Shown piece by piece: positions 1 through 64,000 of a stretch of 64,000 nt of DNA. This DNA comes from Gammaproteobacteria bacterium (GTDB lineage Bacteria; Pseudomonadota; Gammaproteobacteria; UBA4575): positions 244,470 to 308,469 of the forward strand of contig OY730298.1 in assembly GCA_963422595.1 (NCBI GenBank), given 5' to 3'. The notes beneath the pieces are model-generated. The model worked only from the letters and a program-made list of their open reading frames with translations. It was not told where the DNA came from and did not search any database. Numbering within the stretch: the first letter of the stretch is position 1; every line of letters starts with the position of its first letter. A program made the translations under genes and the position numbers.

Positions 1-15
1 CCGGCGTAATTCTCC

Positions 16-726
16 ATGCTTTTTACGGTGACTGTGGGTATGATTTACGCACTTGATTCCATATATATAATGTCGGTAGAAAAAAACAAGCAGGTAGCCG
101 CCGAAGCGGCCCTGGATTATATACAGGTTGACGACGTGATCGGCGTCGGCACCGGCTCCACTGCGAATTACTTCATCGACGCCCTGGCCACTGTTAAGGG
201 TAAAATTGATGGCGCAGTGGCAAGTTCCGAGGCTTCGGCACAGCGATTAAACCGGCATGGTATACCGGTTTTGGACTTGAATCACGTTGCCGGGCTGCCA
301 CTGTACGTGGATGGGGCGGATGCGGCGACATGTCATAAATACCTGGTTAAAGGCGGCGGAGGTGCCCTGACGCGCGAAAAAATCATCGCCGCTGCCAGTA
401 AAAAATTTGTCTGTATAGTGGATGACTCTAAACTGGTGGAGGTGCTGGGTGGCTTCCCACTGCCCTTAGAGGTAATCCCCATGGCGAGAAGTTACGTCGC
501 CAGGCAACTGGTAAAACAAGGCGGCGTACCGGAGTGGAGAGAGGGGTTTACCACTGATAATGGTAATTTTATTCTGGACATTCATAATCTTGAGATTCTC
601 AATCCGGTGGCCATGGAGCGGGAGTTAAATAACCTTGCCGGCGTCGTGACGGCAGGGATATTTGCCTTGCGCCCTGCGGACGTGCTGATACTCGGTAGCG
701 GGCAGGGCCCCACCAGTATCAGTTAA
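16..726 (+). CDS. rpiA: ribose-5-phosphate isomerase A
   Basis: Translation matches RpiA throughout ([28 protein letters not shown] motifs). The probable real start is the ATG at 70 (MSVEKNK...); the ORF-track start at 16 adds an implausible hydrophobic N-terminus. Confidence 0.9.
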
Positions 727-822
727 AACATCGGTTACCGTGGTTGCCATTAACCGCGCTGTGGAGATGAGAGGGCTACCTCCGCACCTGGTTGAGCGAC
801 CGCGGGGTTGAATGACCGGGGG

Positions 823-1215
823 CTAGCGTTTAGAGTATTGTTCTTTCTTGCGTGCCTTGCGCAAACCGACCTTTTTACGCTCCACCTCGCGGGCATCCCG
901 GGTAAGAAAGCCGTGTTGACGTAACGGTGTGCGCAGGCCTTCATCGTAACGCAGCAGGGCTCGCGCGATACCAAGCTGAATAGCGCCGGCCTGCCCATTG
1001 GCACCGCCGCCTTTTACTTTGACGTCGATATCAAACGTATCAACCAGGTCGGATATTTCAAGCGGCTGGCGAATAATCATGCCCGCGGTCTCGCGTCCGA
1101 AGTAGCGCTCCAGGGCGCGCAAATTAATGGTGATAGTGCCGCTGCCGGGACGCAGGTAGACTCGCGCCGTGGAGCTCTTGCGGCGACCGGTACCGTAAAA
1201 TTGACGTGCCGTCAT
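823..1215 (-). CDS. rpsI: 30S ribosomal protein S9
   Basis: 130 aa with the typical S9 N-terminus ([17 protein letters not shown]) and the basic C-terminus ending KR. It sits immediately downstream of rplM, as in the conserved rplM-rpsI operon. Confidence 0.95.
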
Positions 1216-1220
1216 AAATA

Positions 1221-1649
1221 TTAAAGTTCCAGTGTTTGCGGGCTTTGCGCCGCGTGTTTATGTTCAGGGCCTTTATATACTTTCAATTTACGAAACATTG
1301 ATCGTCCCAGTGGGTTTTTAGGCAGCATGCCCCTGACCGCACTTTCAATCACGCGCTCCGGATGCTTTGCCAGCATTTCGCCAAGGCGCGTGGATTTAAG
1401 GTGACCGACATAGCCGGTATAACGGTGGTAGACCTTGTTTTCAATTTTGTTGCCGGTCACGCGCACTTTTTCGGCATTGATAACCACGATGCAGTCGCCA
1501 GTGTCCACGTGCGGTGTATAGATCGGCTTGTGCTTGCCTTTGAGCCGCTTTGCGACCTCACTGGCCAATCGACCCAGAATCTTGTCCGTGGCATCTATAA
1601 GATACCAGTCGCGCTTTACTTCGGCAGGTTTGGTACTGATTGTGGTCAT
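1221..1649 (-). CDS. rplM: 50S ribosomal protein L13
   Basis: 142 aa carrying L13 hallmarks ([24 protein letters not shown]). Confidence 0.95.
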
Positions 1650-1734
1650 GGTCTCAGGTTTACAGGTTTAACCGCATCGCAAAGCCGAGCATAGTATCGA
1701 AAAAAGCCCGTGCTGACAAGGGACGTTGCCGCAA

Positions 1735-1767
1735 ATAAAAAAAGCGCGGAAACTTGCAATCCGCGCT
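1735..1767 (-). terminator. rho-independent terminator on the minus strand, downstream of the ferredoxin-like gene and upstream of rplM
   Basis: On the minus strand the sequence reads GCGCGGA-ttgcaagtt-TCCGCGC followed by TTTTTTTATTT: a perfect 7-bp GC-rich stem plus a T-run. Confidence 0.55.
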
Positions 1768-1970
1768 TAATAAGGTCTACCAAAAGTAGTTGGAGGAGTT
1801 CCGATAAGTATTTGTACTATCAGAATATCCGTATGTTCTAATATTTTTTTATTACTGTCAACTAATTTACGGGTTTTTGTCGCTAAATATCTCTATTTAG
1901 CATCTATATTCCTCTAAATAGGTATTAATTGGTGCACATCAGAGGGGCAAAGATGTTGGGTGACAGGGTG

Positions 1971-2276
1971 TCAGATTCTTAAACGCTCGACTATTTCACC
2001 GCCCAGTAAGTGTCTGCTGATGATTTCATCTATATCGCTTTCGTCTTTGTAGGTGTACCAGACGGCATCGGGATAGACCACGGCCACCGGGCCTTCGTCA
2101 CAACGATCGAGACAGCCGGCCTGGTTGACGCGCACGCCGCCCGGCCCGGCAATTTTCAATTGTCTGGTTCTGTTTTTGGCATAGGCGCGCAGCCTTGCAG
2201 CGTCATGATCCTGACAACAGGGCTTGTCTTCGCGTTGATTCAGGCACATGAAAAGGTGGCGTTGGTAGTAACACAT
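1971..2276 (-). CDS. thioredoxin-like (2Fe-2S) ferredoxin domain protein
   Basis: 101 aa with spaced Cys residues (C..C...C, AGCLDRCDEGPV) resembling thioredoxin-fold [2Fe-2S] ferredoxins. The family assignment rests on memory of the motif only. Confidence 0.55.
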   Translation of the reverse strand: MCYYQRHLFMCLNQREDKPCCQDHDAARLRAYAKNRTRQLKIAGPGGVRVNQAGCLDRCDEGPVAVVYPDAVWYTYKDESDIDEIISRHLLGGEIVERLRI

Positions 2277-2420
2277 GATTGGGTTATATTAAGGCAAATT
2301 ATTGGTCATTGTTGAATATTTAAATTTATCGGCGTGAACGGGATGAACAGGATAATCGTAATAATTGTTATTCAGTACCGGCACCGGGGCCGGTCTCTAT
2401 GTGGGTAATTCTGTTTTAGC

Positions 2421-3734
2421 ATGATTATGGCCATGGCTGTATTATCTGAATATTCAACAAGTGATGCTGACCATGGCTTTGCCAGGCAGGATGTTATCAG
2501 GGCCGCGGATCAATGCGTGATGTGTGGCTTGTGTCTGCCGCATTGTCCAACCTACGCGGTGGCGCGCAATGAAGCTGAATCTCCGCGTGGGCGTATCGCC
2601 CTGGTGCGTGCCTTACATGAGGGTGTATTACCGCCGACCGCAACTTTGGTACGGCATCTCGATCAGTGCGTGGGTTGCCTGAGTTGTCAGACGGTGTGTC
2701 CGGCAAACGTGCAATATGAAATGATTCTTGATGCCGGACGCGCCGTTACCCGCAAACGACACTCCTGGCTATACCGATTGAAGCAGTCGCTGCTGTTTTT
2801 GGTGTTAACTCAAACCCACGTCCGCAGTTGCGTTAAAAACGTACTTGGTATGTGTCGTTTGCCGGGTATTTACCAGTTATTAATCCGGCTTGCCACAAAA
2901 TTTCCGCACAGGTTGCGCGTATTCAGGTTCATTCCACCACCACAAAAAGCCGATTTTGCAACCACCGTTGCCAAATTACCGGCGACTAATGCTGATGTTG
3001 AAACCCGGGTGGCTCTGATAAATCCGTGCGCGAGTGAGCTGTTTGCAGATACCAGCAGGGCGGCAGCGGAGGTTGTCCTGCGAGCCTTACGCTGCACCGT
3101 AGTGGTAATAAACCCGGTGTGCTGCTGCGGTGCCTTGCACCAACACAGCGGTTACTTGAAACAGGCCAGGCTGTTAATGCGTAAGTTCTCGCGCGCCTGC
3201 TCCGAGCAGCACTGTGACGTATTGGTTTCTATGGCTACCGGCTGCGGTGCGCACTTAAACCGTTATCCGCAATTATTAAACGAGGCCGCGACAGCCAGTC
3301 TCATCCACAAGCATATGGATGTTAATGCCTTTGTGTTGCAGGAGATTAATAAGCACGACTTGAAATTTAAGCCGCTGCCAAGGCAGGTGTTTGTCCATAA
3401 ACCCTGCACTCAAAGCCTGGCTGCTGAAAACGCGCAGGTGGTGGAGACGTTGCTTAACAGGATTCCGCGTATCAAACTCAGATTTTTTCAGGACGAATTG
3501 AGTTGTTGTGGCGCCGGCGGCATCAATACGCTCACGCAGGTGCAACTTGCGGATAAGTTAATCCATAATAAAATTGCCGAATTACAATGCAGCGATGCCG
3601 CGTACCTGGTCACCAGTAACGTTGGCTGCGCACTGCATTTTCGGACGCAGTTACGGCACCGCAACCAACCCATTGTCGTCTGCCACCCGATCAGCCTGTT
3701 GGCGCAACAACTGCTATACTCTGCACGTGCGTGA
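2421..3734 (+). CDS. Fe-S oxidoreductase of the GlcF / heterodisulfide-reductase (CCG domain) type
   Basis: The N-terminus has two 4Fe-4S ferredoxin motifs (CGLCLPHCP and CVGCLSCQTVCP). Cys-rich CCG-like motifs follow (CCCGA, CTQS, SCCGAGG), as in the glycolate oxidase Fe-S subunit GlcF or GlpC. Confidence 0.75.
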   Translation: MIMAMAVLSEYSTSDADHGFARQDVIRAADQCVMCGLCLPHCPTYAVARNEAESPRGRIALVRALHEGVLPPTATLVRHLDQCVGCLSCQTVCPANVQYEMILDAGRAVTRKRHSWLYRLKQSLLFLVLTQTHVRSCVKNVLGMCRLPGIYQLLIRLATKFPHRLRVFRFIPPPQKADFATTVAKLPATNADVETRVALINPCASELFADTSRAAAEVVLRALRCTVVVINPVCCCGALHQHSGYLKQARLLMRKFSRACSEQHCDVLVSMATGCGAHLNRYPQLLNEAATASLIHKHMDVNAFVLQEINKHDLKFKPLPRQVFVHKPCTQSLAAENAQVVETLLNRIPRIKLRFFQDELSCCGAGGINTLTQVQLADKLIHNKIAELQCSDAAYLVTSNVGCALHFRTQLRHRNQPIVVCHPISLLAQQLLYSARA

Positions 3735-4368
3735 TTATAACTTTATTGATCGCTTGTTGGCACAGGTTGGGCAGGGGTTGCGTACTGCGCTGGCAACCCC
3801 CAATGTGCAGTCTGCACCATCACCAGCCGACCGGATTAACTCGAAGACGGAGTTAAACCACGCCGATAAACGGCTTTCTGCGCAACTTATGCGCGTAAAC
3901 CACGCTGGCGAGATTGCCGCGCAGGGGCTTTATCACGGGCATGCGTGCACCGCGCGCGACCAGATAATAAAACAAAAAATGCGCGCCTCGGCCGCCGAAG
4001 AGCAGGCTCATTTGAGCTGGTGTGAACAACGACTCGCGGAACTGGGGCATCGTCCCAGTGTACTGAATCCACTTTGGTATGTGGGTTCTTATGCCATCGG
4101 CGCGGCCACCGGCGCCTTGGGTGATAAATGGAGTCTGGGGTTTATCTCGGAGACGGAACGACAGGTGGTGCAACACCTTGACAGGCATCTTGCGCGCCTG
4201 CCGAAGCGGGATGAGAAGAGTCGCGCTATCTTGTCAAAAATGCGTGAGGATGAGGCCCGGCACGATAAGGCCGCGCAGGATGCCGGCGCACATGAGCTTC
4301 CAAAACCCGCCAGGTTGTTGATGGGCGCGGCATCGAAGGTAATGACTAATACCGCTTATTGGCTGTAA
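3727..4368 (+). CDS. coq7: demethoxyubiquinone hydroxylase Coq7 (di-iron ubiquinone biosynthesis monooxygenase)
   Basis: Coq7 motifs are present (IDRLL, RVNHAGE, EExxH ligand pairs, LSKMREDEARH). The proposed start is the GTG at 3727, giving MRDYNFIDRLL, which matches Coq7 N-termini; it overlaps the upstream stop by 8 nt. The ORF-track start at 3574 lies inside the upstream gene. Confidence 0.85.
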   Translation: MRDYNFIDRLLAQVGQGLRTALATPNVQSAPSPADRINSKTELNHADKRLSAQLMRVNHAGEIAAQGLYHGHACTARDQIIKQKMRASAAEEQAHLSWCEQRLAELGHRPSVLNPLWYVGSYAIGAATGALGDKWSLGFISETERQVVQHLDRHLARLPKRDEKSRAILSKMREDEARHDKAAQDAGAHELPKPARLLMGAASKVMTNTAYWL

Positions 4369-4374
4369 CCGCCC

Positions 4375-5262
4375 CTAGTCGGGGCCGTTACGCGCATAAA
4401 ATATGTCGTCCATTTCCTGTTTGAGCTGCTGCCTGATGGCGGCTAACTGATGCGCCTGCAATGCATTTCTGTCGTTTCCAAACAGGTAGTTGTCTATGTT
4501 GAAATGGCGTAACAGCATTTTGGTATGAAAGATGTTTTCCGACGCCAGGTTCATGTCTGTCATGCGGTACTGCTTGCTGATACGAGCCGATAAAAAATCC
4601 TGCATTGAGCGAATGTCATGATCGAGGTAATATTTCCGTCCGGCCGTGTCGCGCGTAAATCCGCGCACCCGATAGTCCAGTATCACGATGTCTGCGTCAA
4701 AACTGTCGATCAGATAGTTCAGGGCCTGCAGCGGAGATACGCGCCCACAGGTGGATATGTCCAGGTCGGCGCGAAACGTGTTAATGCCGTTACCGGAACG
4801 ACACTCGGGATAGGTATGCGCCGTTACGTGGCTGGTATCCAGGTGCGCCATTGCCGATTTTTTTAACGCGCCGACTGCCACCTCCGCGCGCGCGTTGCGC
4901 CGGGAGGTAGCAGCGGCAGTCATCACTGGCTGTTCCGAGATCAGGCAGGCAACACTGGCACCACGTGGTTCATAGTCGTGCGTGGCTACATGTAAAATAT
5001 TGGCGCCGATGATTGCGGCAACTTCGGCAAGTACCCGTTGTAAGCGTCGCGTGCCGTAGGTTGCATCTATATATTGCAGATATTCCCGTTGCTGCGTCGG
5101 CGTTTGCGTATAACGAATATCATAAAAATTAATACTTAAGGTCTTGGTAATGTGGTTAAGCCCAGGTGCCTTGATGGCAGTATCTCTGTAGATGTCGTGG
5201 TTGCCGGAAGATTTGCCACGTCGGGTGGCGTTAGTTGTCAGCTTCCAGTATTGCATAATCAT
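4375..5262 (-). CDS. speD: S-adenosylmethionine decarboxylase proenzyme (class II, SpeD)
   Basis: The HITKTLSINFYD region aligns with E. coli SpeD (LTKSLSFCIYD), and the rest is collinear. The N-terminus is about 25 aa longer than E. coli and overlaps the 3' end of the upstream gene, so the exact start is uncertain. Confidence 0.85.
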   Translation of the reverse strand: MIMQYWKLTTNATRRGKSSGNHDIYRDTAIKAPGLNHITKTLSINFYDIRYTQTPTQQREYLQYIDATYGTRRLQRVLAEVAAIIGANILHVATHDYEPRGASVACLISEQPVMTAAATSRRNARAEVAVGALKKSAMAHLDTSHVTAHTYPECRSGNGINTFRADLDISTCGRVSPLQALNYLIDSFDADIVILDYRVRGFTRDTAGRKYYLDHDIRSMQDFLSARISKQYRMTDMNLASENIFHTKMLLRHFNIDNYLFGNDRNALQAHQLAAIRQQLKQEMDDIFYARNGPD

Positions 5263-5662
5263 AGGATATATCTACGCTGCTACGTAACATTATTGCCACC
5301 GAGCAGTATTTTTGCATGGATAGCTCTACGGCGCGCTTTACAAACCTTGCGTTCAGATTTGTGCCGCCCACCACAAAGTGCAGGTGAACGTGGGTAAATA
5401 CGGCTGGAATTTTGTCGGCACGTGTGGCTTCTATGGTGATGTGACAGTCTGCTACGGATTGTTGCGACTTTTGCAATATCTCTACCACGTCAAAGGCGCT
5501 GCATCCCCCCAGGCCTGCCAATACCATTTCCATGGGGCGCGCCGCCAGATTCTGGCCACCATGGTGCGGCGGTCCATCCATCTGAATGGTGTGCCCACTG
5601 CCGGTTTCGGCTATAAACCGCCGCTGCCCTATCCATTTAATTTGCACTTTCATGGTTATCAC
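5231..5662 (-). CDS. OsmC/Ohr family peroxiredoxin-like protein
   Basis: About 140 aa with the OsmC-type fold signature (GGPPHHGGQNLAARPMEMVLAGLGGCSAFDVV) and the two conserved Cys residues. The start is probably MKVQIK at 5653. Confidence 0.8.
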   Translation of the reverse strand: MITMKVQIKWIGQRRFIAETGSGHTIQMDGPPHHGGQNLAARPMEMVLAGLGGCSAFDVVEILQKSQQSVADCHITIEATRADKIPAVFTHVHLHFVVGGTNLNARFVKRAVELSMQKYCSVAIMLRSSVDISYDYAILEADN

Positions 5663-5889
5663 TCGTTATGCATAAGCCGGCCCACCGGGTAACACTGTCA
5701 ATGCTGGCAATCTTTGTAACATAATGTCAAGCCACCAGAGCAGAAAATGGACTGGCAGCGGTGCCGGCACATATCAGGACGTGGTATAAATAATCACACC
5801 GGGTAAGTCACTATGCGGATATTTTCTGCTATACTTTTCAGTTTAGCTACATTAAGCTCCCAACGTTCTGGCTTCAAGGTTGGTATTGA

Positions 5890-7692
5890 ATGGACGAGAC
5901 TCAACAATCCAGTATTAAACAGCTCATCGCAAAAGGTAAGGAGCAGGGCTTTCTTACTTATACCGAGGTAAATGATCATTTACCCAGCGGCATCGTCGAT
6001 CCTGAACAAATCGAAGGTATCGTAAGCATGATTAATGACATGGGCATTAATGTGCACGAACAAGCACCTGATGCTGATAGTCTGTTGCTTACCGATGATG
6101 CTGCTACGGATGACGACGTGGTGGAAGAGGCCGCGGCCGCACTGGCTACCGTGGATAATGAATTTGGCCGCACTACCGACCCGGTGCGTATGTATATGCG
6201 CGAAATGGGCATTGTCAACCTGCTGACTCGTGAAGGCGAAATTAAAATTGCCAGGCGTATAGAGGATGGCCTGCGTCAGGTGTTATCAGCGATTGGGCAT
6301 TATCCGGCTACCATAGAAAAATTGTTGGCTTTCTACGCCAGCGTGAAGTCCGAAAAGCTGCGTTTAACTGACATTATGGTTGGTTTTGTTGATCCGAATG
6401 AAAATGCCAACGTGGTGCGCCCCCCCTCTACACCGGCAAACCAGGCTAAAAAAAATGAAAAAAACAAAAACGATGATGAACCGGATACCGGTCCCAGCCC
6501 TAAAGAGGTGCGTGCCTATTTCAGGAAAATGGAGAGGCTTTACACCAGGCTTTGCAGTGCCAGTAATAGCTCTAAAAAACGCAGCAAGCTGCGCGAACAG
6601 CTTGCGCAGCACTTCACTCACGTCAAGCTGGTGCCGAAACTGGTAGATCTGCTTACCACTGATCTGTGTAATATGGTGGATCGCATCCGTGCGCATGAAC
6701 GACTGATCATGCAGGTTTGCGTGCGTGAGGCAAAAATGCCGCGCGCGAAGTTTGTGCAAACATTTACCAGTAATGAGACCAACACGGAATGGGTTGCTGC
6801 ACATGCCAAATCGCGCGCGAAATACAAAAAACGCCTGCTCAGTCTGGAGTCTGTAATTGTAAAGGAGCAGGAACGACTTGTTGCCGTTGAAAATGAGACT
6901 GGCCTGACTATAAGCGAGATCCGCGACATTAATCGCCGTATGTCGACTGGTGAAGCCCAGGCGCGGCGCGCCAAGAAGGAAATGGTTGAGGCTAATCTGC
7001 GTTTGGTTATTTCCATCGCCAAGAAGTACACTAACCGGGGCTTGCAGTTTCTGGATCTGATTCAGGAGGGTAACATCGGTTTGATGAAGGCCGTGGATAA
7101 GTTTGAGTACCGTCGTGGTTATAAATTTTCTACCTATGCCACGTGGTGGATCCGGCAGGCCATTACCCGTTCGATTGCGGATCAGGCGCGCACTATTCGC
7201 ATCCCCGTGCATATGATTGAAACTATAAATAAGCTGAATCGTATTTCTCGTCAGATGTTGCAGAAAATGGGGCGTGAACCTACTCCGGAGGAGTTGTCTG
7301 AACGTATGGAAATGCCCGAGGATAAAGTGCGCAAGGTCTTAAAAATTGCCAAGGAGCCAATTTCTATGGAAACCCCGATAGGCGATGATGAGGATTCTCA
7401 TCTTGGTGATTTTATTGAAGATTCAACCGTCGAGTCGCCAGTCGATTCCGCTGCCTTTGAGGGCTTGGGTGAGGCTACGCGCGGGATTCTGGCTTCCCTT
7501 ACGCCGCGTGAGGCTAAGGTGTTACGTATGCGTTTTGGTATTGATATGAATACCGATCATACGTTGGAAGAGGTGGGTAAGCAGTTTGACGTGACGCGCG
7601 AGCGTATTCGCCAAATCGAGGCGAAGGCCTTGCGCAAATTAAGGCACCCAAGCCGTTCGGAACAATTACGCAGTTTTCTTGAAGCAGAGTAG
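5890..7692 (+). CDS. rpoD: RNA polymerase sigma-70 factor RpoD
   Basis: 600 aa containing regions 1.1, 1.2, 2 ([17 protein letters not shown]), 3 and 4 ([29 protein letters not shown]). An acidic, Lys-rich non-conserved insert is present, as is typical of the primary sigma factor. Confidence 0.97.
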
Positions 7693-7720
7693 ATTTTCAT
7701 TCCTGTGTCTGTATCTCAAG

Positions 7721-7797
7721 GGGCCCGTAGCTCAGTTGGTCAGAGCAGAGGACTCATAATCCTTTGGTCGTAGGTTCGAGTCCTACCGGGCCCACCA
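7721..7797 (+). tRNA. tRNA with CAU anticodon, most similar to tRNA-Ile2 (lysidine, ileX-like); elongator tRNA-Met is not excluded
   Basis: Cloverleaf: acceptor GGGCCCG/CGGGCCC, D-arm GCTC..GAGC, anticodon loop cTCATAAt, T-arm GTAGG TTCGAGT CCTAC, and a 3' CCA. G1-C72 is paired, so it is not an initiator. The anticodon stem-loop GACTCATAATC and variable loop TGGTCG match E. coli ileX, which also lies next to rpoD. Confidence 0.85.
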
Positions 7798-7890
7798 GTA
7801 ACGTCGGTTGGCTGTAGAGTTAGAGGTTTTTACTCCGGCACTGGTGAGCCCTGTTTGCCATTGATCTGGCGCCGCTATGCTGGTGATGCT

Positions 7891-8655
7891 TTATTGTTTT
7901 AGCCGATAGCCGGTCTTGAATATCCACCATACGATGATGAGACTGCCGGCTGTAAATAGTAGTACTATGAATAAGCTGACCCCAGGGCTGACGTCCGCGA
8001 CTTCGTAAAAACTCCAGCGAAAACCGCTTACTAAATATACTACTGGATTGAACAGGCTTACGGTTTGCCAGACCGGGGGCAGCATGTCAATGGTGTAGAA
8101 ACTGCCGCCCAGGAATACTAATGGCGTGATTATCAGCATGGGAATGAGTTGCAGTTTTTCAAAATTGTCGGCCCAAAGCCCGATGATGAATCCGAGCAGG
8201 CTGAAGGAAATGCAGGTTAGTAGTAGAAAGCCGAGCATCCACACGGGATGTGCAACGTTAAGCTCGACAAAAAACCCTGCGGTCGCCAGAATAATGGCGC
8301 CTATCAGTAAGGATTTGGTGGCTGCCGCACCAACGTAGCCTATCAGAATTTCAATAAACGACACTGGCGCCGATAATAGTTCATAAATGGTGCCGGTGAA
8401 GCGCGGAAAATAAATACCGAAAGAGGCATTCGCGACGCTCTGCGTGAGCAAGGCGAGCATCATCAAACCGGGCACAATAAAGGCCCCGTAAGAAATACCT
8501 TGCACGGTTTCTATGCGTTCCCCGATGGCCGAACCAAATACCACAAAGTACAGCATGGTAGAAATAACCGGCGCCGCAAAACTCTGCATCACTGTGTCCC
8601 AGGCGCGCAACATTTCGTATTTATAAATCACCCGCACGGCATGAGTATTTATCAT
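7891..8655 (-). CDS. ABC-2 family transporter permease
   Basis: 254 aa with six predicted TM helices and an ABC-2 (YadH/NodJ-like) fold. Its start overlaps the stop of the upstream ATPase gene. Confidence 0.8.
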
Positions 8656-9566
8656 TCGCTGTTTACCAGGTTGATAAAGATGTCTTGCAGGGAGGTCTGT
8701 GAGGTAACAATGTCTTTAAGCGATAGTTCGGCGTGCTCTAAGGCACGTAGTAATTCGGCGATGCCCGCAGGCGCGCTGTATGTGTACGTGAGCCGCGTGC
8801 CTTGCGGTGATAATTCCAGCGCCCAGGGGGATAAAGATTCAGGAATTACTGTTATCGCCTGTTCTAACTCGATGACCATTTGACGCTTGCCCAATTCATG
8901 TTTCAGCTTTTCTTTGTCGTCAATAATCAATAATTTACCTTTGTTGATCACGCCGACACGGTCAGCGATGGCTTCGGCCTCTTCTATGTAGTGTGTGGTT
9001 AAAATAATCGTGACGCCAGATTGTCGCAGTCGTGCCACGATGTTCCACATGTTTTTGCGCAATTCAACGTCTACGCCAGCGGTGGGCTCGTCTAAAAATA
9101 ATATGCGGGGTTGGTGGGATAATGCCTTGGCAATCAGTACGCGGCGCTTCATGCCGCCTGATAACAGCATGATTTCACTGTCTTTTTTATCCCAAAGGGA
9201 TAAATCTTCAAGTAGCCGTTTGAGGTAGACGGTATCGGGACTCTTGCCAAATAACCCCCGACTGAAACACACTGTATTCCACACGGTGTCGAACATGCCC
9301 AGGGTGAGTTCCTGCGGCACCAGTCCGATCATGCTGCGGGTAATGCGATATTTGTCGGTGATGTCATGCCCGTCTACGGTTACTGAACCTTCACTACTAT
9401 TTACAATTCCACAAATTATTGAGATTAACGTGGTTTTTCCGGCGCCGTTAGGGCCAAGTAAAGCCAGGATTTCACCTGCGCGAACGTCTAAATTTATGTT
9501 GCTAAGTGCGCGCTGTCCGCTGGCGTAGACTTTGGATAAATTGGAGATTGAAATTATTGAGCGCAT
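8652..9566 (-). CDS. ABC transporter ATP-binding protein
   Basis: Walker [10 protein letters not shown], signature LSGGMKRR, Walker B ILFLDEPT. Translationally coupled to the permease gene. Confidence 0.9.
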
Positions 9567-9869
9567 GACGTCAAGCGATAAAATTCTGGTGGTTGGCAGT
9601 TGCGGTAAAGAGCTATGTTACCGAAGTTATGTGACGACTCATAATCAGGGCCTGTGCGCCGCTGCCTGAAGGTACGTCAGTGTTTGCCGCGTTGCCGCTT
9701 ACATGACCCAACCGGAGGATACGCCTCCGCTGGTTTCGGCACTGGTTGTTATGCGCCGTTATCGCTCTGGTGTCTGTCTGTAATAAGCAAAGACGATGGG
9801 GTTATTTTTGTTATTATTTATGCGCGGCCGCGGAGTTAATGTAACGATAGAGAGCGGGGGAGTTATTTT

Positions 9870-11450
9870 ATGATCTATACCAAAAAATCATCCGCGCTAT
9901 GTGTGATGGGTTTCTTCATGTTGGGTATCTGGGCTTTGGCCGAAACCAATATTTTAGCTGTGTATATCGGGCATCTGGGTGGATCTGGCTATAAATATTT
10001 TGGGGAGATTACGTCGCTGCCTTTGTATTTTGGGATTTTTTCTGTGGCGTTCGGCACGTGGCAATGGTTCGGCACTCATAAAGAGGGGGCTTTTGATTAT
10101 TATCTGTCCACTATTGCGGGTGCCATGTTCATTTTATTAATTACGATGTTGGTGCGCTGGTTTCTGGCCCCCGAGGTAGCGGTAGTCAGCAAGTCTATGG
10201 GGGAAATTGGAGGTACTGGCAAGCATTTACATACTATATTAGGGTTGAATTACGTGGTGTTGGGCATTTTAACCGGCATCATCGTGGTTAATGTTTTCAG
10301 GATTCCGCATTGGGCAAAGAACGGCGTGAGGTTGTCGCGTCTTGGATTAAAAACCGGGGTTATTTTGCTGGGCACTCTGTATAGTGCCGCGGAACTTAGA
10401 AACCTTGGCGCCTTGTCCATTGTTATGATTGGTTTTTTCGTGCTCGGTTCGGTCGGGCTGGTGCTGTGGCTGGGCGCACGTATGAAAATTCCCAGCTCTA
10501 TGGGGGGAGTGCTCTCCGCCGGCATGGGGGTTTGCGGAGTCTCCGCGACCGTGGCTTCAGCACCTGTGGTGCAAGCGAAGTCTATAGAAATTGCTTATAC
10601 CATTGGCACTATCTTGCTATGGGGGGTGATATGTATGTTTGTATTCCCCATGGTGGGCCATTTGTTAGGCATGTCCCACGTGCAATTCGGCGCCTGGGCA
10701 GGTACGGGAATATTAAATTCGGCGCAAGTTGCGGGGGCGGCACTTGCCTATCAGCCGGACGGTATTGAGACGCTTAAGGTCGCGGAGATTTTCAATATTA
10801 CCCGAGTGCTTATTTTGCCGATTATCGTGTTGTGGCTGGCAATCTGGTATGTCAAAAAAGAGGACGTGGTCTCAACACGTGTGAACGTGGGAAAGGTGAT
10901 GTTTGGAAAATTTCCGGTTTTCGTGTTGGGCTTTATCTTGTTGTTCGCATTGTCTACTACCGGTATGTTCGCGCCGGCGAATCATTATAAAGGCAAGTAC
11001 TTTGGTAATACTGCGGCGACCGGTTTTGATGAGGAGAATTTGTTGCGGCCGGGGGAGATCGCGTTATTGACAAGTGAAGCTGATAAGGTGCAACGACAAG
11101 ACCGTGAGCAGGCACTGCAACGATTGGTGGAGCACGGCAAAGTCATGAGCATTGAGGATGACGATACTTTGCGCGGTTTGGTGAATGCCGGGGTGCTTTC
11201 TAAAAAGGCCAGCCGGGTGCTCAGAAAATCGCATAAGGCGGTGCGCCACACGGCTAATAAGATTAAGGCGTTTCGTAATTGGATTACGTGGTTATTTGCC
11301 TTTGGCCTGGTTGGGCTCGGCATGCAAATTACGGTTTCCGCAATGCGCCAGGCGGGAGGCCAACCAGCGGTAATTGGTGGCATTGTAGGTTTGGTTAAGG
11401 CGGTATTATCTTTGGTGGTGGTGATGCTGTTGATTTCAGAAACTATTTAG
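9870..11450 (+). CDS. YeiH/UPF0324 family putative sulfate-exporter-type membrane transporter carrying an extra soluble insert
   Basis: The central region aligns with E. coli YeiH (RLGLKTGVILLG..; SAGMGVCGVSATVASAPVVQAK versus GAGSSICGAAAVLATEPVVKAE). Near the C-terminus there is a roughly 130-aa charged, non-membrane segment before a final TM hairpin. Confidence 0.65.
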   Translation: MIYTKKSSALCVMGFFMLGIWALAETNILAVYIGHLGGSGYKYFGEITSLPLYFGIFSVAFGTWQWFGTHKEGAFDYYLSTIAGAMFILLITMLVRWFLAPEVAVVSKSMGEIGGTGKHLHTILGLNYVVLGILTGIIVVNVFRIPHWAKNGVRLSRLGLKTGVILLGTLYSAAELRNLGALSIVMIGFFVLGSVGLVLWLGARMKIPSSMGGVLSAGMGVCGVSATVASAPVVQAKSIEIAYTIGTILLWGVICMFVFPMVGHLLGMSHVQFGAWAGTGILNSAQVAGAALAYQPDGIETLKVAEIFNITRVLILPIIVLWLAIWYVKKEDVVSTRVNVGKVMFGKFPVFVLGFILLFALSTTGMFAPANHYKGKYFGNTAATGFDEENLLRPGEIALLTSEADKVQRQDREQALQRLVEHGKVMSIEDDDTLRGLVNAGVLSKKASRVLRKSHKAVRHTANKIKAFRNWITWLFAFGLVGLGMQITVSAMRQAGGQPAVIGGIVGLVKAVLSLVVVMLLISETI

Positions 11451-11460
11451 GAGCTCTGGT

Positions 11461-11589
11461 ATGGATGAGGATGCGCAAAAATTCGATCGAGGCTCTGCCT
11501 TGTCTGTATTTAACAATGATCGGGCAGAGGATTTCATCGCGTTAATTCTGGCTTTGGCAATCGCGCTTTTAGTGTATCTGGCATATTAG
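11461..11589 (+). CDS. candidate 42-aa single-TM small protein
   Basis: ATG at 11461 preceded by AGGAG at -13..-9, starting 11 nt after the YeiH-family stop. The product is MDEDAQKFDRGSALSVFNNDRAEDFIALILALAIALLVYLAY: a charged N-terminus followed by one hydrophobic helix. It is below the ORF-track size cutoff, and there is no homology evidence. Confidence 0.3.
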   Translation: MDEDAQKFDRGSALSVFNNDRAEDFIALILALAIALLVYLAY

Positions 11590-11718
11590 GAAGGCTATTG
11601 GCGAACTGTGTCGGACAGCTACGCTGGCGATGACGCGCGCTTTGCGGTATTCCCTGGCCGGTTTTGTCACCGACCCCCAACCGGTGTTGAAAACCAGGTA
11701 GTTATTACGCTGTAAAGA

Positions 11719-12186
11719 ATGAGTCACGTACCCAGCATATTGCTCGCCAGTCACGGCACGGCTGGCGCTCAAGCGGCTGAACGGAAGGTGTTTGAAATCT
11801 ATGCGCGTGATACGCGCGTCACACATTTGTTGGTAGTGCCGGAATTTTGGCAGTATATGCTGGGTGATGATTGGCTTAGTAGTAGTTCAACACGTAAACA
11901 ATTTGGTGACTATCTGGAAGCAGAGCTTGACAACGAGGTAAATCAGCACATTGAGCGCATACATAGTCAGTTTATGCGGTTGGGCGTGCAAGCTACCCAT
12001 AAGGTTGTGTCGGGTAGCCCTGAAAAGTGCCTGATCAATGCCTGTAGGGAATCCATTTTTGATCTGGTGGTAATGGGTTCGCCTCGCCCCAGGGGTATGC
12101 CTGGTTTAAGTTCGCGCATGGCAACAAAAGCAGTTTCCAGTCGATTGACCGCGCCGCTGTTACAAGTGCCATATCCTGATGTTTGA
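11719..12186 (+). CDS. universal stress protein (UspA family)
   Basis: 155 aa, Usp-like, with an N-terminal strand (ILLASHGTAGAQAAE) and a C-terminal VVMGS..G motif. The assignment is moderately confident. Confidence 0.65.
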   Translation: MSHVPSILLASHGTAGAQAAERKVFEIYARDTRVTHLLVVPEFWQYMLGDDWLSSSSTRKQFGDYLEAELDNEVNQHIERIHSQFMRLGVQATHKVVSGSPEKCLINACRESIFDLVVMGSPRPRGMPGLSSRMATKAVSSRLTAPLLQVPYPDV

Positions 12187-12790
12187 TGGAGCAGGCTTGC
12201 AGGAACGTGAGGATAAGGCATGGGCGGAGTTTAAAACTCCTGTAGACGAAACCTTGCTATTGGAATTTTGCCGGGATACGGAGCGATTGTTGCGTATAAA
12301 TCCTTATTTAGTATTTGAAAAGTGGGAAAAAACAGCGGCCCGAAGATACCGCATGGAGGTGGTGAATCATAGTCAAATTCCGGCTTTCAAAATTGCGACT
12401 GATTTGGAGGTATATACGCATCCAACCGGTGTGGAAATTCATTATCACCAGGGCCTGAAATCCTGTACCAGGTTTTCTATAGAGGCCATACCCGAGGGTT
12501 CCAGACTTATTATTACCGAAGTATTTGAGGGCGTGGCAGAAGCCGAACGGTTAACGAGATTGCATGAGGCAGACAAAAGCCTGACTAAATGGGCCGAGGA
12601 GATTCAGGTCTATCTGGTGCACTGGAAACGTTGGGCATGGTTTGCTCCCTGGCGATATTACAAGCAGCATATCTGGCAGCCGTTAACACCTGCTGGCAGA
12701 AGAGTTACTTATATGTTGTTGTGGATAAGCGTGGTGGAAATTGCGCTTGTCGGTTTAGGTGCGGCCATTTATTTTGTTGAGTACGGATAA
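12179..12790 (+). CDS. hypothetical protein with a soluble domain and a C-terminal TM helix
   Basis: The start ATG overlaps the usp stop (ATGTTTGA). The N-terminal 150 aa are globular and the C-terminus is hydrophobic (LLWISVVEIALVGLGAAIYFV). No family was recognised. Confidence 0.5.
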   Translation: MFDGAGLQEREDKAWAEFKTPVDETLLLEFCRDTERLLRINPYLVFEKWEKTAARRYRMEVVNHSQIPAFKIATDLEVYTHPTGVEIHYHQGLKSCTRFSIEAIPEGSRLIITEVFEGVAEAERLTRLHEADKSLTKWAEEIQVYLVHWKRWAWFAPWRYYKQHIWQPLTPAGRRVTYMLLWISVVEIALVGLGAAIYFVEYG

Positions 12791-12954
12791 TGTGGCTTAT
12801 GCCTTGTCACGCTGACCGCTGCCGCAATCGGCTTAGGTTTCTAGCGGCGTTTCGTGATCATTTTCAACCCATAAAGGCACACCCGCAGGCGGCGGCAAAA
12901 CCTGATATTCATCGGCTTTGAGGTCTTTATGAATCCCGGTGCGCATAAAGGTTG

Positions 12955-14202
12955 CTATAAAATAAGCCTCCATATGTCTTCCAGAATAGCCTTTACGTGT
13001 GTGCAAAAACGCGCCGCATCGGCGCCGTTAATGACCCGATGATCATACGATAAGGAAAGAGGCAGTAGCTTTTTGCGCGCCGCACCAGTTGCCGTGGAGC
13101 TCTCTTGTATCACCATTTTGGATACTCCGAGGATGGCGACTTCAGGGGGGTTGATTATTGGCGTGAAGGCTCGCCCGCCTATATTACCCAGGCTGGAAAT
13201 GGTTATGCTGGCGCCCCCCATTTGTTGTGGGGTGAGTTTTCTTTGTCTCGCGAGACTGCTTATTTCTACCAGTTCCATGGCAATTTGCCGGAGGTTTTTT
13301 TTGTCGACATCGCGTAATACCGGCACCAGCAATCCATGCGGCGTATCCACGGCAATGCCTATATGGAAATATTTTTTATAGATAAGTCGTTCTGATACAG
13401 CATCAAGTGAGGCATTGAATTGAGGAAATTGCCTGAGTGTCGCGACCATGGCTTTTATCACGAATGCCAGCGGCGTGAGTTTTGTTTTTTTGGCCAGCTG
13501 CTTTCGATGATGTTCCAGTAGTGTAATGTCCGCTGTGTCGAAATGCGTTACACGTGGAATGCTCTGCCACGCGGCTAATATATTTTTTGCGGTCAGTTTT
13601 TGTATCCTGGTTTGCTCTATGGCTTCAGTTTCACCGTAGGCTGAAAAATCCAGTGACTCGGTTGCAGTGGCATCGACGGCGCGTAAATTTTTGCGCACGT
13701 AATTCTGCACGTCTTCTATCGTTATCCGTTGTTGGCGGCCGCTCCCCGACACCGCACTGAGGTCTGCACTTAATTCACGTGCGTATTTGTATACGCCCGG
13801 ACTGGCGTAGGCAGCATCGGAGCTTTGAGATAAAGGTGGCACCGGCTGGCCCGTCACCGCCGGGCTTGGATGCCTGGTGGTCGCAGCTTCGATCGCTTGA
13901 TTATGGTCGAGACTGGCGGCAGTTTTTTCAGCTTGCGTTGGTTGCGAGGTATCGCCTGCACTCGCTATTTCAAGAGTCACCAGGGGACTACCTTCTGTAA
14001 CTTCGACGCCTGCCGTTATATGTATTTTTTGGATTTTCCCATTGTATGGCGATGGGAAATCTATCATGGCTTTCTCGCTTTCAATGGTGACCAGTGGTTG
14101 ATTGGTTGCTACCTTATCGCCAACGTTAACCAGTACTTCTACTATAGTGATGAAACTGTGTGCTTCGATACCGGTAACGTGTATGTCTTTAAGTGCGGTC
14201 AT
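12955..14202 (-). CDS. aceF: dihydrolipoamide acetyltransferase, E2 component of pyruvate dehydrogenase (single lipoyl domain)
   Basis: N-terminal lipoyl domain (ESEKAMIDFPSP), an Ala/Pro-rich linker, and the catalytic domain ending DHRVINGADAARF. Located directly downstream of aceE. Confidence 0.85.
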   Translation of the reverse strand: MTALKDIHVTGIEAHSFITIVEVLVNVGDKVATNQPLVTIESEKAMIDFPSPYNGKIQKIHITAGVEVTEGSPLVTLEIASAGDTSQPTQAEKTAASLDHNQAIEAATTRHPSPAVTGQPVPPLSQSSDAAYASPGVYKYARELSADLSAVSGSGRQQRITIEDVQNYVRKNLRAVDATATESLDFSAYGETEAIEQTRIQKLTAKNILAAWQSIPRVTHFDTADITLLEHHRKQLAKKTKLTPLAFVIKAMVATLRQFPQFNASLDAVSERLIYKKYFHIGIAVDTPHGLLVPVLRDVDKKNLRQIAMELVEISSLARQRKLTPQQMGGASITISSLGNIGGRAFTPIINPPEVAILGVSKMVIQESSTATGAARKKLLPLSLSYDHRVINGADAARFCTHVKAILEDIWRLIL

Positions 14203-14210
14203 GGTTTGTT

Positions 14211-16883
14211 CTAGGAAAGTGCAGGGTCGGGTTTTTCCGGATCGATGTCGTATTTTTTAAGCGCGGCACTGATCAAGGATTTATCAATTGTCCCTTCAGC
14301 CACCAGCGCGTGTATGGCGGCCAGCACGATGTGACGAGCGTCTACTTCAAAGAAGCTGCGTAGTCGCTGGCGCGTATCGCTGCGTCCAAAACCATCTGTG
14401 CCCAGGACTATGTACTTTGATTTTACATATGGGCGAATTTGATCGGCATGAATTTTCATGTAGTCTGAAGCCGCGATAACCGGGCCTGGTGAAGCATGCA
14501 GGCATTGTTCCACGTATGGAATTTTCCGCGCACTCTGCGGATGCAGCATATTCCAGCGCTGCACTTGCATGCCGTCCCTGCGCAGCTGATTAAAGCTGGT
14601 GACGCTCCAGATATCGGCCGCGATATTAAAATCCTGCTGTAGCAGTTCTGCCGCGCGTATCGCTTCTCGCAGTATGGCGCCACTACCCAGTAATTGAACG
14701 CGCGCCCTGCCTCCCGGAGCGGCCGACAGCGTACCGGGAGATGTGTTTTTGCGCAACAGGTACATCCCCCGTACGATGCCTTCTTTGCAATCTGCGGGCA
14801 TTGCTGGCTGCGCGTAGTTTTCATTCATCACGGTAATGTAATAGAACTGGTCCAGTTGCTTTATGTACATGGCCTCAAGACCGTGATGCACGATTACCGC
14901 GAGTTCATACGCGAAAGCGGGATCATAGGCGCAACAGTTTGGAATCGTGGATGCCAACAGGTGGCTGTGGCCGTCCTGATGTTGTAGCCCCTCGCCCGCC
15001 AGGGTGGTGCGACCGGCAGTGCCACCAATTAAAAAACCGCGCGCGCGGCTGTCGCCCGCCGCCCAGGCCAGATCACCCACGCGCTGAAAACCAAATATGG
15101 AATAAAAGATATAAAACGGGATCATCGGCATGTTATGGGAGCTGTAAGACGTGGCCGCGGCAATCCAGGAAGACATGGCGCCCGCTTCTGTAATTCCTTC
15201 TTCTAAAATCTGGCCAGCCCGGCCCTCACGATAGGGCAATAATTCGTCCGCGTCGACGGGATCGTAGAGTTGTCCTTTGTGCGCGTAAATTCCCATGCTG
15301 CGAAATAGTCCTTCCATGCCAAACGTGCGCGCTTCGTCGGGTACGATCGGCACGATGTGCCTGGCAATGGACTGCTCCCGCGTCAGGGCGAACAGGATTC
15401 TAACGAATGCCGTGGTGGTTGATTTTTCGCGGCCGTTGCTTCCCGCCAGCAGGTCTTTGAAAATCCCGATGGGGGGAATTTGTAAATCGATTTCCGGGCT
15501 GTCGCGCTTCGGTAATTCTCCGCGTAATTTGTCGCGTAACTTTTTCAAATAACGCATCTCGGCACTGTCGTCCGGCGGCTTATAAAAAGGCACGTCTTCC
15601 AGTTCTGTATCTTTGAATGGGATGCGGTAACGGTCTCGAAACGCGATCAGCGAATCTTTCGCGGGTTTTTTTAGTTGATGCGCGATATTCATACTTTCAC
15701 CGCTTTTGCCTAAGCCATAGCCTTTTACCGTTTTGGCTAAAATAACCGTCGGTTGGCCACGATGTTTTACCGCTGCCGCGTAGGCCGCGTATACCTTTTG
15801 CTGATCATGGCCACCACGGTTTAAGCGCCAAATATCATCATCGGTCATGTGTGCGATAAGTTTTACAAGTTCAGGATATTTCCCAAAGAAATGTTCCCGC
15901 ACATAGGCGCCGCCCTTGGCCCGATAGTTTTGGTAGTCGCCGTCCAGGGCCTCTTCCATGCGTTTGCGTAGAATTCCTTCTTTGTCGCGCGCCAGTAATG
16001 GATCCCAGTTCCCTCCCCAGAGTACCTTGATGACGTTCCAGCCGGCACCACGAAAGTTACCTTCCAGTTCCTGGATAATTTTGCCGTTGCCGCGCACCGG
16101 ACCGTCCAATCGCTGTAAGTTGCAGTTGATGACGAAGATCAAATTGTCGAGTTCTTCACGCGCCGCTAATGAAATGGCGCCAAGGGCTTCTGGTTCATCC
16201 ATTTCTCCATCACCTGTGAATACCCATACTTTACGATTGCCCTTATCTATGATGCCGCGATCATGCAGGTATTCCATAAACCGCGCCTGGTAAATCCCCA
16301 TAATCGGCGCCAGTCCCATTGACACTGTTGGAAACTGCCAAAAATCCGGCATCAGCCACGGGTGCGGATAGGAGGATAGGCCTTTACCTGTCACTTCGCG
16401 TCGAAAGTGCCGCAGTTGTGCTTCGGTTATGCGCCCTTCAAGGTAGGCGCGGGCATATACGCCAGGCGCGGCGTGTCCCTGAAAATACACCAGATCACCA
16501 GTAAAATCGCGACTGGCAGGGCGAAAGAAATGATTGAAACCGATACTGATTAAAGTCGCCGCGGACGCATAGGTGGATATGTGTCCGCCCAGTTCGGGAA
16601 ATTTCTTATTGGCCTTGACTACCATCGCCAAGGCGTTCCAACGCTCCAGTGAACGCACGCGATGCTCCATTCTTGGGTCGCCGGGTAGACGCTCTTCAGC
16701 GTCCGCGGGGATGGTGTTGACATAGGCCGTAGTGTTACGAAATGGCAGGTTTACGCCAGCAATCCGCGCACTGTGAATAAGCCGTTCGATTATGTAGTGC
16801 GCGCGATTTGCGCCATCGCTTTCCAAAATAGCGTGCAGGGCGTCAAGCCATTCCCGCGTTTCTTGTGGATCGATATCGTCCAT
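14211..16883 (-). CDS. aceE: pyruvate dehydrogenase E1 component (homodimeric type)
   Basis: Collinear with E. coli AceE over about 885 aa (NTIP..., GDGEMDEPE, YFQGH). The probable start is MDDIDPQETREW at 16883; the ORF-track start at 16970 adds 29 non-conserved residues. Confidence 0.95.
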   Translation of the reverse strand: MDDIDPQETREWLDALHAILESDGANRAHYIIERLIHSARIAGVNLPFRNTTAYVNTIPADAEERLPGDPRMEHRVRSLERWNALAMVVKANKKFPELGGHISTYASAATLISIGFNHFFRPASRDFTGDLVYFQGHAAPGVYARAYLEGRITEAQLRHFRREVTGKGLSSYPHPWLMPDFWQFPTVSMGLAPIMGIYQARFMEYLHDRGIIDKGNRKVWVFTGDGEMDEPEALGAISLAAREELDNLIFVINCNLQRLDGPVRGNGKIIQELEGNFRGAGWNVIKVLWGGNWDPLLARDKEGILRKRMEEALDGDYQNYRAKGGAYVREHFFGKYPELVKLIAHMTDDDIWRLNRGGHDQQKVYAAYAAAVKHRGQPTVILAKTVKGYGLGKSGESMNIAHQLKKPAKDSLIAFRDRYRIPFKDTELEDVPFYKPPDDSAEMRYLKKLRDKLRGELPKRDSPEIDLQIPPIGIFKDLLAGSNGREKSTTTAFVRILFALTREQSIARHIVPIVPDEARTFGMEGLFRSMGIYAHKGQLYDPVDADELLPYREGRAGQILEEGITEAGAMSSWIAAATSYSSHNMPMIPFYIFYSIFGFQRVGDLAWAAGDSRARGFLIGGTAGRTTLAGEGLQHQDGHSHLLASTIPNCCAYDPAFAYELAVIVHHGLEAMYIKQLDQFYYITVMNENYAQPAMPADCKEGIVRGMYLLRKNTSPGTLSAAPGGRARVQLLGSGAILREAIRAAELLQQDFNIAADIWSVTSFNQLRRDGMQVQRWNMLHPQSARKIPYVEQCLHASPGPVIAASDYMKIHADQIRPYVKSKYIVLGTDGFGRSDTRQRLRSFFEVDARHIVLAAIHALVAEGTIDKSLISAALKKYDIDPEKPDPALS

Positions 16884-17105
16884 TGTAATCAGAACTTTTT
16901 TGATAAGCGGCTCATGTCGTTTATATTTACGTAAGCACGTGGCACTTGCAAGTAGCTGTAAAACGGCCACTTCGATTAAGAGTCAATGCGTCACGTTAGT
17001 TGGCACGGAACGTTAGAGCTGAAATTGGCGCCGTGATGTATATGGAAATACTATGCTCGCTGCCTGAATTTTGGCTCATGTCGTCACGCTGCTAACGTCG
17101 CACTG

Positions 17106-18286
17106 ATGATTAACAGGCGAATCGAGATTAAACCATTGATGGTCAACAATTCCGAACTTGGGCTGGCAATGACGGGCGGCGGTGCGCGTGCTGCCTATCA
17201 GGTAGGTTTGCTGCGGTTTATTTGTAGAGAATTTCCCGATTTTTGTCCGCCTGTCATCACCGGGGTCTCCGCTGGTGCAGTAAACGCGGCATATCTGGCC
17301 GCGTATCCAGGTACTTTTTGTCAGGCCGTAGAAGAATTATCGAAATTTTGGCTGGAGCTTGGCACTGATAATATCTTTCGTACCGATAGCCGTTATTTTC
17401 TGATTGGTTTCATAACGTTGGGGATTTCATTTCCTGCTTGGCGGAAGCCGGTTAGCACCACAAACGCGCGGCTTGCTGGATAGCCAGCCATTACGTTTTT
17501 ACCTGGAACAAAAATTCAATAATAAAGCAGCACTTCCGATACCGGGGATACGCCAGAATATCGCTGGCGGTCGTTTACAGGTGCTCGGTATTACCAAGTA
17601 CTAATTACAGCACTGGCAAATCGATTACCTGGATACAGGGCCAGGCACGCGATCATTGGAAACGGCCACGGCGTCGCAGTGCCTCAGTTGAAATTACCAT
17701 TGAACATATCATGGCTTCGGCAGCATTACCGCTGGTGTTTCCCGCGGTGAAGCTCAACGATGGCTGGCACGGAGATGGCGGCATACGTTCCATTGCGCCA
17801 CTATCTCCGGCTATGCATCTGGGTGCCACAAGAGTGGTGGCAATTTCCACGCGCTTTCAAGGTGCTCAGATTACTCCGGATGAACCGATGACTTCTGAGT
17901 ATGCTTCGGTAGCACAGATCATCGGCATTATACTGGACGCTATTTTTTTGGACCTGCTCGATTATGACGCCGCCAACATAGAGCGTATCAGTGAACTTAT
18001 TGAAGAGGTTTCGGAAGATACGAGAAAGCAGTTCAGGAGCGTGCAACTCTTGATTCTTCGCCCTTCCAAGGATTTAGGTAAACTTGCAAGTGAGTTTGAG
18101 TTTCGTTTGCCACAGCCATTCCGCTATTTCACGCGCAGTTTCGGCACGCGCAATACTAGAAGCCCGGACGCTTTGTCAATGTTGATGTTTCAGCATGAAT
18201 ACCTTGAGTCTCTAATTGATCTTGGCGAATACGATGCGGAACAAAATTTCGCACGTATTGAAGAATTTTTAAGCGCGAAACCATAA
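17106..18286 (+). pseudogene. patatin-like phospholipase, disrupted by frameshifts
   Basis: The N-terminal part in frame 0 has GGGARAAYQVG and the GVSAGA nucleophile elbow, then stops at 17483. Patatin-like sequence continues in frame +1 (17485-17604: LRFYLEQKF...LQVLGI) and then in frame +2 (...VEITIEHIMASAALPLVFPAVKLNDGWHGDGG...), running to the stop at 18286. Confidence 0.75.
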
Positions 18287-18338
18287 AGCCAGAGTAAAGA
18301 AAATCCCCCCGAATCCTGCCGCGAGGCGTGGTTATCAT

Positions 18339-19628
18339 TTACGCCGCCGCTGTCAGGGCCTGATCCAGGTCGGCGATAATATCAGCAACGTCTTCCAAAC
18401 CGATTGAAAGGCGTACTACGTCCGGACCGGCACCGGCGGCAATCTGCTGCTGTTCGCTTAATTGGCGATGGGTGGTGGAGGCAGGATGGATGATCAATGA
18501 GCGCGTATCGCCGATGTTGGCGAGATGTGAAAATAACTGGCAGCTTTCCACAGCTTTAATTCCCATGTCGTAACCGCCTTTTACACCAAAGGTAAAGACG
18601 GCTCCGGCACCCCGCGAGCAATATTTTTGTGCCAGTTTATGGTAGGTGCTTGATTGTAAGCCGGCATAGGATACCCAGCTAACGCGATCGTCCTGTTCCA
18701 GCCATTGGGCAACTTGCAAGGCATTTTTTGAATGCTGGTCCATACGCAAAGGCAATGTCTCAATACCCAGTAACGTAAGATAAGCATTCATCGGTGACAT
18801 CGCCGGGCCTAAATCACGCAGCCCTATCGCGTGGCTGTAGACGGTGAACGCCATGGCACCAAAAGCTTTATGGAAGTTTAAGCCGTGATAGGCCGTGCAT
18901 GGCTCGGTAATGTCTTTGAATTTATCGTTTTGTGCCCAATCAAATTTACCGCTGTCCACCACGGCGCCACCAATCGCATTTCCATGTCCCGATAAAAACT
19001 TGGTGGTTGAATGTATGACAATATCAACGCCATATTCAAAGGGCTTACATAATGCCGGCGATGCCATGGTGTTGTCGACGATGCATGGAATACCCGCCGT
19101 ATGTGCGATTTCAGCAATTTCCCCGATATCGCAGACGATGCCGCCCGGATTCGCCAGACTCTCGGTAAAAACAGCTTTCGTCTTTGATGTAATCGCCTTG
19201 CGAAAATTTTCCGGATCAACGGGATCAACGAAAATAACGTTCCAGCCAAAACGCTTGAATGAATGACCAAATTGCGTGATAGAACCACCATAAAGTTTAT
19301 TGGAGGCGATAAAGTCATCGCCACTTTTCATTAAACCGAATAAGGTGAGCAGTTGTGCCGAATGTCCGGAAGCCGTGCAGGTCGCGCCAACTCCTCCTTC
19401 TAAGTCTGCGATACGGGCCTGCAAGGTGCTTACGGTAGGATTCGTCAGGCGCGAATAAATAAAGCCTTCTTTTTCAAGGTTAAATAAAGCCGCGGCGTGC
19501 TCAGAATCCTCAAATACGAAAGAGGTGGACTGATAAATAGGCGTGCCGCGCGCACCAGTGGCAGAATCTGGCGCGGCACCCGCGTGTATGGCACGGGTTG
19601 CGAACCCATGTTGTGAATTATTATTCAC
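18339..19628 (-). CDS. metY: O-acetylhomoserine aminocarboxypropyltransferase (sulfhydrylase), PLP-dependent
   Basis: 429 aa of the Cys/Met metabolism PLP family, with the MetY-typical N-terminus (FATRAIHAG...GTPIYQSTSF), STTKF..GHG around the PLP-binding Lys, and LANIGDTRSLIIHPASTTH. Confidence 0.9.
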   Translation of the reverse strand: MNNNSQHGFATRAIHAGAAPDSATGARGTPIYQSTSFVFEDSEHAAALFNLEKEGFIYSRLTNPTVSTLQARIADLEGGVGATCTASGHSAQLLTLFGLMKSGDDFIASNKLYGGSITQFGHSFKRFGWNVIFVDPVDPENFRKAITSKTKAVFTESLANPGGIVCDIGEIAEIAHTAGIPCIVDNTMASPALCKPFEYGVDIVIHSTTKFLSGHGNAIGGAVVDSGKFDWAQNDKFKDITEPCTAYHGLNFHKAFGAMAFTVYSHAIGLRDLGPAMSPMNAYLTLLGIETLPLRMDQHSKNALQVAQWLEQDDRVSWVSYAGLQSSTYHKLAQKYCSRGAGAVFTFGVKGGYDMGIKAVESCQLFSHLANIGDTRSLIIHPASTTHRQLSEQQQIAAGAGPDVVRLSIGLEDVADIIADLDQALTAAA

Positions 19629-19827
19629 GTTGACTCCTTATGTAGTTAGCCAGTCAGATATTTTTGTTTATTTTATGACTTAAATAGCTGAAGATATACC
19701 CCTTCCATGAGAACGCTATCCTGACGTGCCTGCGGAACCTCGGCTGTTTTCGCCACCCCAACAGTTATGCCGCTTTATCCTGTATATATTCTTTTGAACT
19801 ACACATTATCCTGGTTACCAGGTTATT

Positions 19828-20277
19828 ATGCCTGGTCTTCACGAATCAGAACCAGGCATTCACGATATGAATGATAAATCTCCAGAATTATTGGTCGTGC
19901 AGCTAAACGGCTCGGCAATTCTTGAATATGATCGCAATCAACAGTTATCGAAGGCCCAGCGTCGGGCGCTTACATTGATGGATGAAAAATTGGATCAGGG
20001 AATAAGCCTGGGCGATGAGTTCATCCCGCAACCCGGTTTAGAGCAGCGTGTCGAATTCATCGCCGCGAATTTGGTTTCTGCTTTGTTAAATGCAGAGGAC
20101 GTGCTGGCCGCCGCAAGTTGCGCATATCTGGCGAAGGCGTTACCCGAACTGAAACAGATCAAGGCATTGGAAAAAAGTGGCCAGGTAGCAATCGAGTTAA
20201 TCTTCAACCGTGAATACCAAAAAGAAGTAAAAATGCAGTATAAACCTTTAAGTGAAATTGCCACGTCGCTACATTAA
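19828..20277 (+). CDS. hypothetical cytoplasmic protein
   Basis: 149 aa, predicted soluble helical protein, divergent from metY. No family was recognised. The start may be the internal MNDK at 19867. Confidence 0.5.
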   Translation: MPGLHESEPGIHDMNDKSPELLVVQLNGSAILEYDRNQQLSKAQRRALTLMDEKLDQGISLGDEFIPQPGLEQRVEFIAANLVSALLNAEDVLAAASCAYLAKALPELKQIKALEKSGQVAIELIFNREYQKEVKMQYKPLSEIATSLH

Positions 20278-20511
20278 ATCTCCTCTGTCTCCTGAATATT
20301 AAGGGGCTTAGTCTACCTGTGGATACGGCCAGGGTTTTCAGATGAAGGATGAAAAACTACCTGCCTGAGGCCTGTTGGTGAAGAAAAGCAATTATTTGGA
20401 GCAGTCTAATGTGGGAAAACCCCGGTGGGGACAAAATATTGGCAATGGACAATTCGTAGAGTCTTTTAAGCGCTTGAAGTCGCCAATGAATTACACTATG
20501 CTGATGATGCT

Positions 20512-20928
20512 ATGACCCCTGAGTTAATCGGAATTTTAGGCGTTGGCGCTGCCCTTGCCGGGCTGATTTTTACTGGTCAGCGAAACCTGGGACAACGCAT
20601 CAGTGAAACTAACCAGCGCATCAGTGAAACTAACCAGCGCATTGATCGGCTGGACGCTCGCATTGATGAAACCAATCAGCGCATGGATGATATTAACCAG
20701 CGCATTGATGATATTAACCAGCGCATTGGTCGGCTGGACGTTCGCATGGATGATACTAACCAGCGCATTGATGATATTAACCAGCGCATTGATGATACCC
20801 ACCAGCGCATTGACCAGCTGGAAGTTCGCATGGATGGACGGCTGCGGGACGTAGAGCATGGCATGGCCAGGCTGGAAGGTTTACTTGAAGGCCTGCGCGA
20901 AGCAATTGCCGGCAGACGTGCTGCATGA
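20512..20928 (+). CDS. membrane-anchored coiled-coil protein built from tandem heptad repeats
   Basis: An N-terminal TM helix (LIGILGVGAALAGLIFTG) is followed by twelve 7-aa repeats (QRISETN / QRIDDIN variants), each encoded by one 21-bp unit, and then a C-terminal helix (GRLRDVEHGMARLEGLLEGL). Confidence 0.6.
   Translation: MTPELIGILGVGAALAGLIFTGQRNLGQRISETNQRISETNQRIDRLDARIDETNQRMDDINQRIDDINQRIGRLDVRMDDTNQRIDDINQRIDDTHQRIDQLEVRMDGRLRDVEHGMARLEGLLEGLREAIAGRRAA
20593..20844 (+). repeat. 12 tandem copies of a 21-bp unit (consensus CAGCGCATTGATGATATTAAC), in frame within the CDS
   Basis: Direct reading shows units at 20593, 20614, 20635 and so on up to 20824. Several units are identical or near-identical (20677, 20698 and 20761). 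Confidence 0.9.
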
Positions 20929-21228
20929 ACACAGTTGGTATCGTCCGAACCGGTCCGCCGTCTGCCAGTCAGCGAGGCATGGCCAGGCGCCAACATTAAT
21001 ACTGTATTAGCAGTTAAAGCTCCGAAACCATTACATAATTAGTAGTCAAAACAATGACTTAAAAAGTTTCCCGGCAGGGCCGTTGTTTCTCTGCAACAAA
21101 AGTTTCATAACCGTAAGCAATAATCTTGCGGAATACCATACAAATAGACAAGGGAACTTGTTAAGTTTTTCTTAGACTTAAATTTAAGTGTGTAATTTTC
21201 GAATAAAATCAGGGGGATAATTAGGTGT

Positions 21229-21498
21229 GTGTTTTTGCTATTGTTTTGGATCATGCCAATCAGGATGTTAAAAAGCGTATTAAAGACAAATATCCAAATT
21301 ACTATTCCATGTCAGACACTTTTTTTTCTTGTCTCTACAGATGTCATCGCAGAAACTATCGCGATTAATGTTGGGATTAAAGGCGATGATCGTATTGAAG
21401 ATGCAAACGGCGTTGTTTTCAGGCTGAAAGCTTCATATTCAGGCTACGCTGCGCGTTCTCTTTGGGACTGGCTTGCGCAGGCCGAAAAACGGGGATGA
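21229..21498 (+). CDS. hypothetical protein, probably frameshifted at a T8 tract (the reading frame should join upstream frame 21228-21327)
   Basis: A frame beginning GTG 21228 (VFAIVLDHANQDVKKRIKDKYPNYYSMSDTFF) terminates shortly after the T8 run at 21320-21327. The downstream two-thirds of this ORF (LVSTDVIAETIAINVGIKGDD...YSGYAARSLWDWL) read as a globular protein. The ORF-track N-terminus (MFLLLFWIMPIRML) is poorly protein-like. Confidence 0.35.
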   Translation: MFLLLFWIMPIRMLKSVLKTNIQITIPCQTLFFLVSTDVIAETIAINVGIKGDDRIEDANGVVFRLKASYSGYAARSLWDWLAQAEKRG

Positions 21499-21785
21499 GC
21501 GTGTCGCAGCTTAAATCTATGGAAAAATTTCAACCTGAACCGAACACCTCGGCAACGTCAGAGGACGGAGGCGATGGAACTAATGGAGACGATGGAACTA
21601 ATATTGAAGGGCGGCTGGCAAGATTGGAAACCCACATACAATATCTTGCTACAAAAGAAGATATTCAAAGAATTGAGACCTTAATAGAAAAAAAGGAGTC
21701 ATCAATATTAAAGTGGCTGGGAACCCTCATAACTGCTGCTTTAATCAGCATAGTGGTTGCCTTGTTCAGGACATTTTGGTCTTGA
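21495..21785 (+). CDS. small protein with a coiled coil and a C-terminal TM helix (XhlA-like topology)
   Basis: 96 aa starting at MSVSQLK. It has an acidic Gly/Asp-rich region containing the duplicated GDGTNGDDGTN, a coiled coil (IEGRLARLETHIQYLATKEDIQRIETLIEK), and a C-terminal TM helix (WLGTLITAALISIVVALF). It overlaps the upstream ORF's stop. There is no homology evidence. Confidence 0.45.
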   Translation: MSVSQLKSMEKFQPEPNTSATSEDGGDGTNGDDGTNIEGRLARLETHIQYLATKEDIQRIETLIEKKESSILKWLGTLITAALISIVVALFRTFWS

Positions 21786-22444
21786 TTATTGCCCTTTACC
21801 GGATTGTGTATTGTCCCTCGCGTTTCCCGTTCTCATAGAATCGCCCGGTGCCAATAAGCACATCAGCAGGAAGTTTGTCAGGCGTTTCGCGGAACGTAAG
21901 TATATAACTCTCATTTTCAAGGTAGTTGGAGTTGTCATTTTTTTTTGGCTTTAATGTGAAACGCGCGCATGGAATATTTAATAGCTGGTTTCATTGTATA
22001 GCGAATTACCTTTACCAAGAGAAGGCTTGATGACTGGATTACGACAGTGGAATATTTTTGCCGTAACGAACGTAGCGCGCGACTGTCATACTGCCTGCTG
22101 CCGGGTGGTGGATTGCTGTTAATGGAACACTTTCACGACAATAGGGGATAGTTGGAAACAGGATTGCATATTGTGGTTAAATTACAACAAAAATAGCTTG
22201 ACTTGCCGCCGTGCACAAGGCATCCTGTCGTGCAAATGCAACGCCTGTTGTATTTGTCCTGATATGTGAAGTTAATAAAGGATTGCTGACGTTCACCTTC
22301 AGGTTGAGAATGAATCATGCCAAAGGAGGTAATGCACCCTAAGTGAATTAAGGGCCGCAATAAGCGCATAGTGAGTTCTTTAACAACCAGGAAAATTACT
22401 CGAGTATTTTTCTTTGATTAAAAAACTGAAGAGGAGAATCTTCA

Positions 22445-23761
22445 ATGAAAATTAAACTATTAGGAGCCGCGCTTGCACTCGGCATGGTGACGTTGCCACT
22501 GGCATCGTTCGCTGGTGTCGGTGGTGGCAACGCGAACTCAAACTGGACCATCTACGGTTGGCAGAACTGGGCAGCGGACCACAGGTCAACTGACGTGGCT
22601 GGCCGTGAACGCGACCAGATTAAAATGGAAAACGAGGCCGCCAACATCGGCTTCGCAGCTTCCATTGACACTGGTATGTCCATGGCTGGTACGGCCATCA
22701 AGGCTAACTTCCAGTGTGAACAGTTCACCACCTTTAACCGCTTAAGTGCGTTTGGTCATAACGGCTGGTGTAACCGTAACAGCAAATTAGGCCTTAGCGG
22801 CCCTTGGGGTGAAATCATGGCATCCGGCTGGCTGACGCCTTATAACGAGGTAACCGCCCAGTCTATAGACCCCTTCTATGACGCCGGCAGTCACACCCAT
22901 TCCACCCTGCTTGGCCTGGTCGGCTTCGGCACCAACTACGGTAACTCTGGCTTTGACGGCACAGGTTACGGAAGCGGTGTAGGCGGACAGGGCTTCATGC
23001 GCCGCAAGGCCAACATGTTCCAGTGGTTCTCACCCGCCAGCTGGGGCGGCCTGCACGTGCGTGTCGGCTGGTCAAATGACAACTCCTATCACTTTGGTGG
23101 TGAAGAGCATGTGGTAACCACCAGCACAGGTGAGAGTAAGGAGGTAGACCCGGAAATATTGTCCATCGGCGCTTCCTACACCACCAAGATTGGCAACGAC
23201 GAGTTGTGGGTGGCCATCGGTTATCAGCAACATGACGAATGGGCAGCTGCTGCCATGTCATGTGAAGACTCTGATGACGAAACTATCCGCTATGCCGTCA
23301 AGTTCACCAAGGACTGGGGCAACGGTCATTCTACCCGTCTCTCTGCTGCCTATGAAGACATGGAATACGACTGGGAATACTGTGCTGAAACTGGGAATGG
23401 GCCATTTGCTGGATCAATGGTCGATTTCGAGCGTGATGCCTGGTTAGTCTCTGGCAAGCACGACTTCCCCGGCCCGCTGGACTTCCGCTTTATGTACATG
23501 GAAGCCGACGACTTTGAATGCGGTAGCTCTATGGCCATGGGTGATAATGATTGTAACGGCATCAATGAGACTAATTCCGGTGCTGACGCCTTCTCCGTCG
23601 GTCTGTATTACACCATGCCCGCCGGTACCGAGTTGCGACTGGTCTATGGTGAAGTAGATAACGACGATAACTCCCAGAATGACTTCGGCATCAATGCCGA
23701 TGGCGTTCGTATGGGTGGAAAAAACGAAAGCTGGCAAATCGGTATGGTGCAGTGGTTCTAA
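22445..23761 (+). CDS. outer-membrane porin (general Gram-negative porin-like beta-barrel)
   Basis: Signal peptide (MKIKLLGAALALGMVTLPLASFA), Gly/aromatic-rich amphipathic strands, and a C-terminal aromatic residue (..MVQWF) typical of OM beta-barrels. A strong terminator follows. Confidence 0.7.
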   Translation: MKIKLLGAALALGMVTLPLASFAGVGGGNANSNWTIYGWQNWAADHRSTDVAGRERDQIKMENEAANIGFAASIDTGMSMAGTAIKANFQCEQFTTFNRLSAFGHNGWCNRNSKLGLSGPWGEIMASGWLTPYNEVTAQSIDPFYDAGSHTHSTLLGLVGFGTNYGNSGFDGTGYGSGVGGQGFMRRKANMFQWFSPASWGGLHVRVGWSNDNSYHFGGEEHVVTTSTGESKEVDPEILSIGASYTTKIGNDELWVAIGYQQHDEWAAAAMSCEDSDDETIRYAVKFTKDWGNGHSTRLSAAYEDMEYDWEYCAETGNGPFAGSMVDFERDAWLVSGKHDFPGPLDFRFMYMEADDFECGSSMAMGDNDCNGINETNSGADAFSVGLYYTMPAGTELRLVYGEVDNDDNSQNDFGINADGVRMGGKNESWQIGMVQWF

Positions 23762-23806
23762 AACCTGCGCATCGTATTTAGAAAAAGGATTTTTCAGAAA
23801 GACGTA

Positions 23807-23833
23807 AGGGGCATCAACCGATGCCCCTTTTTT
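23807..23833 (+). terminator. rho-independent terminator downstream of the porin gene
   Basis: AAGGGGCATC-aacc-GATGCCCCTT followed by TTTTTT. Confidence 0.75.
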
Positions 23834-23927
23834 ATGCGCACGCCCTATGCGGTGATGAATCTGTTGCCGGCAGACTGTATATTTGCTTACACTTATATTG
23901 CTGACACTAAAAAATGGTATTCACTAT

Positions 23928-24692
23928 ATGTTGATCAAACGAATTTTTCTGCTTGGCTGCCTGGCATTTTGTATGCCGAACATCGGGTTTTCCGCCTGTA
24001 ATAAAGACGATATCGAATTCTATTTAGAAAAAGGTTTTAGCCAGGAACAGATCACGCAATTATGCGCCGCGTCCGAGGCCGCCGTTCCGGACTATAAACC
24101 TTATCAACAACAGGTCATCATCTATCGTGAAGGAGAAGGGCCTGGTATTAAAGACGGCTTTACGCGTGATGAGAGGGTCGCCATCAAGGATCTACAGCAG
24201 GGTGCAGACGTGGCTGGATTGGTCGTCGATCAGGAGTCGATTCAGTATACGGTAAAAATATGTCTGGCGGTGCAGGAGGGTAAAGAATACAGCCGACGCT
24301 TCAAGACTTGTCCCGAGGTATTTTACAAGGTGCTGCGATCAGGACTGGTGGTTACCGCTTCTGGCAAGAAATACGGCGTGTTAGGCAAAAATGCGATTGT
24401 TATCCAGGGCATCATCAAACGCGAATCCAAGCAAGACTTCGATGATTATCCCGTACAATTTAAAAAGCAGTTAAAACGTCATTTCGACTGGAAAACCAAA
24501 GGAAATACTACCAGGATACCGGTGCGTGGTGACTATTCGGTCACCAGGCTCGTCAATGCGTTAAATGCTTTATCAACAGCGGCGGACGCGAATGTCAACC
24601 TGGCTCAACACGAGACTGGCAGTAATCCCGATAAGATGACGGAAGAGGCCAAAGTGAAAAAAAAGAAGCGCTGGTGGAACCCGTTTGACTAA
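23928..24692 (+). CDS. putative lipoprotein or secreted protein of unknown function
   Basis: Likely start at ATG 23928 (MLIKRIFLLGCLAFCMPNIGFSAC), giving a signal peptide with a Cys at a lipobox-like position. The C-terminal tail is Lys-rich (KVKKKKRWW). No family was recognised. Confidence 0.55.
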   Translation: MLIKRIFLLGCLAFCMPNIGFSACNKDDIEFYLEKGFSQEQITQLCAASEAAVPDYKPYQQQVIIYREGEGPGIKDGFTRDERVAIKDLQQGADVAGLVVDQESIQYTVKICLAVQEGKEYSRRFKTCPEVFYKVLRSGLVVTASGKKYGVLGKNAIVIQGIIKRESKQDFDDYPVQFKKQLKRHFDWKTKGNTTRIPVRGDYSVTRLVNALNALSTAADANVNLAQHETGSNPDKMTEEAKVKKKKRWWNPFD

Positions 24693-24734
24693 AACTTCCC
24701 ATCATTGTCAGGAGTGGTTGCTGCGCTCGCGCTT

Positions 24735-26279
24735 CTAAGTGCCATTACGGGGAATAAGCAGCGACTCTCCGGTCATGGCTTTGGGTTGCCTGATGCCCAT
24801 TAATTGTAAGATAGTAGGTGCTATCGCGCTTAAACCCTGCCCATTGGCCAAATCCCATTTTACTCTGTCAATTACCAGGCACGGAACCGGATAAGTGGTG
24901 TGTCGCGTATGAGGTTCATGCGTATGCGGGTCAACCATTTCATCACAATTACCGTGATCTGAAGTCAACACCACGGATAGGTTTTTTGCGACGGCGGCAT
25001 CCAATACTCGCCCCACGTGCGTATCCAAGGCCTCCATTGCCGCTATCACCGCATCTTTTTTGGCTGTATGGCCTACCATGTCACCATTGGCAAAGTTGGT
25101 AACAATCAGTTTGTATTCGTCATTATTTATCGCTTTGATTACTTCATCCGCAACTTCCTCGGCGCTCATTTCAGGTTGCAGGTCGTAGGTCGCGACTTTC
25201 GGGGACGGCACTATTTTACGGTCTTCGCCTTCATAAGCGTCTTCATGTCCGCCGTTTAAAAAATATGTAACATGGGGATATTTCTCGGTCTCGGCGCAAT
25301 GAAACTGATTTAAATGATGCTGACTGACAATTTCCGCTAAATTCGTTTCTGGTTTTCGTGGGGGAAATATTACTGGACCAAGGTATTCTTTGCTGTATTT
25401 GGTCATCATTGTTAATTTGACGGGTGTATAGTTTGGCCCTCTATCAAAAGCGATAAAGTCTTGCTTAGCGATTGCCTCGCTAAGTTGTCGCGGGCGATCA
25501 TTGCGAAAGTTCAGAAAGATTACTTCCGACTCACCGGTCATGGGTTGAGCGCCTTTTAATACCGTCGGCAAAATGAATTCATCGGTGTCACCACGAGCAT
25601 AGGCTTTAACGATGGAATCCTGCGCATCCATTGCGTTTTCGCCTTTTGATCGCGCTAATGTTTGCCATGCCTTCAAGGTACGTTCCCATCTTCTATCCCG
25701 ATCCATGGCGTAGTAACGTCCCATCATGGTGATGATGGAGCCATTGGCATCGCTTAGCGCCCGTTGTATGAAATCAATATATTTTCCTGCACTCTTGGGC
25801 GGAGTGTCTCGCCCATCGGTAATTGCATGTAGCAGCGGCCTGACTTCACGGTCGCGGCATAGTTCCAGTAACGCAATTACATGATTGATATGCGAATGTA
25901 CGCCACCGTCTGATAATAATCCGATTAAGTGGATGTAACCTTCTTTTTTCCTGGCGTTATCAATTGCCCGCAACAAGGGGGATATTTCGAAAAAACTGCC
26001 ATCGGCAATGGCGTCGTTAACGCGAATCAGGTCTTGTTTGATGATAGCCCCGCATCCGATGGTCATATGACCTACTTCTGAATTTCCCATCTGCCCGGTA
26101 GGCAAGCCCACTGCTTCGCCCGAGGCTTCTAACACTGCGTGTGAGTATGTAGAGAAGAACTCGTCAAGCCGAGGCGTCCTGGCTTGTAGTATCGCGTTAT
26201 TTGCTTTGCTTGGATTCACGCCGAAACCATCAAGAATGATAAGTATGGCTCGGTTGCGAATTTTTATCTTGTTGGCCAC
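24735..26279 (-). CDS. gpmI: 2,3-bisphosphoglycerate-independent phosphoglycerate mutase
   Basis: 514 aa with iPGM motifs (ILDGFG, SEVGHMTIG, the Ser active-site region, TSDHGN). Confidence 0.95.
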   Translation of the reverse strand: MANKIKIRNRAILIILDGFGVNPSKANNAILQARTPRLDEFFSTYSHAVLEASGEAVGLPTGQMGNSEVGHMTIGCGAIIKQDLIRVNDAIADGSFFEISPLLRAIDNARKKEGYIHLIGLLSDGGVHSHINHVIALLELCRDREVRPLLHAITDGRDTPPKSAGKYIDFIQRALSDANGSIITMMGRYYAMDRDRRWERTLKAWQTLARSKGENAMDAQDSIVKAYARGDTDEFILPTVLKGAQPMTGESEVIFLNFRNDRPRQLSEAIAKQDFIAFDRGPNYTPVKLTMMTKYSKEYLGPVIFPPRKPETNLAEIVSQHHLNQFHCAETEKYPHVTYFLNGGHEDAYEGEDRKIVPSPKVATYDLQPEMSAEEVADEVIKAINNDEYKLIVTNFANGDMVGHTAKKDAVIAAMEALDTHVGRVLDAAVAKNLSVVLTSDHGNCDEMVDPHTHEPHTRHTTYPVPCLVIDRVKWDLANGQGLSAIAPTILQLMGIRQPKAMTGESLLIPRNGT

Positions 26280-26512
26280 AGAGTAAAAATAATTATTTTT
26301 TGGTATTCGCCAGCGACATCGGTCAGGCTGGAAGCGTATTGCCGGATTGCTTTACTATTCTTATTGCGAGGGGCATGATGGTTGCGCTGCGTTGGCAATG
26401 AAAGTCGCCGTAATTGTGGCGGTGATGGTTGTCTGACAACAGTCCCTGGTCATTTCGCTGTTAATTTCTAAGTTTTTATTGATCAGTTGGTTTTCGAGAG
26501 TTATGCAGTTTT

Positions 26513-27412
26513 TTAAGGGGTTTTACCATCCGGGCCATCTATTGAGCTATCCATGTCATCTAAAAGCTCTGACTCATTACGTTCTATTTCCCGTTCTTCC
26601 TCTTGCGTCAATGGATGAAAGCGGGATTCCTGTGCTGACGGTTCATCAGCTTGCGAGTGGTCGTCGCCAACCTTGTTCGTATTATTAACCATAACACGCG
26701 ACAACAACAAACCAAGTTCAAACAATATCCATACCGGTATGGCCAGCAGAATTTGTGAAACTACATCGGGTGGGGTCAATAACATGCCCACTATAAATGC
26801 GGCAACAATGACATAGGCACGCTTGCCGGCAAGTTGCTGTGGCGTTGTCACGCCCAGTTTCACTAACACTAAGGTGGCAATCGGTACTTCAAACGCTGCT
26901 CCAAAGGCAATGAAAATTTTGATTACAAAATCTAAATAGCGGCCGATGTCCGTCATCACGGCTACGCCTTGAGGCGCGACTCTGGTGAAAAATCCGAACA
27001 TCAGTGGAAACACGATAAAGTACGCGAACGCCATACCGATATAAAACAATATCGAACTGGAAACGAGTATCGGAAAAACCAGACGTTTTTCATTCCGGTA
27101 AAGACCCGGCGCGACAAATGCCCAAGCGTGGTAAAGAATAATGGGGATTGCTAAAGCAATACTAATTAACAATACGAGCTTAAACGGGGTTAAAAAAGGT
27201 GAAGCTACATCAATGGCAACCATTGAGCTGCCTTCCGGAAGATGTGCCATCAATGGGCCCGCCAGATAGGAATACAGTTTGTTGGCAAATGGAAAAAGGC
27301 ATATAAAAATCGCGAACACGCTACCTACGGTCCACAGTAGCCGACCACGCAATTCATACAGGTGCGATAGAAAAGTGTCTTGTTTGTCGTGGCTATGTGC
27401 AGGCTTGGTCAT
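26513..27412 (-). CDS. tatC: twin-arginine translocase subunit TatC
   Basis: Six-TM TatC with the (H/Y)L.ELR.RL N-terminal motif (FLSHLYELRGRLL). The probable start is MTKPAH at 27412. An unusual acidic C-terminal extension of about 50 aa is present. Confidence 0.9.
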   Translation of the reverse strand: MTKPAHSHDKQDTFLSHLYELRGRLLWTVGSVFAIFICLFPFANKLYSYLAGPLMAHLPEGSSMVAIDVASPFLTPFKLVLLISIALAIPIILYHAWAFVAPGLYRNEKRLVFPILVSSSILFYIGMAFAYFIVFPLMFGFFTRVAPQGVAVMTDIGRYLDFVIKIFIAFGAAFEVPIATLVLVKLGVTTPQQLAGKRAYVIVAAFIVGMLLTPPDVVSQILLAIPVWILFELGLLLSRVMVNNTNKVGDDHSQADEPSAQESRFHPLTQEEEREIERNESELLDDMDSSIDGPDGKTP

Positions 27413-27541
27413 GGGGGGGAGTGTTAGCAGAACGGTCACGAACGTGCATGGCAATACACTTTTTTCCGGATTGCGTTACCGTGATCATGACGAGTAACGT
27501 GGCGGTACGTAAGTTGTTTGTTGTGCGTGTTCGAAATGTCT

Positions 27542-27913
27542 TCAGTCAGCTTCATGTTTTTGCGGTTTGGAGCTAAAAGTCAGTTCCTGATTGATGGAAT
27601 CGATATCTTCTTCAACGGCCCGAATCAGCTCCTGATCACCTTCCGGGTCATAATTTTTTTCCAGTTCTTTCTGGGTGTCTTGTAAGATTTTCTTTAACTC
27701 TCCGATTTCCCCCTGTTGTTCCTGTAACATCGCTTTTAGTTCCGCAGCTTTGATTTCCGACTCTATATCGGAACGAATGCCCGCGATAATTCGCCTTGCC
27801 TTGCCTATCCAACGACCGGCTTGTCCGGCTAATACCGGCAGGCGCTCGGGGCCTACCACTAAAAGCACAACCACCATAACGATGGTGAGCTCCCAAAATC
27901 CAAAATCAAACAT
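27542..27913 (-). CDS. tatB: twin-arginine translocase subunit TatB
   Basis: MFDFGFWELTIVMVVVLLVVGPERLP: a TatA/B-family N-terminus followed by a long amphipathic or charged tail. Confidence 0.85.
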   Translation of the reverse strand: MFDFGFWELTIVMVVVLLVVGPERLPVLAGQAGRWIGKARRIIAGIRSDIESEIKAAELKAMLQEQQGEIGELKKILQDTQKELEKNYDPEGDQELIRAVEEDIDSINQELTFSSKPQKHEAD

Positions 27914-27926
27914 TGGCTAAAAATAA

Positions 27927-28115
27927 TTAGTCTTTTGGCGGAATTTTATCTGTTTCAGATTCAGAATCTTCCGTATTGCTTTCGTCTTTTACAGACTTTT
28001 TGAAACTTCTGATTGCACCACCTAAATCGCCGCCCATATTGCGTAATTTTTTGGTTCCAAAAATTAACACAATAATGAGTAGCACGATAAGTAACTGTAA
28101 GGGACCGATTGACAT
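27927..28115 (-). CDS. tatA: twin-arginine translocase subunit TatA
   Basis: 62 aa: [40 protein letters not shown]. Confidence 0.9.
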
Positions 28116-28157
28116 ATCTATACTCCGATAAAAAATCCAAAAATATGCATTCCGCTG

Positions 28158-28493
28158 CTATCCGTTTATAGTTCTGCGTTGCGCCTTTTCTACGTGGCCC
28201 GAGGTGCCCAATCTTTCATTAAGTTCTGCCAACACCGCTTCATGGCTGGTGTTTTTATGCGCGAGTAATACCATGCAATGAAACCAAAGATCTGCTATTT
28301 CGTGAATTAAATGTTGCGTATCGTCTGTTCTTGCCGCGGCAATGGTTTCTTTTGCTTCTTCATCGATTTTATCAAGAATTTTATCAAGCCCGGCTACATA
28401 TAAGCTTGCCACGTAGGATGTGTCAGGCTTGGCACCTTTGCGCCGTTCCAATATCGCGGTGAGTTGCCGTAAAGTTTCATTGGTATTCGTCAT
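28158..28493 (-). CDS. hisE: phosphoribosyl-ATP pyrophosphatase HisE (stand-alone)
   Basis: 111 aa aligning with the HisE domain of E. coli HisIE (SYVA.L...G.DKI..K..EEA.E...AA...D....I.E.ADL.FH..VLL). Confidence 0.85.
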   Translation of the reverse strand: MTNTNETLRQLTAILERRKGAKPDTSYVASLYVAGLDKILDKIDEEAKETIAAARTDDTQHLIHEIADLWFHCMVLLAHKNTSHEAVLAELNERLGTSGHVEKAQRRTING

Positions 28494-28533
28494 AGTAAGT
28501 GAGTTGCCCTTTCAGGACACTTATGCCAGAGTA

Positions 28534-29355
28534 TCACATGCTTGCTAAAGAGGAACCATAAGCGGGTTCCTGAAAATCAGGCTGGTACCTTACCGCAATA
28601 CCTTGTGCTGCCAGGTGTTTTTTTGCTTCTTGTATTGAGTATTCTCCGAAATGAAAAATGCTGGCGGCTAATACCGCGTCGGCTTTGCCTGTTGTTACCC
28701 CTGCGGCTAAGTGCTCCAGATTGCCGACGCCACCAGAGGCGATAACCGGAATACTAACGGCCTCGCTTACCGCTCGGGTTAGATCAACGTCAAAACCCAT
28801 CCTGGTGCCATCACGATCCATGCTTGTCAACAGGATTTCTCCGGCCCCGTAATTTGCCATTTTTATGGCCCATTCCACCGCGTCTATGCCGGTTGCCTTA
28901 CGCCCTCCGTGGGTGAATATCTGCCATTTTAGTGGATCACCTTGTCTGCTTGCCTGCCTGGCGTCAATGGCTACCACGATGCACTGTGAGCCCACTTTTT
29001 CGCTGGCTTGGCGAACAAACTCCGGATTAAATACAGCTGCGGTATTAATACCAACCTTGTCCGCGCCGGCATTTAACATGGTACGTATGTCTTCAATCCT
29101 GCGGATTCCTCCACCCACGGTAAGGGGCATAAAAACCTGCATGGCAACTTTTTCAACCACGTGCGCCATAGTGTCACGATTATCCGAACTGGCAGTAATG
29201 TCCAAAAATGTGATTTCATCGGCGCCTTCATAATCATAACGCTTAGCGACTTCTACCGGATCCCCCGCATCTCTTATATTAACAAACTTAACGCCTTTCA
29301 CCACCCGACCGGCATCAACGTCTAAGCATGGGATAATACGTTTTGCGAGAGGCAT
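28534..29355 (-). CDS. hisF: imidazole glycerol phosphate synthase, cyclase subunit HisF
   Basis: [14 protein letters not shown] start, (beta/alpha)8 fold, [15 protein letters not shown]. Confidence 0.95.
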
Positions 29356-29469
29356 TTGGAATCAGGAATTAGGAATTAGTTTTGCCTGTTGTGGTTTTCC
29401 GGATTGTCCCGAGGAGCAGGAAGATGCCGGATTACCACGTGGTGTGGCTGCAAGTGTTTGCGAAAGTAT

Positions 29470-30207
29470 TCAGGATTGATAGGAATCGGCAAGTTTTTGC
29501 GCACGCCGCAGTTCTATGCTGCCTTCATAAAGTGCTCGCCCTACTATTACCCCTATAATACCTTCCTCACCACGTTCACATAATCGTTTGATGTCGTTCT
29601 CATCCGTTACCCCACCCGATGCGATGACTGGAATATGTATTGAACCTGCCAGTTCTGCCGTAGCTTCAACGTTCAGGCCGTGCATCATGCCGTCGCGACT
29701 AATGTCTGTGAACACAATTGCAGCGACACCGTCTGATTCAAAATGTCGTGCCATGTCCACGGCGTCATGATGCGACAATTTTGACCAGCCATCAATCGCT
29801 ACTTTGCCATCTTTAGCATCCAATCCGACAATGATATGCCCGGGAAATTCCAGGCATAGGTCATTTACAAAATGCGGGGCACTAACCGCCTGCGTGCCGA
29901 TAATTACGTATTGCACGCCTGCTTCAAGGTAGGCCTGTACTGTATCTTCGTTACGGATGCCACCGCCTACTTGTACCGGAACGTCCGGATGATTAGATGT
30001 AATGCGACGAATTAGTTCAGCATTTTTTGGGCTACCGACAGATGCACCATCCAGATCTACGACGTGAATGCGCCTGGCCCCGGCAGCTATCCATTGATCG
30101 GCAATTGCCACCGGATCATCAGAAAATACGGTTACATCGTCCATACTGCCTTGGCGCAGGCGCACGCAGTTGCCGTCTTTTAAATCAATTGCGGGAATAA
30201 CAATCAT
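29470..30207 (-). CDS. hisA: 1-(5-phosphoribosyl)-5-[(5-phosphoribosylamino)methylideneamino]imidazole-4-carboxamide isomerase HisA
   Basis: MIVIPAIDLKDGNCVRL..., a paralog of HisF. Gene order is hisH-hisA-hisF. Confidence 0.95.
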   Translation of the reverse strand: MIVIPAIDLKDGNCVRLRQGSMDDVTVFSDDPVAIADQWIAAGARRIHVVDLDGASVGSPKNAELIRRITSNHPDVPVQVGGGIRNEDTVQAYLEAGVQYVIIGTQAVSAPHFVNDLCLEFPGHIIVGLDAKDGKVAIDGWSKLSHHDAVDMARHFESDGVAAIVFTDISRDGMMHGLNVEATAELAGSIHIPVIASGGVTDENDIKRLCERGEEGIIGVIVGRALYEGSIELRRAQKLADSYQS

Positions 30208-30228
30208 CTTAAATACGTGGTAAGAAAT

Positions 30229-30888
30229 TCAGTTAATCGCACAACTCCCGTCCCAGTGAACAAAGTTGCTTAGTAATTGTAACCCTGCTTGCGCACTTTT
30301 TTCCGGGTGACATTGCATGGCAAATACGTTGTCTCTGGCTATTACGGAGGTGAAAGTCAGTCCATAATCTGTGGTGCCGGCTATCAGATGCGGTTCATCG
30401 CACTGTACAAAGTAGCTATGTACAAAGTAAAAATAGCTGGAATCTGATATACCGTTCCATAAGGGATGTTGTTGTCGTTGTTCGATGCAATTCCAGCCCA
30501 TATGGGGAATCTTAAGGCCGCCTTCAACTGTGCCGATAGCAAGATGATTGCCAAAATATTCCACGCCACCCTCATAAAGTCCCAGACATTTAGTGCCACC
30601 GTTTTCTGCGCTTTTTTGCATCAATACTTGCATCCCCATACAAATGCCCAGAAAGGGTTTGTTATATGTGGCATCAATAATTGCGGATTGTAAATCAAAT
30701 TCCTGCAAAGCGGTCATACAATCTCGCGCCGCACCCTGACCCGGAAATATTACTTTATCACTGGTAGCAATTTCGGTTGGGTTGGAGGTGATATAAGCGC
30801 GATCTTCGGTAGTAGCTACGTGCTCAACGGCCTTCGCTACTGAATATAGGTTGCCTATTCCGTAGTCAATGATTGCGATGCTGCTCAT
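30229..30888 (-). CDS. hisH: imidazole glycerol phosphate synthase, glutaminase subunit HisH
   Basis: Class I glutamine amidotransferase (GICMGMQ, HSY). The probable start is MSSIAIIDYG at 30888; the ORF track extends to 30936. Confidence 0.9.
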   Translation of the reverse strand: MSSIAIIDYGIGNLYSVAKAVEHVATTEDRAYITSNPTEIATSDKVIFPGQGAARDCMTALQEFDLQSAIIDATYNKPFLGICMGMQVLMQKSAENGGTKCLGLYEGGVEYFGNHLAIGTVEGGLKIPHMGWNCIEQRQQHPLWNGISDSSYFYFVHSYFVQCDEPHLIAGTTDYGLTFTSVIARDNVFAMQCHPEKSAQAGLQLLSNFVHWDGSCAIN

Positions 30889-30966
30889 TATTATGGTCTG
30901 GCATTTGGTGGGTGTTGTTACTATACCAATCACCATTACTTAACGACATAGAGAAGTTTGCCGTAG

Positions 30967-31560
30967 TTAAAGACTGCCTTTCGTGGACGGTATCATGCCC
31001 CGCATAAGCTCATCATGCCCGATTGCCATACGCAGTGCTCGCCCGAATGCTTTGAATACGGTCTCGGCAATATGATGTGAATTTGCGCCACATAGATTGT
31101 CAACGTGTAAGGTCACGTTAGCATGATTGACAAAGCCCTGAAAAAACTCGCGCGTCAGATCGACGTCAAAATCACCGATGCGCGCGCGTGGAAATTGTAC
31201 ACGAAATTCTAATCCGGGGCGTCCGGAAAAGTCTATGACCACTCTGGATAAGGCCTCATCCAATGGCACATAGGCATGCCCATACCGACGAATGCCTTGC
31301 TTGTCCCCCATCGCTTTGGTGCAGGCCTGCCCTAATGTAATGCCTATGTCTTCAACCGTATGATGGGCATCAACTTCAAGGTCGCCGTGAGCATCTATAG
31401 TAAGGTCAAGCATGCCGTGACGCACAATTTGGTCAAGCATGTGATCAAAAAAAGGCAAGCCGGTGGTTAGCGCAGACTGACCTGTACCGTCTAAATTTAA
31501 CTGCATCACAATTTGTGTTTCGCGGGTGTTGCGTTCGACACTGACAGTTCGTGCGGCCAC
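30967..31560 (-). CDS. hisB: imidazoleglycerol-phosphate dehydratase HisB (monofunctional)
   Basis: 197 aa with conserved IGPD motifs (RNTRET.I..L.LDG.G, DxHHxxE). Confidence 0.95.
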
Positions 31561-31607
31561 GGCGGAATAGGGTTTGGGTTTTTAGCAGGCGAGTCGTTAT
31601 TGTAAAT

Positions 31608-32045
31608 CTATACTTGTAACCAAAAGGTTGCCGGGCCATCGTTGATTAAGTGTACTTGCATATCGGCACCAAATCTGCCCGCTGCAACTTTAGCATATTT
31701 AAGGTTTAGTATATTCAAAAAATAATCGAATATTGCCATGCCCTGCTCGGGGGACGCGGCCTGGGAAAACCCAGGTCGTAAGCCTTTGCTGGTATCGGCA
31801 GCGAGCGTAAATTGTGGCACTATCAGCAGGTCTCCATTTATATCCGCTACGCTGTTATTCACGTTGCCGGTACTATCCACAAAGATACGGTAATTTATTA
31901 TGCGCTCACTCATGCGAGTGGCAATATTTTCATCGTCATGTTTTTGAATGGCAAGAAATATCAGTAACCCCTGGCCGATCACCGCGATAGCTTCTTGATT
32001 TATGGATACGCTGGCTTCAAGCACGCGTTGCAGTAATGCGATCAT
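31608..32045 (-). CDS. dtd: D-aminoacyl-tRNA deacylase
   Basis: 145 aa: MIALLQRV..A.V.....IG.GLL.F, SGP motif region and QFTLAAD. Typical Dtd. Confidence 0.9.
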   Translation of the reverse strand: MIALLQRVLEASVSINQEAIAVIGQGLLIFLAIQKHDDENIATRMSERIINYRIFVDSTGNVNNSVADINGDLLIVPQFTLAADTSKGLRPGFSQAASPEQGMAIFDYFLNILNLKYAKVAAGRFGADMQVHLINDGPATFWLQV

Positions 32046-32289
32046 GATGGCGCTGGCTTAATCGCAGTGTTGCATAAACTATGTTGCCAGATAATCCAGC
32101 TGAATTTTTTCGTCGTGCGCTACAGAAAATAGCTCATGCACAACACATGGAGCGGCAGAAAGGGGCTGCGATATAACTTTTTTACGTCCTGAAGGGACGC
32201 TACGCACCCCCACTCTTGTATGCAATGCCTGGTTGACGAAGTTGCCCGAACATAAATTCCAGGAGCGGCAGGCGTTTGCGCTGAATTCA

Positions 32290-32388
32290 GTTTTCAAAGC
32301 GCACTTTGTTTTTACTGCTGATGACTTAAAATTTTTTGAAACAATCTTCGTGGTTTTCAAAGCGCACTTTGTTTTTGCTGCTGATGAC
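32290..32388. repeat. 36-bp direct repeat duplicating the 3' end of the RDD gene (copies at 32290-32325 and 32353-32388, one mismatch)
   Basis: GTTTTCAAAGCGCACTTTGTTTTT(A/G)CTGCTGATGAC occurs twice. Copy 2 encodes the last residues VISSKNKVRFEN. Copy 1 lies immediately 3' of the stop codon and would encode VISSKNKVRFEN*. Confidence 0.85.
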
Positions 32389-32802
32389 AACCGTGCCGGC
32401 TAACTTATCGTGCCAGCCTTGCTTTCTGGGATCAAACGCTACCCAAATAATACCGATTCCCAGGAATAAAAATGCCGGAATATAGGCAAAAAATCTGCCC
32501 ACATATTGCCCCTTTGAAGGCTTTTCGCCGTCGTAAGCATCCACAATTTTTGCCCGTATGGCCATTTTCCCCGGCGTGGCTTGTAGACGTATCCAGAAAA
32601 ATATTATGGCAACGGATGGTAATACCACGCTGACAATAAAATCCACAAGCCCTGCAAAGACGGTGTCGTAATGCCAATAATCCTCGCCATAAATCATCAG
32701 CAGGATAGGCAGGGTGATTATAAAAATTAAAATCGAGTCAATAATGGATGCCGCAACTCTTACCCAGAAGCCAGCATATTCAAACTCATCTTTATGTATC
32801 AC
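32326..32802 (-). CDS. RDD family membrane protein
   Basis: 158 aa with the RDD-family layout (YAGFWVRVAASIIDSIL..., multiple TM helices, conserved R.D.D-like spacing). The assignment is moderately confident. Confidence 0.65.
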   Translation of the reverse strand: MIHKDEFEYAGFWVRVAASIIDSILIFIITLPILLMIYGEDYWHYDTVFAGLVDFIVSVVLPSVAIIFFWIRLQATPGKMAIRAKIVDAYDGEKPSKGQYVGRFFAYIPAFLFLGIGIIWVAFDPRKQGWHDKLAGTVVISSKNKVRFENHEDCFKKF

Positions 32803-32924
32803 AGGGGCGGTCTTCTCTACGGGTAAATTTGATTGTGTTACTATAACCCAAGTGGTATTGGCACTTCAATTAAAGATGATTGTATCAGTCGTTTATGGCC
32901 ATATAGAAGCACGCGCCGACTACA

Positions 32925-34376
32925 TTATCTACGCCAAAAGGCCGGCGTGAATATTACCAGTAAGGTAAAAATTTCCAAGCGTCCAAGCAGCATGCTCAGA
33001 CACAGTACCCATTTACTAAAGTCATTAATACTTGTGTAGTTAGCGCCTACTTTACCCAGTCCAGGACCAAGATTGTTGAGGGTGGCGGTTACTGCTGAAA
33101 AGGCCGTAGTTTGGTCTAAACCGGATGCCACGAGCAGCAACAACATGACTACAAACACACCAATATAGGCAGAGAAAAACCCCCATACGGCTTCAATTAC
33201 GCGACTGTCCACTGCATTGGAACCTATTTTTACGGCGATTTTCGCATTTGGGTGTACCAGGCATAACATTTCCCGCAACCCTTGTTTGACCAATAGTAAA
33301 ATCCGTATCACCTTTATGCCTCCACCGGTAGAGCCAGCGCAGCCACCGATAAAACTTGCCAGTAACAATAGTAATGGCAAGAAACCCGGCCAGAAGTAAT
33401 AATTCGAGGTTGTGAACCCTGTGGTCGTCCCGATTGATACCGCATGAAAAATAGCCTTGGCAAGCGTGCTACCCCAGCTTACGTATACTTCGCTGATGCG
33501 TAGAAAAACGACCGTAATTAATGAAACCGAGATAATCACAAACAGGTAGGTTTTAAACTCCGCATCGCGCAGATAATGGCGCAGACTTTGTGATTTCCAG
33601 GTAATGAAGTGCAGACCAAAGTTTGCGCCTGACAACAACATGAATATGATGGCAACGGCTTCTATGGGCGTGCTGCGGAAGTACCCGATACTTTCATCAT
33701 GTGTGGAGAACCCACCAATTGCCACGGTAGAAAAACTGTGTGCAATAGCGTCAAAGACGTTCATCCCCGCTATCCAGTAACCAAGCGCGCAAGCAACGGT
33801 TAATAATAAATAGATGTACCAAAGGGCTTTGGCCGTTTCTTTTATGCGTGGCGTGAGTTTGGTGTCTTTAACGGGTCCCGGAGTTTCGGCACGATATAGC
33901 TGCATGCCGCCTATGCCTAACATTGGCAGAATCGCTACTGCCAGGACGATGATTCCCATACCACCAAGCCACTGTAGCGCCTGACGATAAAATAATATGG
34001 ATTTAGGCAATGCGTCCAGGTTGGTAATGACGGTCGCGCCGGTGGTCGTTAGCCCGGAAATTGATTCAAATATGGCATCGGTAATGCCAAGCGTCAGGGA
34101 TTGACTGAATAGCAGAGGTAGCGCGCCAAATGCCCCTAATACAGTCCAAAATAATACTACAATTAAAAATCCGTCGCGCAGACGCAGGTCATCCTGAAAC
34201 TTACGCACCGGGTACCACAGAACTAAGCCGGTAATGAGGGTAATGATGAAAGCCAGTACAAAGGGTTGCATCGTGTCGTCCGCATATAACGCACCGACTA
34301 AAATTGGCGGCAACATGGTCACGCTAAACCACGCGACTAAGATACCTAATATTCGTTGTATTACTTGTCGCTGCAT
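32925..34376 (-). CDS. trkH: Trk system potassium uptake protein TrkH
   Basis: 483 aa, collinear with E. coli TrkH (REGFLIVVLFWTVLG, GLTTTGATV, YRQALQWLGGMGIIVLAVAILP, GRLEIFTLLVIFTPAFWR). Confidence 0.92.
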   Translation of the reverse strand: MQRQVIQRILGILVAWFSVTMLPPILVGALYADDTMQPFVLAFIITLITGLVLWYPVRKFQDDLRLRDGFLIVVLFWTVLGAFGALPLLFSQSLTLGITDAIFESISGLTTTGATVITNLDALPKSILFYRQALQWLGGMGIIVLAVAILPMLGIGGMQLYRAETPGPVKDTKLTPRIKETAKALWYIYLLLTVACALGYWIAGMNVFDAIAHSFSTVAIGGFSTHDESIGYFRSTPIEAVAIIFMLLSGANFGLHFITWKSQSLRHYLRDAEFKTYLFVIISVSLITVVFLRISEVYVSWGSTLAKAIFHAVSIGTTTGFTTSNYYFWPGFLPLLLLLASFIGGCAGSTGGGIKVIRILLLVKQGLREMLCLVHPNAKIAVKIGSNAVDSRVIEAVWGFFSAYIGVFVVMLLLLVASGLDQTTAFSAVTATLNNLGPGLGKVGANYTSINDFSKWVLCLSMLLGRLEIFTLLVIFTPAFWRR

Positions 34377-34438
34377 GGTGGATGATTCTCTGATTCAGGC
34401 GTTATTAGAGTACGAAGCACGCGCGTATGGTAATAGAT

Positions 34439-35812
34439 TTAAATGAACGTCGCGCTTACCTGAAAAAGTCGCTCGGTTTCTTTCACCCCGGCCTTATCTG
34501 CCAGAAACATAATTACATGATCTTCAGGTTCAATATCAATACCGGCCTCAGATATAATCACTTCCCCATCCCGCACAATCGCGCCAATAGTCGCTCCATC
34601 AGGTAAGTTGATTTGTTCGATGTTGCGTCCTACTACCTTTGAAGTTTTGTGGTCACCATGGGCCACTACCTCTATGGCCTCCGCAGCGCCGCGGCGTAAT
34701 GAATGCACCGCTACAATGTCGCCTTTACGTACATGCGTAAGTAACGTGCCTAAAGTAACCTGTCGTGGCGAAATTGCGACATCAATAATGTCACTTTCAA
34801 CCAGGTCTACATAGCTTGGTCTGTTAATAAGTGACATTACTTTGCTTGCTCCTAAACGTTTAGCTAACATTGCTGACAGGATATTTGCCTCGTCGTCATT
34901 AGTAAGCGCACAAAATACATCCGTGCCTGCAACATTTTCTTCCAGCAACATGTCCTGATCGGCGGCGTCACCTTGTAGTACAATCGCTTTATCCAGCGAC
35001 GCGGATAGAAAATTTGCGCGCTCTGAATCACGCTCAATAATTTTAACCTGATATTTATGTTCTATGGATTTCGACAGGTGAAAGCCAATATTGCCGCCAC
35101 CAGCAAGTAATACACGCTTGTAAGGCTTGTCCGTTCCACGCAGTTGTGTGGTTAAGGCGATGGCGTTGGCGGAGGACGCCAGAAAAAATATTTCATCGTC
35201 GGATTGAATAATGGTGTCACTATTTAAGACAACCAAATTATTATTGCGATAGACGGCTACGACTTTAGCTTCAGTCTCTGGCATCAGTTCCCAAATGTCC
35301 TGTAATTGTTTACCTACTAAGGGGCTGTTCCTGTTGGCACGCATCGCGAGTAATTTAATCTGCCCACCAGAAAAATCTAAAACTTGTAGCGCGCCGGGGT
35401 GCTCGATCAAATGTCGTACATATTGTGAAATTAAATGCTCCGGGCTGATTAATACGTCTACCGGCAACGCCTCTTGCACAAACAGGTCGTTATAGGCGAG
35501 GTATTCCACAGCGCGAATTCTGGCGATTTTGGTAGGTGTATGGAAAAGCGTATAGGCGATTTGGCATGCTACCATGTTGGTTTCATCGCTGTTGGTGAGC
35601 GCAATCAACATGTCCGCATCTTTGGCGCCAGCGCGCTCCAGCACGGAGGGATGCGCGGCCTCTCCAAGTATGGTGCGCAAGTCGGCCCGATCCTGAATAT
35701 CCTGTAGTACGGCTGAGTTGGTATCGACAAGAGTAATGTCGTTGGCTTCATTGGCAAGACTAAGTGCTAATGAACCACCCACCTGACCCGCGCCCAAGAT
35801 AATGATTTTCAT
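34439..35812 (-). CDS. trkA: Trk system potassium uptake protein TrkA
   Basis: MKIIILGAGQVGGSLA: two tandem NAD-binding RCK domains, 457 aa. Confidence 0.95.
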   Translation of the reverse strand: MKIIILGAGQVGGSLALSLANEANDITLVDTNSAVLQDIQDRADLRTILGEAAHPSVLERAGAKDADMLIALTNSDETNMVACQIAYTLFHTPTKIARIRAVEYLAYNDLFVQEALPVDVLISPEHLISQYVRHLIEHPGALQVLDFSGGQIKLLAMRANRNSPLVGKQLQDIWELMPETEAKVVAVYRNNNLVVLNSDTIIQSDDEIFFLASSANAIALTTQLRGTDKPYKRVLLAGGGNIGFHLSKSIEHKYQVKIIERDSERANFLSASLDKAIVLQGDAADQDMLLEENVAGTDVFCALTNDDEANILSAMLAKRLGASKVMSLINRPSYVDLVESDIIDVAISPRQVTLGTLLTHVRKGDIVAVHSLRRGAAEAIEVVAHGDHKTSKVVGRNIEQINLPDGATIGAIVRDGEVIISEAGIDIEPEDHVIMFLADKAGVKETERLFQVSATFI

Positions 35813-36035
35813 AGAAACTCCTCGTCAGGGTAAGTGCCTGGCTTAGCCGGTTACTGGCGCGCGCAGCATATGAGAAGTCACTTGTTACTTGCAAGTGTTA
35901 ATCGCAAGTGATTTTCCAATAAGGTATAAATAAAAACGCTGGCATTAGTGGCCAACGTCGGGCCGGGGCACGAAAACCACCGGTGGGGTAACCTGGTAAG
36001 GAGCTCAAGCGACCGTCTAAGTGGAGCTAAAGTAA

Positions 36036-36062
36036 ATAAACAAAAGCCAGGCCTGGCGGTGA
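36036..36062 (-). terminator. candidate rho-independent terminator after the ntrX-like gene (minus strand)
   Basis: On the minus strand, GCCAGGCCTGGC (a palindromic stem) is followed by TTTTGTTTATTT. Confidence 0.45.
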
Positions 36063-36076
36063 TACGAGACTGTGCA

Positions 36077-37435
36077 TTAGAAGTCTTTCGCGTTAATTTT
36101 AAGGGCACGAAGTTTGCGGTATAAGTGAGTACGTTCCATACCCACGCGCGCCGATAGTTTGCTGATGTTGCCATTCACTTGTTTCAGCTGGTGTAGAAAA
36201 TAACCGCGCTCAAAGGATTCGCGCGCGGCCCGCAGTGGTAATTTACAGAGCTTTTCATGCCATGCGGCTTCAGATTGGTTTTCAAAGCTGTTTTCGTCTA
36301 AAGCAAGCTCAACTTCCGCGGCTGAAATTTCATACGAGGTGCCCAATACCAGTAACCTTTGTACCAGATTTCCAAGCTCGCGTATATTGCCCGGCCAAGG
36401 GTAGTGCAGTAAATGATTTTGCGCGGCGATAGTAAAATTTCTATGCGGGTAGTTTTTTTGCGCGCAGTAAAAATCAATGTAGTAACGTAGTAATTCAGGT
36501 ACGTCCTGCACGTGTTCACGTAACGCGGGAATGCGAATGGGGATCACGTTTAGCTGAAAGTATAATTCATCATCAAAACGGTTCGCTGTTACTGCTTCCC
36601 GAAGGTTGCGCTGGCTGGCGGCCATAATACGTACCTCCAGTTTTTGTGACGCGCTGCCGCCAATGCGGCTAAATTGTTTGCGTCGTAGTAAACGCGACAG
36701 GATTTTTTGTCCCGGCATGTTTATATGCGCTACGTCGCTGATGAATATGGTTCCGCCTTTATGCAACTCAAGCACCCCCGGGGTGCTTACCCCTCGCGCC
36801 TCTGATCCAAATAGCCGTTTGGCGACTTCGCTGTCATTGAAGCTGTCTTCACTAAGCACGATAAATTGTTTGTCGTTATGCGGACTTAATGAATGCACGT
36901 AATTGGCGAAGGTTTGTTTGCCAACTCCCGGCGCTCCCGTTATTAACAAAACGTTATCGTGTCGGGCCAGCTTTTTGGCCTGTTCGCGCAGGGTTCGCAT
37001 TTGCATACTGCCGCCGACGGGTTTTTCAGCTGATAAATTTGCCGCGCCGTTGTCGTGTACTCCATTGGCCGCTTCTAAGGCACGTTTCACACTCATCAAA
37101 AGTTTTGCCATCGTCAAAGGCTTTTCGATAAGGTCATAGGCTCCCAGCCGCGTGGCTTCAACTGCGGTTTCTATGGTGCCGTGACCTGACATCATGACTA
37201 CCGGACAATTAATCCCACCACTACGTTGCCAGTCTTTTAACAGGCTAATGCCATCTTCACCTGGCATCCAAATGTCCAGCAGTACTAAATCCGGCGGCAG
37301 ACTATTCGCATGTTGCCGGGCAATAGCGGTATTTTCCGCGACTCTAACCTGGTAGCCTTCATCTATTAATATTTCCTGCACTGAATTCCGAATATCAGGT
37401 TCATCATCCACCACCAGGATGTTGCGTTGATTCAT
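36077..37435 (-). CDS. ntrX: sigma-54-dependent response regulator (NtrC family, NtrX-like)
   Basis: Receiver domain (ILVVDDEPDIRNS..D), AAA+ sigma-54 activator domain (GAPGVGKQ, GAFTGA-like region) and a C-terminal Fis-type HTH. Paired with the upstream sensor kinase gene. Confidence 0.85.
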   Translation of the reverse strand: MNQRNILVVDDEPDIRNSVQEILIDEGYQVRVAENTAIARQHANSLPPDLVLLDIWMPGEDGISLLKDWQRSGGINCPVVMMSGHGTIETAVEATRLGAYDLIEKPLTMAKLLMSVKRALEAANGVHDNGAANLSAEKPVGGSMQMRTLREQAKKLARHDNVLLITGAPGVGKQTFANYVHSLSPHNDKQFIVLSEDSFNDSEVAKRLFGSEARGVSTPGVLELHKGGTIFISDVAHINMPGQKILSRLLRRKQFSRIGGSASQKLEVRIMAASQRNLREAVTANRFDDELYFQLNVIPIRIPALREHVQDVPELLRYYIDFYCAQKNYPHRNFTIAAQNHLLHYPWPGNIRELGNLVQRLLVLGTSYEISAAEVELALDENSFENQSEAAWHEKLCKLPLRAARESFERGYFLHQLKQVNGNISKLSARVGMERTHLYRKLRALKINAKDF

Positions 37436-39672
37436 GCGGCATCCCCTTGAAAACGTATAGAGTTCCCTAATGGTTGAGGGTTGCAGATAGGCAGACGAAT
37501 TTTAATTCGCGCCCCATGCTGCAACGCATTCTCGGCACGAATGCTGCCACCGTGCTCTTCGACAATCTTTTTTACAATGGCTAATCCTAATCCATTGCCC
37601 CTGATTTTGGTCGTTACATAAGGCTCAAACAGTCGCTCTATTATATGCGCAGGAAATCCCAGACCATTGTCTGATACTACCAGGCTCACGAAAAGCACAC
37701 CACTAATCTCAAAACACCGTGTGGTAATCTGTACCCTGGCATGCTTGCGCGTATAGGTCGCTTCTAAAGCATTTTTAATCAAATTGTGCAGTAGCTGCCG
37801 CAACCGAATACTGTCACCTTTAATCAACGGTGAGTGCTCGTCCAGTACGGCATGCACGGCAACTGCATAGGTGTTATCCCGGTATAGTTCTATTACTTCG
37901 GATATGAGCTTATTGAGATTTACGGGTGTTATTTCAACTTGTGGCGCACGCGCGTAATCAGAGAAGTCATCAACCATTGCTTTCATTGATTCGACTTGCT
38001 GGATGATGGTGCTGGTGGCCCGACCCAGAATATCACTTTCCGGCTCATTCAGGACTGGCAGAATTTTACCACGCAGGCGTTCCGCAGAAAGCTGGATGGG
38101 CGTCAATGGATTTTTGATTTCATGCGCCAGACGCCGCGCGACCTCACCCCAGGCGGAATCACGTTGTGCCTGAATGAGTTCTGTAACGTCATCGAAAACC
38201 AGTGCGTAACCGCCGGTTTGCTCAGCATCAACAGGTAACGTTACACCACGACACATTAGAGTTTTGCCACGTTCTTCGCCTAACAATTTTACTTCTGTCT
38301 GCCATGGTTTTCCCCCACTTTGTATCATTGGCATAATCTGGTCATAAAAACTCTTCAGACGTTCGTTGCCCGTTGACAGGCGCCTGACGTCATAATCAAT
38401 GTATTTATTGACGTTGGTGTTTAATATTTGTGAGGCGGTGGCATTTGCCGTCTTCATAATTAAATGCTGGTCAAGACTGATTACGCCAGATGATAAGTTT
38501 TCCAGAATTGTCTGTAAGTAAGAACGCTGGCTATCAATGAGGCGTTGGCTTAGTTTGGCTTCATCACGCGCCAGCGATAAACGGTCCGTCATTTGATTAA
38601 AAGAGGCGACCAGCATGCCCAGGTCGTCTTGTCGCTCACCAGGGAGTTTTTTATGGTAATGCCCGGCGGCAACCGCTTTTGTGCCTTGCACCAGTTCTTT
38701 GATTGGAGCAACTAATCTTTGCGCAGAGTAAAACGCGGCCCACACCGCGAATAACACGCCTAGTAATAATACCAGGGTGAGGATTAAACTAAAGTTTTGC
38801 TTTAAGGGGTCACGCAAGTATACCAGTTCGTTGTACTTGCCAAAACCTTCCTGCACGTTACGCGCGAGGTCGCTGATGTGATCTGAAATCGGATACAGCA
38901 CTTGCGCCATACGTCCTTCAGAGGCCGGCAGACTGGAAGGTATGGGGAACACTAACCGAACGTGCAGACCTTTGTCTTTGACTGGATCAAGCCCAACGTA
39001 GGTCTCACCCTGACCTACAAGACGGGTAACTGTTTCTCCAGGCAAGCGCGGCAGGACGCTGGCGCCAACTTGCCCACCAGAGGCAATAATCCGACTGTTT
39101 TGATCGAACAACACAATTTCCGCGGCACCGCTGCGCCGTAACAGGTCATTAACTATTAACGGCGCATCTAAAGATGTGGTGTTCGACAGTTCTTTGATCA
39201 TGGGTTCAGTTTGTTTGCGTAATCCACGCATATGCAAGTCCAGCGATGAACGGCTTAAGTCCACCGAATCCTGTAATGCCTGTTCCACGTCGGCGTCAAA
39301 CCAGCTATCTATGCCTTCCTGCAACAGCCAAACCGAGAAGGAGTAAACTATTCCAACTGGCACCGTGGCAAGCAAGGCGAACATTAATAGCAGGCGCAAG
39401 GTAAGCCTGGAGCCGGGTTGACGTTTAATAACCTGTGCCGCAAGCCGCGTAACGTTGAAGATGATCAAGACTAAAAATGTTGCTAGTAGCAGCATGTTAA
39501 AAGGCAATAACCAGTAATGCAGGTTGGCAAAACTGGTTTCACTTCTGGTGGCATCAGCCATTAAGTACAGAGAACCCATCAGCAGGCCAAATAGTAATAT
39601 GATGGGCCAGATACGCGCCAAAAATTGTTTTTTTATAAGGGCCATTCGTGCCAGCCGGTGCTCAACCGCCAT
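37432..39672 (-). CDS. ntrY: sensor histidine kinase (NtrY-like: TM, HAMP, PAS, HisKA, HATPase)
   Basis: N-terminal TM segments, a HAMP-like linker, the HisKA H-box (RLAHEIKNPLTPIQLSAERL), and N, G1 and G2 boxes (DNGLGFP, GNGLGLAIVKKIVEEHGG). Its stop overlaps the regulator gene's start. Confidence 0.85.
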   Translation of the reverse strand: MAVEHRLARMALIKKQFLARIWPIILLFGLLMGSLYLMADATRSETSFANLHYWLLPFNMLLLATFLVLIIFNVTRLAAQVIKRQPGSRLTLRLLLMFALLATVPVGIVYSFSVWLLQEGIDSWFDADVEQALQDSVDLSRSSLDLHMRGLRKQTEPMIKELSNTTSLDAPLIVNDLLRRSGAAEIVLFDQNSRIIASGGQVGASVLPRLPGETVTRLVGQGETYVGLDPVKDKGLHVRLVFPIPSSLPASEGRMAQVLYPISDHISDLARNVQEGFGKYNELVYLRDPLKQNFSLILTLVLLLGVLFAVWAAFYSAQRLVAPIKELVQGTKAVAAGHYHKKLPGERQDDLGMLVASFNQMTDRLSLARDEAKLSQRLIDSQRSYLQTILENLSSGVISLDQHLIMKTANATASQILNTNVNKYIDYDVRRLSTGNERLKSFYDQIMPMIQSGGKPWQTEVKLLGEERGKTLMCRGVTLPVDAEQTGGYALVFDDVTELIQAQRDSAWGEVARRLAHEIKNPLTPIQLSAERLRGKILPVLNEPESDILGRATSTIIQQVESMKAMVDDFSDYARAPQVEITPVNLNKLISEVIELYRDNTYAVAVHAVLDEHSPLIKGDSIRLRQLLHNLIKNALEATYTRKHARVQITTRCFEISGVLFVSLVVSDNGLGFPAHIIERLFEPYVTTKIRGNGLGLAIVKKIVEEHGGSIRAENALQHGARIKIRLPICNPQPLGNSIRFQGDAA

Positions 39673-40217
39673 TTAGCAAAAAAATAACTTTTCATGCGTA
39701 AAGGCAATGGCAGTTCATTGGTTAACAGGCGTGCACGCAGGCGCACAATGTAGTGGCCCTCCTGATGCAGACCAGCGGTGTTGGCAATCGGCATCGCTGC
39801 AATCCTGCCCTGATGAAGCAGCGCCGAATCTAAGTCCGGAAAGGTATCATCGACGCCACTATTTAAGTTTCTCCAAATGTATTGTTTGCTTAAGGCGTGA
39901 TATTTGAGTATATGCACGTGCGTGACGCTGGCAATAGTTTTATCCCAGATCCAGTCGCGCAAAAACTTTATTTGTACTTCGACCTGAAACGTCATGGCGA
40001 TACCATTGCCTAAGGCCTCTTTGATTTCGTCGTTTAACTGGTAATTAATTTCCGCATCCAGGCGTAATTGATCTTCAAATTTAACTGCCCTGATGGAATT
40101 CACCGCAAAGTCGTCGTTGGCAATGGCCTGACTTATTAACAGCACGCTGGTGCCAACTATGGCTATCAATTTGCAAAACTCGTGTATGCGCAAGCCGGGT
40201 TCAGATAGTTGCATAGC
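39633..40217 (-). CDS. DUF4390-like periplasmic protein
   Basis: A signal-anchor followed by a beta-rich domain. It sits immediately upstream of and overlapping the ntrY-like gene. This position is occupied by DUF4390 proteins in rsmB-DUF4390-ntrYX arrays. The family call is from memory. The start is probably the internal MQLSEPGL at 40217. Confidence 0.55.
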   Translation of the reverse strand, partial: AMQLSEPGLRIHEFCKLIAIVGTSVLLISQAIANDDFAVNSIRAVKFEDQLRLDAEINYQLNDEIKEALGNGIAMTFQVEVQIKFLRDWIWDKTIASVTHVHILKYHALSKQYIWRNLNSGVDDTFPDLDSALLHQGRIAAMPIANTAGLHQEGHYIVRLRARLLTNELPLPLRMKSYFFAKWRLSTGWHEWPL

Positions 40218-40233
40218 TGGGTCTTTAACGTCG

Positions 40234-41178
40234 CTATTGTTTGCTGCTAAAACGCTGGTCGAGAACGTTACGCGCGTTAATAAAATCTCTCGCGTCAATG
40301 ATTTTGCCGCCAGATAATTGTAATGAGTGCAGACTTATTACGCCCTCGCCAGTAGCGACTTCGATGCTATTTTTGGTGGCCGCGATGATGGTGCCCGGCG
40401 TTCGCTGACTAATGGTGTCGCTTAATGCCGCCTGCCAAACGCGCAGTCGCTTGCCTTGCAGATACGTGTAGGCCACTGGCCAGGCGTTAAAAGCCCGAAT
40501 TTTGCGCTCTATGGTGCGCGCGCTTGCATGCCAGTTTATATTGGCTTCCTGTTTTGTCAGCTTGCTTGCATAAGTGGCGCGACTTGCATCCTGAGGTATT
40601 GGTGTTAATGCGTTATTCTGCAAGTCGTTCAAAATATCAACGATGTGGCTGGCGGATAATTGCGCCAGACGGTCATGCACGCTCAAACCCGTATCCGCGG
40701 CCCGAACGTCGCACGTTGATTGATGCAAAATTGGGCCGGCATCCAGCTCCTTCACCATTTGTATAATGGTGATACCGGTCTGCTTAGCGCCCGCCAGTAG
40801 CGCGCGTTGTATCGGTGCGGCACCGCGCCATTGCGGCAATAACGAGGCATGAACGTTGATGCAGCCTGATTTTGGGGTTTCTAATACCGCCACGGGCAGC
40901 AATAATCCATAGGCACTCACTAACATTACATCGGCGTCAAGTGCCTGTAGGCGCGCGCATTCATCAGTATCAAAAGCGGTGGGCTGAAAGACCGGAATTT
41001 TTGCTTGCAGCGCCAGTCTTTTCACCGCACTGGAGCATAATTTTTGTCCGCGACCTGCGGGACGATCTGGCTGAGTGTACACGGCAATGATTTGATGCCG
41101 ACTGGCCAGTAGTGACTGCAATGCAGCAGTCGCAAACACCGGGGTACCAGCGAAAATAATTTTAAGACCTCGGGACAT
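40234..41178 (-). CDS. fmt: methionyl-tRNA formyltransferase
   Basis: IIFAGTP.FA, HASLLP.WRGAAPIQ, SLHSLQLSGGK. 314 aa. Confidence 0.95.
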   Translation of the reverse strand: MSRGLKIIFAGTPVFATAALQSLLASRHQIIAVYTQPDRPAGRGQKLCSSAVKRLALQAKIPVFQPTAFDTDECARLQALDADVMLVSAYGLLLPVAVLETPKSGCINVHASLLPQWRGAAPIQRALLAGAKQTGITIIQMVKELDAGPILHQSTCDVRAADTGLSVHDRLAQLSASHIVDILNDLQNNALTPIPQDASRATYASKLTKQEANINWHASARTIERKIRAFNAWPVAYTYLQGKRLRVWQAALSDTISQRTPGTIIAATKNSIEVATGEGVISLHSLQLSGGKIIDARDFINARNVLDQRFSSKQ

Positions 41179-41216
41179 AACGTCGCTCGCCAGAGATTTG
41201 GTCAGGGGTCGCGGTT

Positions 41217-41756
41217 TCAGATCAGGCTGGCTGGTGGTGAAACGTGGCTGGAAGCATCCCGACGTCTTTGTTGCTTGAGTAGTTTCTGCTTAATACGCTG
41301 GCGTTTTAATGACGACAGGTAGTCCACAAATAACTTGCCTTGCAGGTGATCAATTTCATGTTGAATGCAAACCGCAAGCAGGCCGTCGGCCGCAACAGTA
41401 ATTCGATTGCCATTTTGGTCCAGGGCTTGTACGGTAATTGTTGCAGCACGCCGCACGGTTTCAAGAAACCCTGGCACCGACAAACAACCCTCCTGCATTT
41501 CCTCGCTACCATCTTTGCTGGTGATTTCAGGGTTGATCAGACAAAGCGGCGCATTTTTTTCTGCCGAGACGTCTATGACGATGATCTGGAGTTGGACATT
41601 TACTTGCGTCGCGGCCAGACCTATGCCCGGAGCGGCATACATGGTCTCATACATGTCATCCACTATGCCTCGAATATGGTCGTCCACCTGCTCAACCGGA
41701 CGCGCCTGTTTGCGCAGTTTGGGGTTGGGGAAGTGTAGAATTTCCAGTAATGCCAT
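41217..41756 (-). CDS. def: peptide deformylase
   Basis: [21 protein letters not shown] motifs. Confidence 0.95.
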
Positions 41757-41979
41757 GATGTGATGCGTTTACGGATGGTCCGCGCGCCTTATGAGCATAG
41801 AACTTCCATCGGTATTAAGGGTTTTGATACTCAATAGTGTAACAAAATTCGTCAGCAAGTCCTTGCAGTAGTCGCTGGCGGGACTTTAGCATTCAATCGC
41901 ATCTGTATTAAAACGTAAATATGTTTAGTTTTCGCTTAAATATACCGCTACAATCGTGAAAAACAAATCACCGTAGCTT

Positions 41980-43110
41980 ATGCCCCAAGCCGAAGAATGG
42001 TCAGCACTCGTCAACGTGGATCAACTTGGGCCTGTAACATTTCAAAAATTGTTGGGCCGGTTCGGTTCGCCGGCAGATATTTTGCGCGCGCAGCGCAGCG
42101 AACTGCAAACCGCAGGCATCTCAGAGCGAGTCATTGACGGGATTCTGGCCCCGAATGAAACCGCCATTGCGCGAGATATGGAGTGGCTGCAACACGATTT
42201 GCATCACCTGGTTACTATACAAGACGCCAGCTACCCGCAGTTGTTGCGACAAATTTCAAATCCTCCAATGGTGTTGTATGCTCATGGGGAAGCACAATTG
42301 CTTACGCGATTATTGTCTGATCCGCAACTGGCAATTATCGGTAGCCGTAACGCCAGTGCCAATGGCACTGAGATGGCCACCGTGTTCGCACGAAAACTTG
42401 CTCAGGCGGGACTGGTAATTACCAGCGGATTAGCCAGTGGTATAGATGGTGCCGCACATCGCGGCGCGTTACAAGCGGAGCTTGGGAAAACCATCGCGGT
42501 AGCGGCATGCGGGCTTGATCGCGTCTATCCCGCGAAGCATCGGGAATTAGCAGAGCAAATTGTGCAACGCGGTGTAATCATTTCCGAGTTCCCGATCGGC
42601 AGGCTTCCAAAGCCGGGGCATTTCCCACGCCGCAATCGTATTATCAGCGGCTTGAGTCTGGGCGTGCTGGTAGTTGAGGCTTCAGTTAAAAGTGGTTCAT
42701 TAACCAGCGCACGTATGGCCGGCGAACAAGGCCGTGAAGTGTTTGCGGTACCAGGTTCCATACATAACCCGCTGGCAAAAGGTTGTCATATGCTGATACG
42801 TAATGGCGCCAAATTAGTGGAAACGGTGGGAGATATTTTAGAGGAATTCAAAAATCATATTGATGCCGATGAGGCATTGACTACTGTAGATGCGATTGAC
42901 GTCAATGCGGTAACCGGCGAGCCCGCTGACGACCCTGAGCATGAAAAGATTTTACATAGCATGGGCTACGAACCTATAAGCATTGATAATTTGGTTGAGC
43001 GTTGCGGACTGAGGGTGGACGTGGTGTCTTCCAGCCTGTTGATTATGGAGCTTAGCGGGCAGGTTTCTCATAACGGCAATGGTGTGTACGTGCGTGCTTA
43101 TAAGGCCTGA
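41980..43110 (+). CDS. dprA: DNA-processing protein A (DprA/Smf)
   Basis: Rossmann-like DprA core (GSRNAS, ITSGLASGIDGAAHRGAL, ISGLSLGVLVVEA). Divergent from def, as in E. coli. Confidence 0.9.
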   Translation: MPQAEEWSALVNVDQLGPVTFQKLLGRFGSPADILRAQRSELQTAGISERVIDGILAPNETAIARDMEWLQHDLHHLVTIQDASYPQLLRQISNPPMVLYAHGEAQLLTRLLSDPQLAIIGSRNASANGTEMATVFARKLAQAGLVITSGLASGIDGAAHRGALQAELGKTIAVAACGLDRVYPAKHRELAEQIVQRGVIISEFPIGRLPKPGHFPRRNRIISGLSLGVLVVEASVKSGSLTSARMAGEQGREVFAVPGSIHNPLAKGCHMLIRNGAKLVETVGDILEEFKNHIDADEALTTVDAIDVNAVTGEPADDPEHEKILHSMGYEPISIDNLVERCGLRVDVVSSSLLIMELSGQVSHNGNGVYVRAYKA

Positions 43111-43318
43111 CGTGAGAACGTCAGCCACTTGAGCAAGGCGTGTATGAAGGGCGCAAAATTCCAACATTTTGCCTTGGCTGGTAAAAACGGCACTCGAATA
43201 AGCATTTACAAAACAATAATAAACGGGTATTAGTTCGCCGCGAGGAATTTTCCTGAACATAATGGTAATGGTTTTTCAGCACTCGTCACCATTCTAACTA
43301 TTTTATTGCAGTCTGCGC

Positions 43319-45688
43319 ATGAGTAAAAATCTGGTTATCGTAGAGTCGCCGGCCAAGGCCAGGACGATTGAAAAATATCTTGGGAAAAATTTTGGCGTGC
43401 TGGCTTCTTATGGGCATGTGCGGGATTTGATTCCTAAAGAAGGCGCGGTGGACCCAAACAATGACTTCGAGATGAGGTATGAAGTACTCGCAAAGAACGC
43501 AAGGCATGTAACGACCATCTCCAGGGCGTTAAATAATTCTATTGCACTCTATCTTGCCACCGACCCGGATCGTGAAGGTGAGGCCATTGCATGGCATCTT
43601 TATGAATTGCTTAAAGAGCGTGGATTATTGGCAAATAAAGAGGTCTACCGCATAATATTCCACGAGGTCACCCAGCGCGCGGTGCGCGACGCACTGCAAA
43701 ATCCGCGCAAACTCTCCAGCGACTTAGTCAACGCACAACAGGCACGCCGCGCCCTGGATTATCTTGTAGGCTTCAATTTATCTCCACTGCTTTGGAAAAA
43801 AATTAAACGTGGCCTTTCCGCTGGTCGCGTACAAAGTCCGGCCTTGCGCCTGATTTGTGAGCGTGAAAATGAAATTGAAAAGTTTGTAGCTAAAGAATAT
43901 TGGACGATTGCAGCAGATTGCGAAGCGGATAAGCAGGAATTCCTTGCCCGGCTATATATCTATAATCATATAAAGCTCACACAATTCGATATCAACAATG
44001 AAACAGACGCCACTACTGCTAAACGATTGCTGGACCAAAATGCCAACGGCAAACTAACCGTTAACGGCGTCGACAAAAAGGCACGCAGGCGTAATCCTGC
44101 GCCACCATTTACAACCTCGACTTTACAACAAGAGGCGGTGCGTAAACTGCGGTTCTCCGCCCAGCAAACTATGCGGGTAGCACAGCAGTTGTACGAAGGT
44201 ATTGATCTGGGAAATGGAGCAGTAGGCTTAATTACTTATATGCGTACTGATTCGGTAACGCTGGCGCAAGTGGCACTGTATGAGTTACGCGAGTTTATTG
44301 AACAAAGATATGGAAAAGACAACCTGCCAGGGAAAGCACGCATCTTCACAACCAAGTCCAAAAACGCGCAAGAGGCGCATGAGGCAATCCGGCCAACGTC
44401 CTTTATGCGCGTGCCGGATGAGATCAAAAAATTTTTAACCGCTGATCAACGCAAACTTTATACTCTGATATGGAAACGCGCGGTCGCCAGCCAGATGCTG
44501 CACGCCACGTTGGATTTAGTTGCCATACAGCTTGGTTGCGGAGAAGGTAACGTGTTTCGCGCGACTGGCTCCTCTATACGCAACCCTGGTTTTATGCGGG
44601 TCTACCAGGAAGGGCAGGATGACAATAGAGTGGAAGCGGATGAACGCACGTTGCCCAATGTAGAAATTGGTGAAGTAGTTACGCTTAACGAGATACGGGC
44701 CGAACAACATTTTACCGAGCCGCCGCCACGTTTCACCGAAGCCAGTATTGTCAAAACCCTGGAAGAATATGGTATTGGCAGACCCTCAACCTACGCCAGT
44801 ATTATTTCAACTTTGCAAAATCGCGAATACGCCAAGATTGAAAGCCGCCGCTTTACCCCGACCGAAACCGGCAGGCTGGTAAATGATTTTCTCACCGCAC
44901 ACTTCACTCAATACGTTGACTACGGATTTACCGCACGTCTTGAGGATGATCTGGATAAAATCTCGCGCGGCGAAACAAAATGGGTGCCAATTTTACGCGC
45001 CTTCTGGAAGCCATTTAATGATTTAGTCGTCAGCAAAGAAAAAACCGTTACGCGTGAAGAGGCGGTACAGGCGCGCGAGCTTGGGGTGGATGCGGGATCT
45101 GGCAGGCCGGTCAGTGTGCGTATGGGACGCTATGGACCGTTTGTGCAAATCGGTATGAAAAGCGATGAGGAAAAGCCCAGGTTTGCGGGACTTCGTCCAC
45201 ATCAAAAAATGGCCGATGTTACTTTTGAAGAGGCCATGGAGTTATTTAAGTTGCCACGTGAACTTGGTGAAACCGCGCAAGGTGATGCCGTACAGGCAAA
45301 TATCGGGCGGTTTGGCCCCTATGTGAAATACGGCAATAAATACGTGTCGCTTAGAAATGATGATCCTTATACTATTACCTTAGCGCGCGCATTAGAGATT
45401 GTTGACCAAAAAAAGGTTGAGGACGCGAATAAAATAATCAAGGTTTTTGCCGGACAAAGCATACAGATCCTGAATGGGCGTTATGGCCCCTACGTCACGG
45501 ATGGCAGCAAAAACGTAAAGATTCCTAATAAGCGAAAACCCGCCGACCTTACCTTGGCGGAGTGTCGGCAAATGATTGCCAAGGCACCGGACAAGAAAAG
45601 CTGGAACAAACGCAAAACGGCTGTAAAGGCAACTAAAGGCAAAACAGCAACTAAAAGAACCCGAAAATCCGCAAACGTAAAACCATAA
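43319..45688 (+). CDS. topA: DNA topoisomerase I
   Basis: 789 aa with a TOPRIM domain (LVIVESPAKAR), the active-site Tyr region (GLITYMRTDS) and a Lys-rich C-terminal tail. Confidence 0.97.
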   Translation: MSKNLVIVESPAKARTIEKYLGKNFGVLASYGHVRDLIPKEGAVDPNNDFEMRYEVLAKNARHVTTISRALNNSIALYLATDPDREGEAIAWHLYELLKERGLLANKEVYRIIFHEVTQRAVRDALQNPRKLSSDLVNAQQARRALDYLVGFNLSPLLWKKIKRGLSAGRVQSPALRLICERENEIEKFVAKEYWTIAADCEADKQEFLARLYIYNHIKLTQFDINNETDATTAKRLLDQNANGKLTVNGVDKKARRRNPAPPFTTSTLQQEAVRKLRFSAQQTMRVAQQLYEGIDLGNGAVGLITYMRTDSVTLAQVALYELREFIEQRYGKDNLPGKARIFTTKSKNAQEAHEAIRPTSFMRVPDEIKKFLTADQRKLYTLIWKRAVASQMLHATLDLVAIQLGCGEGNVFRATGSSIRNPGFMRVYQEGQDDNRVEADERTLPNVEIGEVVTLNEIRAEQHFTEPPPRFTEASIVKTLEEYGIGRPSTYASIISTLQNREYAKIESRRFTPTETGRLVNDFLTAHFTQYVDYGFTARLEDDLDKISRGETKWVPILRAFWKPFNDLVVSKEKTVTREEAVQARELGVDAGSGRPVSVRMGRYGPFVQIGMKSDEEKPRFAGLRPHQKMADVTFEEAMELFKLPRELGETAQGDAVQANIGRFGPYVKYGNKYVSLRNDDPYTITLARALEIVDQKKVEDANKIIKVFAGQSIQILNGRYGPYVTDGSKNVKIPNKRKPADLTLAECRQMIAKAPDKKSWNKRKTAVKATKGKTATKRTRKSANVKP

Positions 45689-45724
45689 ATCCTGATCACA
45701 TCCTGAAGCTATCAATATCTCTGC

Positions 45725-46285
45725 ATGGTGTTGGCTAACCAACTTTCTCAAGCCGCGGCAATAATTCAACAGGGTGGCGTAATCGCTTATTCCACTGACA
45801 CGATATTGGGCTTAGGCTGTGATCCGCAAAACCGCACCGCAGTGGAAAGAGTGCTGTGGTTAAAACAGCGTGGGGTGGAAAAAGGCCTTATTTTACTGAT
45901 GGAGGACCCGGCTGTTGTAGAACAATATTCACAACCCTTGTCAAATCAACAGTATGCGGAAATTTCATCGCCTGTGTCGCAATTACCGGTAACCTGGCTG
46001 CTACCAGCGCAGCATGCAGCACCTGACTGGATTACCGGGGGACAAGACCGCGTCGCCCTGCGCATTACTTCACACCCTATAGCACGCGGGTTGTGTGCCC
46101 GGCTGGGCGCCATCGTGTCTACCAGTGCCAATTTTTCCAATTATCCCGTTGCCACCGATGCACGGCAAATAAGAACGTGGTTTGGCCCACACTTAGACTA
46201 TGTAATCATCGGGGCATCGGGTACCGGAGCACCAAGCGAAATTCGGGATCTGCGCAGTGGCAGGATATTGCGTAAAAATGTATAA
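45725..46285 (+). CDS. tsaC: L-threonylcarbamoyladenylate synthase (TsaC/YrdC)
   Basis: 186 aa YrdC fold (GGVIAYSTDTILGLGCD, LWLKQR, ILLMEDP). Confidence 0.85.
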   Translation: MVLANQLSQAAAIIQQGGVIAYSTDTILGLGCDPQNRTAVERVLWLKQRGVEKGLILLMEDPAVVEQYSQPLSNQQYAEISSPVSQLPVTWLLPAQHAAPDWITGGQDRVALRITSHPIARGLCARLGAIVSTSANFSNYPVATDARQIRTWFGPHLDYVIIGASGTGAPSEIRDLRSGRILRKNV

Positions 46286-47200
46286 ATGAGTATGCTGCCA
46301 AAAATCGACGATGTGTTGAGCTATTTGCGTGCCTTGCAAGATCGAAGTTGCCGCTTGCTGGAAGCAGTCGATAATGTTGTTGAATTTCGCGAAGACGTCT
46401 GGCAACGCCGGCAAGGCGGTGGTGGCAGAACTCGTATCATGCGCGATGGCGGCATATTTGAACAGGCTGGAGTAGGTTTTTCTCACGTATATGGTAACCA
46501 GCTGCCGCCTTCCGCAACCAGCCAGCGCCCGCAACTTGTGGGGCGTAACTTCCAGGCGACGGGGGTGTCTCTGGTTATTCATCCGCGTAATCCTTTCGTG
46601 CCCACGGCGCATTGTAACGTGCGTTTTTTCATGGCCGAAAAAGCCAACCAACCGGCAGTATGGTGGTTTGGTGGCGGTTTTGATCTCACGCCTTATTATG
46701 GATTTGAGGAAGACGCCATATTCTGGCATCAGGTTGCCAAACGGGCTTGTGACGTGGTGGATGAAAACTTATATCCAAAGTTAAAGCAGTGGTGTGATGA
46801 ATACTTTTTTATCAGGCATCGTAATGAGGCTCGTGGTATTGGAGGGTTGTTTTTCGATGACTACAATAGCGAAGATTTTGCCACCAGTTTTGAATTACTG
46901 AAAAGCGTGGGAGATCATTTTTTACAGGCTTATCTGCCAATCGTAAAACGACGCAAAGACCACGCATTTACCGCGCGCGAACGTGAGTTTCAATTATATC
47001 GTCGCGGCCGTTACGTTGAATTTAACCTGGTTTATGATCGCGGCACTTTGTTTGGCTTACAATCGGGGGGACGTGCGGAATCAATATTGATGTCACTGCC
47101 TCCACAAGTTCGTTGGGAATATGATTGGCGGCCGCAAGCTGGAAGCGCTGAAGAAGAATTGTACCGGAAATATCTGCCGGCGCGTGATTGGTTGGCGTAA
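46286..47200 (+). CDS. hemF: oxygen-dependent coproporphyrinogen-III oxidase
   Basis: 304 aa with the conserved HemF core ([41 protein letters not shown]). Confidence 0.95.
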
Positions 47201-47258
47201 CGGCGGGCATCAATGGCCGTCAGTTCCAGTAAGCGAGCGCTCCTATGCACGGTATTAA

Positions 47259-48311
<1,053 letters not shown>

Positions 48312-48442
48312 ACCTGATGATATAAAATATAATCTATCTGCATTCGCTTTCCACTAAAGTGCCTCAATTTTGAAACGCGCAGTCAACCCATGCAGGTACA
48401 GGCCCCGTGCCGACCCGACAATTATGGAAGTATGAAAATCTT

Positions 48443-49282
48443 ATGTTGCAAAATGATGAAGCGGATCGATACGCGGTCATAGGCAATCCTGTCGCGCATA
48501 GTAAGTCACCTGAAATTCACTCTATATTCGCCGAACAAACTGGCGAAAACACGTCTTACGAAAAAATATTAGCTGAAAAACATGGCTTTACACGGTCTGC
48601 CAGACAATTTTTTAATGCCGGTGGTAAAGGCTTAAACGTGACCTTGCCATTTAAGACGGACGCCTGTGAATTCGTTGACCGACTTACGGACGTTGCAGGC
48701 CGTGCCGGTGCCGTGAACACTATCATGCGCCAAAGAGACGGCAGTTATCTGGGCACTAATACTGATGGTATTGGCTTATTACGCGATTTGAAAAAGACCT
48801 TAAGTCTACAGTTGTCAGGCCAAAAAATCCTGATAATAGGGGCTGGTGGCGCAGTACAGGGAATTGTGGAACCGCTGCTGAATGAGCAACCTGACGAGAT
48901 CCTGATCGCCAATCGCACGTTGCATAAAGCGGTGGCGATCGCAAAGAATTTTCATAGTATTGGCAAGGTGCGAAGCTGTAGCTTAGACCAAATTCCGCTT
49001 AAGCGTTATGACCTCATTGTGCATGCCACTTCGGCGTCACTACAGGATGGCGCGCTAACGCTGCCACCCGACATTGTCGGCTCACAAACCTGTTGTTATG
49101 ATCTTTTGTATAGTGACGCAGACACCGTATTTATGCGATGGGCGAAGCACCGCGGTGCTGCAAACGTGGTAGATGGGTTCGGCATGTTGCTGGAACAGGC
49201 GGCAGAATCTTTCTATTTGTGGCGGGGGAAACGCCCGGATACCGTTATGGCGTATAATTATCTACGCCCCAAATGTGTTTGA
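48443..49282 (+). CDS. aroE: shikimate dehydrogenase
   Basis: YAVIGNPVAHSKSP..., GLNVT.PFK, IIGAGGA. The probable start is ATG 48443. Confidence 0.9.
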   Translation: MLQNDEADRYAVIGNPVAHSKSPEIHSIFAEQTGENTSYEKILAEKHGFTRSARQFFNAGGKGLNVTLPFKTDACEFVDRLTDVAGRAGAVNTIMRQRDGSYLGTNTDGIGLLRDLKKTLSLQLSGQKILIIGAGGAVQGIVEPLLNEQPDEILIANRTLHKAVAIAKNFHSIGKVRSCSLDQIPLKRYDLIVHATSASLQDGALTLPPDIVGSQTCCYDLLYSDADTVFMRWAKHRGAANVVDGFGMLLEQAAESFYLWRGKRPDTVMAYNYLRPKCV

Positions 49283-50181
49283 TGATACACGCTTTTAAAT
49301 CTCCACACGCGGGTTTTTCAGGTCGGTTGATTGCGTATGCGCAGTTGATACGTTTGGATAAGCCGGCAGGCATTTTTCTGCTTCTCTGGCCTACCCTGTG
49401 GGCCTTGTTTATTGCTGCCCAGGGTATGCCTGACGTGCGCCTGTTAATAGTGTTTATCTGCGGTGTGGTTTTGATGCGCGGCGCGGGCTGCGCTATTAAC
49501 GATTACGCGGATCGTGACATTGACTCTTTTGTAGCACGTACACAGCAACGACCGCTCGCGCGTGGTGCCATTCGGCCAGGCGAGGCGTTGGTGGTTTTTG
49601 CAGTGCTCTTACTTACCGCCGCGCTGCTGGTACTGCTGTTTTTGAACCGTCTGACTTTATATTTTGCCATAGGCGCTGCCTTGCTCGCGGCCAGTTACCC
49701 TTTTATGAAGCGGTTACATTTTTTACCGCAGGTACACTTGGGTGTGGCATTCGCGTGCTCCGTTCTCATGGCGTTTACGGCGGTACACAATGCCTACCCA
49801 CCGCCGCTTGCGTGGTTAATATTTGCCTGCGCGGTACTCTGGACGACCGCATACGATACTATGTATGCCATGACGGATCGTCATGAAGACGTAAAGATCG
49901 GGGTAAAATCAACGGCAATTTTATTCGCGTCTCTGGATAAATTTATGGTTGGATGTATGCAGTTACTGGTTATCGTTTGTCTGGTTTTAATTGGTATACG
50001 TGCAGATATGAATCAGGTCTATTATGTCGCGGTGTGTATAGGCCTCGGTTTATTCATATACCAGCAAATGCTCATTAAGCACCGTCTTCCTGATAGATGT
50101 TTCCAGGCCTTTTTGAATAACCAATATTTTGGCCTGGTAATCTTTATTGGCGTCCTCGCGCATTATTGGATGGACGGCTAA
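49282..50181 (+). CDS. ubiA: 4-hydroxybenzoate octaprenyltransferase
   Basis: UbiA prenyltransferase motifs (NDYADRDID, D..YAMTD). The ATG at 49282 overlaps the aroE stop (TGATG); an alternative ATG lies at 49273. Confidence 0.9.
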   Translation: MIHAFKSPHAGFSGRLIAYAQLIRLDKPAGIFLLLWPTLWALFIAAQGMPDVRLLIVFICGVVLMRGAGCAINDYADRDIDSFVARTQQRPLARGAIRPGEALVVFAVLLLTAALLVLLFLNRLTLYFAIGAALLAASYPFMKRLHFLPQVHLGVAFACSVLMAFTAVHNAYPPPLAWLIFACAVLWTTAYDTMYAMTDRHEDVKIGVKSTAILFASLDKFMVGCMQLLVIVCLVLIGIRADMNQVYYVAVCIGLGLFIYQQMLIKHRLPDRCFQAFLNNQYFGLVIFIGVLAHYWMDG

Positions 50182-50230
50182 GGGAGCGACGATCGTTATT
50201 CCTTACACATCCGACACGAGGCTTTTGTGT

Positions 50231-50380
50231 GGACAGGCACGGAGGGCTTGTTCCTACGAGCAACAGGTAAAGAAGAATATAAACATGGATGTACAGGACA
50301 ATTAAGAATCAGGAAATAGTAAAGAGCAGGATTAAGTAAGATTCAGGGTTTGATTATCCTGTTCACCCGGTTCATCCATG
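50231..50380. repeat. intergenic repeat element copy A (hairpin module plus catggatgtacagga module and its inverted partner), downstream of ubiA and purC
   Basis: GGACAGGCACGGAGGGCTTGTTCCTACGAGCAACAGGTAAA (50231-50271); CATGGATGTACAGGACAATT (50284-50303); inverted partner GATTATCCTGTTCACCCGGTTCATCCATG (50352-50380). Confidence 0.7.
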
Positions 50381-50410
50381 TATATTAATAAGCCGGTGGC
50401 GGCAGTGGCA

Positions 50411-51295
50411 CTAAACCGTTTCTCCAGTCAAAAGCGTGCAGGCCTCCAGATATTTTTTGCTCGTGTTTTGAATTATTTTGTGCGGTAATTTCGGGCCCGG
50501 CGGCTTTTTATCCCAATCCAGTGTTTCCAGATAGTCACGCACGTATTGTTTGTCAAAACTTTTTGGATTGATGCCCGGCATATAAGACTGTTGTGACCAA
50601 AAGCGTGAGGAATCCGGGGTTAAAACCTCATCAATCAGAGTAATGCCTTCATTTTCATCTATACCAAATTCAAATTTAGTGTCGGCAATGATGATGCCGC
50701 GCGTTAAGGCATACGCGGCCGCTTCGGTGTATATCTGCATGCTGATGTCGCGAACCGACTCGGCAACTTGCTTGCCAACCAACTTTACAATCTCATTGAA
50801 ATTTATATTTACGTCATGACTACCAGCTTTTGCTTTAGTGGATGGAGTGAATATTGGATGGTCAAGCCGCTGCGCTAGTTGCAGGCCCTTGGGAAGCCCT
50901 ACCCCGCAGATCGAGCCGCTGTTTTGATATTCCTTCCAGCCAGACCCGATTATGTGGCCGCGCACGATTGCCTCAAAAGGTAATGCCTGTAGTTTGCGCA
51001 CGATGACGCTGCGACCCTGTAACATTTGACGTTCCTGTGTATCACTGATGATTTCTTCAACAGATATGCCGCTGAGATGATTGTTGACTTTGTTCAGGAG
51101 ACGTTGAAACCAAAAATTGGAAACCTTCGTAAGTACCATGCCTTTTTTGGGGATGGGGTCAGGCAGCACTACGTCAAATGCGGAAATCCGATCAGTAGTA
51201 ACTATGAGTAAATGTTGCGAGTCGACTTCATAGAGGTCCCGAACTTTGCCCTGGTAAAGCCTGCGGAGAGAATTTAGCCCGGATTCAAATAACAT
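50411..51295 (-). CDS. purC: phosphoribosylaminoimidazole-succinocarboxamide synthase (long form)
   Basis: 294 aa SAICAR synthetase (GKVRDLYEVD, TDRISAFD, IIADTKFEFG). Confidence 0.95.
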   Translation of the reverse strand: MLFESGLNSLRRLYQGKVRDLYEVDSQHLLIVTTDRISAFDVVLPDPIPKKGMVLTKVSNFWFQRLLNKVNNHLSGISVEEIISDTQERQMLQGRSVIVRKLQALPFEAIVRGHIIGSGWKEYQNSGSICGVGLPKGLQLAQRLDHPIFTPSTKAKAGSHDVNINFNEIVKLVGKQVAESVRDISMQIYTEAAAYALTRGIIIADTKFEFGIDENEGITLIDEVLTPDSSRFWSQQSYMPGINPKSFDKQYVRDYLETLDWDKKPPGPKLPHKIIQNTSKKYLEACTLLTGETV

Positions 51296-51320
51296 GATTG
51301 ATTTTAGAACAGATTATGTA

Positions 51321-51479
51321 CATGGACGTTCAGGATAATGTGTAATTACATAGATTCAAACATGGATGTACAGGAATGTGTATTAAGAGATTCAAATATG
51401 GATTTACAGGATAGTACGTAATATTATTGTTCAGGACAGGCACGGAGCCTGTCCCTACAAGATCAACAGGTAAAATAAA
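51321..51479. repeat. three tandem ~40-bp copies of the catggatgtacagga module, then a hairpin module, filling the purC/purE divergent promoter
   Basis: Units at 51321-51360, 51361-51396 and 51397-51436. They are followed by GGACAGGC-acggag-CCTGTCC (51434-51456) and CAACAGGTAAA just before the purE ATG. These are homologous to copy A at 50231-50303. Confidence 0.75.
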
Positions 51480-51968
51480 ATGGTTGACCCACAAGTGAGC
51501 CTGATTATGGGTAGTGATAGTGATTGGTCAGTAATGCAGGCGGCAGCAGAGATTCTGCATCAATTTGATGTGTTGTACGAGAGGCGCGTGGTATCCGCAC
51601 ATCGCACACCTGATGCTATGGCGGAGTTTTCGCATTCCGCCAGGGGGCGCGGTATTCGCTGTATTATCGCGGGTGCAGGGGGTGCCGCGCACTTGCCGGG
51701 TATGGTGGCCGCCATGACGACCGTGCCGGTGCTGGGGGTGCCGGTTCCAGGTGAGCACTTGTGCGGACAGGATTCGCTGTATTCGATTGTGCAGATGCCA
51801 AAAGGCGTGCCGGTGGCGACGTTTGCCATTGGCGTGGCTGGTGCTGCCAATGCGGGGTTGTTCGCGATTGCGACGTTGGCGATAAACGATGTGGAATTAA
51901 AGCGAAAACTGGATGAATTCCGAACTTTGCAAACCTCAAAAGCACTGAGCACTCAGCTTCCGGACTAG
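51480..51968 (+). CDS. purE: N5-carboxyaminoimidazole ribonucleotide mutase
   Basis: 162 aa: IMGSDSDW, AGGAAHLPGMVAA.T..PV.GVP. Confidence 0.95.
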   Translation: MVDPQVSLIMGSDSDWSVMQAAAEILHQFDVLYERRVVSAHRTPDAMAEFSHSARGRGIRCIIAGAGGAAHLPGMVAAMTTVPVLGVPVPGEHLCGQDSLYSIVQMPKGVPVATFAIGVAGAANAGLFAIATLAINDVELKRKLDEFRTLQTSKALSTQLPD

Positions 51969-52013
51969 CTGGCATATCATCACTGGCGATCACGTGCGGT
52001 ATGTGGGTTTTAT

Positions 52014-53147
52014 ATGATCTTGCCGGGCGCTACGCTGGGTATATTGGGTGGTGGTCAGCTGGGTCGCATGTTTGTGCATGCCGCTACCGCGATGGGTTAT
52101 CGTGTGGTGGTGTTGGACCCAAATGCTTCCAGCCCCGCAGGAGAAATCGCACATCTGCATTTGCAGGCCGGTTATGATGACGCGCACGCACTAAAGACGA
52201 TGGCGCAGCAGTGCGCAGTGGTTACTGTTGAGTTTGAAAACGTCCCCGCAAAAGTATTGTATCAACTTGAAAAAAGTTGTCGTGTACGCCCAAATGCTCA
52301 TGCAGTGGAGCTGGCGCAGAATAGAGTAAAAGAAAAACAATTTGCGCTATCTTCAGGTATCACGCCACCGCCTTTTTATGGCGTGACAACTGAACAGGAC
52401 GTGCACCGGGCTTTTCGTATTATCCACCCACCATTAATCCTGAAGACTATCAGTTTTGGCTATGACGGCAAGGGTCAGGCCGTTGTACACACACCCGAGC
52501 AAGGCATTGAAAGTTGGAAGAAATTGCATAACGTGGCATGTATCCTTGAACAAAAAATTGATTTAGCCGCTGAAATATCTGTGGTGCTTGCGCGTTCCTC
52601 CAGTGAGGAGGTGAGTATTTTCCCGGTTGCTGAAAATGTGCATAGAGACGGGATTTTGTATACCAGCACGGTGCCGGCGGGCGTGGATGATAAACTTCAG
52701 GAATTGGCAAGGTGCTGTACCCGTAAAATCGCCAGTAATCTGGATTATTGCGGGGTGCTGGCAGTTGAATATTTTACTGATAAAAACGGCAATCTGTTTT
52801 TTAATGAGATGGCTCCACGTACTCATAATAGTGGGCATTATACTATCAATGCGTGTTATACCTCACAATTTGAGCAGCAGGTTCGAGCTATCTGCGATTT
52901 GCCATTGGGTAACCCGCATGCACATAGCGCCGTTGCTATGGTGAATTTATTGGGTGATCTTTGGGATTCTGAAGATCCAGATTGGTCGAAAATTATGCAA
53001 GATGATAATGTTGCGCTGCATTTGTACGGTAAAAAAGACGCGCGCCCGGGCAGGAAAATGGGTCACTTTTGTCTGCTCGCACCGCCTGGTGAAAATCCTC
53101 AAGCCAGAGCTAAACAGCTGTTTGCACGTCTGTTCGCCAGCAGTTAA
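52014..53147 (+). CDS. purK: N5-carboxyaminoimidazole ribonucleotide synthase
   Basis: ATP-grasp PurK (ILGGGQLGRM, collinear throughout). Confidence 0.95.
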   Translation: MILPGATLGILGGGQLGRMFVHAATAMGYRVVVLDPNASSPAGEIAHLHLQAGYDDAHALKTMAQQCAVVTVEFENVPAKVLYQLEKSCRVRPNAHAVELAQNRVKEKQFALSSGITPPPFYGVTTEQDVHRAFRIIHPPLILKTISFGYDGKGQAVVHTPEQGIESWKKLHNVACILEQKIDLAAEISVVLARSSSEEVSIFPVAENVHRDGILYTSTVPAGVDDKLQELARCCTRKIASNLDYCGVLAVEYFTDKNGNLFFNEMAPRTHNSGHYTINACYTSQFEQQVRAICDLPLGNPHAHSAVAMVNLLGDLWDSEDPDWSKIMQDDNVALHLYGKKDARPGRKMGHFCLLAPPGENPQARAKQLFARLFASS

Positions 53148-53162
53148 ACCGGTTATTATTGT

Positions 53163-54110
53163 ATGGAGAAGTTTTCAGCATTTCGCATTTATGCGGATGA
53201 AACAGGTACTCGTTCTGGTATTGAACGACTTGGCCTGCATCAGTTATCAGCCGGCGACGTTGTTGTGCGAGTGCACTATTCAGGCGTTAATTACAAAGAT
53301 GCGCTGGCAGGCACTGGCAAAGCTAAAATACTTAGACGCCCATCATTAATTGGCGGCATTGATCTTGCCGGTGAAGTTGTCCAGTCATCAAGTGCTGAAT
53401 TTTCCCGTGGGGATGAAGTAGTTGTTAATGGTAGCGGGTTAAGTGAGGTTCATGATGGCGGATACGCTGAATTCGCGCGCGTACCCGCAGATTGGGTGGT
53501 GCCGCTGCCATCTGCTTTGAGCTTAAAGCAGGCTATGATTATCGGTACGGCAGGATTTACTGCGGCCTTGAGTATCCACGTAATGCAGCAGAATAATCAA
53601 AAGGCCGAGGACGGGCCCATTGTTGTCACCGGTGCCAGCGGTGGAGTAGGCAGTTTTGCGATCGATCTTTTGCATAAAACTGGTTACGAGGTGATCGCGG
53701 TGACGGGTAGCACAGATGTGCACGATTATTTATATGGCCTGGGGGCTACCAGCATTGTGGGACGGGATAATATAAATGTCGGTGACGGTGTACTGGAGAA
53801 AACCCGTTGGGCCGGGGCGATTGATAACGTGGGAGGGAAAATGCTGGGTAACCTGGTACGCACCACCCGGGCATGGGGGAATGTGGTGAGTGTCGGTATT
53901 GTCGGCGGCACTGATTTTGAGCTGTCCACTATGCCATTTGTTATTCGGGGTGTGAACCTGTTAGGGGTAAGTTCAGCTAATTGCCCACAGCATTTGCGTA
54001 AAAAAATCTGGCGACGGCTGGGCGACGATTTGCGTCCTGAACATTTTGCTGAAATTCATGCCCAAACGTCAGGATTGGAAGATTTGCCCGATGTATTTGA
54101 AAACTTTTAG
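53163..54110 (+). CDS. MDR-superfamily NADPH-dependent oxidoreductase (YhdH/AcuI-like quinone oxidoreductase)
   Basis: 315 aa with N-terminal GroES-like and Rossmann (GASGGVGS) domains. The typical zinc ligands are absent. Similar to the YhdH / acrylyl-CoA reductase AcuI group. Confidence 0.75.
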   Translation: MEKFSAFRIYADETGTRSGIERLGLHQLSAGDVVVRVHYSGVNYKDALAGTGKAKILRRPSLIGGIDLAGEVVQSSSAEFSRGDEVVVNGSGLSEVHDGGYAEFARVPADWVVPLPSALSLKQAMIIGTAGFTAALSIHVMQQNNQKAEDGPIVVTGASGGVGSFAIDLLHKTGYEVIAVTGSTDVHDYLYGLGATSIVGRDNINVGDGVLEKTRWAGAIDNVGGKMLGNLVRTTRAWGNVVSVGIVGGTDFELSTMPFVIRGVNLLGVSSANCPQHLRKKIWRRLGDDLRPEHFAEIHAQTSGLEDLPDVFENF

Positions 54111-54324
54111 GTAATAAAATACACGGCAGAGTGATTGTAAAAGTCATGCGCGAATAATGTTTTCCTGACTGGTAACCGCCAGTTTGCGGAACGCAGGGCT
54201 TAGCGCGAGTCTCGGAATTATGCCCAAGTGTCATCAGGTGAGCCTGACCTTGACGGCACACTATGCGGCAGCCTGTATCACATGGCTAAATTGTAGAGAC
54301 GTGCGCGGAATATGCAGCTTTATA

Positions 54325-54354
54325 TTGAGTACCAGTGGGTGAATCAGGTACAAT
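54325..54354 (+). promoter_or_regulatory. candidate sigma-70 promoter for the cytochrome c gene
   Basis: TTGAGT - 18 bp - TACAAT, about 65 bp upstream of the start codon. Confidence 0.4.
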
Positions 54355-54417
54355 GTTGTTGTTTTTGAGAGGCGGCCCGGGTCTTTATCAGGTTTTAAGT
54401 TTTAACAGGAGCGTGTA

Positions 54418-54729
54418 ATGAAGGGCATAGGAGTAGCGTTCGGCGCGCTGTGCCTGCTGTTGTTCACGGTAGTGAGTTATGCAGGCGACGTGGAGGCAGG
54501 AAAGGCCAGGTCGGTAATCTGTGCCGCGTGTCATGGGGGAACAGGCATTAGTCCCGTTGGTATGTTTCCGAATTTGGCCGGGCAGAAGGAAGCATATCTG
54601 GTTGCGCAAATCACCGCGTTCAGAGACGGGATCAGAAAAAGCGTGCAAATGTCGCCTATGGTGTCAGGGTTGTCGGACAAAGATATTGCTGATTTGGCAG
54701 CCTATTACGCTTCGCTGAGTTGTAATTAA
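54418..54729 (+). CDS. monohaem class I c-type cytochrome
   Basis: Signal peptide, a single CAACHG haem-binding motif, and a downstream Met ligand region (MSPM). Confidence 0.8.
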
Positions 54730-54839
54730 TTCTGAAAGAAACCGCCTGAACTGTTATGCCCTGATTGTCAACCACAGCGGTGTTTCGGGAGGTTTCGCAG
54801 TAGCAAAGGAACGTGCCTGCGATTACGAATGATTAAACC

Positions 54840-55505
54840 ATGCTAACGGATTGGATAGCCCCCTCGATATTGTCAGCGGATTTCGCGCGTTTGGGTGAGG
54901 AGGTAAATGCGGTGCTGGAAGCGGGCGCGGATGTCATTCACTTTGACGTGATGGATAATCATTACGTTCCCAATTTAACGTTTGGCCCGATGATTTGCAG
55001 GGCACTGCGAAGTTATGGAATACAGGCAGCAGTGGACGTGCACTTGATGGTAAAACCGGTCGATCGATTAATTGCCGATTTTGCGGCGGCCGGTGCAAGT
55101 TATATTACTTTTCATCCCGAAGCATCAGAGCATATTGATCGTAGCTTGCAATTAATCCATGATCGGGGATGTAAGGCAGGCTTGGCATTTAATCCCGCGA
55201 CGCCTCTGGAACCATTGCAATATGTGATGGATAAGGTTGATATGGTGTTACTTATGTCAGTGAATCCGGGATTTGGTGGACAAAAATTTATTCCGACGGT
55301 GTTAAGTAAGATTAAGGCGGCGAGAAAGTTAATCGATCAATCTGCATTGCCAATACGCCTGGAAGTTGATGGTGGTATTAAGGTTGATAATATCGCGGCA
55401 GTAAAATCAGCCGGCGCCAATACCTTTGTAACTGGTTCGGCAGTTTTTAACGCCCGGAATTACGCGGATGTAATCGCAGAAATGCGTGAGCAGTTGGCAA
55501 GTTAG
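54840..55505 (+). CDS. rpe: ribulose-phosphate 3-epimerase
   Basis: [41 protein letters not shown]. Confidence 0.95.
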
Positions 55506-55621
55506 GAATAACGGTCGTTGTCCCATACAAGGCGGGAGGTTGCCAATTTTTCCTGCTAAAATATCATCCCCGTTGATTTGCGCGTTTTTTCTTTCCCTTA
55601 ACAATATTATGAAGATGCCCC

Positions 55622-57088
55622 GTGGACCCCGTCGATTTTGATGCGCTGAAATCCCAGGGCTATACCTGTATACCTTTGATTCGGGAGGTGTTGGCAGATC
55701 TGGATACCCCGCTGAGCGTTTATCTGAAACTGGCGCACCAACCTTATACTTTTCTGTTTGAGTCGGTGCAGGGGGGCGAGAGATGGGGACGCTATTCTTT
55801 TATTGGTCTGTCTTGTGCCGAGCGTATAAAAGTATTTGGCAATAAGGTTGTGCATGAGCTGAATGACGATGCAATAAATATAACTGAAACCAAAGACCCG
55901 CTGGCGTGGATACAGCAGTTTTTACTTCAGTTTCAGGTGCCTGATATTCCGGAATTGCCACGTTTTACCGGCGGAGTAGTCGGTTATTTCGGTTATGAAA
56001 CGGCACGATATATCGAACCACGCCTTGCTGGAAACTCAAAACCGGACGTCTTGCAAACGCCTGATATTTTTCTGATGGTGTCAAGGGAGTTGGTGGTGTT
56101 TGATAATCTGAGTGGCAGGATTTTTTTAATTGCGCACGTTGATCCTGATGATGCACAGGCTTTGCAAAAAGGCGAGCGGCGTTTAGATAAATTCGCGCGT
56201 CTTTTACAACAACCCATACCGGATTTAGGTGCCAGCAAGCAACAAAATGCAACGGTAAATTTTGTTGCCGGGTTTTCAGAAAGGTCTTTTAAGCAAGCAG
56301 TGGAACACGCCCGTGAGTATATTCATAATGGCGATGTGATGCAGGTGGTTTTGTCACAACGGCAACATGCGGATTTTGCCTGTCCACCAATCAATTTGTA
56401 CCGAAGTTTGCGTAGCCTTAACCCTTCACCATATATGTATTATATGAATTTAGAGAGTTTTTACGTGGTTGGTTCGTCCCCGGAAATTCTGGTGCGTCTT
56501 GAAGATGGAGAAATTACGGTGAGGCCGATTGCGGGCACCCGGCCAAGAGGGGAAAACTTTATTCATGATGTTGCCTTGGAAAAAGAGTTATTAGCAGATC
56601 CTAAGGAGTTGGCTGAGCACCTGATGTTAATCGATCTTGGCCGCAATGACGTGGGTCGGGTGGCAAAAACCGGTTCTGTGGCACTTACGGATAAAATGAT
56701 TGTTGAACGTTATTCTCATGTGATGCACATCGTCTCCAACGTCACTGGTCGGTTAGGCGGTAAACTTGATGCCATCGACGTTTTAAGGGCTACTTTTCCG
56801 GCTGGCACTGTAAGTGGCGCGCCTAAAATCCGCGCCATGCAGATTATTGATGAGTTTGAGCCGGTTAAACGCGGCATCTATTCGGGTGCTATAGGTTATA
56901 TTTCCTGGGATGGGAATATGGACACTGCTATCGCAATTCGTACCGCGGTAATTAAGGATGAGAAGTTGTATATTCAGGCGGGTGCCGGAATTGTGTTTGA
57001 TTCTGTGCCTGAGAATGAGTGGCTGGAGACTATGAATAAGGCAGATGCCATGATTAAATCAGCAGAAAAAGCCGCAACTATGCTGTAA
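55622..57088 (+). CDS. trpE: anthranilate synthase component I
   Basis: 488 aa with the chorismate-binding domain (LESF.VVGSSPE, GAIGY). A GTG start at 55622 is implied by the ORF track. Confidence 0.95.
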   Translation: MDPVDFDALKSQGYTCIPLIREVLADLDTPLSVYLKLAHQPYTFLFESVQGGERWGRYSFIGLSCAERIKVFGNKVVHELNDDAINITETKDPLAWIQQFLLQFQVPDIPELPRFTGGVVGYFGYETARYIEPRLAGNSKPDVLQTPDIFLMVSRELVVFDNLSGRIFLIAHVDPDDAQALQKGERRLDKFARLLQQPIPDLGASKQQNATVNFVAGFSERSFKQAVEHAREYIHNGDVMQVVLSQRQHADFACPPINLYRSLRSLNPSPYMYYMNLESFYVVGSSPEILVRLEDGEITVRPIAGTRPRGENFIHDVALEKELLADPKELAEHLMLIDLGRNDVGRVAKTGSVALTDKMIVERYSHVMHIVSNVTGRLGGKLDAIDVLRATFPAGTVSGAPKIRAMQIIDEFEPVKRGIYSGAIGYISWDGNMDTAIAIRTAVIKDEKLYIQAGAGIVFDSVPENEWLETMNKADAMIKSAEKAATML

Positions 57089-57224
57089 CGCTGCGCGAGG
57101 ATATGAATTGCATTAAAATCGATGCGGCAACCACAAACGGCAGAAAACGCACTTTAATGTGCGGCAACGTTGGCGTGAAGCTTTTAATTTGGATTCGCCC
57201 GGGCAGAATGTGTAGAGCACGGAT

Positions 57225-57809
57225 ATGATATTGATGATCGACAATTATGACTCGTTCACTTATAACCTGGTGCAGTACTTGGGCGAACTGGGTGAAGAGG
57301 TAAAAGTGGTGCGCAATGATAAAATCAGTATCGGTGAAATCAGGGTGTTGCAACCGGATCACGTGGTAATTTCTCCCGGTCCCTGCACACCCAATGAAGC
57401 CGGCATTTCACTGCAAGTTGTTGCTGAATTAGGTGGAGAAATACCAATTTTAGGGGTTTGTCTTGGACATCAAAGTATCGGTCAGGCTTATGGCGGCAAA
57501 ATTGTGAAGGCGCGCGCGGTTATGCACGGTAAGACTTCAATGGTGCATCATGACAATACAGACGTTTTTGAGAAGTGTGATAATCCCTTTACCGCAACCC
57601 GTTATCATTCGTTAGTAATCGATAAGGAAAGTGTTCCGAAATGTTTGGAAATTACTGCCTGGACGCAATCGAATACAGGCGAGTTTGATGAAATTATGGG
57701 CGTCAGGCATAAGCAGTTTGCCGTGGCCGGTGTGCAGTTTCATCCTGAATCGATACTCACTGACTTTGGACATCATTTGCTAGGTAACTTTATTCGTCAA
57801 CATAGCTAG
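57225..57809 (+). CDS. trpG: anthranilate synthase component II (glutamine amidotransferase)
   Basis: [26 protein letters not shown] triad region. Confidence 0.92.
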
Positions 57810-57827
57810 GCAGTACTACACAGGACT

Positions 57828-58847
57828 TTGAATATTCAGCAGGCAATTCAGGTTGTTGTCGAAGGTGATGACCTGACAACGGAGCAGATGACTGCAGTGA
57901 TGCGCGCAGTGATGACAGGCGTGGCTACCTCTGCACAAATCGCTGGTTTGTTGGTAGCCCTGCGTATGAAAGGTGAAACGGTCGCCGAGCTTGGTGCTGC
58001 CGCCTCGGTAATGCGTGAGCTGTCTGCAAAAGTCAGCGTGTCCACAGAAGGTCTTGTGGATACTTGCGGCACCGGCGGGGACGCGAAACATACGTTTAAT
58101 ATTTCCACCGCGGCGGCATTTGTGGTGGCGGCAGCCGGTGCCAGAGTGGCAAAACATGGTAACCGCTCTGTATCCGGCAACAGCGGCAGTGCCGATTTGT
58201 TAGAGGCCGCCGGCGTGAATTTGCGCCTGACACCAGACCAGGTGGCAGGCTGTATAGAAGAGTTGGGAGTTGGGTTTTTGTTTGCCCCCCTGCATCATGG
58301 CGCCATGCAGCATGCCATTGAACCTCGTAAGCAGCTTGGGGTTCGTACTATGTTTAATTTATTGGGGCCATTGACGAACCCGGCCGGCACTCCTTATCAG
58401 CTTGTTGGTGTATTCAATGCGGATTGGTTGGAACCGCTGGTAAAAGTCCTGCGATCATTGGGCAGTCAACGTGTTTTAGTCGTGCATGCACAAGATGGGT
58501 TGGATGAGGTCAGTATTGCCAGTGACACTGAAATTGCGGAATTGAAAGATAACGAGATTAGCCGTTATCAAATCTCTCCACAACAATTTGGCATTGCCCA
58601 AGGCAGGCTTGATGACATCGTGGTGCAAAACGCAGTGCAGAGTTTGCAGTTGGTGAACCATGTCTTCAGTAACAAACCGGGTGCTGGTTTGGATATAGTA
58701 AAACTGAATGCGGGCGCCGCGCTATATGCAGGCTGTTGGGCATCATCCTTAGCTGCGGGAATTGCCATGGCCGCTGAGGCGATTGCCAGTGGCAAAGCCA
58801 AAAAGAAGTTTCAACAGTACATCGAATTTACCAACAGTATGAATTAA
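57828..58847 (+). CDS. trpD: anthranilate phosphoribosyltransferase
   Basis: GTGGDAKHTFNIST, NRSVSGNSGSAD. Confidence 0.95.
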   Translation: MNIQQAIQVVVEGDDLTTEQMTAVMRAVMTGVATSAQIAGLLVALRMKGETVAELGAAASVMRELSAKVSVSTEGLVDTCGTGGDAKHTFNISTAAAFVVAAAGARVAKHGNRSVSGNSGSADLLEAAGVNLRLTPDQVAGCIEELGVGFLFAPLHHGAMQHAIEPRKQLGVRTMFNLLGPLTNPAGTPYQLVGVFNADWLEPLVKVLRSLGSQRVLVVHAQDGLDEVSIASDTEIAELKDNEISRYQISPQQFGIAQGRLDDIVVQNAVQSLQLVNHVFSNKPGAGLDIVKLNAGAALYAGCWASSLAAGIAMAAEAIASGKAKKKFQQYIEFTNSMN

Positions 58848-58850
58848 ATT

Positions 58851-59648
58851 GTGACGGATCAACCGGAAATCCTTGCACAAATTCTCGACCACAAGAAGCA
58901 TGAGCTTGTCGAGCGCAAACAACGTATATCTTTGGAGAAAATGCAGGAGTGGGCCAATGATGCACCCCACCCAAGAGGATTTGAATCGGCATTACGCAAT
59001 GCGCGGCTGGCTAAACGTCCCGGCGTGATCGCCGAGATCAAACGCGCCTCTCCCAGTAAGGGGATTTTAAGAGAAAATTTTGACCCCATGCAGATCGCGG
59101 CCAGCTATCAGATGAACGGGGCAACCTGTGTTTCCGTGGTAACGGATAACGAATTCTTTAAGGGTTCCTGCGCCATTCTGGAGTTAGCGCGCAAAACCTG
59201 CTTTGCCCCGATGTTACGCAAGGATTTCATTATTGACCCTTATCAGGTCTATGAGACGCGCGCTGTGGATGCCGACTGTTTGCTATTAATCGTAGCGGCG
59301 TTAGCTGATGATCAAATGACAGAACTTTATCAGCTTGCTAAAGAAATGCGCCTGGACGTGCTGATAGAAGTACATAATGAACAGGAGCTACATCGCGCGC
59401 TTACGCTAAAGCCGACGTTGCTGGGCATCAATAATCGTGATTTGCGCACTTTTGCAACGACTTTGGATACAACGTTAAATATATTACCTAAGGTTCCGGA
59501 TACTTGTCACGTGGTAACGGAAAGTGGCATACATAGCAGAGATGACGTCGCCATGATGATGGAAAACGGCGTGAATTCCTTTCTTGTAGGCGAAGCGTTT
59601 ATGCTGGCCGAAGAGCCCGGTGCTAAATTAAAAGAGTTGTTTTTCTGA
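58851..59648 (+). CDS. trpC: indole-3-glycerol phosphate synthase
   Basis: ILAQI...K..E, IAEIKRASPSKG, INNRDL motifs. 265 aa. Confidence 0.95.
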   Translation: MTDQPEILAQILDHKKHELVERKQRISLEKMQEWANDAPHPRGFESALRNARLAKRPGVIAEIKRASPSKGILRENFDPMQIAASYQMNGATCVSVVTDNEFFKGSCAILELARKTCFAPMLRKDFIIDPYQVYETRAVDADCLLLIVAALADDQMTELYQLAKEMRLDVLIEVHNEQELHRALTLKPTLLGINNRDLRTFATTLDTTLNILPKVPDTCHVVTESGIHSRDDVAMMMENGVNSFLVGEAFMLAEEPGAKLKELFF

Positions 59649-59773
59649 ATGTGTTAAACCAGCACTTTTCAGCATCACGATGCTCCTACCAACGGCTTCG
59701 GCCACGCCAGTACCGGCAGTTCAGAAGCCGTTATGCATAGGTGGTCAATCATAATCAGGGATGCGTAAAAAGC

Positions 59774-60196
59774 TTATTGAACTGAACATGTAACTCTGGT
59801 TTTTCTGGTGGCAGCAACGTTTAGCAAATGTCCGATAGCGTGGATAATGCCACCAATGATAGCAAGCCAGACTTCTGCGGAATGAGACAGAATGTGTCGG
59901 TCAATCAGGTCTTCAGCAAAAATAGCGTTGAATACTAAAATAAACAAGCCGGTTGCAGCAATTAATATGGGTACATATTTTTTATGACAACGCCGCCCGG
60001 CGATTAGCGCAACAATGCTTACCGGTAAAATGAATAATAAAATAAATTGGTGAAACCAGAATTCATGTAGTGTACTACCATGATATATAGTGGTTGCTAA
60101 GAGGGGTATCAGGCCTGCGACCAGTGGTAACGCCACGCAGTGAAGCGCGCAAATACTGGATAAGGCGATCGCAAAACGGTCAAAAAAAAGTTGCAT
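59774..60196 (-). CDS. MerC-like small metal-transporter-family membrane protein
   Basis: 140 aa with four predicted TM helices and Cys/His clusters in TM1 and the C-terminus (SSICALHC, HAIGHLL). Lies 15 bp downstream of zur. Confidence 0.55.
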   Translation of the reverse strand: MQLFFDRFAIALSSICALHCVALPLVAGLIPLLATTIYHGSTLHEFWFHQFILLFILPVSIVALIAGRRCHKKYVPILIAATGLFILVFNAIFAEDLIDRHILSHSAEVWLAIIGGIIHAIGHLLNVAATRKTRVTCSVQ

Positions 60197-60211
60197 ACAT
60201 TTCTCCTGTTA

Positions 60212-60703
60212 TTACGCGCACTGTGCGCAGGTCCCATGAATCTCAACGTTGATGAATTCGGGGATAAAGTCTTTTCTGTTGCTGGCGTCGACGATTGCCT
60301 TGTCAAGTTTTGGTGCGATTAATTCTTCAACCTCATTGCATTCATCGCAAATAAAAAACTTACTGTCGAAATCTTTATGCTCGATATTACAACCAACGTA
60401 GGCGTTTAAGCTTTCAATTCGATGCACCAGATTATTTTCACGCAGGAAGTCCAGGGCCCGATAAACGGTCGGGGGTTTTTCATTAAAATCATGCGTGCTC
60501 AACTGCGCTAAAATGTCGTAGGCCTTAACCGGTTTATGACTTTTCCAGACCATTTTTAGTACATTCTTGCGTATTGGCGTAAGCCTGCTGTGGTGTTTTG
60601 AGCATAACAACTCAGCGCGCTTTAGCGCGTCATTTACACACCTGGCATGGCGGTGTTTCTTCCACACGTTGCGTTGAATCCCTGATCTAAGTATCTTTAT
60701 CAA
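60212..60703 (-). CDS. zur: zinc uptake regulator Zur (Fur family)
   Basis: Collinear with E. coli Zur (RLTPIRKNVLKMV..., PPTVYRALDFL, FICDEC, HGTCAQCA). The real start is probably the internal GTG around 60667; the ORF-track TTG start at 60703 abuts the Zur box. Confidence 0.85.
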   Translation of the reverse strand: MIKILRSGIQRNVWKKHRHARCVNDALKRAELLCSKHHSRLTPIRKNVLKMVWKSHKPVKAYDILAQLSTHDFNEKPPTVYRALDFLRENNLVHRIESLNAYVGCNIEHKDFDSKFFICDECNEVEELIAPKLDKAIVDASNRKDFIPEFINVEIHGTCAQCA

Positions 60704-60704
60704 G

Positions 60705-60725
60705 TAATGTTATATTATAACATAT
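60705..60725. promoter_or_regulatory. Zur box (perfect 17-bp palindrome ATGTTATA-T-TATAACAT)
   Basis: TAATGTTATATTATAACATAT matches the gammaproteobacterial Zur operator consensus (rnTGTTATAwTATAACAny). It lies about 40 bp upstream of the probable zur start. Confidence 0.75.
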
Positions 60726-60914
60726 ACTGCCTGAATACACCATTAGAGATAGTCGTTCACAAAGTTTCCCTGAACCAAACTGGTCAGTGTCAATCAGGTC
60801 AGGCGTTGCGTGGTGCCAATAACTTATCGCGTCAGGAGTTAGCTCTGTGTTGGCTTTTTATGCTCGAAATGCAGGTGCTTTCAGGTAACATACGCCCAAG
60901 TAAGGAATGGAAAG

Positions 60915-61196
60915 TCAATAATGGGAGGGAAGAAAAAGTATTTGCAAAATGAAATGACCTGTTTCATGTGCGACCGTAAAGCGTTGTCGCACGTTAGGAT
61001 CATCGCCCCTGATATAGATTTCGTAGCCGCTTTTATCTCCTTGCTTATGGTCACACTTGATCATGCCAGAAATATCATTCGGCCAACCAAGCACATTGTA
61101 TACTTCCAATCCTGGCGCCACTGTTATCGGAATAACTTTGACGGGAGTTTCTTTTTGATGCTTCTCAATAATGTTCATTTGTTCACGTAGCAACAT
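60915..61196 (-). pseudogene. truncated ImmA/IrrE-family metallopeptidase remnant
   Basis: 93-aa ORF with an HEXXH motif (AHETGHFIL) near its C-terminus. It stops about 12 residues after the motif, and no continuation is found in any frame. The family assignment rests on the motif context. It lies in an AT-rich, gene-poor segment. Confidence 0.5.
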
Positions 61197-61810
61197 TATC
61201 CTTTCTCGGTTCTCTCAGCATTTGTCGTGGTCGCCATATCTATGCTTGTATCCTGTTCGGTGGTACTCGCCTTTTGCGCTGATTGATGTAATTGCCCATT
61301 TTCTTTCAGACGATTTACAACTTCTCTCGCCGTTTTGTCAGCCCGCAATTCCGCTCTTTGCTACTACCGTCCGGCAACCAAAAAATCCCGGCACAGCGAA
61401 CACCAATCCCATGACCACAAGGGCCGACTCAAGCATGGCTGTGTGCAACGACAATAAATAAAATTGTTAAGAATTTACGTTTTATGCAGGAGGTTTGATG
61501 AAGATAAAAGGGAGAGAAGACGCAATAGGTAAGGTAAATATGATACCCAAAATAATCTTATTTACTTGAAAGCATTTTGCATTGATTTACTCATGGGCTA
61601 CTCTGTCATTTATTGTATCTGGAATTAAGTTATCTGTCATAATATGCTTGTTATTGTCTCACTATGGGTCATTGTGATGGCCATCGCGGTGTGCGAAACG
61701 GTGTGGCAACTGCAACAATCTGATATGAGATATCCTGTCTCGCACGTATAACGATATTGAATCTCCCTGCTAAAAAGTGCAAATTGCAATGTGCTATATA
61801 GGCTAAACAA

Positions 61811-62575
61811 ATGAAAATTGCTTCATGGAATGTAAACTCATTACGTGTTCGACTGCCGCAGGTGTTGGACTGGCTGGAATATAATCCCGTAGACGTGTTG
61901 GCGTTGCAGGAAACGAAATTGGTCAATGAAGATTTTCCTATCGCTGAAATTACCCGGGCCGGCTATCAAGCCCAATATTCCGGACAGAAGTCTTATAACG
62001 GCGTCGCGGTGCTATCAAAACAAACTGGTAATGAGGTGTTGAAGGACGTTGAGGAATTGGAGGATCCACAACGCAGAGTTTTGGCAGTCACAGTGGGTGA
62101 GGTACGGGTGTTAAATCTCTACGTGGTCAATGGTTCGGAGGTGGGTTCAGAAAAATATGCCTATAAGCTCGACTGGCTTAAGAAAGTAACCGGGTTTATA
62201 AAAAAAGACCTTAAAAAATACCCGAAATATGTGGTACTGGGGGATTTTAATATTGCCCCGGAAGATCGGGACGTGCACGATCCGGCACTTTGGAAAGAAA
62301 AGATTTTATGTAGTAGTAAAGAACGCCAGGCCTTGCAAGCTATATTGAATTTGGGTTTTGCAGATACGTTCAGGCTGTTTGAACAGCAGGAAAATAGCTT
62401 TAGCTGGTGGGATTATCGCGCCGCCGCCTTCCGCCGTAATCTGGGGCTGCGCATTGATTTGATTCTGGCCAGCAATCCACTAGCGGTAAATTGTAGTTTC
62501 AGCACTATTGACAAAAAGCCAAGACGCAATCAAAGACCTTCTGATCACGCCCCGGTGATAGCAGAGTTTTTGTAG
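61811..62575 (+). CDS. xthA: exodeoxyribonuclease III
   Basis: MKIASWNVNSLRVR, LQETK, GDFNIAP, SDHAPV. Confidence 0.95.
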   Translation: MKIASWNVNSLRVRLPQVLDWLEYNPVDVLALQETKLVNEDFPIAEITRAGYQAQYSGQKSYNGVAVLSKQTGNEVLKDVEELEDPQRRVLAVTVGEVRVLNLYVVNGSEVGSEKYAYKLDWLKKVTGFIKKDLKKYPKYVVLGDFNIAPEDRDVHDPALWKEKILCSSKERQALQAILNLGFADTFRLFEQQENSFSWWDYRAAAFRRNLGLRIDLILASNPLAVNCSFSTIDKKPRRNQRPSDHAPVIAEFL

Positions 62576-62876
62576 TTAAAACGAGCTGTCTGGCGTCTGA
62601 AAGTTTTTCGGTAAAAATGGCGGGCTTTCAGCATTACCACATAGGGCGGTTAATGTTTCGGTCGCGCCGCTTCATGCGACCGAGGCTTGCTGTGCAGACG
62701 TGTATCAGAGTAGCTCCAGAGCGTATGAATAAATCGGCATTATTCTAACCAGGCGCATATCTATTTTTTAACATTACTGATCATAATGTCTTATAATCCT
62801 TAAAAAATGTTTGCACTTGGTACTGTAAACGGCTGACAGAAACTCTGTTCCACCACATATTATCTGGAGAGGATCA

Positions 62877-63515
62877 ATGCGCAGCATCATGGTAATAAAT
62901 GCAAAAGGCGGGTCTGGCAAAACGACTTTGGCAACTAATCTTGCCTCTTACCTGGCGACGCAAAATAAGAAAGTGGTATTGATGGACTGGGATCCACAGG
63001 GTAGCAGCATGGTCTGGTTAGAGACACGCTCTCCGGCACGGCCGCCAATTCAAGGCATAGCAGCTTATAGGAAGGGGGCGAAGCGCCCTGGACGTAATAC
63101 TGACTATGTGATTATGGACGTGCCAGCCGCTTTACATAAAGGGGCATTGAGCAAAATGGTGGGAAAAGCGCAGAGTATTTTAATCCCGGTATTGCCTTCT
63201 CCGATTGACATACGGGCTGCAAGTGATTTTATTGCCGACATTAAGAGATGCGCGCCACTGCAAAATAAGAAAGCTAAACTGGCCCTGGTGGCAAACCGAT
63301 CGCGTGATTTCACTAATATCTATTGGGAACTGGACGATTTTTTAAGTAAACAGCGCATTCCTTTCTTAACTATGTTGCGAGATAGTCAACATTATATTCG
63401 CAGTGCGCAAAAGGGCCTGGGAATTTTTGAGATGACACCCGCCGCCACTGATTTGGACCGCCAACAATGGCAACCCATTATAAAATGGGTAAAAAGCAAG
63501 CGTAGCCAGCCCTAA
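62877..63515 (+). CDS. small ParA/ParF-type (type Ib-like) partition ATPase, orphan
   Basis: 212 aa with a deviant Walker A including the signature Lys (NAKGGSGKTT), DWDPQGS, and VLPSPIDIRAA (compare ParF VTPSPLDFSAA). No ParG/ParB-like gene lies adjacent. Confidence 0.8.
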   Translation: MRSIMVINAKGGSGKTTLATNLASYLATQNKKVVLMDWDPQGSSMVWLETRSPARPPIQGIAAYRKGAKRPGRNTDYVIMDVPAALHKGALSKMVGKAQSILIPVLPSPIDIRAASDFIADIKRCAPLQNKKAKLALVANRSRDFTNIYWELDDFLSKQRIPFLTMLRDSQHYIRSAQKGLGIFEMTPAATDLDRQQWQPIIKWVKSKRSQP

Positions 63516-63581
63516 AACACGACTGGCACGAGGTATTGCCGCGCTTTCTAAAATCGGTGCTGATAACTAAGAGGGCACTAA

Positions 63582-64000
63582 ATGAATATACCCAAACCGT
63601 CAGAGGTGATTGCGCGGGCGTTTAATTATTCACTGTTGTCCATGGTTATATTGTTTAATGGCAATGCGGTGGCGATAGCTGACTCGATTGACAAAGCTGA
63701 CTATGTGCTTGTTAAGAAGGCTGAACGCAAACTTTACCTGTATCGCCGCAGTGAAGTTTTGAAAATCTACCGCGTCTCTTTAGGCAAACAGCCCAATGGA
63801 CATAAACAACGATCAGGGGATTCGCGTACTCCCGAGGGTGTTTATACATTAGATTGGCGTAAATCGGATAGTAAGTTCTTTCGTGCTATCCATATTTCGT
63901 ACCCCAGTATTAGCGACCGTCGCGATGCGCGTGAGCGTGGCGATGACCCTGGCGGTGCAATTATGATTCATGGACAACCTGTTAGTCGGGCTGAAAAAGC
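63582..64000 (+). CDS. L,D-transpeptidase (YkuD) domain protein, 3' end truncated by the window end
   Basis: Own translation from ATG 63582: a signal-like N-terminus, then YkuD-domain motifs (YRVSLGK, GDSRTPEGVYTL, HISYP, GGAIMIHGQ). Confidence 0.75.
   Translation, partial: MNIPKPSEVIARAFNYSLLSMVILFNGNAVAIADSIDKADYVLVKKAERKLYLYRRSEVLKIYRVSLGKQPNGHKQRSGDSRTPEGVYTLDWRKSDSKFFRAIHISYPSISDRRDARERGDDPGGAIMIHGQPVSRAEK

Follow-up and report, generated by a model that had tools for sequence, protein, structure and literature searches.

A putative small insertion upstream of a gammaproteobacterial porin gene combines a repeat-built membrane protein with a frameshifted two-gene cassette

The locus and its flanks

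Three small genes, here called rep138, A, and B, lie in the same orientation between metY and orf149 on one side and a porin gene on the other, within a 64,000-nt stretch of gammaproteobacterial DNA that was analyzed as a whole (the window; Table 1). This arrangement, already described in a first-pass annotation made by reading the letters, is confirmed by the ORF layout, as is the presence of a lipoprotein-like gene behind the porin gene, which encodes a secreted or lipoprotein-like product of 269 aa. The neighbors of the locus are metY, orf149, the porin gene, gpmI, and the PDH and Tat genes.

Table 1. Features of the orf149–porin interval (coordinates within the window).
Feature	Position	Strand	Description
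orf149	19828..20277	+	Conserved left flank, outside the insertion; homologues precede the porin or its leader in L015 and L016
Putative insertion	20278..22169	.	rep138, A, and B missing from L015/L016; right edge from the leader alignment
rep138	20512..20928	+	138 aa; N-terminal TM helix at residues 5–23, coiled coil, C-terminal ARLEGLLEGLREAI
Repeat array	20593..20844	+	Twelve 21-bp (heptad) units; higher-order 84-bp period; TRF score 335
AT-rich non-coding stretch upstream of A	20929..21224	+	GC 0.40; AGGGGGA Shine-Dalgarno at 21211–21217
A	21225..21498	+	Frameshifted gene, either a pseudogene or switched off; product modeled with a Cas2/VapD-like ferredoxin fold
T8 tract	21320..21327	+	Breaks the frame of A; T7 would mend it, ACT TTT TTT CTT = T-F-F-L
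B	21495..21785	+	96 aa; predicted tail-anchored coiled-coil protein with LATKED β-layer motif; start overlaps the A stop (ATGA)
Non-coding insertion tail	21786..22169	.	ORFs there without homologues; unalignable to L015/L016; T9 run at 21938
Porin promoter/leader	22170..22444	+	Conserved right flank, outside the insertion; alignable to L015 and L016
Porin	22445..23761	+	Conserved flank; Porin_4, E 1.3e-20; 44% identity with its syntenic counterpart in L016

The extent of the locus was set by comparing the orf149–porin interval with that of the two closest available genomes, L015 (metY 86% identical) and L016 (a Thiotrichales MAG; metY 76% identical), both of which stand at the species level or beyond. 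In L015, orf149 (66% identity) is followed by ~860 nt and then by a porin-type leader and start, and in L016 the order is orf149 (32% identity), a 654-nt spacer, the porin gene, the 269-aa gene, and gpmI. None of rep138, A, and B was found in the orf149–porin interval of either genome (intergenic distances of 650–860 nt), in agreement with the initial view that the segment is specific to this lineage. Because both relatives run from orf149 directly into the porin leader, positions 20278 to ~22170 are read, on this sequence comparison, as a lineage-specific insertion relative to L015 and L016; loss from these two genomes instead of gain here is a less likely account of the difference. The leader itself shares 71% identity with L015 over 287 nt and contains the conserved elements GCTTGACTTG, a CAAATGCAACGCCTGTTGTATTTG hairpin, and a AATTACTCGAGTATTTTT palindrome; a search of Rfam families over 19–25 kb, leader included, gave no real match. 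No integrase, transposase, or adjacent tRNA marks the insertion, the search for scars in the form of flanking direct or inverted repeats returned short chance matches only, and promoter and terminator scans gave no signal above that of shuffled sequence.

Base composition across the interval is uneven. The stretch from 20280 to 22440, first described as an AT-rich island below 40% GC, has a GC content of 0.441 (the window averages 0.485), which places it in the lowest 3% of equal-sized windows; 59.6–60.3 kb is lower still, and values of 0.33–0.35 are reached at 21000–21450 only. At the gene level, only A and B are GC3 outliers (z = −2.5 to −3.9 and −2.1, respectively), whereas rep138 has a GC of 0.52 and an ordinary GC3 (z = +0.24). 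The comparison of GC and codon usage thus upholds an atypical composition in A, B, and the spacers, with rep138 as the exception. Horizontal acquisition, also proposed on compositional grounds, holds in the same way for A and B, which are foreign in composition, and not for rep138, whose GC3 is native-like. The AT-rich stretch upstream of A is probably the own upstream region of the A–B pair.

A repeat-built inner-membrane protein

The rep138 product is a TM-anchored protein built around twelve 21-bp repeats, as the first-pass annotation had recognized. The search for relatives recovered 645 homologues, and the 54 metagenome loci of the family encode proteins of 50–166 aa. Its members are anchored by an N-terminal TM helix and have a coiled-coil stalk whose heptad or hendecad repeats vary in number (12 heptads in rep138), and their C-terminus, invariant in the family alignment (A4), carries the near-invariant peptide RLRxVEHGxARLEGLLEGLREAI. 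rep138 is a stand-alone member of this widespread, unnamed, and uncharacterized family of small inner-membrane proteins, and P0008 is likely a shorter paralogue encoded elsewhere in the same genome. Neighbor clustering over the 54 loci, with crude ORF calling in high-GC contigs, found no recurrent neighbor, and no paper mentioning the LEGLLEGLRE motif was found in the literature.

Profile searches with rep138 matched 169 Pfam and 186 PHROG families, a breadth that suggests coiled-coil composition instead of homology; the matches to SMC, JetC, Rad50, spanin, and other models (Pfam, PHROG, PADLOC, and NCBIfam) were rejected on this ground. All of them fall below cut-off except marginal ones such as DUF5798 and LXG, and no Pfam or NCBIfam threshold is reached convincingly; for example, XhlA (PF10779) scores 28 bits against a gathering score of 34.7. 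Rz-type i-spanins resemble rep138 in that a long coiled coil follows an N-terminal TM helix, and there are weak PHROG matches between them. However, TM and charge analysis predicts an N-out/C-in orientation for rep138, with a cytoplasmic coiled coil, which is the opposite topology; moreover, neither an o-spanin nor an endolysin lies beside the gene, and the conserved C-terminal LEGLLEGLREAI has no spanin counterpart.

The A–B pair

Gene A begins with GTG at 21225 behind the Shine-Dalgarno sequence; its frame 0 stops at 21368, while frame +1 runs to 21498, and removal of one T gives a protein of 90 aa. The proposal that this second gene is broken at the T8 tract is borne out by homologues of 87–94 aa, which align end to end across the frameshift site with 51–59% identity. 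The tract is present in both assemblies at hand, the window and Logan contig L001. In seven homologues, on the other hand, the site contains no run longer than T5 and encodes T-F-F-L in mixed TTC/TTT codons.

The A family comprises ~500 clusters at 50% identity, and its intact members are cytoplasmic proteins of ~90 aa with a predicted βαββαβα fold (AF2 pLDDT of 95.4 from 106 sequences and 42 from 5 sequences). The top seven Foldseek matches to this model were all BPSL1038 or Cas2, and the fold as modeled is Cas2/VapD/BPSL1038-like, that is, a βαββαβ(α) ferredoxin-like one. BPSL1038, Cas2, and VapD belong to a nuclease superfamily (PMC10491678), from which A differs in several respects. At the profile level there is no sequence match, since the A-family profile (A3) found none of the three at E ≤ 10 among all PDB sequences. 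The catalytic Asp of Cas2, located at the end of β1, is not conserved, position 9 being D in 27/106 members and otherwise T (15/106) or E (14/106), with E at position 10 in 42/106. In addition, A occurs without cas1 or CRISPR and is always paired with a membrane protein. No match to A was found among Pfam, NCBIfam, PADLOC, and PHROG models, nor by tblastn in sequenced plasmids and 50,697 phage records; alignment A1 found nothing in IMG/VR and JGI metagenomes, and the fold had no significant match in BFVD.

The product of B has the coiled coil (~36–68) and the C-terminal TM helix (residues 71–89) that had been described for a third gene of 96 codons, and the charges on either side of the helix point to a tail anchor, the N-terminus being predicted in the cytoplasm. 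Members of the B family are ~75–105 aa long, with a disordered acidic or Gly-rich N-terminus ahead of the coiled coil and the C-terminal TM helix. The LATKED motif (L51-A-T-K-E-D56, followed by I57 in position a, I60 in d, and I64 in a) occurs in 5 of the 7 B proteins and fits, in both consensus and register, the published β-layer, [aliphatic]-A-T-K-[polar]-[DE] in βββ-efg-a (Hartmann et al., 2016, PMC4786415). The B profile matches 5apz (Tcar0761) with an E-value of 0.0019, and from the β-layer motif in its sequence we infer that B may form a trimeric stalk. The β-layer coiled coils of the DUF1640/CCDC90-like and DUF3782 (Tcar0761) proteins likewise carry the motif in canonical register before a coiled coil, which in DUF1640 is also followed by a C-terminal TM helix; B is much shorter than these proteins, and the B of the window has no PF07798 match at E ≤ 1, with weak ones in 2 of the 7 B proteins (best E 3.7e-4). 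Weak DUF2730 and CCDC90-like matches also occur in the B family.

Another relative to be considered is XhlA of prophage PBSX (PF10779), a membrane protein working with the holin XhlB (PMC5589764), a fold that the first reading had guessed at for the small proteins. In B the architecture agrees (~90 aa, with the coiled coil at the N-terminus and the TM helix at the C-terminus), and the HMM alignment extends over the full model, but the similarity is weak: 15.2 bits and E 0.025 for the B of the window, under the gathering score of 34.7 bits, and weak matches in 5 of the 7 family members (best E 0.024), with PHROG matches to holin phrog_689 (E 2e-4) and hemolysin/XhlA phrog_1193 (E 0.011). Unlike XhlA, B lies outside any phage context, with neither a holin nor an endolysin beside it, and is coupled to a Cas2-fold protein.

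A recurrent two-gene cassette

A and B are linked across nine independent contexts, including the window. A canonical B follows 3' of A in the window, L002/3/4, L005, L006, L096, L098, and L154; in L095, A has a different TM-plus-coiled-coil partner, and in L097, A is present and B has decayed, which is the reverse of the window, where A is broken and B intact. Stop and start overlap in the ATGA manner in the window, L006, L095, L096, and L098. Several of these loci have neighbors related to defense or mobility. For example, the pair of L002 lies inside a type I R-M locus, between PDC-S06 (E 1e-299) and PDC-M24B; a PD-T4-4_A-like ATPase is found near it in L005 and HEC-01A/B in L097; and it adjoins IS1595 transposases in L005 and L096 and HicB in L098. 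Defense candidates thus surround A–B in 3/9 contexts, this association being a plain count over the nine contexts sampled. Other copies have housekeeping surroundings, as in L154 (after clpB), L098 (between prpD and rplU), L006, and the window. The distribution crosses phyla without conserved synteny, no A–B fusion was found among long A-family members (the extra length reflects miscalled starts or read-through), and no Pfam, NCBIfam, PHROG, or PADLOC model describes A–B as a conserved cassette. A–B is a previously undescribed mobile two-gene cassette, AT-rich and foreign in composition, and the ~1.9-kb insertion is made up of two unrelated elements, rep138 and this cassette.

The first-pass annotation had taken rep138, A, and B as one envelope-associated module. 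The three genes are indeed adjacent and co-oriented, and all are missing from the two relatives. Nevertheless, rep138 never accompanies A–B in the eight other A–B contexts and has no recurrent neighbor of its own, its composition differs from that of A and B, from which a 296-nt AT-rich gap separates it, and hhalign detects no homology between the B and rep138 families (probability 1.5%), so that a joint module has only the slightest chance of being correct. The D/GRL.RLE motif once thought to be shared by both membrane proteins is generic to coiled coils, and the opposite topologies ascribed to them are true in sequence order only. With both coiled coils predicted on the cytoplasmic side, the two proteins are unlikely to act at the surface or as adhesins.

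A possible role for the cassette and its alternatives

Our best guess is that A–B is here a decaying toxin–antitoxin (TA) or abortive-infection (Abi)-like cassette. That the pair works as a small module of this kind is a tentative suggestion, drawn from architecture, fold analogy, and neighborhood. B would be the membrane-acting effector, a putative trimeric stalk of XhlA/holin-accessory-like architecture, A would be its cytoplasmic partner, restraining or sensing it, and the copy in this genome would be decaying or silenced. Among the features expected of TA/Abi systems, A–B has the small, co-oriented, coupled pair conserved together and the patchy, mobile, defense-associated distribution. 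The closest analogy is GhoS–GhoT, the type V toxin–antitoxin system of Escherichia coli (GhoS structure 2llz): in both, two small co-oriented genes, with matching sizes and gene order, encode in the first place a Cas2-like ferredoxin fold and in the second a small inner-membrane protein. Several observations stand against the TA/Abi reading. A is broken with B intact, which is unexpected for an indispensable antitoxin, several copies lie amid ordinary housekeeping genes, and A lacks matches in plasmids, phages, and IMG/VR as well as a PADLOC or PHROG model. A more ambitious reading, also doubtful, would make A–B a widespread, novel type V-like TA/Abi system resident in defense islands, in which a Cas2/VapD-fold protein controls a tail-anchored, trimeric β-layer membrane effector and which is toggled or silenced here at the T-tract, and would make the rep138 family membrane "ruler" proteins that present the invariant LEGLLEGLREAI on a freely length-variable stalk.

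The state of the T8 tract admits more than one explanation. With the frame lost, translation of A ends 127 nt short of the B start, which should abolish translational coupling to B as well. The gene might be phase-variable, switching between T7 (ON) and T8 (OFF) by slipped-strand mispairing, so that the cassette would be regulated rather than dead, or transcriptional or +1 ribosomal slippage on UUU UUU U might yield some full-length A. A homopolymer inside an ORF, where one base restores the frame, would suit such a switch, as would the B gene and the 3' part of A, still intact ORFs with the ATGA coupling kept, and the fact that two of the only five A/T runs ≥8 nt in the window fall within the insertion. 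However, both assemblies show T8, with no length polymorphism seen; the mixed codons of the homologues show that the tract has not been conserved as a device; a slippage stimulator is not apparent; and a nearby patatin gene with two ordinary frameshifts attests to plain pseudogenization in the neighborhood. Phase variation is therefore rather improbable, and simple pseudogenization of A is the more economical reading. To a similar degree it is improbable that T8 is a homopolymer error for a true T7, which would leave A–B intact and working. Single-base homopolymer errors are the commonest assembly artifact, the contig looks metagenome-derived, and Logan run ERR11641160 may not be independent of the deposited assembly; against this, the separately built contig L001 is 100% identical over 1260 nt, T8 included, coding sequence makes up 87% of the remaining window, where intact ORFs reach 919 aa and other 8-nt runs leave genes unbroken.

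As for the nature of the pair, A and B might be an accessory of non-conflict function, such as a stress or assembly factor tethered to the membrane and its soluble partner, patchy in distribution and dispensable here. The copies amid housekeeping genes in L154, L098, and the window, the unconserved Cas2 Asp, and the evident tolerance of a broken A beside an intact B are in line with this idea, which is nonetheless unlikely in view of the defense candidates, the IS1595 or HicB genes of L005, L096, and L098, the foreign composition of the cassette here, and its spread across phyla. Far less probable is a remnant of prophage lysis genes left by a prophage deletion, with B as an XhlA-type holin accessory and rep138 as an Rz-like i-spanin. 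To the matches of B with XhlA and the two PHROG models this proposal adds those of rep138 with XhlA and with Rz-like spanin PHROGs (E 6e-7), but every score is under its curated threshold, the rep138 matches are indiscriminate and its predicted orientation is the reverse of that of an i-spanin, and A has no relative among phage records, IMG/VR, or BFVD. No holin, endolysin, o-spanin, integrase, or other phage gene lies within ±8 kb, and no lysis gene was found at the other A–B loci. The lysis-like cassette envisaged at the outset thus finds no holin, endolysin, integrase, or adjacent tRNA at the locus, and nothing found here supports a role at the surface or in lysis.

Concluding remarks

The explanation that we prefer combines an insertion, two unrelated elements, and a TA/Abi-like A–B cassette, and as a whole it has a probability of about one half. 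Its structural and evolutionary part (the insertion, the rep138 family, the cassette, and the folds) is probably correct. Locally, the locus is a small and probably decaying insertion without obvious effect on core metabolism. The rep138 family is of interest as one in which in-frame repeat expansion tunes the length of a membrane-anchored stalk with an invariant end peptide. The wider value of the locus lies in the A–B pair, that is, in the coupling of a Cas2-like fold to a tail-anchored β-layer coiled coil beside candidate defense systems. If the TA/Abi reading is true, B would represent a new effector architecture, and A would be another Cas2/VapD-fold protein in conflict systems outside CRISPR.

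Locus layout and a lineage-specific insertion

Three small co-oriented genes precede a porin gene, as the first-pass annotation had described: rep138 (a 138-aa repeat gene), the frameshifted gene A and the 96-aa gene B. They follow the small gene orf149, and metY and gpmI lie on the minus strand, one on each side of the locus. The AT-rich island proposed for 20280–22440 has been borne out in part: its GC content of 0.441, against a window average of 0.485, ranks among the lowest 3% for windows of that size, but a window scan finds lower GC at 59.6–60.3 kb, and within the interval 0.33–0.35 is reached only in 21000–21450.

Features in and beside the metY–gpmI locus (window coordinates)
Feature	Position	Strand	Remark
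Patatin-like phospholipase pseudogene	17106–18286	+	three frames
orf149	19828–20277	+	
rep138	20512–20928	+	138 aa
21-bp repeat units	20593–20844		twelve; higher-order period 84 bp
A	21225–21498	+	frameshifted
T8 tract of A	21320–21327		
B	21495–21785	+	96 aa
T9 run	21938–21946		non-coding tail of insertion
Gap between B and porin			659 nt
Porin promoter/leader	22170–22444		~270 nt; minus-strand counterparts L015 ~150–420, L016 ~5022–5290
Porin (Porin_4)	22445–23761	+	
269-aa secreted protein gene	23883–24692	+	3′ of porin; conserved, syntenic with L016 2779–3603

With metY as anchor, the closest available genomes were a Gammaproteobacteria MAG (L015, metY identity 86%) and a Thiotrichales MAG (L016, 76%). 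L016 has an orf149 homologue and, after 654 nt, the porin, which is followed by the 269-aa gene and gpmI; in L015 a porin-type start comes ~860 nt after orf149, and neither relative has rep138, A or B in the orf149–porin interval. Since the window can be aligned with both between ~22170 and the ATG of the porin, the native porin leader accounts for about 270 nt of the supposed long leader, and the insertion thus spans 20278 to ~22170. Composition divides this insertion in two: GC3 is ordinary in rep138 (z = +0.24) but outlying in A (z = −2.5 to −3.9) and in B (z = −2.1). In composition, A and B fit the suggested horizontally acquired cassette, and rep138 does not. An integrase, an adjacent tRNA and flanking repeats were sought for the insertion, and none was found. 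Overall, the evidence shows a composite, lineage-specific insertion, in which the foreign part is a mobile two-gene cassette (A–B), present as a broken copy.

Both relatives also carry, between metY and orf149 (L015 1403–5397; L016 6082–10000), genes for an ExeA-like AAA/TPR protein (778 or 606 aa) and a ~153-aa product, which are absent at 19629–19827 and throughout the 64-kb window; because of this difference, the metY–porin neighbourhood can be regarded as a rearrangement hot spot. Of the five homopolymeric A or T stretches of at least 8 nt in the window, the 1.9-kb insertion has two, the T9 run and the T8 tract of A.

The porin leader is conserved in three species, with a GCTTGACTTG box, a CAAATGCAACGCCTGTTGTATTTG hairpin and, immediately 5′ of the Shine–Dalgarno sequence, a AATTACTCGAGTATTTTT palindrome; no Rfam family match was found, and the leader could act as a cis-regulatory 5′ UTR or be targeted by an sRNA. 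The 269-aa protein ends in KKKKRWWNPFD and gave no Pfam family match; its lipobox-like GFSAC is replaced by VWAEC in the L016 orthologue, so that its status as a lipoprotein is doubtful.

Gene A: frameshift and fold

From a GTG start preceded by an AGGGGGA Shine–Dalgarno sequence, the reading frame of A meets the T8 tract and an out-of-frame stop at 21368, the +1 frame being open to 21498. Deletion of one T restores a 90-aa protein that homologues of 87–94 aa cover from residue 1 to the end (51–59% identity); the frameshift is therefore genuine at sequence level, and A is indeed broken at this tract, as previously read. An assembly error could leave such a mark, but a Logan contig (run ERR11641160) is 100% identical to the window over 20762–22021, T8 included, and the window apart from this locus is 87% coding, with intact ORFs up to 919 aa. 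A general homopolymer-error problem is thus unlikely, and misassembly of the tract improbable. Phase variation was raised in the first-pass annotation. The T7 run forms the codons of a conserved T-F-F-L motif, for which homologues use mixed codons with no long run at this site; the tract is thus not a conserved switch. Phase variation is an unlikely explanation too. The patatin-like phospholipase gene, which directly adjoins metY, is a second pseudogene, with one +1 frameshift near 17420 and another near 17595; compared with L015, the latter site has one A too many in CCAAG. Both are ordinary frameshifts, and the gene shows that pseudogenes do occur in this neighbourhood.

Profile searching across 1.84 billion representative proteins returned 492 A-family clusters (E ≤ 1e-3), nearly all stand-alone proteins of ~90 aa, and the family has no match in Pfam, NCBIfam, PHROGs, PADLOC or PDB sequences. 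Its AlphaFold model (106-sequence alignment, pLDDT 95.4) is βαββαβα, and Foldseek matches to BPSL1038 and Cas2 agree on a Cas2-like fold. BPSL1038 is described as a Cas2/VapD-like nuclease with a D11(X20)SST site (PMC10491678). The predicted fold of A is common to these proteins, but the catalytic Asp at the end of β1 is not conserved in family A (D 27, T 15, E 14; n = 106); the positions that do not vary, or hardly do, are G50, G62, V64, G73, W80 and W82.

Gene B and the A–B pairing

Few homologues of B are detectable by homology search, and a B-like gene follows A in every context that could be read, usually with overlapping stop and start codons. Partners with a coiled coil and a C-terminal TM helix occur in L002/3/4, L005, L006, L096 (missed by annotators), L098 and L154, and the copy in L097 is decayed. 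In L095 (507–971) the A-family gene is coupled to a different partner, a 154-aa protein in which a coiled coil comes after a central TM helix. Evidently, the architecture of the partner is swappable while a membrane anchor plus coiled coil stays.

The conserved core of B is [IL]-E-x-R-L-x-R-L-E-T-x-x-x-Y-L-A-T-K-E-D-I. Its LATKED agrees in residues and register with the published β-layer consensus, [aliphatic]-A-T-K-[polar]-[DE] (PMC4786415), and the B profile matches the Tcar0761 construct 5apz (E 0.0019), which suggests a trimeric stalk. The flanking charges point to tail anchoring, most of the protein being predicted to lie in the cytoplasm. The XhlA-like fold that the first-pass annotation named for checking is only partly sustained for B, by its architecture of coiled coil and C-terminal TM helix: although consistent, matches to XhlA, DUF2730 and CCDC90-like/DUF1640 fall short of the thresholds, and PHROG matches include a holin family (E 2e-4).

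The L002 pair is embedded in a type I R-M locus, with a full-length PDC-S06 protein (E 1e-299) encoded on one side and a PDC-M24B protein on the other. An IS1595 transposase and a PD-T4-4_A-like ATPase are encoded in L005, HEC-01A and HEC-01B are present in L097, and A–B adjoins an IS1595 transposase in L096 and a HicB antitoxin gene in L098. Housekeeping surroundings are found in L154 (after clpB), L006 and this window. Searches of sequenced plasmids, phages and IMG/VR did not find A.

The rep138 family

The twelve 21-bp repeats reported for the first gene are present. A homology search returned 645 proteins. Members of the family share an N-terminal TM helix, a stalk of repeats whose length and sequence vary greatly (heptads of the RIDETNK type or hendecads of the EVNKSLGARID type) and a C-terminus that hardly varies, D-x-RLR-x-VEHG-x-A-[RK]-LEGLLEGLREAI-x-GR. 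The motif occurs in 54 further metagenome loci (proteins of 50 to 166 aa). The family is very abundant in a few metagenomes (L099–L152; prefixes MKWU01, LXNI01 and LXNJ01; JGI Ga0209021, Ga0209022 and Ga0209544), where many distinct copies differ chiefly in stalk length, and some genomes have 2–3 paralogues. P0008, an 89-aa protein recorded outside the window on a 1,779,565-bp contig, equal in length to the contig that bears the A and B products of this locus, is likely a paralogue of rep138: its termini are nearly identical, it has only ~5 heptads, and a 28-aa block single in P0008 is triplicated in rep138, which looks like an expanded copy. The 138-aa product has no entry in the protein collection, possibly because gene callers chose a long antisense ORF in the repeat array (20536–20859 or 20676–20996, minus strand).

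No recurrent neighbour was found across the rep138-family loci compared. In every member examined, K/R residues number 0 before the TM helix and 2–5 after it, and an N-out/C-in topology with a cytoplasmic stalk is therefore predicted. Dozens of Pfam, PHROG, PADLOC and NCBIfam matches (SMC, JetC, spanin, XhlA and others) are sub-threshold or marginal and were rejected, as they stem from coiled-coil composition. A literature search gave no match to the C-terminal motif. The invariant tail contains a GxxxG-like LEGLLEG and may serve for docking or helix packing, on what would be a length-adjustable ruler.

Possible function

A single three-gene module is not supported, given the GC3 difference between rep138 and A/B and the lack of a recurrent neighbour at rep138-family loci. 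A surface or adhesin role is at odds with the predicted cytoplasmic location of the rep138 stalk and the bulk of B, and neither gene neighbourhood nor predicted topology favours prophage-type lysis. The most likely mechanism, still tentative (probability about 0.3), is a toxin–antitoxin/abortive infection-like A–B cassette, in which B would be a membrane-acting effector and A its controller. The analogy is with GhoS–GhoT, where the gene for a Cas2-fold cytoplasmic protein comes ahead of one for a small membrane protein, as in A–B. The reading is weakened here because A is broken and B intact; however, translation of A ends 127 nt upstream of the B start, so that coupling to B should also be abolished. 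As such the locus has modest interest; more attention is due to the A–B family, which is undescribed and would count among the small conflict-type two-gene modules.

Follow-up and report, generated by a model that had tools for sequence, protein, structure and literature searches.

Several described groups of proteins share parts of the design reported here, but none shares all of it. Similar in overall build are the small proteins of the YhcB/LapD (DUF1043) and DUF948 type, which have about 130 amino acids and consist of an N-terminal transmembrane (TM) helix followed by a cytoplasmic coiled coil. The protein that we describe is encoded in the window, by which we mean the whole stretch of 64,000 nucleotides analysed, and has the same build. 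However, the YhcB/LapD and DUF948 families are single-copy and have neither tandem repeats at the DNA level nor the C-terminal tip LEGLLEGLREAI. A Pfam scan of the window protein and of the short members of its family gave no match to DUF1043, and DUF948 matched below threshold (31.1 bits against a cut-off of 37.2), over the TM helix and the first heptads. For the membrane anchor, a parallel is offered by single-span N-out/C-in proteins of the Pf3 coat type, which are YidC substrates and in which, likewise, a single TM helix follows a very short acidic N-tail and is itself followed at once by basic residues. It is the charge pattern of an acidic N-tail and a basic segment after the TM helix that sets the N-out/C-in orientation. 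Pf3 coat itself is a phage protein of 44 amino acids without a coiled-coil rod, and we found no sequence similarity to it. The DUF1640 or MCUR1-CCDC90B proteins, often multi-copy in bacteria, also are small membrane-anchored coiled coils in which a stalk links a conserved end to an anchor, but with the opposite polarity, the conserved head being N-terminal and the TM helix C-terminal; the window protein does not match PF07798.

The rod, in turn, resembles the stalks of trimeric autotransporter adhesins (YadA, SadA, EibD) in its mixing of heptads and hendecads, polar core residues, R-x-D-like patterning and variation in repeat number. The weak PDB profile matches of the window protein are indeed mostly to trimeric coiled coils, including fragments of SadA and EibD, but at E-values of 1e-2 to 1e-4 they reflect composition, not homology. 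The adhesins are large, surface-exposed proteins that carry a signal peptide and are anchored in the outer membrane by a beta-barrel, whereas the window protein is anchored at its N-terminus in the inner membrane and its rod is predicted to be cytoplasmic. In streptococcal M protein and alpha C protein, too, in-frame tandem repeats build a rod whose length is changed by recombination or slippage; their signal peptide, LPXTG cell-wall anchor and immune selection have no counterpart in the window protein.

The gene consists of the following parts.

20512..20928, plus strand: complete gene of a bitopic membrane protein of 138 amino acids (from the list of open reading frames), with the stop codon at 20926-20928.
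20512..20592, plus strand: N-terminal anchor, composed of the acidic four-residue tail MTPE, a hydrophobic helix and the basic juxtamembrane segment QRNLG.
About 20524-20577, plus strand: hydrophobic TM helix, amino acids 5-22 approximately, read from the sequence.
20593..20844, plus strand: twelve in-frame heptad units of 21 bp, position 20593 being codon 28.
20593-20676, 20677-20760 and 20761-20844, plus strand: three super-repeats of 84 bp (28 amino acids).
20596..20642, plus strand: perfect 2.2-copy repeat of 21 bp, the QRISETN duplication (TRF, 100% match, score 94).
20694..20791, plus strand: the longest pair of exact direct repeats, each of 35 nt, at 20694 and at 20757, 63 bp apart.
20830..20925, plus strand: conserved C-terminal module MDGRLRDVEHGMARLEGLLEGLREAIAGRRAA, amino acids 107-138 (alignments A1 and A4).
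20872..20907, plus strand: invariant family signature LEGLLEGLREAI, amino acids 121-132 (invariant columns in A1 and A4).

Thousands of relatives conserve the frame 20512-20928 at the protein level, whereas the open reading frames 20536-20859 (minus), 20603-20854 (plus) and 20676-20996 (minus), which lie over the repeat, are by-products of it. We found no convincing promoter or terminator of the gene, and no RNA element or tRNA near it.

An earlier note on this DNA described twelve in-frame 21-bp units at 20593-20844. This is exact: the array consists of 12 x 21 nt, keeps the frame throughout and has no indels, and TRF detects it. In order, units 1 to 6 read QRISETN, QRISETN, QRIDRLD, ARIDETN, QRMDDIN and QRIDDIN, and units 7 to 12 read QRIGRLD, VRMDDTN, QRIDDIN, QRIDDTH, QRIDQLE and VRMDGRL. 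Nucleotide identity at lag 21 is 0.66, against 0.25 +/- 0.03 in shuffled sequences (z = 14). The strongest period is nonetheless 84 bp, or four heptads (TRF score 335, 86% match), with an identity of 0.80 at lag 84, and the array takes the form 3 x [QRIxxxN QRIxxxN QRIxxLD (A/V)R(I/M)Dxxx]. Compared pairwise, the 84-bp blocks are identical at 67/84, 68/84 and 60/84 positions, that is, they differ at 16-24 of 84 (19-29%).

The same note took several copies to be nucleotide-identical and saw in this the sign of recent expansion. Identity is real for one pair, units 6 and 9, but is overstated for the rest. The pairs 1/2, 5/6, 5/9 and 3/7 agree at 20 of 21 nt, the mean pairwise identity of the twelve units is 65%, and for most of them the nucleotide divergence is 20-35%. 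The 21-bp duplication at 20596-20642 looks to be the only clearly recent gain of a unit. Given the divergence of the 84-bp blocks, most units are old, hence the present instability may be low. Exact direct repeats nevertheless exist at lags 21, 63 and 84, with lengths of 26, 35 and 28 nt respectively, and the 35-nt pair (20694/20757) is a potential substrate for the in-frame gain or loss of three heptads.

That the heptads are of the coiled-coil type is borne out at the protein level. AlphaFold2 models residues 3-137 as one helix with a mean pLDDT of 91.7, and the heptad register runs unbroken from residue 28 to the C-terminus, over about 16 nm. Position a is hydrophobic (I, M, V or L) in 15 of 15 heptads (a = IIIIMIIMIIIMVLL), position d is T, L or I in 12 of 15, and position g is Arg in 12 heptads. 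The rod has neither Pro nor Cys, with no Pro anywhere after residue 3. Two marks of the coiled-coil class are thus present, namely a heptad periodicity with a hydrophobic core and a continuous helix without breakers. Most likely the rod, of about 111 residues, would form a parallel homo-oligomeric coiled coil. Judged from core composition alone (Ile/Met at a, Thr/Ile/Leu at d, the R-x-D pattern), a trimer is suggested.

The single N-terminal TM helix and the non-repetitive C-terminal helix of the earlier reading are both present, and the latter turned out to be the motif that defines a family. The module of residues 107-138 carries on the heptad register of the array, and unit 12 (VRMDGRL) already is part of it, belonging to the family-conserved MDGRLRxVEHG. 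The module shares 90% of its residues with the family consensus, occurs once in the window, and its signature LEGLLEGLREAI contains G123-x3-G127-x3-A131. A 13-nt repeat of the tip-coding DNA (at 20860 and, past the stop, at 20976) was considered as a relic of a second copy and rejected as too short. Tip residues that lie outside the search pattern are 88-99% conserved, yet are encoded by 2-6 synonymous codons each, which shows selection on the tip at the protein level.

We defined the family in this analysis by LEGLLEGLREAI, and it is uncurated. Counted as representatives of 90%-identity clusters, it comprises at least 3,798 proteins at E<=1e-8; among 50%-identity cluster representatives, 2,725 match at E<=1e-3 and 275 at <=1e-10. 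Its members are built alike: a short, acidic N-tail leads into a single TM helix, then comes a variable stalk, and the invariant signature stands at the C-terminus. The window protein has the N-tail and TM helix as well as the module VEHGxA[KR]LEGLLEGLREAIxGR no more than about 10 residues from the stop, and M1, E4, L9 and A14 of its anchor are conserved in the family alignments. Their distribution is patchy; the genes stand alone and are present in several copies, often in tandem. Probably P0001, a protein of 89 amino acids with 5 heptads and nearly identical ends, is a paralogue in the window's own genome. The best 78 loci all come from metagenome-assembled genomes of about eight phyla, and four of these genomes are verified sponge symbionts. 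Carriers found so far are uncultured bacteria only. We found no published description of the family in the literature on the motif, on the accession numbers and on coiled-coil proteins of sponge symbionts.

No Pfam, NCBIfam, PHROG or PADLOC profile matches the family specifically. Searches of the window protein against these libraries and PDB profiles do return dozens to hundreds of weak matches, and 169 Pfam families score E<=1, which is the signature of coiled-coil noise. The matches to SMC, Rad50, apolipoprotein, spanin, XhlA, DUF948, DUF5798, LXG and viral fusion proteins were all rejected as coiled-coil composition, since the weak matches are lost in the repeat-poor members P0001, P0097, P0057, P0094, P0113 and P0073. 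The only two models formally above their cut-offs, DUF5798 (31.8 against a gathering threshold of 27) and LXG (27.0 against 26.5), reach them in the window protein only and over the repeats; for DUF5798, P0001 scores 12.8 and the other short members nothing. From PADLOC, only coiled-coil segments of SMC, JetC and LmuB match the long protein, and none matches P0001 or P0097.

Which way the protein sits in the membrane can be judged from its charges. In 93 family proteins the N-tail has a mean of 4.1 amino acids, with 0.03 K+R and 1.0 D+E, while the 15 amino acids after the TM helix hold 3.9 K+R on average; K+R is higher after the TM helix than before it in 93 of 93. By the positive-inside rule, and by that rule only, an acidic N-tail followed by K/R after the TM helix predicts an N-out/C-in protein, and the rod is probably on the cytoplasmic side of the inner membrane. 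It would project from the membrane's inner face into the cytoplasm, in the orientation of the Pf3-coat-type substrates of YidC, and end in the strongly conserved tip VEHGxA[K/R]LEGLLEGLREAIxGRxAA.

The earlier note further asked for homologs with differing repeat counts, and these are plentiful, in whole in-frame steps. Stalk periods in 95 relatives are 7, 14, 21, 28, 11, 22, 18, 25 and 29, all of them sums of 7 and 11, and proteins of the family range from 68 to 169 amino acids. One locus (L021) has four tandem paralogues of 79, 93, 100 and 107 amino acids that differ by whole units; such steps between tandem paralogues are seen in L016, L035, L050 and L059 as well, and there are near-identical proteins one unit apart (P0002 and P0013, P0015 and P0085, P0005 and P0012). 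The cleanest case is an orthologous locus in two genomes (L005 and L028), where the flanks are 96-98% identical and the gene, otherwise about 99% identical, differs by an in-frame indel of 105 bp = 5 x 21. For the window locus itself, a search of JGI metagenomes with exact 26-nt flanks gave no match.

Based on these observations, we propose a small bitopic inner-membrane protein with a repeat-built rod whose length varies by whole units between a constant anchor and a constant tip. To this model as a whole we give a probability of roughly 60%. Rod length would change by replication slippage or by unequal recombination between exact repeats of 26-35 nt, in whole structural units, so that the frame and the helical register are kept and anchor and tip stay constant. 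The tip would be the putative functional end, an oligomerisation trigger and/or a partner-binding site, and the rod a putative tether or spacer that holds it at a lineage-specific distance from the membrane.

The most serious competitor accepts anchor and tip and denies the length any meaning: the stalk would be a weakly constrained low-complexity spacer, drifting as slippage products accumulate. In our opinion this has a considerable chance of being correct, although we lean somewhat against it. Repeat sequence and period do differ from lineage to lineage, no length is preferred between 68 and 169 amino acids, and the shortest members are nearly stalkless (P0097, with 75 amino acids, and 68-amino-acid genes in L061 and L067). 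On the other hand, all periods are compatible with a coiled coil and the register to the tip is kept, which shows selection on structure, but not on length. Paralogues of different length stand side by side, which could mean either that several lengths are used or that the duplication is recent.

The model of a unit-variable rod between anchor and tip can be carried further. One could regard the family as undescribed, present in at least eight phyla with several copies per genome, and made of membrane-anchored molecular rulers or tethers whose stalk length is actively diversified while the tip binds a common target; the family would then be a horizontally spread niche adaptation and not an ordinary structural protein. 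We consider this extended reading unlikely. No established concept is changed by our findings, and their value is that of a lead and not of a surprise. The family is sizeable and missing from the curated libraries: thousands of sequences are without a Pfam or NCBIfam model, and no member has been named. In design it is unusually clean, with constant anchor, constant tip and a stalk repeatedly rebuilt from units of 7 and 11 residues. For coiled-coil research this is a natural experiment in how a helical rod grows and shrinks at kept register, and for microbiome research a candidate gene common to sponge symbionts, and possibly other invertebrate symbionts, of unrelated phyla.

Gene neighbourhoods bear on the role of the protein and on several of the alternatives. 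As neighbours in the window the gene has metY and a porin, ORF149 and ORF107; neither ORF149 nor ORF107 has homologues at other family loci. An all-against-all BLAST of 450 open reading frames within 3 kb of the family genes at 78 loci gave no neighbour conserved in more than 3 loci, and in a Pfam scan the 138 nearest flanking frames were spread over 95 Pfam families, each seen at 3 loci at most. No conserved neighbour or partner gene thus lends direct support to the putative tether role. Flanking genes are mostly metabolic and do not form defence islands; one family copy adjoins an Eco57I-type restriction enzyme. Relatives number 0 in the 2.9 million viral contigs of IMG/VR, and none occur in INPHARED phages or PLSDB plasmids.

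It is improbable, in our view, that the topology is the opposite one (N-in/C-out), in which the protein would be a periplasmic strut or an Rz-type i-spanin-like protein with a coiled coil partly spanning the periplasm. As in Rz, a TM helix is followed by a coiled coil, and PHROG matches are found at E of about 1e-6 (phrog_89, E=5.8e-7; phrog_739, E=1.9e-6), but they vanish for the short P0001 and P0097 and hence reflect coiled-coil composition. The window protein differs from i-spanins in having no Cys, no o-spanin partner and no phage context. There is no adjacent or embedded lipoprotein and no lipobox frame in 20400-21500, metY and a porin do not make a lysis cassette, the viral, phage and plasmid collections hold no relatives, and the charge bias opposes this orientation.

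The earlier note had compared the array to the contingency repeats of surface proteins. Such a stalk would vary in size or antigenicity within populations under pressure from host or phage, and the in-frame repeats, with exact stretches of 26-35 nt similar enough to slip, the varying repeat number among relatives and the presence of animal symbionts among the hosts would all suit it. This part of the note was not supported, and we regard it as very unlikely. The window protein has no signal-peptide-like basic n-region, lipobox, Cys, outer-membrane anchor or cell-wall anchor, the charges of all 93 relatives predict a cytoplasmic rod, and the units are mostly diverged. To judge by record titles, most carrier lineages belong to what we take to be Gram-negative groups, in which an inner-membrane anchor puts the cell surface out of reach.

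Highly doubtful, too, is a small membrane-active toxin or holin-like peptide (type I toxin-antitoxin or abortive infection) with a coiled coil controlling its oligomerisation in the membrane. Multi-copy, patchy, stand-alone genes, weak XhlA and holin-type matches and the copy beside the restriction enzyme could be read in its favour. However, all those matches are under curated cut-offs and can be put down to the composition of the coiled coil or the TM helix, the short members match no PADLOC family, the neighbours are mostly metabolic, and a conserved soluble rod of 100 residues with a tip is atypical for type I toxins. We find it scarcely credible that faulty assembly produced the copy number seen in the window: a Logan contig of the same DNA (run ERR11641160) does end inside the repeat, at 20648, but it is 100% identical to its end, such a break is expected from k-mer graph branching at the repeat or at the paralogue P0001, units of 65% identity assemble unambiguously from reads longer than about 300 nt, and frame and register to the conserved tip are intact.

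A last observation concerns one of the other loci (L034), where a DUF1640-like open reading frame lies upstream of the family gene, probably by coincidence.

The product of the open reading frame (ORF) at 20512-20928 (+) is, in our reading, a coiled-coil tether or spacer that is anchored in the inner membrane, faces the cytoplasm and has a stalk whose length varies by slippage, and we would give this reading a probability of about 0.6. Confidence is high where the reading concerns structure and evolution, and low where it concerns the cellular role. The ORF starts with ATG and encodes 138 amino acids; codon 28 begins at position 20593, and from there twelve consecutive 21-nt units run, free of indels, up to 20844:

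20593-20844, + strand: heptad units 1-12, QRISETN, QRISETN, QRIDRLD, ARIDETN, QRMDDIN, QRIDDIN, QRIGRLD, VRMDDTN, QRIDDIN, QRIDDTH, QRIDQLE, VRMDGRL

Tandem Repeats Finder (TRF) detects the array, and nucleotide identity at a lag of 21 is 0.66, versus 0.25 +/- 0.03 in same-base shuffles (z = 14). The twelve in-frame units reported in the earlier note are indeed there. Their 21-bp period is real, but it is not the dominant one: the strongest period is 84 bp (TRF score 335, 86% match; lag-84 identity 0.80), thus the array consists of three super-repeats of 28 residues, or four heptads, each. Several copies had also been described as nucleotide-identical and taken as a sign of recent expansion. 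This holds in part. Units 6 and 9 are identical, but no others are, four further pairs being one base apart and mean pairwise identity being 65%; a perfect 2.2-copy stretch at 20596-20642 is the sole clearly recent event in the array. Any two of the three 84-bp blocks differ at 16-24 positions out of 84. Exact direct repeats reach 26 nt at a lag of 21, 35 nt at a lag of 63 and 28 nt at a lag of 84, and unit 12 is already part of the conserved C-terminal module.

The proposal that the repeats encode a coiled coil is borne out by the protein. The heptad register is unbroken from after residue 27 to the C-terminus (...VRMDGRL RDVEHGM ARLEGLL EGLREAI AGRRAA); position a is I, M, V or L in all 15 heptads, position d is T, L or I in 12 of the 15, and each of the 12 repeat heptads has Arg at g. 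The protein lacks Cys and is free of Pro beyond residue 3. AlphaFold2, supplied with a family alignment of 27 sequences, returned a single uninterrupted helix over residues 3-137 (mean pLDDT 91.7). Using 0.148 nm per residue, which is established coiled-coil geometry, the rod formed by the 111 residues past the membrane anchor would be about 16 nm long, or about 1 nm per heptad. A repeat-built, membrane-anchored coiled coil is a known kind of protein: others of the anchor-stalk-tip plan that it resembles in function are adhesin stalks, Lpp, M proteins, YhcB and DUF948-type proteins, and DUF1640/MCUR1, the last of opposite polarity.

When 5.8 billion proteins were queried with the window protein, 645 matches were returned. 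The specific ones have a common architecture, M-x-x-E, a hydrophobic helix, a repeat region of widely differing length and a near-invariant end, ...RLRAVEHGQA(K/R)LEGLLEGLREAIAGRxAA, within which LEGLLEGLREAI is invariant in both family alignments, A1 and A4 (the latter of short members). The A4 profile matched 2,725 of 1.84 billion 50%-identity cluster representatives at E<=1e-3 and 275 at E<=1e-10, and at least 3,798 proteins of a 90%-identity collection at E<=1e-8; no informative name was found among its matches. Amino-acid conservation extends beyond the search pattern (A at -2, 99%; E at +9, 99%; A at +10, 97%; I at +11, 88%; R at +14, 80%), while each of these residues uses 2-6 synonymous codons (all six for R at +14), in 90 distinct DNA versions. 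Hence the motif is protein-coding and not a nucleotide element. The window protein did not belong to any of the curated families tested, and the family appears undescribed in the literature searched. Weak matches to Pfam, NCBIfam, PHROGs, PADLOC and PDB profiles (for example SMC, Rad50, apolipoprotein, XhlA, DUF948, Rz-like spanin and viral fusion proteins) are coiled-coil scatter, which is lost in repeat-poor members. DUF5798 (31.8 against a cut-off of 27) and LXG (27.0 against 26.5) match over the repeats of the window protein only, and neither is reproduced by its relative P0001; we assign the protein to neither. We regard the family as a good lead for curation, coiled-coil evolution and symbiont genomics, with no conceptual surprise.

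Homologues with other repeat counts, for which the earlier note had suggested a search, do exist. The 95 distinct proteins from 78 genomic loci are 68-169 aa long (median 109). At 19 of the 78 loci there are 2-4 family copies, mostly in tandem, whose lengths are whole units apart; at one of them (L021) four genes of 79, 93, 100 and 107 aa differ solely in how many RRFEQVD heptads they have. Nearly identical proteins of separate assemblies are one heptad apart (P0002 vs P0013, P0015 vs P0085) or one 11-mer apart (P0005 vs P0012). The clearest example comes from L005 and L028, one orthologous locus in two gammaproteobacterial MAGs: the flanks are 96-98% identical across several kb and the genes are about 99% identical apart from one in-frame 105-bp (5 x 21) indel. 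The repeat sequence itself is lineage-specific (RIDETNK, RFEQVDx, RIDRLDG; 11-mers RIDETNKSLGA and RLDAKIDGLES; also units of 18, 22, 25 and 29 residues). The dominant stalk periods are all sums of 7 and 11, as a coiled-coil rod requires, which argues that selection keeps the structure of the rod rather than its sequence. RIDETNK or RIDDTNQ heptads also occur in P0040 (a Thermodesulfovibrio MAG) and P0050 (Spirulina sp.), one lacking a TM helix and the other with a C-terminal one, and both lacking the LEGLLEGLREAI tip; R-I-D-x-T-N-x is thus a coiled-coil building block that recurs outside the family.

P0001 has 89 aa and five heptads, with anchor and tip almost identical to those of the window protein, and is probably a paralogue forming a second copy in the window's own genome. 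The 138-aa protein is absent from the protein collection searched, an exact-flank search of JGI metagenomes did not find the window locus, and the species-representative scan does not have the source genome among its 80 best loci. The only other contig, an independent assembly of the same DNA (Logan contig L081, run ERR11641160), corresponds to 16579-20648 of the window and is 100% identical over the compared 20278-20648. It ends inside the repeat at 20648, as a k-mer assembler would at a repeat or paralogue junction, and this is where the paralogue probably diverges.

The data point to a modular protein in which membrane anchor and C-terminal tip are constant and the rod between them changes length in quantised steps, because the coding DNA is a tandem array whose unit is one or more structural repeats. 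In the window gene, 1, 3 or 4 heptads, about 1, 3 or 4 nm, would be gained or lost by slippage or by unequal recombination between the 26-35 nt exact stretches, with the frame and the register to the tip undisturbed. Neutral drift of length may well correctly describe the length differences themselves. The strongly conserved tip (20872-20925) carries a small-residue face, G123-x3-G127-x3-A131, beside a leucine face (A1/A4), and is our best candidate functional end, a putative oligomerisation trigger or docking site at a set distance from the membrane. Ala-Ala ends 49 of 95 relatives, and such an end is reminiscent of C-terminal degradation tags.

A cytoplasmic position of the rod is predicted from charge. 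The window protein has an acidic N-tail of four residues (MTPE). Over 93 family proteins this tail averages 4.1 residues with 0.03 K+R and 1.0 D+E, a mean of 3.9 K+R falls in the 15 residues that follow the hydrophobic helix, and K+R is higher after the helix than before it in all 93. The positive-inside rule, and the analogy of Pf3-coat-type YidC substrates, which are N-out/C-in, predict the same N-out/C-in orientation here, in which the rod would project from the inner membrane into the cytoplasm. For the window protein, neither a signal-peptide-like basic n-region nor a lipobox, a Cys or a nearby lipoprotein ORF was found. It is chiefly here that the surface contingency reading of the earlier note breaks down: nothing points to the surface, and most carrier lineages named in record titles are presumably Gram-negative groups, in whose cells the surface would in any event be out of reach of an inner-membrane anchor. 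A periplasmic strut or spanin-like protein, with the rod on the other side of the membrane, and a membrane toxin are further, less likely alternatives.

The family has no recurrent neighbour gene across the 78 loci: the 138 nearest flanking ORFs fall into 95 Pfam families, chiefly metabolic enzymes, each in at most three loci. At L002/L007 (OY730441) the family gene lies directly 3' of a 1,373-aa Eco57I-type restriction enzyme, and in P0062 the module is fused to the C-terminus of what we take, by eye, to be a restriction-modification methylase; other loci lack such a pattern, and we treat both as incidental. At L034 (OZ251449) a DUF1640-like coiled-coil ORF (9860-10843; …FDTLTYARRLKAAGV…) lies immediately upstream of a short family gene and reads through into it; this genome has family copies at five loci, at least seven in all. 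No member was found in 2.9 million viral contigs, 50,697 phage records or 72,556 plasmids. The best 78 loci all come from metagenome-assembled genomes, titled as Alpha- and Gammaproteobacteria, Acidobacteriota (Terriglobia, Vicinamibacterales, Bryobacterales), Latescibacterota, Spirochaetia, Dehalococcoidia, Binatia and Candidatus Entotheonella. These taxa match those that usually make up the community of high-microbial-abundance sponges. Four of the 78 locus genomes, COS1_bin_16, COS4_bin_33 (an Acidimicrobiia bin), COS4_bin_55 and RHO3_bin_12, are given as derived from the sponges Coscinoderma matthewsi and Rhopaloeides odorabile (supplementary file 9, PMC8163846).

In the window, the gene is flanked on one side by a PLP enzyme and a 149-aa ORF of unknown function, and on the other by a 107-aa ORF and a porin:

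18339-19628, - strand: O-acetylhomoserine sulfhydrylase-type PLP enzyme
21462-21785, + strand: 107-aa ORF, the next downstream
22445-23761: porin

The ORF-free spacers around the two small coiled-coil genes are unusually long (20278-20511, 234 bp; 20929-21461, 533 bp; 21786-22444, 659 bp) and show no conspicuous promoter, terminator or RNA element. At 20976, 13 nt of the tip-coding DNA (GGCATGGCCAGGC) occur again. The 107-aa ORF encodes a small coiled-coil membrane protein of opposite polarity, its TM helix being C-terminal, and contains an 18-bp tandem duplication (21567-21602) encoding GDDGTN twice. It has weak PHROG matches (phrog_6136, phrog_6324 and one holin family) and no homologues at other family loci. 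Elsewhere, between the ORFs 50411-51295 (-) and 51480-51968 (+), a 36-bp tandem repeat of 2.5 copies (51320-51413; 81% match, with indels) is present.

Follow-up and report, generated by a model that had tools for sequence, protein, structure and literature searches.

REPs are typically found in tens to hundreds of copies per genome, mostly downstream of genes. Several other types of short intergenic elements can be compared with the repeats described here: elements of the MITE, Correia and ERIC type, which are intergenic, have terminal inverted repeats, can contain sequence that resembles promoters and may fold as RNA, and promoter minisatellites (VNTR), which consist of head-to-tail units. 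Among REPs, those labeled GTAG are predominant in Gammaproteobacteria: their stems measure 6-9 bp, G.T pairs are frequent in them, and their stem variants are complementary; the GTAG motif is known in the degenerate forms GYAG, GYRG, GTRG and GTMG (PMC3733652; examples are given in PMC2817692). In REP clusters, other short motifs accompany the palindromes, which may be reiterated locally in tandem along with their flanking DNA (PMC3733652). Finally, putative mobile promoters are homologous 5' regulatory sequences found before non-homologous genes of a single genome; their survey relied on a conservative search, restricted to highly similar 5' regions (PMC3488235).

We consider here a set of repeats that flank the gene purC in an uncultured gammaproteobacterium. 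The whole stretch of DNA that was analysed, called the window in what follows, is 64 kb long and has a GC content of 48.5%. Our main reading, to which we assign a probability of about one half, is that these repeats are all pieces of a single mosaic repeat, interspersed and lineage-specific, which is about 80 nt long and was amplified locally. The genes and spacers of the locus are listed below; the identities of the genes of the purC region come from NCBIfam equivalog models, with scores over the cut-offs.

49273..50181, + strand: ubiA, convergent with purC
50182-50410: left spacer, between the convergent genes ubiA and purC
50411..51295, - strand: purC (SAICAR synthase), with repeats on both flanks
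51296-51479: right spacer, between the divergent genes purC and purE
51480..51968, + strand: purE, with its ATG at 51480
52014-53147, + strand: purK, after purE; a yhdH-like reductase gene also lies downstream

The nearest homologue of the PurC of this organism is 79% identical, and a metagenome scan yielded nothing nearer. There is no compositional anomaly around purC. Both spacers are matched base for base by two independent Logan contigs of run ERR11641160: since the repeats are reproduced in an independent assembly, they are not an artefact of the assembly of the MAG.

The first component of the repeats is the M unit. Its core, ACATGGATGTACAGGA, when searched with at most 3 mismatches, has 5 copies in the window, all of them at the purC locus, at positions 50283(+), 51320(+), 51360(+), 51396(+) and 50366(-); shuffled sequences yield 0.46 expected copies, and none of 100 shuffles reached 5. 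These counts confirm the M modules that a sequence-only reading of this DNA had placed at 50284, 51321, 51361 and 51397. The imperfect inverted partner of M that it had described is also recovered, with arms at 50279-50297 and 50367-50385 that are 19 nt long and 84% complementary. A repeat search returns the four direct copies with spacings 1037, 40 and 36, and Tandem Repeats Finder reports the interval 51320-51413, with period 36, 2.5 copies and a score of 121. The units are the following:

50274..50312, + strand: M unit U0, in the left spacer (nhmmer E 1.6e-6)
50294..50348, + strand: weak CAGGA/CAGGG periodicity of 16-17 nt, with starts at 50294, 50310, 50327 and 50344
50352..50385, - strand: inverted M copy M', just 3' of the purC stop (E 0.001)
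51311..51350, + strand: M unit U1 (40 nt), AGATTATGTACATGGACGTTCAGGATAATGTGTAATTACAT (nhmmer E 3e-7)
51351..51386, + strand: M unit U2 (36 nt), with a core that agrees with that of the left copy U0 at 18/18 positions
51387..51433, + strand: M unit U3 and AT-rich linker, carrying a sigma-70-like match

Unit U2 has a 2-nt deletion within its GGATAAT part, and M' has an extra internal duplication of 9 nt (TGAACCGGG TGAACAGGA). The CAGGA/CAGGG periodicity was read by eye, and is under the threshold of Tandem Repeats Finder. The idea that M is the decayed 5' coding end of purE was tried and rejected (p about 0.5).

The second component is a hairpin, H. The sequence GGACAGGCACGGAG is found exactly at 50231 and 51434, and the two copies are identical over their first 14 nt and their last 11 nt. 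The gapped alignment of H1 and H2, over about 50 columns, has a score of 27, compared to 9.5±1.4 in shuffles. The presence of H at two sites, as the sequence-only reading proposed, is thus borne out; its description of the left hairpin as GGACAGGC-acgga-GCCTGTCC is not, since this hairpin is imperfect and reads GGACAGGC-ACGGAGG-GCTTGTTCC, with one G.U pair and one bulge.

50231..50271, + strand: H2, an imperfect hairpin (50231-50254) and its tail CTACGAGCAACAGGTAAA, starting 50 nt past the ubiA stop
51434..51454, + strand: hairpin H1, GGACAGGC / loop ACGGA / GCCTGTCC, with 8 perfect pairs and -15.6 kcal/mol
51455..51479, + strand: tail of H1, CTAC-AAGATCAACAGGTAAAATAAA, in which AGG is the predicted purE ribosome-binding site, and CTAC is GTAG on the antisense strand

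The tail of H2 is 2 nt shorter than the tail of H1. The last H module does lie next to purE, as was first noted: H1 ends 5 nt ahead of the purE ATG. A role of H as terminator was rejected, as no U-tract follows the hairpin on either strand.

The relation between M and H becomes apparent when the purC locus is compared to the rest of the window. A Smith-Waterman search aligns 2340-2399 to 51400-51457 with a score of 31, while shuffles score 11.8±2.2, and 0/3000 of them reach 31. The aligned stretch, 51400-51457, contains the last M core, the AT-rich linker, the entire hairpin and CTA. These alignments indicate that the real repeat unit is a composite of about 80 nt, and that M and H are not independent modules. 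The order of its parts is the M core (GGATKWACAGGATART), the AT-rich linker (CGTAATAWTTRTTRTTCAG), a GC-rich hairpin of 6-8 bp, CTAC, and (A/G)GGTAA. Two full copies, and the features attached to the second, are given below:

51400..51479, + strand: full composite module beside purE, with M core, linker, hairpin and tail
2341..2420, + strand: second full module, 49 kb off, upstream of the gene of an Fe-S oxidoreductase (GlcF-like)
2375-2396, + strand: hairpin H3 of the second module, GTACCGGC / ACCGGG / GCCGGTCT
2421-3734, + strand: Fe-S oxidoreductase (GlcF-like) gene, with an ATG at 2421; the source annotation starts at 2433

The two full modules are about 78% identical, with nhmmer and covariance-model scores of 66-98 bits. 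The Fe-S oxidoreductase gene and a neighbouring 2Fe-2S ferredoxin gene are transcribed divergently. When the two copies were made into a covariance model, and this was run unfiltered over the window, only known pieces were recovered: H2, with 15.6 bits, then U1, U0 and M'. The sequence-only reading had considered that there might be no copies elsewhere, but further copies are indeed found outside the purC locus. Two additional candidates are less clear:

48391..48425, - strand: borderline hairpin H4, in the hemB-aroE spacer, in which GGCACGGGGCCTGT matches the H top pattern exactly
19770..19814, - strand: partial M-like stretch upstream of metY, in which CAGGATAATGTGTA is exact

Hairpin H4 is identical to H1, with flank, at 30/37 positions (nhmmer E 0.047); the p value of the alignment is 0.001 as a single test, and about 0.08 when corrected for about 80 spacer comparisons. 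The stretch upstream of metY was rejected as a member of the family: it has a score of 18, and background spacers score 17 and 17. All copies of the module are extragenic. In the 64 kb, the full modules number two and the partial loci two to three, no more, and such low numbers count against a repeat family.

Searches were also conducted beyond the window. A degenerate 25-mer that spans all four M copies has 13 single matches in a collection of contigs from other genomes, all of them in other phyla; those inspected closely are coding sequence, for a Bacteroidota outer-membrane-type protein and for an ECF sigma factor. A 16-mer has 16 single matches in viral contigs, which is the chance level, and neither spacer was matched in plasmids.

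Within the window, the copies are related in a mosaic fashion. The closest pairs are H2 with H1, and U0 with U2. On the other hand, in both the window repeat search and BLAST, M' agrees with the distant interval 2335-2357 at 21/23 positions, which is above its agreement with any local unit. That M' is closer to the distant copy than to local ones suggests that several members of the family exchanged sequence, rather than that one local duplication took place. Shuffled sub-modules of this kind resemble those of interspersed mosaic repeats, and a single local duplication does not explain them.

It is natural to ask whether the repeats could simply be the scar of a local rearrangement, one that took place at the ubiA/purC junction and duplicated part of the purC-purE spacer. 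The M array would then be a minisatellite, and there would be no family and no function. Relatives whose PurC is 71-79% identical keep the divergent purC/purEK-yhdH arrangement, and the purEK-yhdH side is syntenic with them, while the ubiA-purC junction is not; because a different gene is found 3' of purC in these relatives, the ubiA/purC junction is a rearrangement point, as a scar would require. The near-identity of H2 and U0 with H1 and U2 goes in the same direction, and the M-unit profile has significant E-values for the four local copies only. However, a scar does not predict the full module at 2341-2420, the proximity of M' to this distant copy, or the borderline copy H4. Given the distant copy, the local scar can be only part of the story, and we consider it improbable as the explanation of the repeats.

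Under our main reading, that of one interspersed mosaic repeat, the sequence relationships described above are observed, and it is from them that we infer a mode of spread. The module would have been copied into spacers ahead of genes, with one full copy directly before purE. The 5' part of the purE module would have been amplified to three tandem units of 36-40 nt, the simplest mechanism being slippage or unequal crossing-over. The convergent spacer between ubiA and purC, which is the synteny breakpoint, would have been filled by a second and scrambled set, in the order hairpin, M, CAGGA sub-repeats and inverted M. This set would be a rearranged remnant in the 3' UTRs of ubiA and purC, with the hairpin falling in the 3' UTR on the ubiA side. 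If this is true, the repeats also mark a rearrangement junction.

We now turn to the comparison with described elements. The sequence-only reading suggested a REP or MITE family, and several traits agree with the first of these. On its antisense strand, H1 reads GTAG-GGACAGGC-TCCGT-GCCTGTCC, that is, an unpaired GTAG, an 8-bp stem and a 5-nt loop. All four hairpins, H1 to H4, fall within the REP format of a 20-40-nt imperfect palindrome with a 6-9-bp stem: H1 has 8 perfect pairs, and the 6-8 pairs of H2, H3 and H4 include G.U pairs or are broken by bulges. The H copies are extragenic, and their variants have G.T pairs and complementary stem changes: between H1 and the hairpin at 2375-2396, one pair is switched on both sides, from A:U to C:G, and pairing is kept, and three other changes among the variants yield G.U pairs. 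The attachment of other short motifs, and the local tandem reiteration with flanking DNA, are reminiscent of REP clusters (BIME). The suggestion of such a family is supported, in a weaker form, by the GTAG-palindrome layout, by the full module at 2341-2420 and by the borderline copy at 48391-48425.

Within the window, abundance and mobility speak against it. There are four H-type hairpins in 64 kb, with GTAG in H1 and H2, ATAG in H3, and GCAG in H4, and a strict scan of the window finds one GTAG-tagged intergenic hairpin only, H1, with no sign of an abundant REP family. No inverted dimers, as in the REPIN or BIME arrangement, are seen, and the conserved unit, at about 80 nt, is far longer than a REP. 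Unlike typical REPs, H1 and H3 are in divergent promoter spacers, just 5' of start codons; the placement is typical for H2, in a convergent spacer, and for H4, in a co-directional spacer, only. About 50 of the window's 63 called ORFs were scanned, and no RAYT or transposase gene came up among them.

As for MITE, Correia or ERIC elements, the best candidate is copy A (50279-50385), which is intergenic, about 107 bp long, and bounded by the 19-nt inverted repeats. However, the window has no second full-length copy A, no clear target-site duplication and no related transposase, and the other copies have only sub-modules in common with it. The three head-to-tail units of 36-40 nt between divergent genes would qualify as a promoter minisatellite, but the unit belongs to a dispersed module. 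Overall, we take the repeats to be a genuine intergenic mosaic, specific to the lineage, whose hairpin is REP-like and which was amplified around purC.

The assertion that the family is lineage-specific comes from relatives. Neither M nor H was found in the contigs of relatives whose PurC is 71-79% identical; the array, compared to 17 purC-purE spacers of relatives, has z < 2 for all of them; and the covariance model has 0 matches on 433 kb of the relatives' loci. The purC-purE spacers of the relatives are 72-140 nt long, and contain a different conserved element. In the relative MAG GCA_905148385.1, the gene order rpsI-rplM-ferredoxin-FeS-COQ7 is kept, and the module is absent from the spacer that corresponds to the distant copy. 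The sequence-only reading had also looked to conservation of the array in relatives: it is absent from the orthologous spacers of every relative compared. Since the module is missing from relatives, the family is specific to the source lineage, but these relatives, the nearest with a PurC at 79%, are too distant for the absence to prove lack of function.

This absence bears on a second suggestion of the sequence-only reading, according to which the M units are direct-repeat sites through which a factor controls purC and purEK from their divergent promoters. It is true that the divergent promoter is filled by three tandem units, and that the octamer CAGGATAA is intergenic in 5/5 of its occurrences in the window, compared to 14% expected. 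However, no relative has a conserved array between purC and purE, the spacings of 40 and 36 bp are off helical phase, one copy is placed 3' of both ubiA and purC in a stretch without a promoter, and the best extra copy precedes a non-purine gene. The PUR box, searched as a 16-bp palindrome with core GCAAACGTTTGC, has no match with at most 3 mismatches in 50182-50410 or 51296-51479, and its matches across the window are fewer than expected by chance. An informal comparison with consensus sequences for Fur, DnaA, Lrp, TyrR, CRP, MetR, sigma-54, sigma-E and sigma-28 found none that fits. We strongly doubt that the array is an operator: these comparisons give no positive evidence for a conserved purine operator, and the repeats look like an ordinary young intergenic repeat family, not like a purine-specific control site.

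Under the main reading, the module beside purE probably supplies the promoter of purE, a stem-loop at the 5' end of its mRNA, and its ribosome-binding site, roles that we infer from the position of sequence motifs. The only sigma-70-like match for purE has a -35 box TTTACA at 51403-51408, a spacer of 16 nt and a -10 box TATTGT at 51425-51430; it ends 4 nt before H1, TTTACA comes from the last M core, and TATTGT from the linker. The last M unit and the linker would thus give the -35 and -10 boxes, with transcription starting at the foot of the hairpin, at about 51437. The mRNA of purE would open with a stabilising stem-loop, and the tail of the module would provide the ribosome-binding site. 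This is a single consensus match, in a region where promoter matches do not exceed those of shuffles (4 found, 2.9 expected), which weighs against this promoter. The equivalent -10 box in the copy at 2341, TGTTAT, is without the key A. The motif CAGGATAAT was also considered, by eye, as a sigma-70 -10 box, and rejected since it has no acceptable -35 box at proper spacing in any copy.

The module also resembles putative mobile promoters (PMC3488235): a homologous 5' regulatory sequence lies before the non-homologous genes purE and Fe-S oxidoreductase, with the same orientation and the same distance to the start codon. In contrast with that survey and its highly similar 5' regions, the copies here are about 78% identical, the promoter is predicted from sequence, and there are extra partial copies in 3' UTRs. 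If the main reading is true, an interspersed repeat was recruited as the promoter, the 5' stem-loop and the ribosome-binding site of the core purEK operon. This would be a modest addition to the catalogue of REP-like elements and mobile promoters, and would alter no general concept.

The distance to start codons deserves attention. From the end of the hairpin to the ATG, there are 24-26 nt for purE, for the Fe-S gene and for aroE, whose annotated start is at 48443; in the case of aroE, the module is in the orientation opposite to the gene. Such a constant distance fits a functional leader better than a selfish repeat. It could mean that transcripts carry the 80-nt module as a 5' leader with two hairpins, which co-regulates purE and the Fe-S gene through a protein or a ligand, with a first helix P1 = GGAUARU/RUURUUC, a second helix P2, the GC hairpin, and remaining copies that are decayed duplicates.

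Folding results are consistent with such a leader. RNAalifold predicts both P1 and P2 from the two full modules, and 4/4 of the in-helix substitutions keep pairing: three are one-sided, all in the AU-rich helix P1, and one is compensatory. Both full copies are sense-oriented, and their hairpins end 24-25 nt short of the ATG. The + strand of both spacers folds better than shuffles (z = -2.6 and -2.5). For H2 and H4, the folding energies are -10.6 and -10.4 kcal/mol when the sense strand is folded, compared to -5.4 and -5.9 for the antisense strand: due to the G.U pairs of these variant copies, the sense strand is favoured by about 5 kcal/mol.

Other observations go against a shared leader. With two sequences only, covariation is anecdotal; there is no Rfam match; the covariance model is empty in the 433 kb of relatives' loci, and the orthologous spacers are without the module; the loop is not conserved, being ACGGA in one copy and ACCGGG in the other; H4 is antisense to its flanking genes; and nothing obvious links purE to the Fe-S oxidoreductase gene in function. 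The fixed distance to the start codon and the substitutions that preserve structure keep this leader alive as an explanation, if an unlikely one. A stronger version, in which an undescribed two-hairpin leader at a fixed 24-26 nt before starts couples purE, the Fe-S gene and possibly aroE to a common signal or protein, and in which the array that flanks purC is a locally amplified 5' half of the module, seems to us distinctly unlikely. The repeats would deserve greater weight only if a genuine shared leader RNA lies behind the fixed distance to the start codon.

A different role for the RNA is suggested by the motif (A)NGGA, to which a CsrA-type protein might bind within the leader of purE, or which might turn the left spacer into an Rsm-like sponge RNA. 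Each M unit has two such motifs. One more, ACGGA, is in the loop of H1, and this loop is similar to CsrA sites known from hairpins. In the 184 nt of the right spacer, GGA occurs 8 times on the + strand and once on the - strand, when the mean over the window is 2.3. In Rfam, only one tRNA passes the gathering score in the window, with no significant match in the region; the best match in the region is RsmY, with 11.8 bits, but this is far under the gathering score of 57, and E = 5.3. The excess of GGA is largely a by-product of copying one unit, the paralogous loop ACCGGG is without GGA, and GGAUAAU is paired in the consensus fold, not looped. At 29350-29379 there is another GGA-rich tract of this sort, which is just a 7-nt microsatellite lying antisense to the his operon, and no csrA gene is found within the window. 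We regard CsrA binding as very unlikely.

The sequence-only reading had also remarked that each M unit opens a tiny ORF, and by our own reading the three that it listed translate as it gave them. Could each M unit encode a translated peptide, MDVQDN or a variant, that acts in attenuation? We give this almost no credence. None of the ATGs has a ribosome-binding site ahead of it, U2 carries a frameshift, two amino acids are changed in U3, the copy at 2341 is without a start codon in that frame, and one copy falls within a 3' UTR, where its strand is wrong for any gene downstream. In annotation, these repeats should be labelled neither as operators nor as small ORFs. In favour of peptides, U0 and U1 differ at three sites within ATG..AAT, all of them synonymous third positions, and the 9-nt insertion in M' is, by eye, in frame. 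Also read by eye, the variation of the M core takes the form of whole 9-nt sub-repeats, of the form TGWACNGGR.

An element of about 41 nucleotides, CACTGGTTTTATYCGGCTGTCTCAGCCAAAATGCGCGTTTC, with a small hairpin, GGCTG-TCT-CAGCC, is conserved between the purC-purE spacers of three relatives. The spacers that carry it are the following.

purC-purE spacers of relatives with the element of about 41 nucleotides
L002:3824-3931, spacer of the first relative contig
L003:4464-4571, spacer of the second
L004:5861-6000, spacer of the third

The element is absent from the window, and is a candidate ancestral regulatory site. No recognisable Shine-Dalgarno sequence precedes purC, either in the window (TAAAATCAATC-ATG; 51296-51310) or at the equivalent positions of these three contigs.

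Beyond purC, the relative with 75% PurC identity has an ORF-free stretch of about 860 nucleotides (L004:6886-7746), which is also present in the contigs L005 and L006. The stretch contains several GC hairpins, among them CGCAACGCATGGATGCGTTTCGCG and GGTCGCATGGATGCGATAGAGCGACC, and matches no Rfam family at gathering score. A further repeat cluster or an RNA that has escaped annotation may lie here.

The longest aroE ORF starts at the GTG at 48407, and the stretch between the candidate starts is 48407-48442. The ATG at 48443 is the start according to both the family model and the Logan annotation, in which the protein has 279 amino acids, and the borderline fourth hairpin copy, H4, is therefore intergenic.

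The two Logan contigs that cover the locus break, with an overlap of 28 nucleotides, exactly at the left M unit (50290-50317), as if the assembly graph branched there, owing to the repeat or to strain variation.

Other repeats were seen in the window. The microsatellite AGGAATT, of period 7 nucleotides, has 4.3 copies at 29350-29379, in the 114-nucleotide hisA-hisF spacer of the his operon (minus strand). About 12 tandem copies of a 21-nucleotide, or 7-codon, repeat (20577-20836) encode QRIDDIN-like heptads within ORF 20512-20928, which matches no NCBIfam family. The 3' end of the RDD-family ORF (32326-32802, minus strand) carries a direct repeat of 36 nucleotides (32290-32325 and 32353-32388), with 35/36 identical and a distance of 63 nucleotides between the copies. 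Finally, 42488-42510 in ORF 41980-43110 and 52076-52098 in purK form an inverted match of 23 nucleotides (22/23), a length that chance would not be expected to give in 64 kb.

Follow-up and report, generated by a model that had tools for sequence, protein, structure and literature searches.

A zur–MerC-domain gene pair behind a perfect Zur box: a candidate zinc-responsive operon with a putative zinc-relay membrane protein

The gene pair described here most plausibly forms a zinc-controlled two-gene operon, consisting of zur and a gene for a MerC-domain membrane protein that would act as a zinc relay or importer. We assign a probability of roughly 0.6 to this reading as a whole. Its regulatory part, repression of the zur/MerC-like operon by Zur, is a well supported prediction, and a transport function of the MerC-like protein is what we infer. 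The MerC-like protein is probably an undescribed component of zinc uptake, because its relatives lie in zinc-starvation gene clusters of many bacteria. The window, by which we mean the whole 64 kb stretch of DNA that was analysed, contains the following features of the locus, with the basis of each assignment given in parentheses.

60737–60742, minus strand: weak −35 region TGGTGT (sequence reading)
60714–60722, minus strand: predicted extended −10 element inside the Zur box, TGTTATAAT (sequence reading)
60707–60723, no strand assigned: Zur box, ATGTTATA-T-TATAACAT (uniqueness in the window, fit to the published motif, conservation upstream of orthologous zur genes)
60679–60683, minus strand: possible Shine–Dalgarno sequence AGGGA, 11 nt before the zur GTG (sequence reading; the spacing is above the optimum)
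60212–60667, minus strand: zur, zinc uptake regulator, 151 amino acids from GTG (Pfam FUR, NCBIfam, PDB relatives, orthologue starts)
60203–60207, minus strand: Shine–Dalgarno sequence AGGAG, 6 nt before the MerC-like ATG and within the spacer between the two genes (sequence reading)
59774–60196, minus strand: MerC-domain membrane protein, 140 amino acids, four predicted transmembrane helices (Pfam MerC, AlphaFold model, conservation, linkage)
59691–59732, no strand assigned: hairpin AACGGCUUC ... GAAGCCGUU between the convergent MerC-like gene and trpC (RNA fold of 59640–59790)

The sequence ATGTTATATTATAACAT at 60707–60723 is a perfect 8-1-8 palindrome of 17 bp, just as the earlier note had read it. 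The claim that it fits the Zur operator consensus also stands: the site is an AT-rich palindrome of the gammaproteobacterial Zur-box type, and the E. coli Zur motif TRWNAYRWTATAWYRTNWCA (PMC6103462) matches positions 60703–60722 with a single mismatch and nowhere else in the window. A shorter core pattern gave nothing further above chance across the window, and no second Zur box was found in the 64 kb. On the coding (minus) strand, the palindrome overlaps TGTTATAAT, and Zur once bound would cover the −10 element of the zur promoter. This promoter was not called by a two-hexamer scan because its −35 region is poor. The box is located in the promoter about 39–40 nt from the GTG and is conserved in the promoters of orthologous loci. 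The earlier note had placed it immediately upstream of zur; it is indeed upstream, but it does not abut the start codon, since zur begins at GTG 60667, some 39 nt away.

It is very unlikely that an AT-rich promoter sequence without an operator role happens by chance to form this palindrome. AT-rich palindromes do occur in promoters and a −10-like TATAAT is present within this one, but the observed site is perfect and is the only one in the window within three mismatches of the palindrome, where 0.23 would be expected by chance. Upstream of orthologous zur genes, moreover, the box sequence has been retained although the DNA around it has diverged, and in unrelated taxa it is found again in front of zinc genes.

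The open reading frame of zur as delimited mechanically reaches TTG 60703. This codon is unlikely to be the start, because the orthologous Zur proteins have their first residue at the position of GTG 60667 (MWKKHRH...), and AGGGA is a weak candidate for the associated Shine–Dalgarno sequence. The product contains the winged-helix and dimerization domain of the Fur family (Pfam FUR, 41.5 bits against a cut-off of 23.1, residues 39–154 of the long reading frame). Its best NCBIfam match is Zur PRK11639 (116 bits, E = 1.4e-33), with the Fur and PerR models at 2.6e-8 or weaker. The score lies below the curated equivalog cut-off of 167 bits and the protein is therefore best described as a divergent Zur, assigned by best-hit ranking and context. 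Its nearest relative in the PDB is Xanthomonas Zur (PDB entry 7DH7, E = 5e-29). E. coli Zur (PDB entry 4MTD, E = 8e-26) aligns over residues 12–150 against 7–146, which agrees with the collinearity reported previously. PerR (7e-6) and Fur (2e-4) are more distant, together reaching only about 1e-4 to 1e-6, and the product is nearer to Zur than to Fur, PerR, Mur or Nur. Two CxxC pairs, CDEC and CAQC, align with the cysteines of Xanthomonas Zur and correspond to the structural zinc site.

The zur stop codon and the ATG of the MerC-like gene are separated by a spacer of exactly 15 nt (60197–60211), as had been claimed, and the ATG follows the AGGAG motif. On the minus strand, the terminator scan found no terminator-like site in the spacer. 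Beyond the pair, the hairpin at 59691–59732 may, on weak evidence, mark the end of the transcript: the fold z-score of the stretch 59640–59790 is only −1.3, neither strand carries a U-run after the hairpin, and the scan called neither this hairpin nor any other terminator after the operon.

The second gene encodes a protein that matches Pfam MerC (PF03203) above the gathering threshold over essentially the whole domain (72.8 bits against a cut-off of 27.6, profile positions 1–107 of 108) and that contains the motifs CALHC and HAIGH. Its earlier description as a MerC-family-like four-TM protein rich in Cys and His is thus borne out. No Pfam family other than MerC matches at E values of up to 10; identity with ZrgD (DUF2607) was considered and rejected, there being no signal even at that level. 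AlphaFold predicts a four-helix bundle (pLDDT 82) with helices 2–34, 41–71, 75–99 and 105–139. Lys and Arg residues number eight on the N-terminus, the loop between helices 2 and 3 and the C-terminus, against one on the other two loops (1–2 and 3–4), a distribution that puts both predicted ends in the cytoplasm. A search for solved structures that specifically resemble this protein found none. A four-helix bundle of 140 amino acids is not an established transporter fold.

The family assignment raises the question of whether this is an ordinary mercury-resistance MerC that imports Hg2+ for reduction, which we consider very unlikely. The Pfam match spans the whole profile and Tn21 MerC matches the same model with 90.8 bits, but the direct profile-to-sequence comparison with Tn21 MerC is weak (probability 8.7%) and covers the N-terminal half only. 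The paired C-A-A-C of mer-type proteins in TM1 is replaced by C-A-L-H-C, a C-x3-C arrangement with an invariant histidine, and C16, H19, H49, E108, H123 and N126 are all missing from Tn21 MerC. The genomic context also argues against a mercury function. The gene stands behind a Zur box, the pair is flanked by trpC with no mer-operon gene (merR, merT/P or merA) adjoining it, and no mer genes are present among the listed and scanned open reading frames of 14 related loci. A canonical mercury MerC was consequently rejected on motif and gene context.

The key residues of the MerC-like protein are D6, C16, H19, C20, H39, H44, H49, H71, E108, H119, H123 and N126. In an alignment of 70 sequences with a mean identity of 31%, C16, H19, C20, H123 and N126 are invariant, while conservation reaches 90% or more at D6, H49, H71 and E108. 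All nine are near-invariant among the best-scoring cluster representatives, occurring in 126–143 of 144. The branch of MerC proteins outside mer operons is thus marked by a near-invariant set C-x2-H-C, H, H, E and H-x2-N that Tn21 MerC lacks. Judged from helix positions only, the ligands of the MerC-like protein are predicted to cluster in space.

The interpretation of the two genes as a Zur-controlled pair is supported by related genomes. The order zur then MerC-like gene is kept in all 14 related loci. The box before zur has at least 13 of 16 matches in 12 of them, where it lies 16–62 nt before the gene, and 12 of 16 in the other two. Elsewhere in the 111.6 kb, the only such boxes are one before a divergent TonB-dependent receptor gene and a tandem second box. 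In six relatives (L002, L003, L005, L008, L009 and L010) the pair is followed by zrgA, zrgB (ABC ATPase), zrgC (FtsX-type permease) and a DUF3299 gene. A second box was not found between the pair and the zrg genes, which in L003 and L009 begin only 3–7 nt past the pair. No homologue of ZrgA, ZrgC or DUF3299 and no receptor gene was found in the 64 kb window.

More distant MerC-domain loci were gathered by exact look-up of eight distant homologues. These genes, with 26–40% identity, come from Catenovulum, Pseudoalteromonas, Oleiphilaceae, Sphingomonas, Polymorphobacter and several metagenome-assembled genomes (MAGs), and they have Zur boxes of their own and/or zrgA, TonB-dependent receptor, COG0523 GTPase or Fur-type repressor genes as neighbours. 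Among the carriers are many marine or freshwater MAGs. In Catenovulum a stand-alone MerC-domain gene, adjoined by DUF3299 and ABC transporter genes, is preceded by a perfect box identical to the one described here, and boxes with 15 of 16 matches precede stand-alone genes in Pseudoalteromonas and in an Oleiphilaceae MAG. A box is likewise found before a receptor–MerC pair (L019) and before a MerC–zrgA–Fur–MerC cluster (L025), and palindromes precede zrgA–MerC–hisI–pyrC-like operons (L023 and L027). The Sphingomonas arrangement is COG0523 / MerC–COG0523–repressor, while downstream of the Polymorphobacter MerC gene lie genes for a hypothetical protein, an ABC ATPase and an ABC permease, and two DUF3299 genes.

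Eight of the 11 distant lineages in which the gene is not adjacent to zur thus have Zur boxes or neighbours from the Zur regulon (zrgA, DUF3299, COG0523, hisI/pyrC paralogue-like genes and Fur-type repressors). Since such boxes and neighbours are also present where zur is not adjacent, the comparison shows that the membrane protein itself, beyond zur alone, is the likely regulated object, and the earlier suggestion that it is a component of the Zur regulon gains from this. The same pattern is unexpected if the box autoregulates only zur and the MerC-like protein is a co-transcribed passenger unrelated to zinc supply, with a task such as redox or thiol chemistry or the handling of a different metal, for instance Ni, Co, Cd or Cu. 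We regard this as unlikely, even though Cys/His sites are not specific for zinc and some family members fit it. In Tolypothrix the MerC-domain gene follows an ArsR/SmtB repressor gene and is adjoined by a P-type ATPase gene, a context that points to metal excess rather than shortage. In three of the 11 lineages (L020–22 and L026) no Zur box was found. The metal may also differ between members of the family, because nikR is nearby at one Polymorphobacter locus.

A more substantial alternative, although one that we still hold to be doubtful, is that the MerC-like protein is not itself a transporter and instead assists the zinc route through ZrgABC or a TonB-dependent receptor, as an accessory protein or a membrane-bound chaperone. 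For example, ZrgA could hand its zinc to the protein, or the protein could load the ABC permease or keep a store of zinc in the membrane. Such a role would suit a small four-helix bundle whose gene is often translationally coupled to zrgA (L003, L009, L023 and L027) and which takes the slot of the small membrane protein ZrgD (DUF2607) of the Vibrio zrg operon (PMC9817125). An accessory role is possible because deletion of the small accessory zrg genes of Vibrio, those for ZrgD and ZrgE, results in little phenotype (PMC9820375). In the window, however, the pair stands alone, unaccompanied by zrgA, zrgC, DUF3299 or receptor genes, and the Zur-boxed genes of Catenovulum, Pseudoalteromonas and Oleiphilaceae are stand-alone as well. 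That the homologues MerC and MerT move metal across the membrane is established knowledge and also speaks for transport.

On the preferred reading of a zinc-controlled operon with a zinc-relaying membrane protein, the system could work as follows. When zinc is ample, zinc-loaded Zur dimers would occupy the palindrome at 60707–60723 and both genes would be shut off, because the extended −10 element of the sole plausible promoter lies within this palindrome. When zinc is short, Zur would lose its regulatory zinc and release the DNA, and both genes would be transcribed. We infer this regulatory step from sequence and conservation. The MerC-like protein would be an inner-membrane protein with cytoplasmic N- and C-termini, and it would carry periplasmic Zn2+ into the cytoplasm through successive ligand exchange between conserved Cys, His and Glu residues. 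H39, H44, H49 and E108 are candidates for a ligand group on the periplasmic side, C16, H19 and C20 of TM1 together with H119, H123 and N126 of TM4 for a site in the middle of the membrane, and H71 for a ligand on the cytoplasmic side. The template for such a relay is the inward passage of Hg2+ through MerT and MerC. In the relatives, a TonB-dependent receptor in the outer membrane and ZrgA as a periplasmic donor in the role of MerP are likely partners, and COG0523 GTPases are likely cytoplasmic acceptors. Residue conservation, predicted topology and gene neighbourhood are the basis of this proposed relay.

A wider proposal can be made tentatively, and taken jointly we would not put it at even odds. 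The non-mer MerC branch may represent widespread unrecognized Zur-regulated inner-membrane zinc importers that are recognizable by C-x2-H-C, H, H, E and H-x2-N, and that relay zinc by ligand exchange in the manner of MerP and MerT, receiving it from ZrgA or a TonB-dependent receptor and delivering it to COG0523 GTPases. This branch could comprise much of the 2347 clusters at 50% identity. It would add a fourth zinc entry route to ZnuABC, ZrgABC and ZupT, and within these 64 kb of a small genome no other dedicated route is visible. A full-text literature search, which covers few subscription journals and does not include RegPrecise, returned no paper linking MerC to Zur or zinc limitation. In the searched literature, a MerC domain is mentioned only once, in one row of an expression table for Xanthomonas.

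The Zur box and the self-regulated zur are the ordinary part of this locus and the membrane protein is the useful part. A protein annotated as 'MerC domain-containing' or 'mercury resistance' emerges as a recurrent member of zinc-starvation regulons in Gammaproteobacteria and Alphaproteobacteria, with a conserved set of metal ligands distinct from that of the mercury transporters. If it moves zinc, thousands of genes would be re-annotated from mercury resistance to zinc acquisition, zinc-type TonB-dependent receptors and ZrgA would gain an inner-membrane partner, and a simple four-helix system would be available for the relay of metal across a membrane. The idea is directly testable because culturable carriers exist, namely Catenovulum adriaticum, Pseudoalteromonas sp. 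THAF3 and Sphingomonas parapaucimobilis.

Both Zur boxes and the autoregulation of zur belong to textbook knowledge. To our knowledge, E. coli zur has no box of its own upstream, whereas here zur opens the regulated operon, with the membrane-protein gene behind it. Autoregulation of zur is reported to be common, for example in Francisella novicida (PMC5786701). The regulator resembles the gammaproteobacterial Zur that controls znuABC in E. coli (PDB entry 4MTD) in being a Fur-family repressor with two CxxC pairs and Zur structures as best matches, and the operator is alike in being an AT-rich palindrome one mismatch away from the published motif. Its overlap with the promoter is also like the classic arrangement for repression by Zur, in which the operator overlaps the promoter (PMC6103462).

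The MerC-like protein shares with Tn21 MerC the Pfam family, four TM helices with the ends inside, a metal-ligand pair in the middle of TM1 and, in the alignment, residues D6, S13, P24, G67, H71, G83 and G115. The ligand-exchange relay proposed here, which would link a binding protein in the periplasm with an acceptor in the cytoplasm, is similarly modelled on MerC and MerT. Pairwise similarity to Tn21 MerC is nevertheless marginal. Only one cysteine of C-x2-H-C aligns with the C-A-A-C pair of TM1, the invariant H49, E108, H123 and N126 are additional, and the paired C-terminal cysteines of the compared Tn21 sequence (C127 and C132) are absent. The control is also opposite in sense: the MerC-like gene would be switched on at metal shortage under Zur, whereas mer genes are switched on at metal excess via MerR.

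In the six relatives with zrg genes, the locus resembles ZrgABCDE of Vibrio and PA4063–PA4066 of Pseudomonas, the pair being followed by zrgA and genes for the ABC ATPase, a MacB/FtsX-type permease and DUF3299. The MerC-like gene lies just before zrgA, in the slot that V. parahaemolyticus fills with ZrgD, which has a single transmembrane helix (PMC9820375) compared with four in the MerC-like protein.

Finally, ZupT/ZIP and other inner-membrane zinc permeases under Zur control have the same job as is proposed here, a Zur-switched entry of Zn2+ through the inner membrane. ZIP proteins have eight helices, and the MerC-like protein, with four helices in 140 amino acids, has no sequence or fold kinship to them. 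Control by Zur would thus be the feature in common, ZupT being Zur-regulated in Francisella (PMC5786701).

The Fur-family gene zur and the MerC-like gene behind it share one putative operator, and the predicted zinc-dependent regulation of the pair by Zur is strongly supported by conservation. The elements are arranged as follows (window positions).

60714-60722, minus strand: extended −10 element TGTTATAAT, inside the palindrome
60707-60723: Zur-box palindrome ATGTTATATTATAACAT, a perfect 8-1-8 17-mer read from the sequence
60212-60703, minus strand: zur ORF, encoding a Fur-family protein (Pfam FUR)
59774-60196, minus strand: MerC-like gene, ATG at 60196, 140 amino acids, 15 nt after the zur stop and behind AGGAG
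59691-59732: hairpin without a U-run, after the operon

The palindrome is the sole site with three or fewer mismatches in the 64 kb window (0.23 expected), and a search of the window with the 15 nt core gave elsewhere just three-mismatch sites at chance level. The published E. coli Zur-site motif TRWNAYRWTATAWYRTNWCA (quoted in review PMC6103462) has a single match in the window, at 60703–60722 and with one mismatch, in line with the Zur consensus claimed for this perfect 17 bp palindrome in the earlier note; a chance sequence is a much less likely explanation. On the minus strand, the coding strand of both genes, the palindrome reads ATGTTATAATATAACAT. A repressor bound here would cover the −10 element. 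The −35 region (TGGTGT) is poor, which is why a two-hexamer scan did not call the zur promoter.

The best NCBIfam model for the zur product is Zur (E 1.4e-33); at 116 bits the match stays under the 167-bit equivalog cut-off but greatly outscores the models for Fur and PerR. Among solved structures the closest are those of Xanthomonas Zur (7DH7, 5e-29) and E. coli Zur (4MTD, 8e-26), PerR and Fur structures reaching just 1e-4 to 1e-6. It carries both CxxC pairs and, as previously proposed, is collinear with E. coli Zur (over residues 12–150). Its orthologues start M-W/R-K/E-R/K-H at the residue equivalent to GTG 60667, and the start is therefore placed at this codon, giving 151 amino acids up to the stop codon at 60212. 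The box, described earlier as "immediately upstream" of zur, is indeed upstream, separated from this start by a leader of about 40 nt.

Zur loaded with zinc would occupy the palindrome and block the −10 element. When zinc is scarce it would dissociate, and zur and the membrane protein would be co-produced. The scheme is consistent with how Zur usually acts (PMC6103462) and with zur autoregulation, which is reported to be frequent (PMC5786701). A minus-strand scan found no terminator-like site between the two genes, whose spacing is exactly the 15 nt noted before. The second product hits the entire Pfam MerC profile (72.8 bits, cut-off 27.6), confirming its family assignment, and no NCBIfam model matches it; there is no curated family there. 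The trpG, trpD and trpC genes (57225–59648, plus strand) converge on the operon, an arrangement retained in the nearest relatives L001, L007 and L012. The DNA 5′ of zur varies, holding a TonB-dependent receptor (L001), an 868-residue protein (L007) or a 212-residue ORF (L012). In the window a 93-residue ORF (60915–61196, minus strand) matches only the N-terminal part of M78 (ImmA/IrrE) peptidases, ends just past the HETGH motif and looks like a gene remnant. At gathering thresholds, Rfam matches nothing in the window except one tRNA gene (7721–7794, plus strand).

Within the close subfamily of the MerC-like protein (39 sequences), D6, C16, H19, C20, H44, F46–Q50, H71, E108, H119, H123 and N126 are invariant and H39 is nearly so. 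Searching 1.84 billion representatives with a profile retrieved 2,347 clusters at E ≤ 1e-3 and 465 at E ≤ 1e-10. Across 70 sequences with a mean identity of 31%, C16, H19, C20, H123 and N126 are invariant; conservation of 90% or more is seen for D6, S13, P24, P31, H49, P58, G67, H71, G83, E108, T112 and G115. AlphaFold predicts a four-helix up-and-down bundle (helices 2–34, 41–71, 75–99 and 105–139; pLDDT 82, pTM 0.74), for which structure comparison gave no specific solved relative. Eight Lys and Arg residues lie on the N-terminus, loop 2–3 (GRRCHKKY) and the C-terminus versus one on loops 1–2 and 3–4, which predicts a cytoplasmic location for both ends; both termini of MerC are reportedly cytoplasmic. 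In this model C16, H19 and C20 would sit in the middle of TM1 and H119, H123 and N126 in that of TM4, the helix neighbouring TM1 in such a bundle, with H39, H44, H49 and E108 on the periplasmic side and H71 on the cytoplasmic side. We propose that the protein uses ligand exchange to relay zinc through the inner membrane, by analogy with the Hg2+ route from MerP via MerT or MerC to MerA. The proposal rests on family membership, the conserved Cys/His/Glu set, predicted topology and gene neighbourhoods.

When one genome per species was scanned, 14 related loci emerged, all in gammaproteobacterial MAGs, encoding a MerC-like protein 47–66% identical to that of the window. In all 14 the next gene upstream, in the same orientation, is a zur orthologue (52–73% identical). 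A box matching at 13 or more of 16 positions lies 16–62 nt before the onset of zur similarity in 12 loci, in three of them perfect; the other two score 12/16. Over the 111.6 kb of these loci the only further sites of at least 13/16 are one in L001, in front of a divergent TonB-dependent receptor, and a tandem second box in L014, which also has such a divergent receptor. In six loci (L002, L003, L005, L008, L009 and L010) zrgA, genes for an ABC ATPase and a MacB/FtsX-type permease, and a DUF3299 gene follow directly 3′ of the pair, at 3–7 nt where measured (L003, L009) and with no second box. This four-gene follow-on is the Zrg system, which takes up zinc under Zur control in Vibrio. Zinc limitation induces the entire zrg operon of V. 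parahaemolyticus 76- to 206-fold, and ZrgD and ZrgE are small proteins without known function (PMC9817125, PMC9820375). The main rival to the zinc relay is that the protein serves the Zrg route as an accessory component or chaperone.

Several other features were noted at these loci. L007 has a tandem second MerC-like copy (4515–4925, plus strand) without the periplasmic loop and start of TM2 (the H39, H44, H49 region) and with the TM1 and TM4 ligands kept. An ArsR-type HTH-rhodanese fusion and a gene of the Haem_oxygenas_2 type (an iron-containing redox enzyme) form a conserved pair divergent from zur (L002 1794–3160; also L004, L005, L008 and L009). A conserved 92-residue ORF without Pfam matches, MK..EPEKL.KKH.KL.HSDMMKVTSHVQR..., is found on the opposite strand just past the zrg cluster or MerC-like gene (L002 7516–7794, minus strand; also L004, L005, L008, L009, L010 and L013).

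We also examined distant family members, non-orthologues of 26–40% identity. Catenovulum adriaticum (L015) has a stand-alone MerC-domain gene by DUF3299 and ABC transporter genes, with an identical perfect box about 60 nt before it and a second between DUF3299 and the ABC ATPase. In Pseudoalteromonas sp. THAF3 (L018) a 15/16 box lies 22 nt before the ATG of a stand-alone gene and another before the adjoining TonB-dependent receptor; a stand-alone gene in an Oleiphilaceae MAG (L024) has a 15/16 box. Boxes precede a receptor-MerC operon (L019, a MAG) and a MerC-zrgA-Fur-MerC operon facing a receptor (L025, a MAG). Two MAGs (L023, L027) have a zrgA-MerC-hisI-like-dihydroorotase-like operon with zrgBC/DUF3299 nearby; the palindrome ATGATATAC(C/T)ATATCAT (L023 4426 and 8541, L027 4393) precedes both gene groups and is probably the Zur-box variant of this lineage. 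In Sphingomonas parapaucimobilis (L017) a COG0523 GTPase gene and a MerC-COG0523-transcriptional repressor set share a promoter with a 13/16 site. In Polymorphobacter sp. PAMC 29334 (L028) MerC is followed by a hypothetical gene, genes for an ABC ATPase and an ABC permease, and two DUF3299 genes, with two repressor genes and a receptor close by. The zinc link thus holds in eight of 11 distant lineages, and the MerC-like membrane protein is tied to zinc uptake beyond its linkage to zur; a passenger with another function is a much less likely reading. For the proposed relay, the upstream partner in relatives would be ZrgA or a TonB-dependent receptor, and COG0523 GTPases are possible zinc acceptors.

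Three distant lineages fall outside the zinc pattern. No Zur box was found in L020–L022 and L026, which represent a lineage within Pseudomonadales and one related to it and lie next to PHO4/PhoU-type genes. On a Tolypothrix sp. PCC 7712 plasmid (L016, 4609–5369) the MerC-domain gene overlaps the 3′ end of an ArsR/SmtB metalloregulator gene and adjoins a divergent heavy-metal P-type ATPase; here the regulatory logic is reversed within the same protein family, metal excess being the inducer. A Polymorphobacter megasporae plasmid (L029, 1115–4880) has the order nikR, TonB-dependent receptor, MerC-domain gene, transcriptional repressor, so some members may serve nickel or other metals. Service to other metals or to metal excess may therefore occur within the family. 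Phosphate-related genes (PhoD, PhoX, PHO4, PhoU_div) repeatedly lie near distant MerC-domain genes (L015, L019, L020–L022, L024, L025, L026), which may reflect a zinc/phosphate scavenging link or coincidence in marine genomes.

A Zur operator before a self-regulated zur is ordinary and already known. What may be new is a candidate metal relay protein of the MerC type whose ligand set differs and which is predicted to be under zinc-starvation control. Literature searches, with incomplete coverage, found no paper tying MerC-domain proteins to Zur or zinc limitation, which is absence of evidence only. The result amounts to a well-supported prediction, open to direct testing, of a candidate family for zinc uptake and not to a new principle. 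A true mercury MerC is much less likely: Tn21 MerC (query 100% identical to annotated merC on plasmids) matches the same Pfam model with 90.8 bits, but profile-to-sequence comparison with the MerC-like family is marginal (probability 8.7%). Tn21 MerC has CAAC, whereas the MerC-like family has CxxHC, and it lacks the counterparts of H49, E108, H123 and N126.
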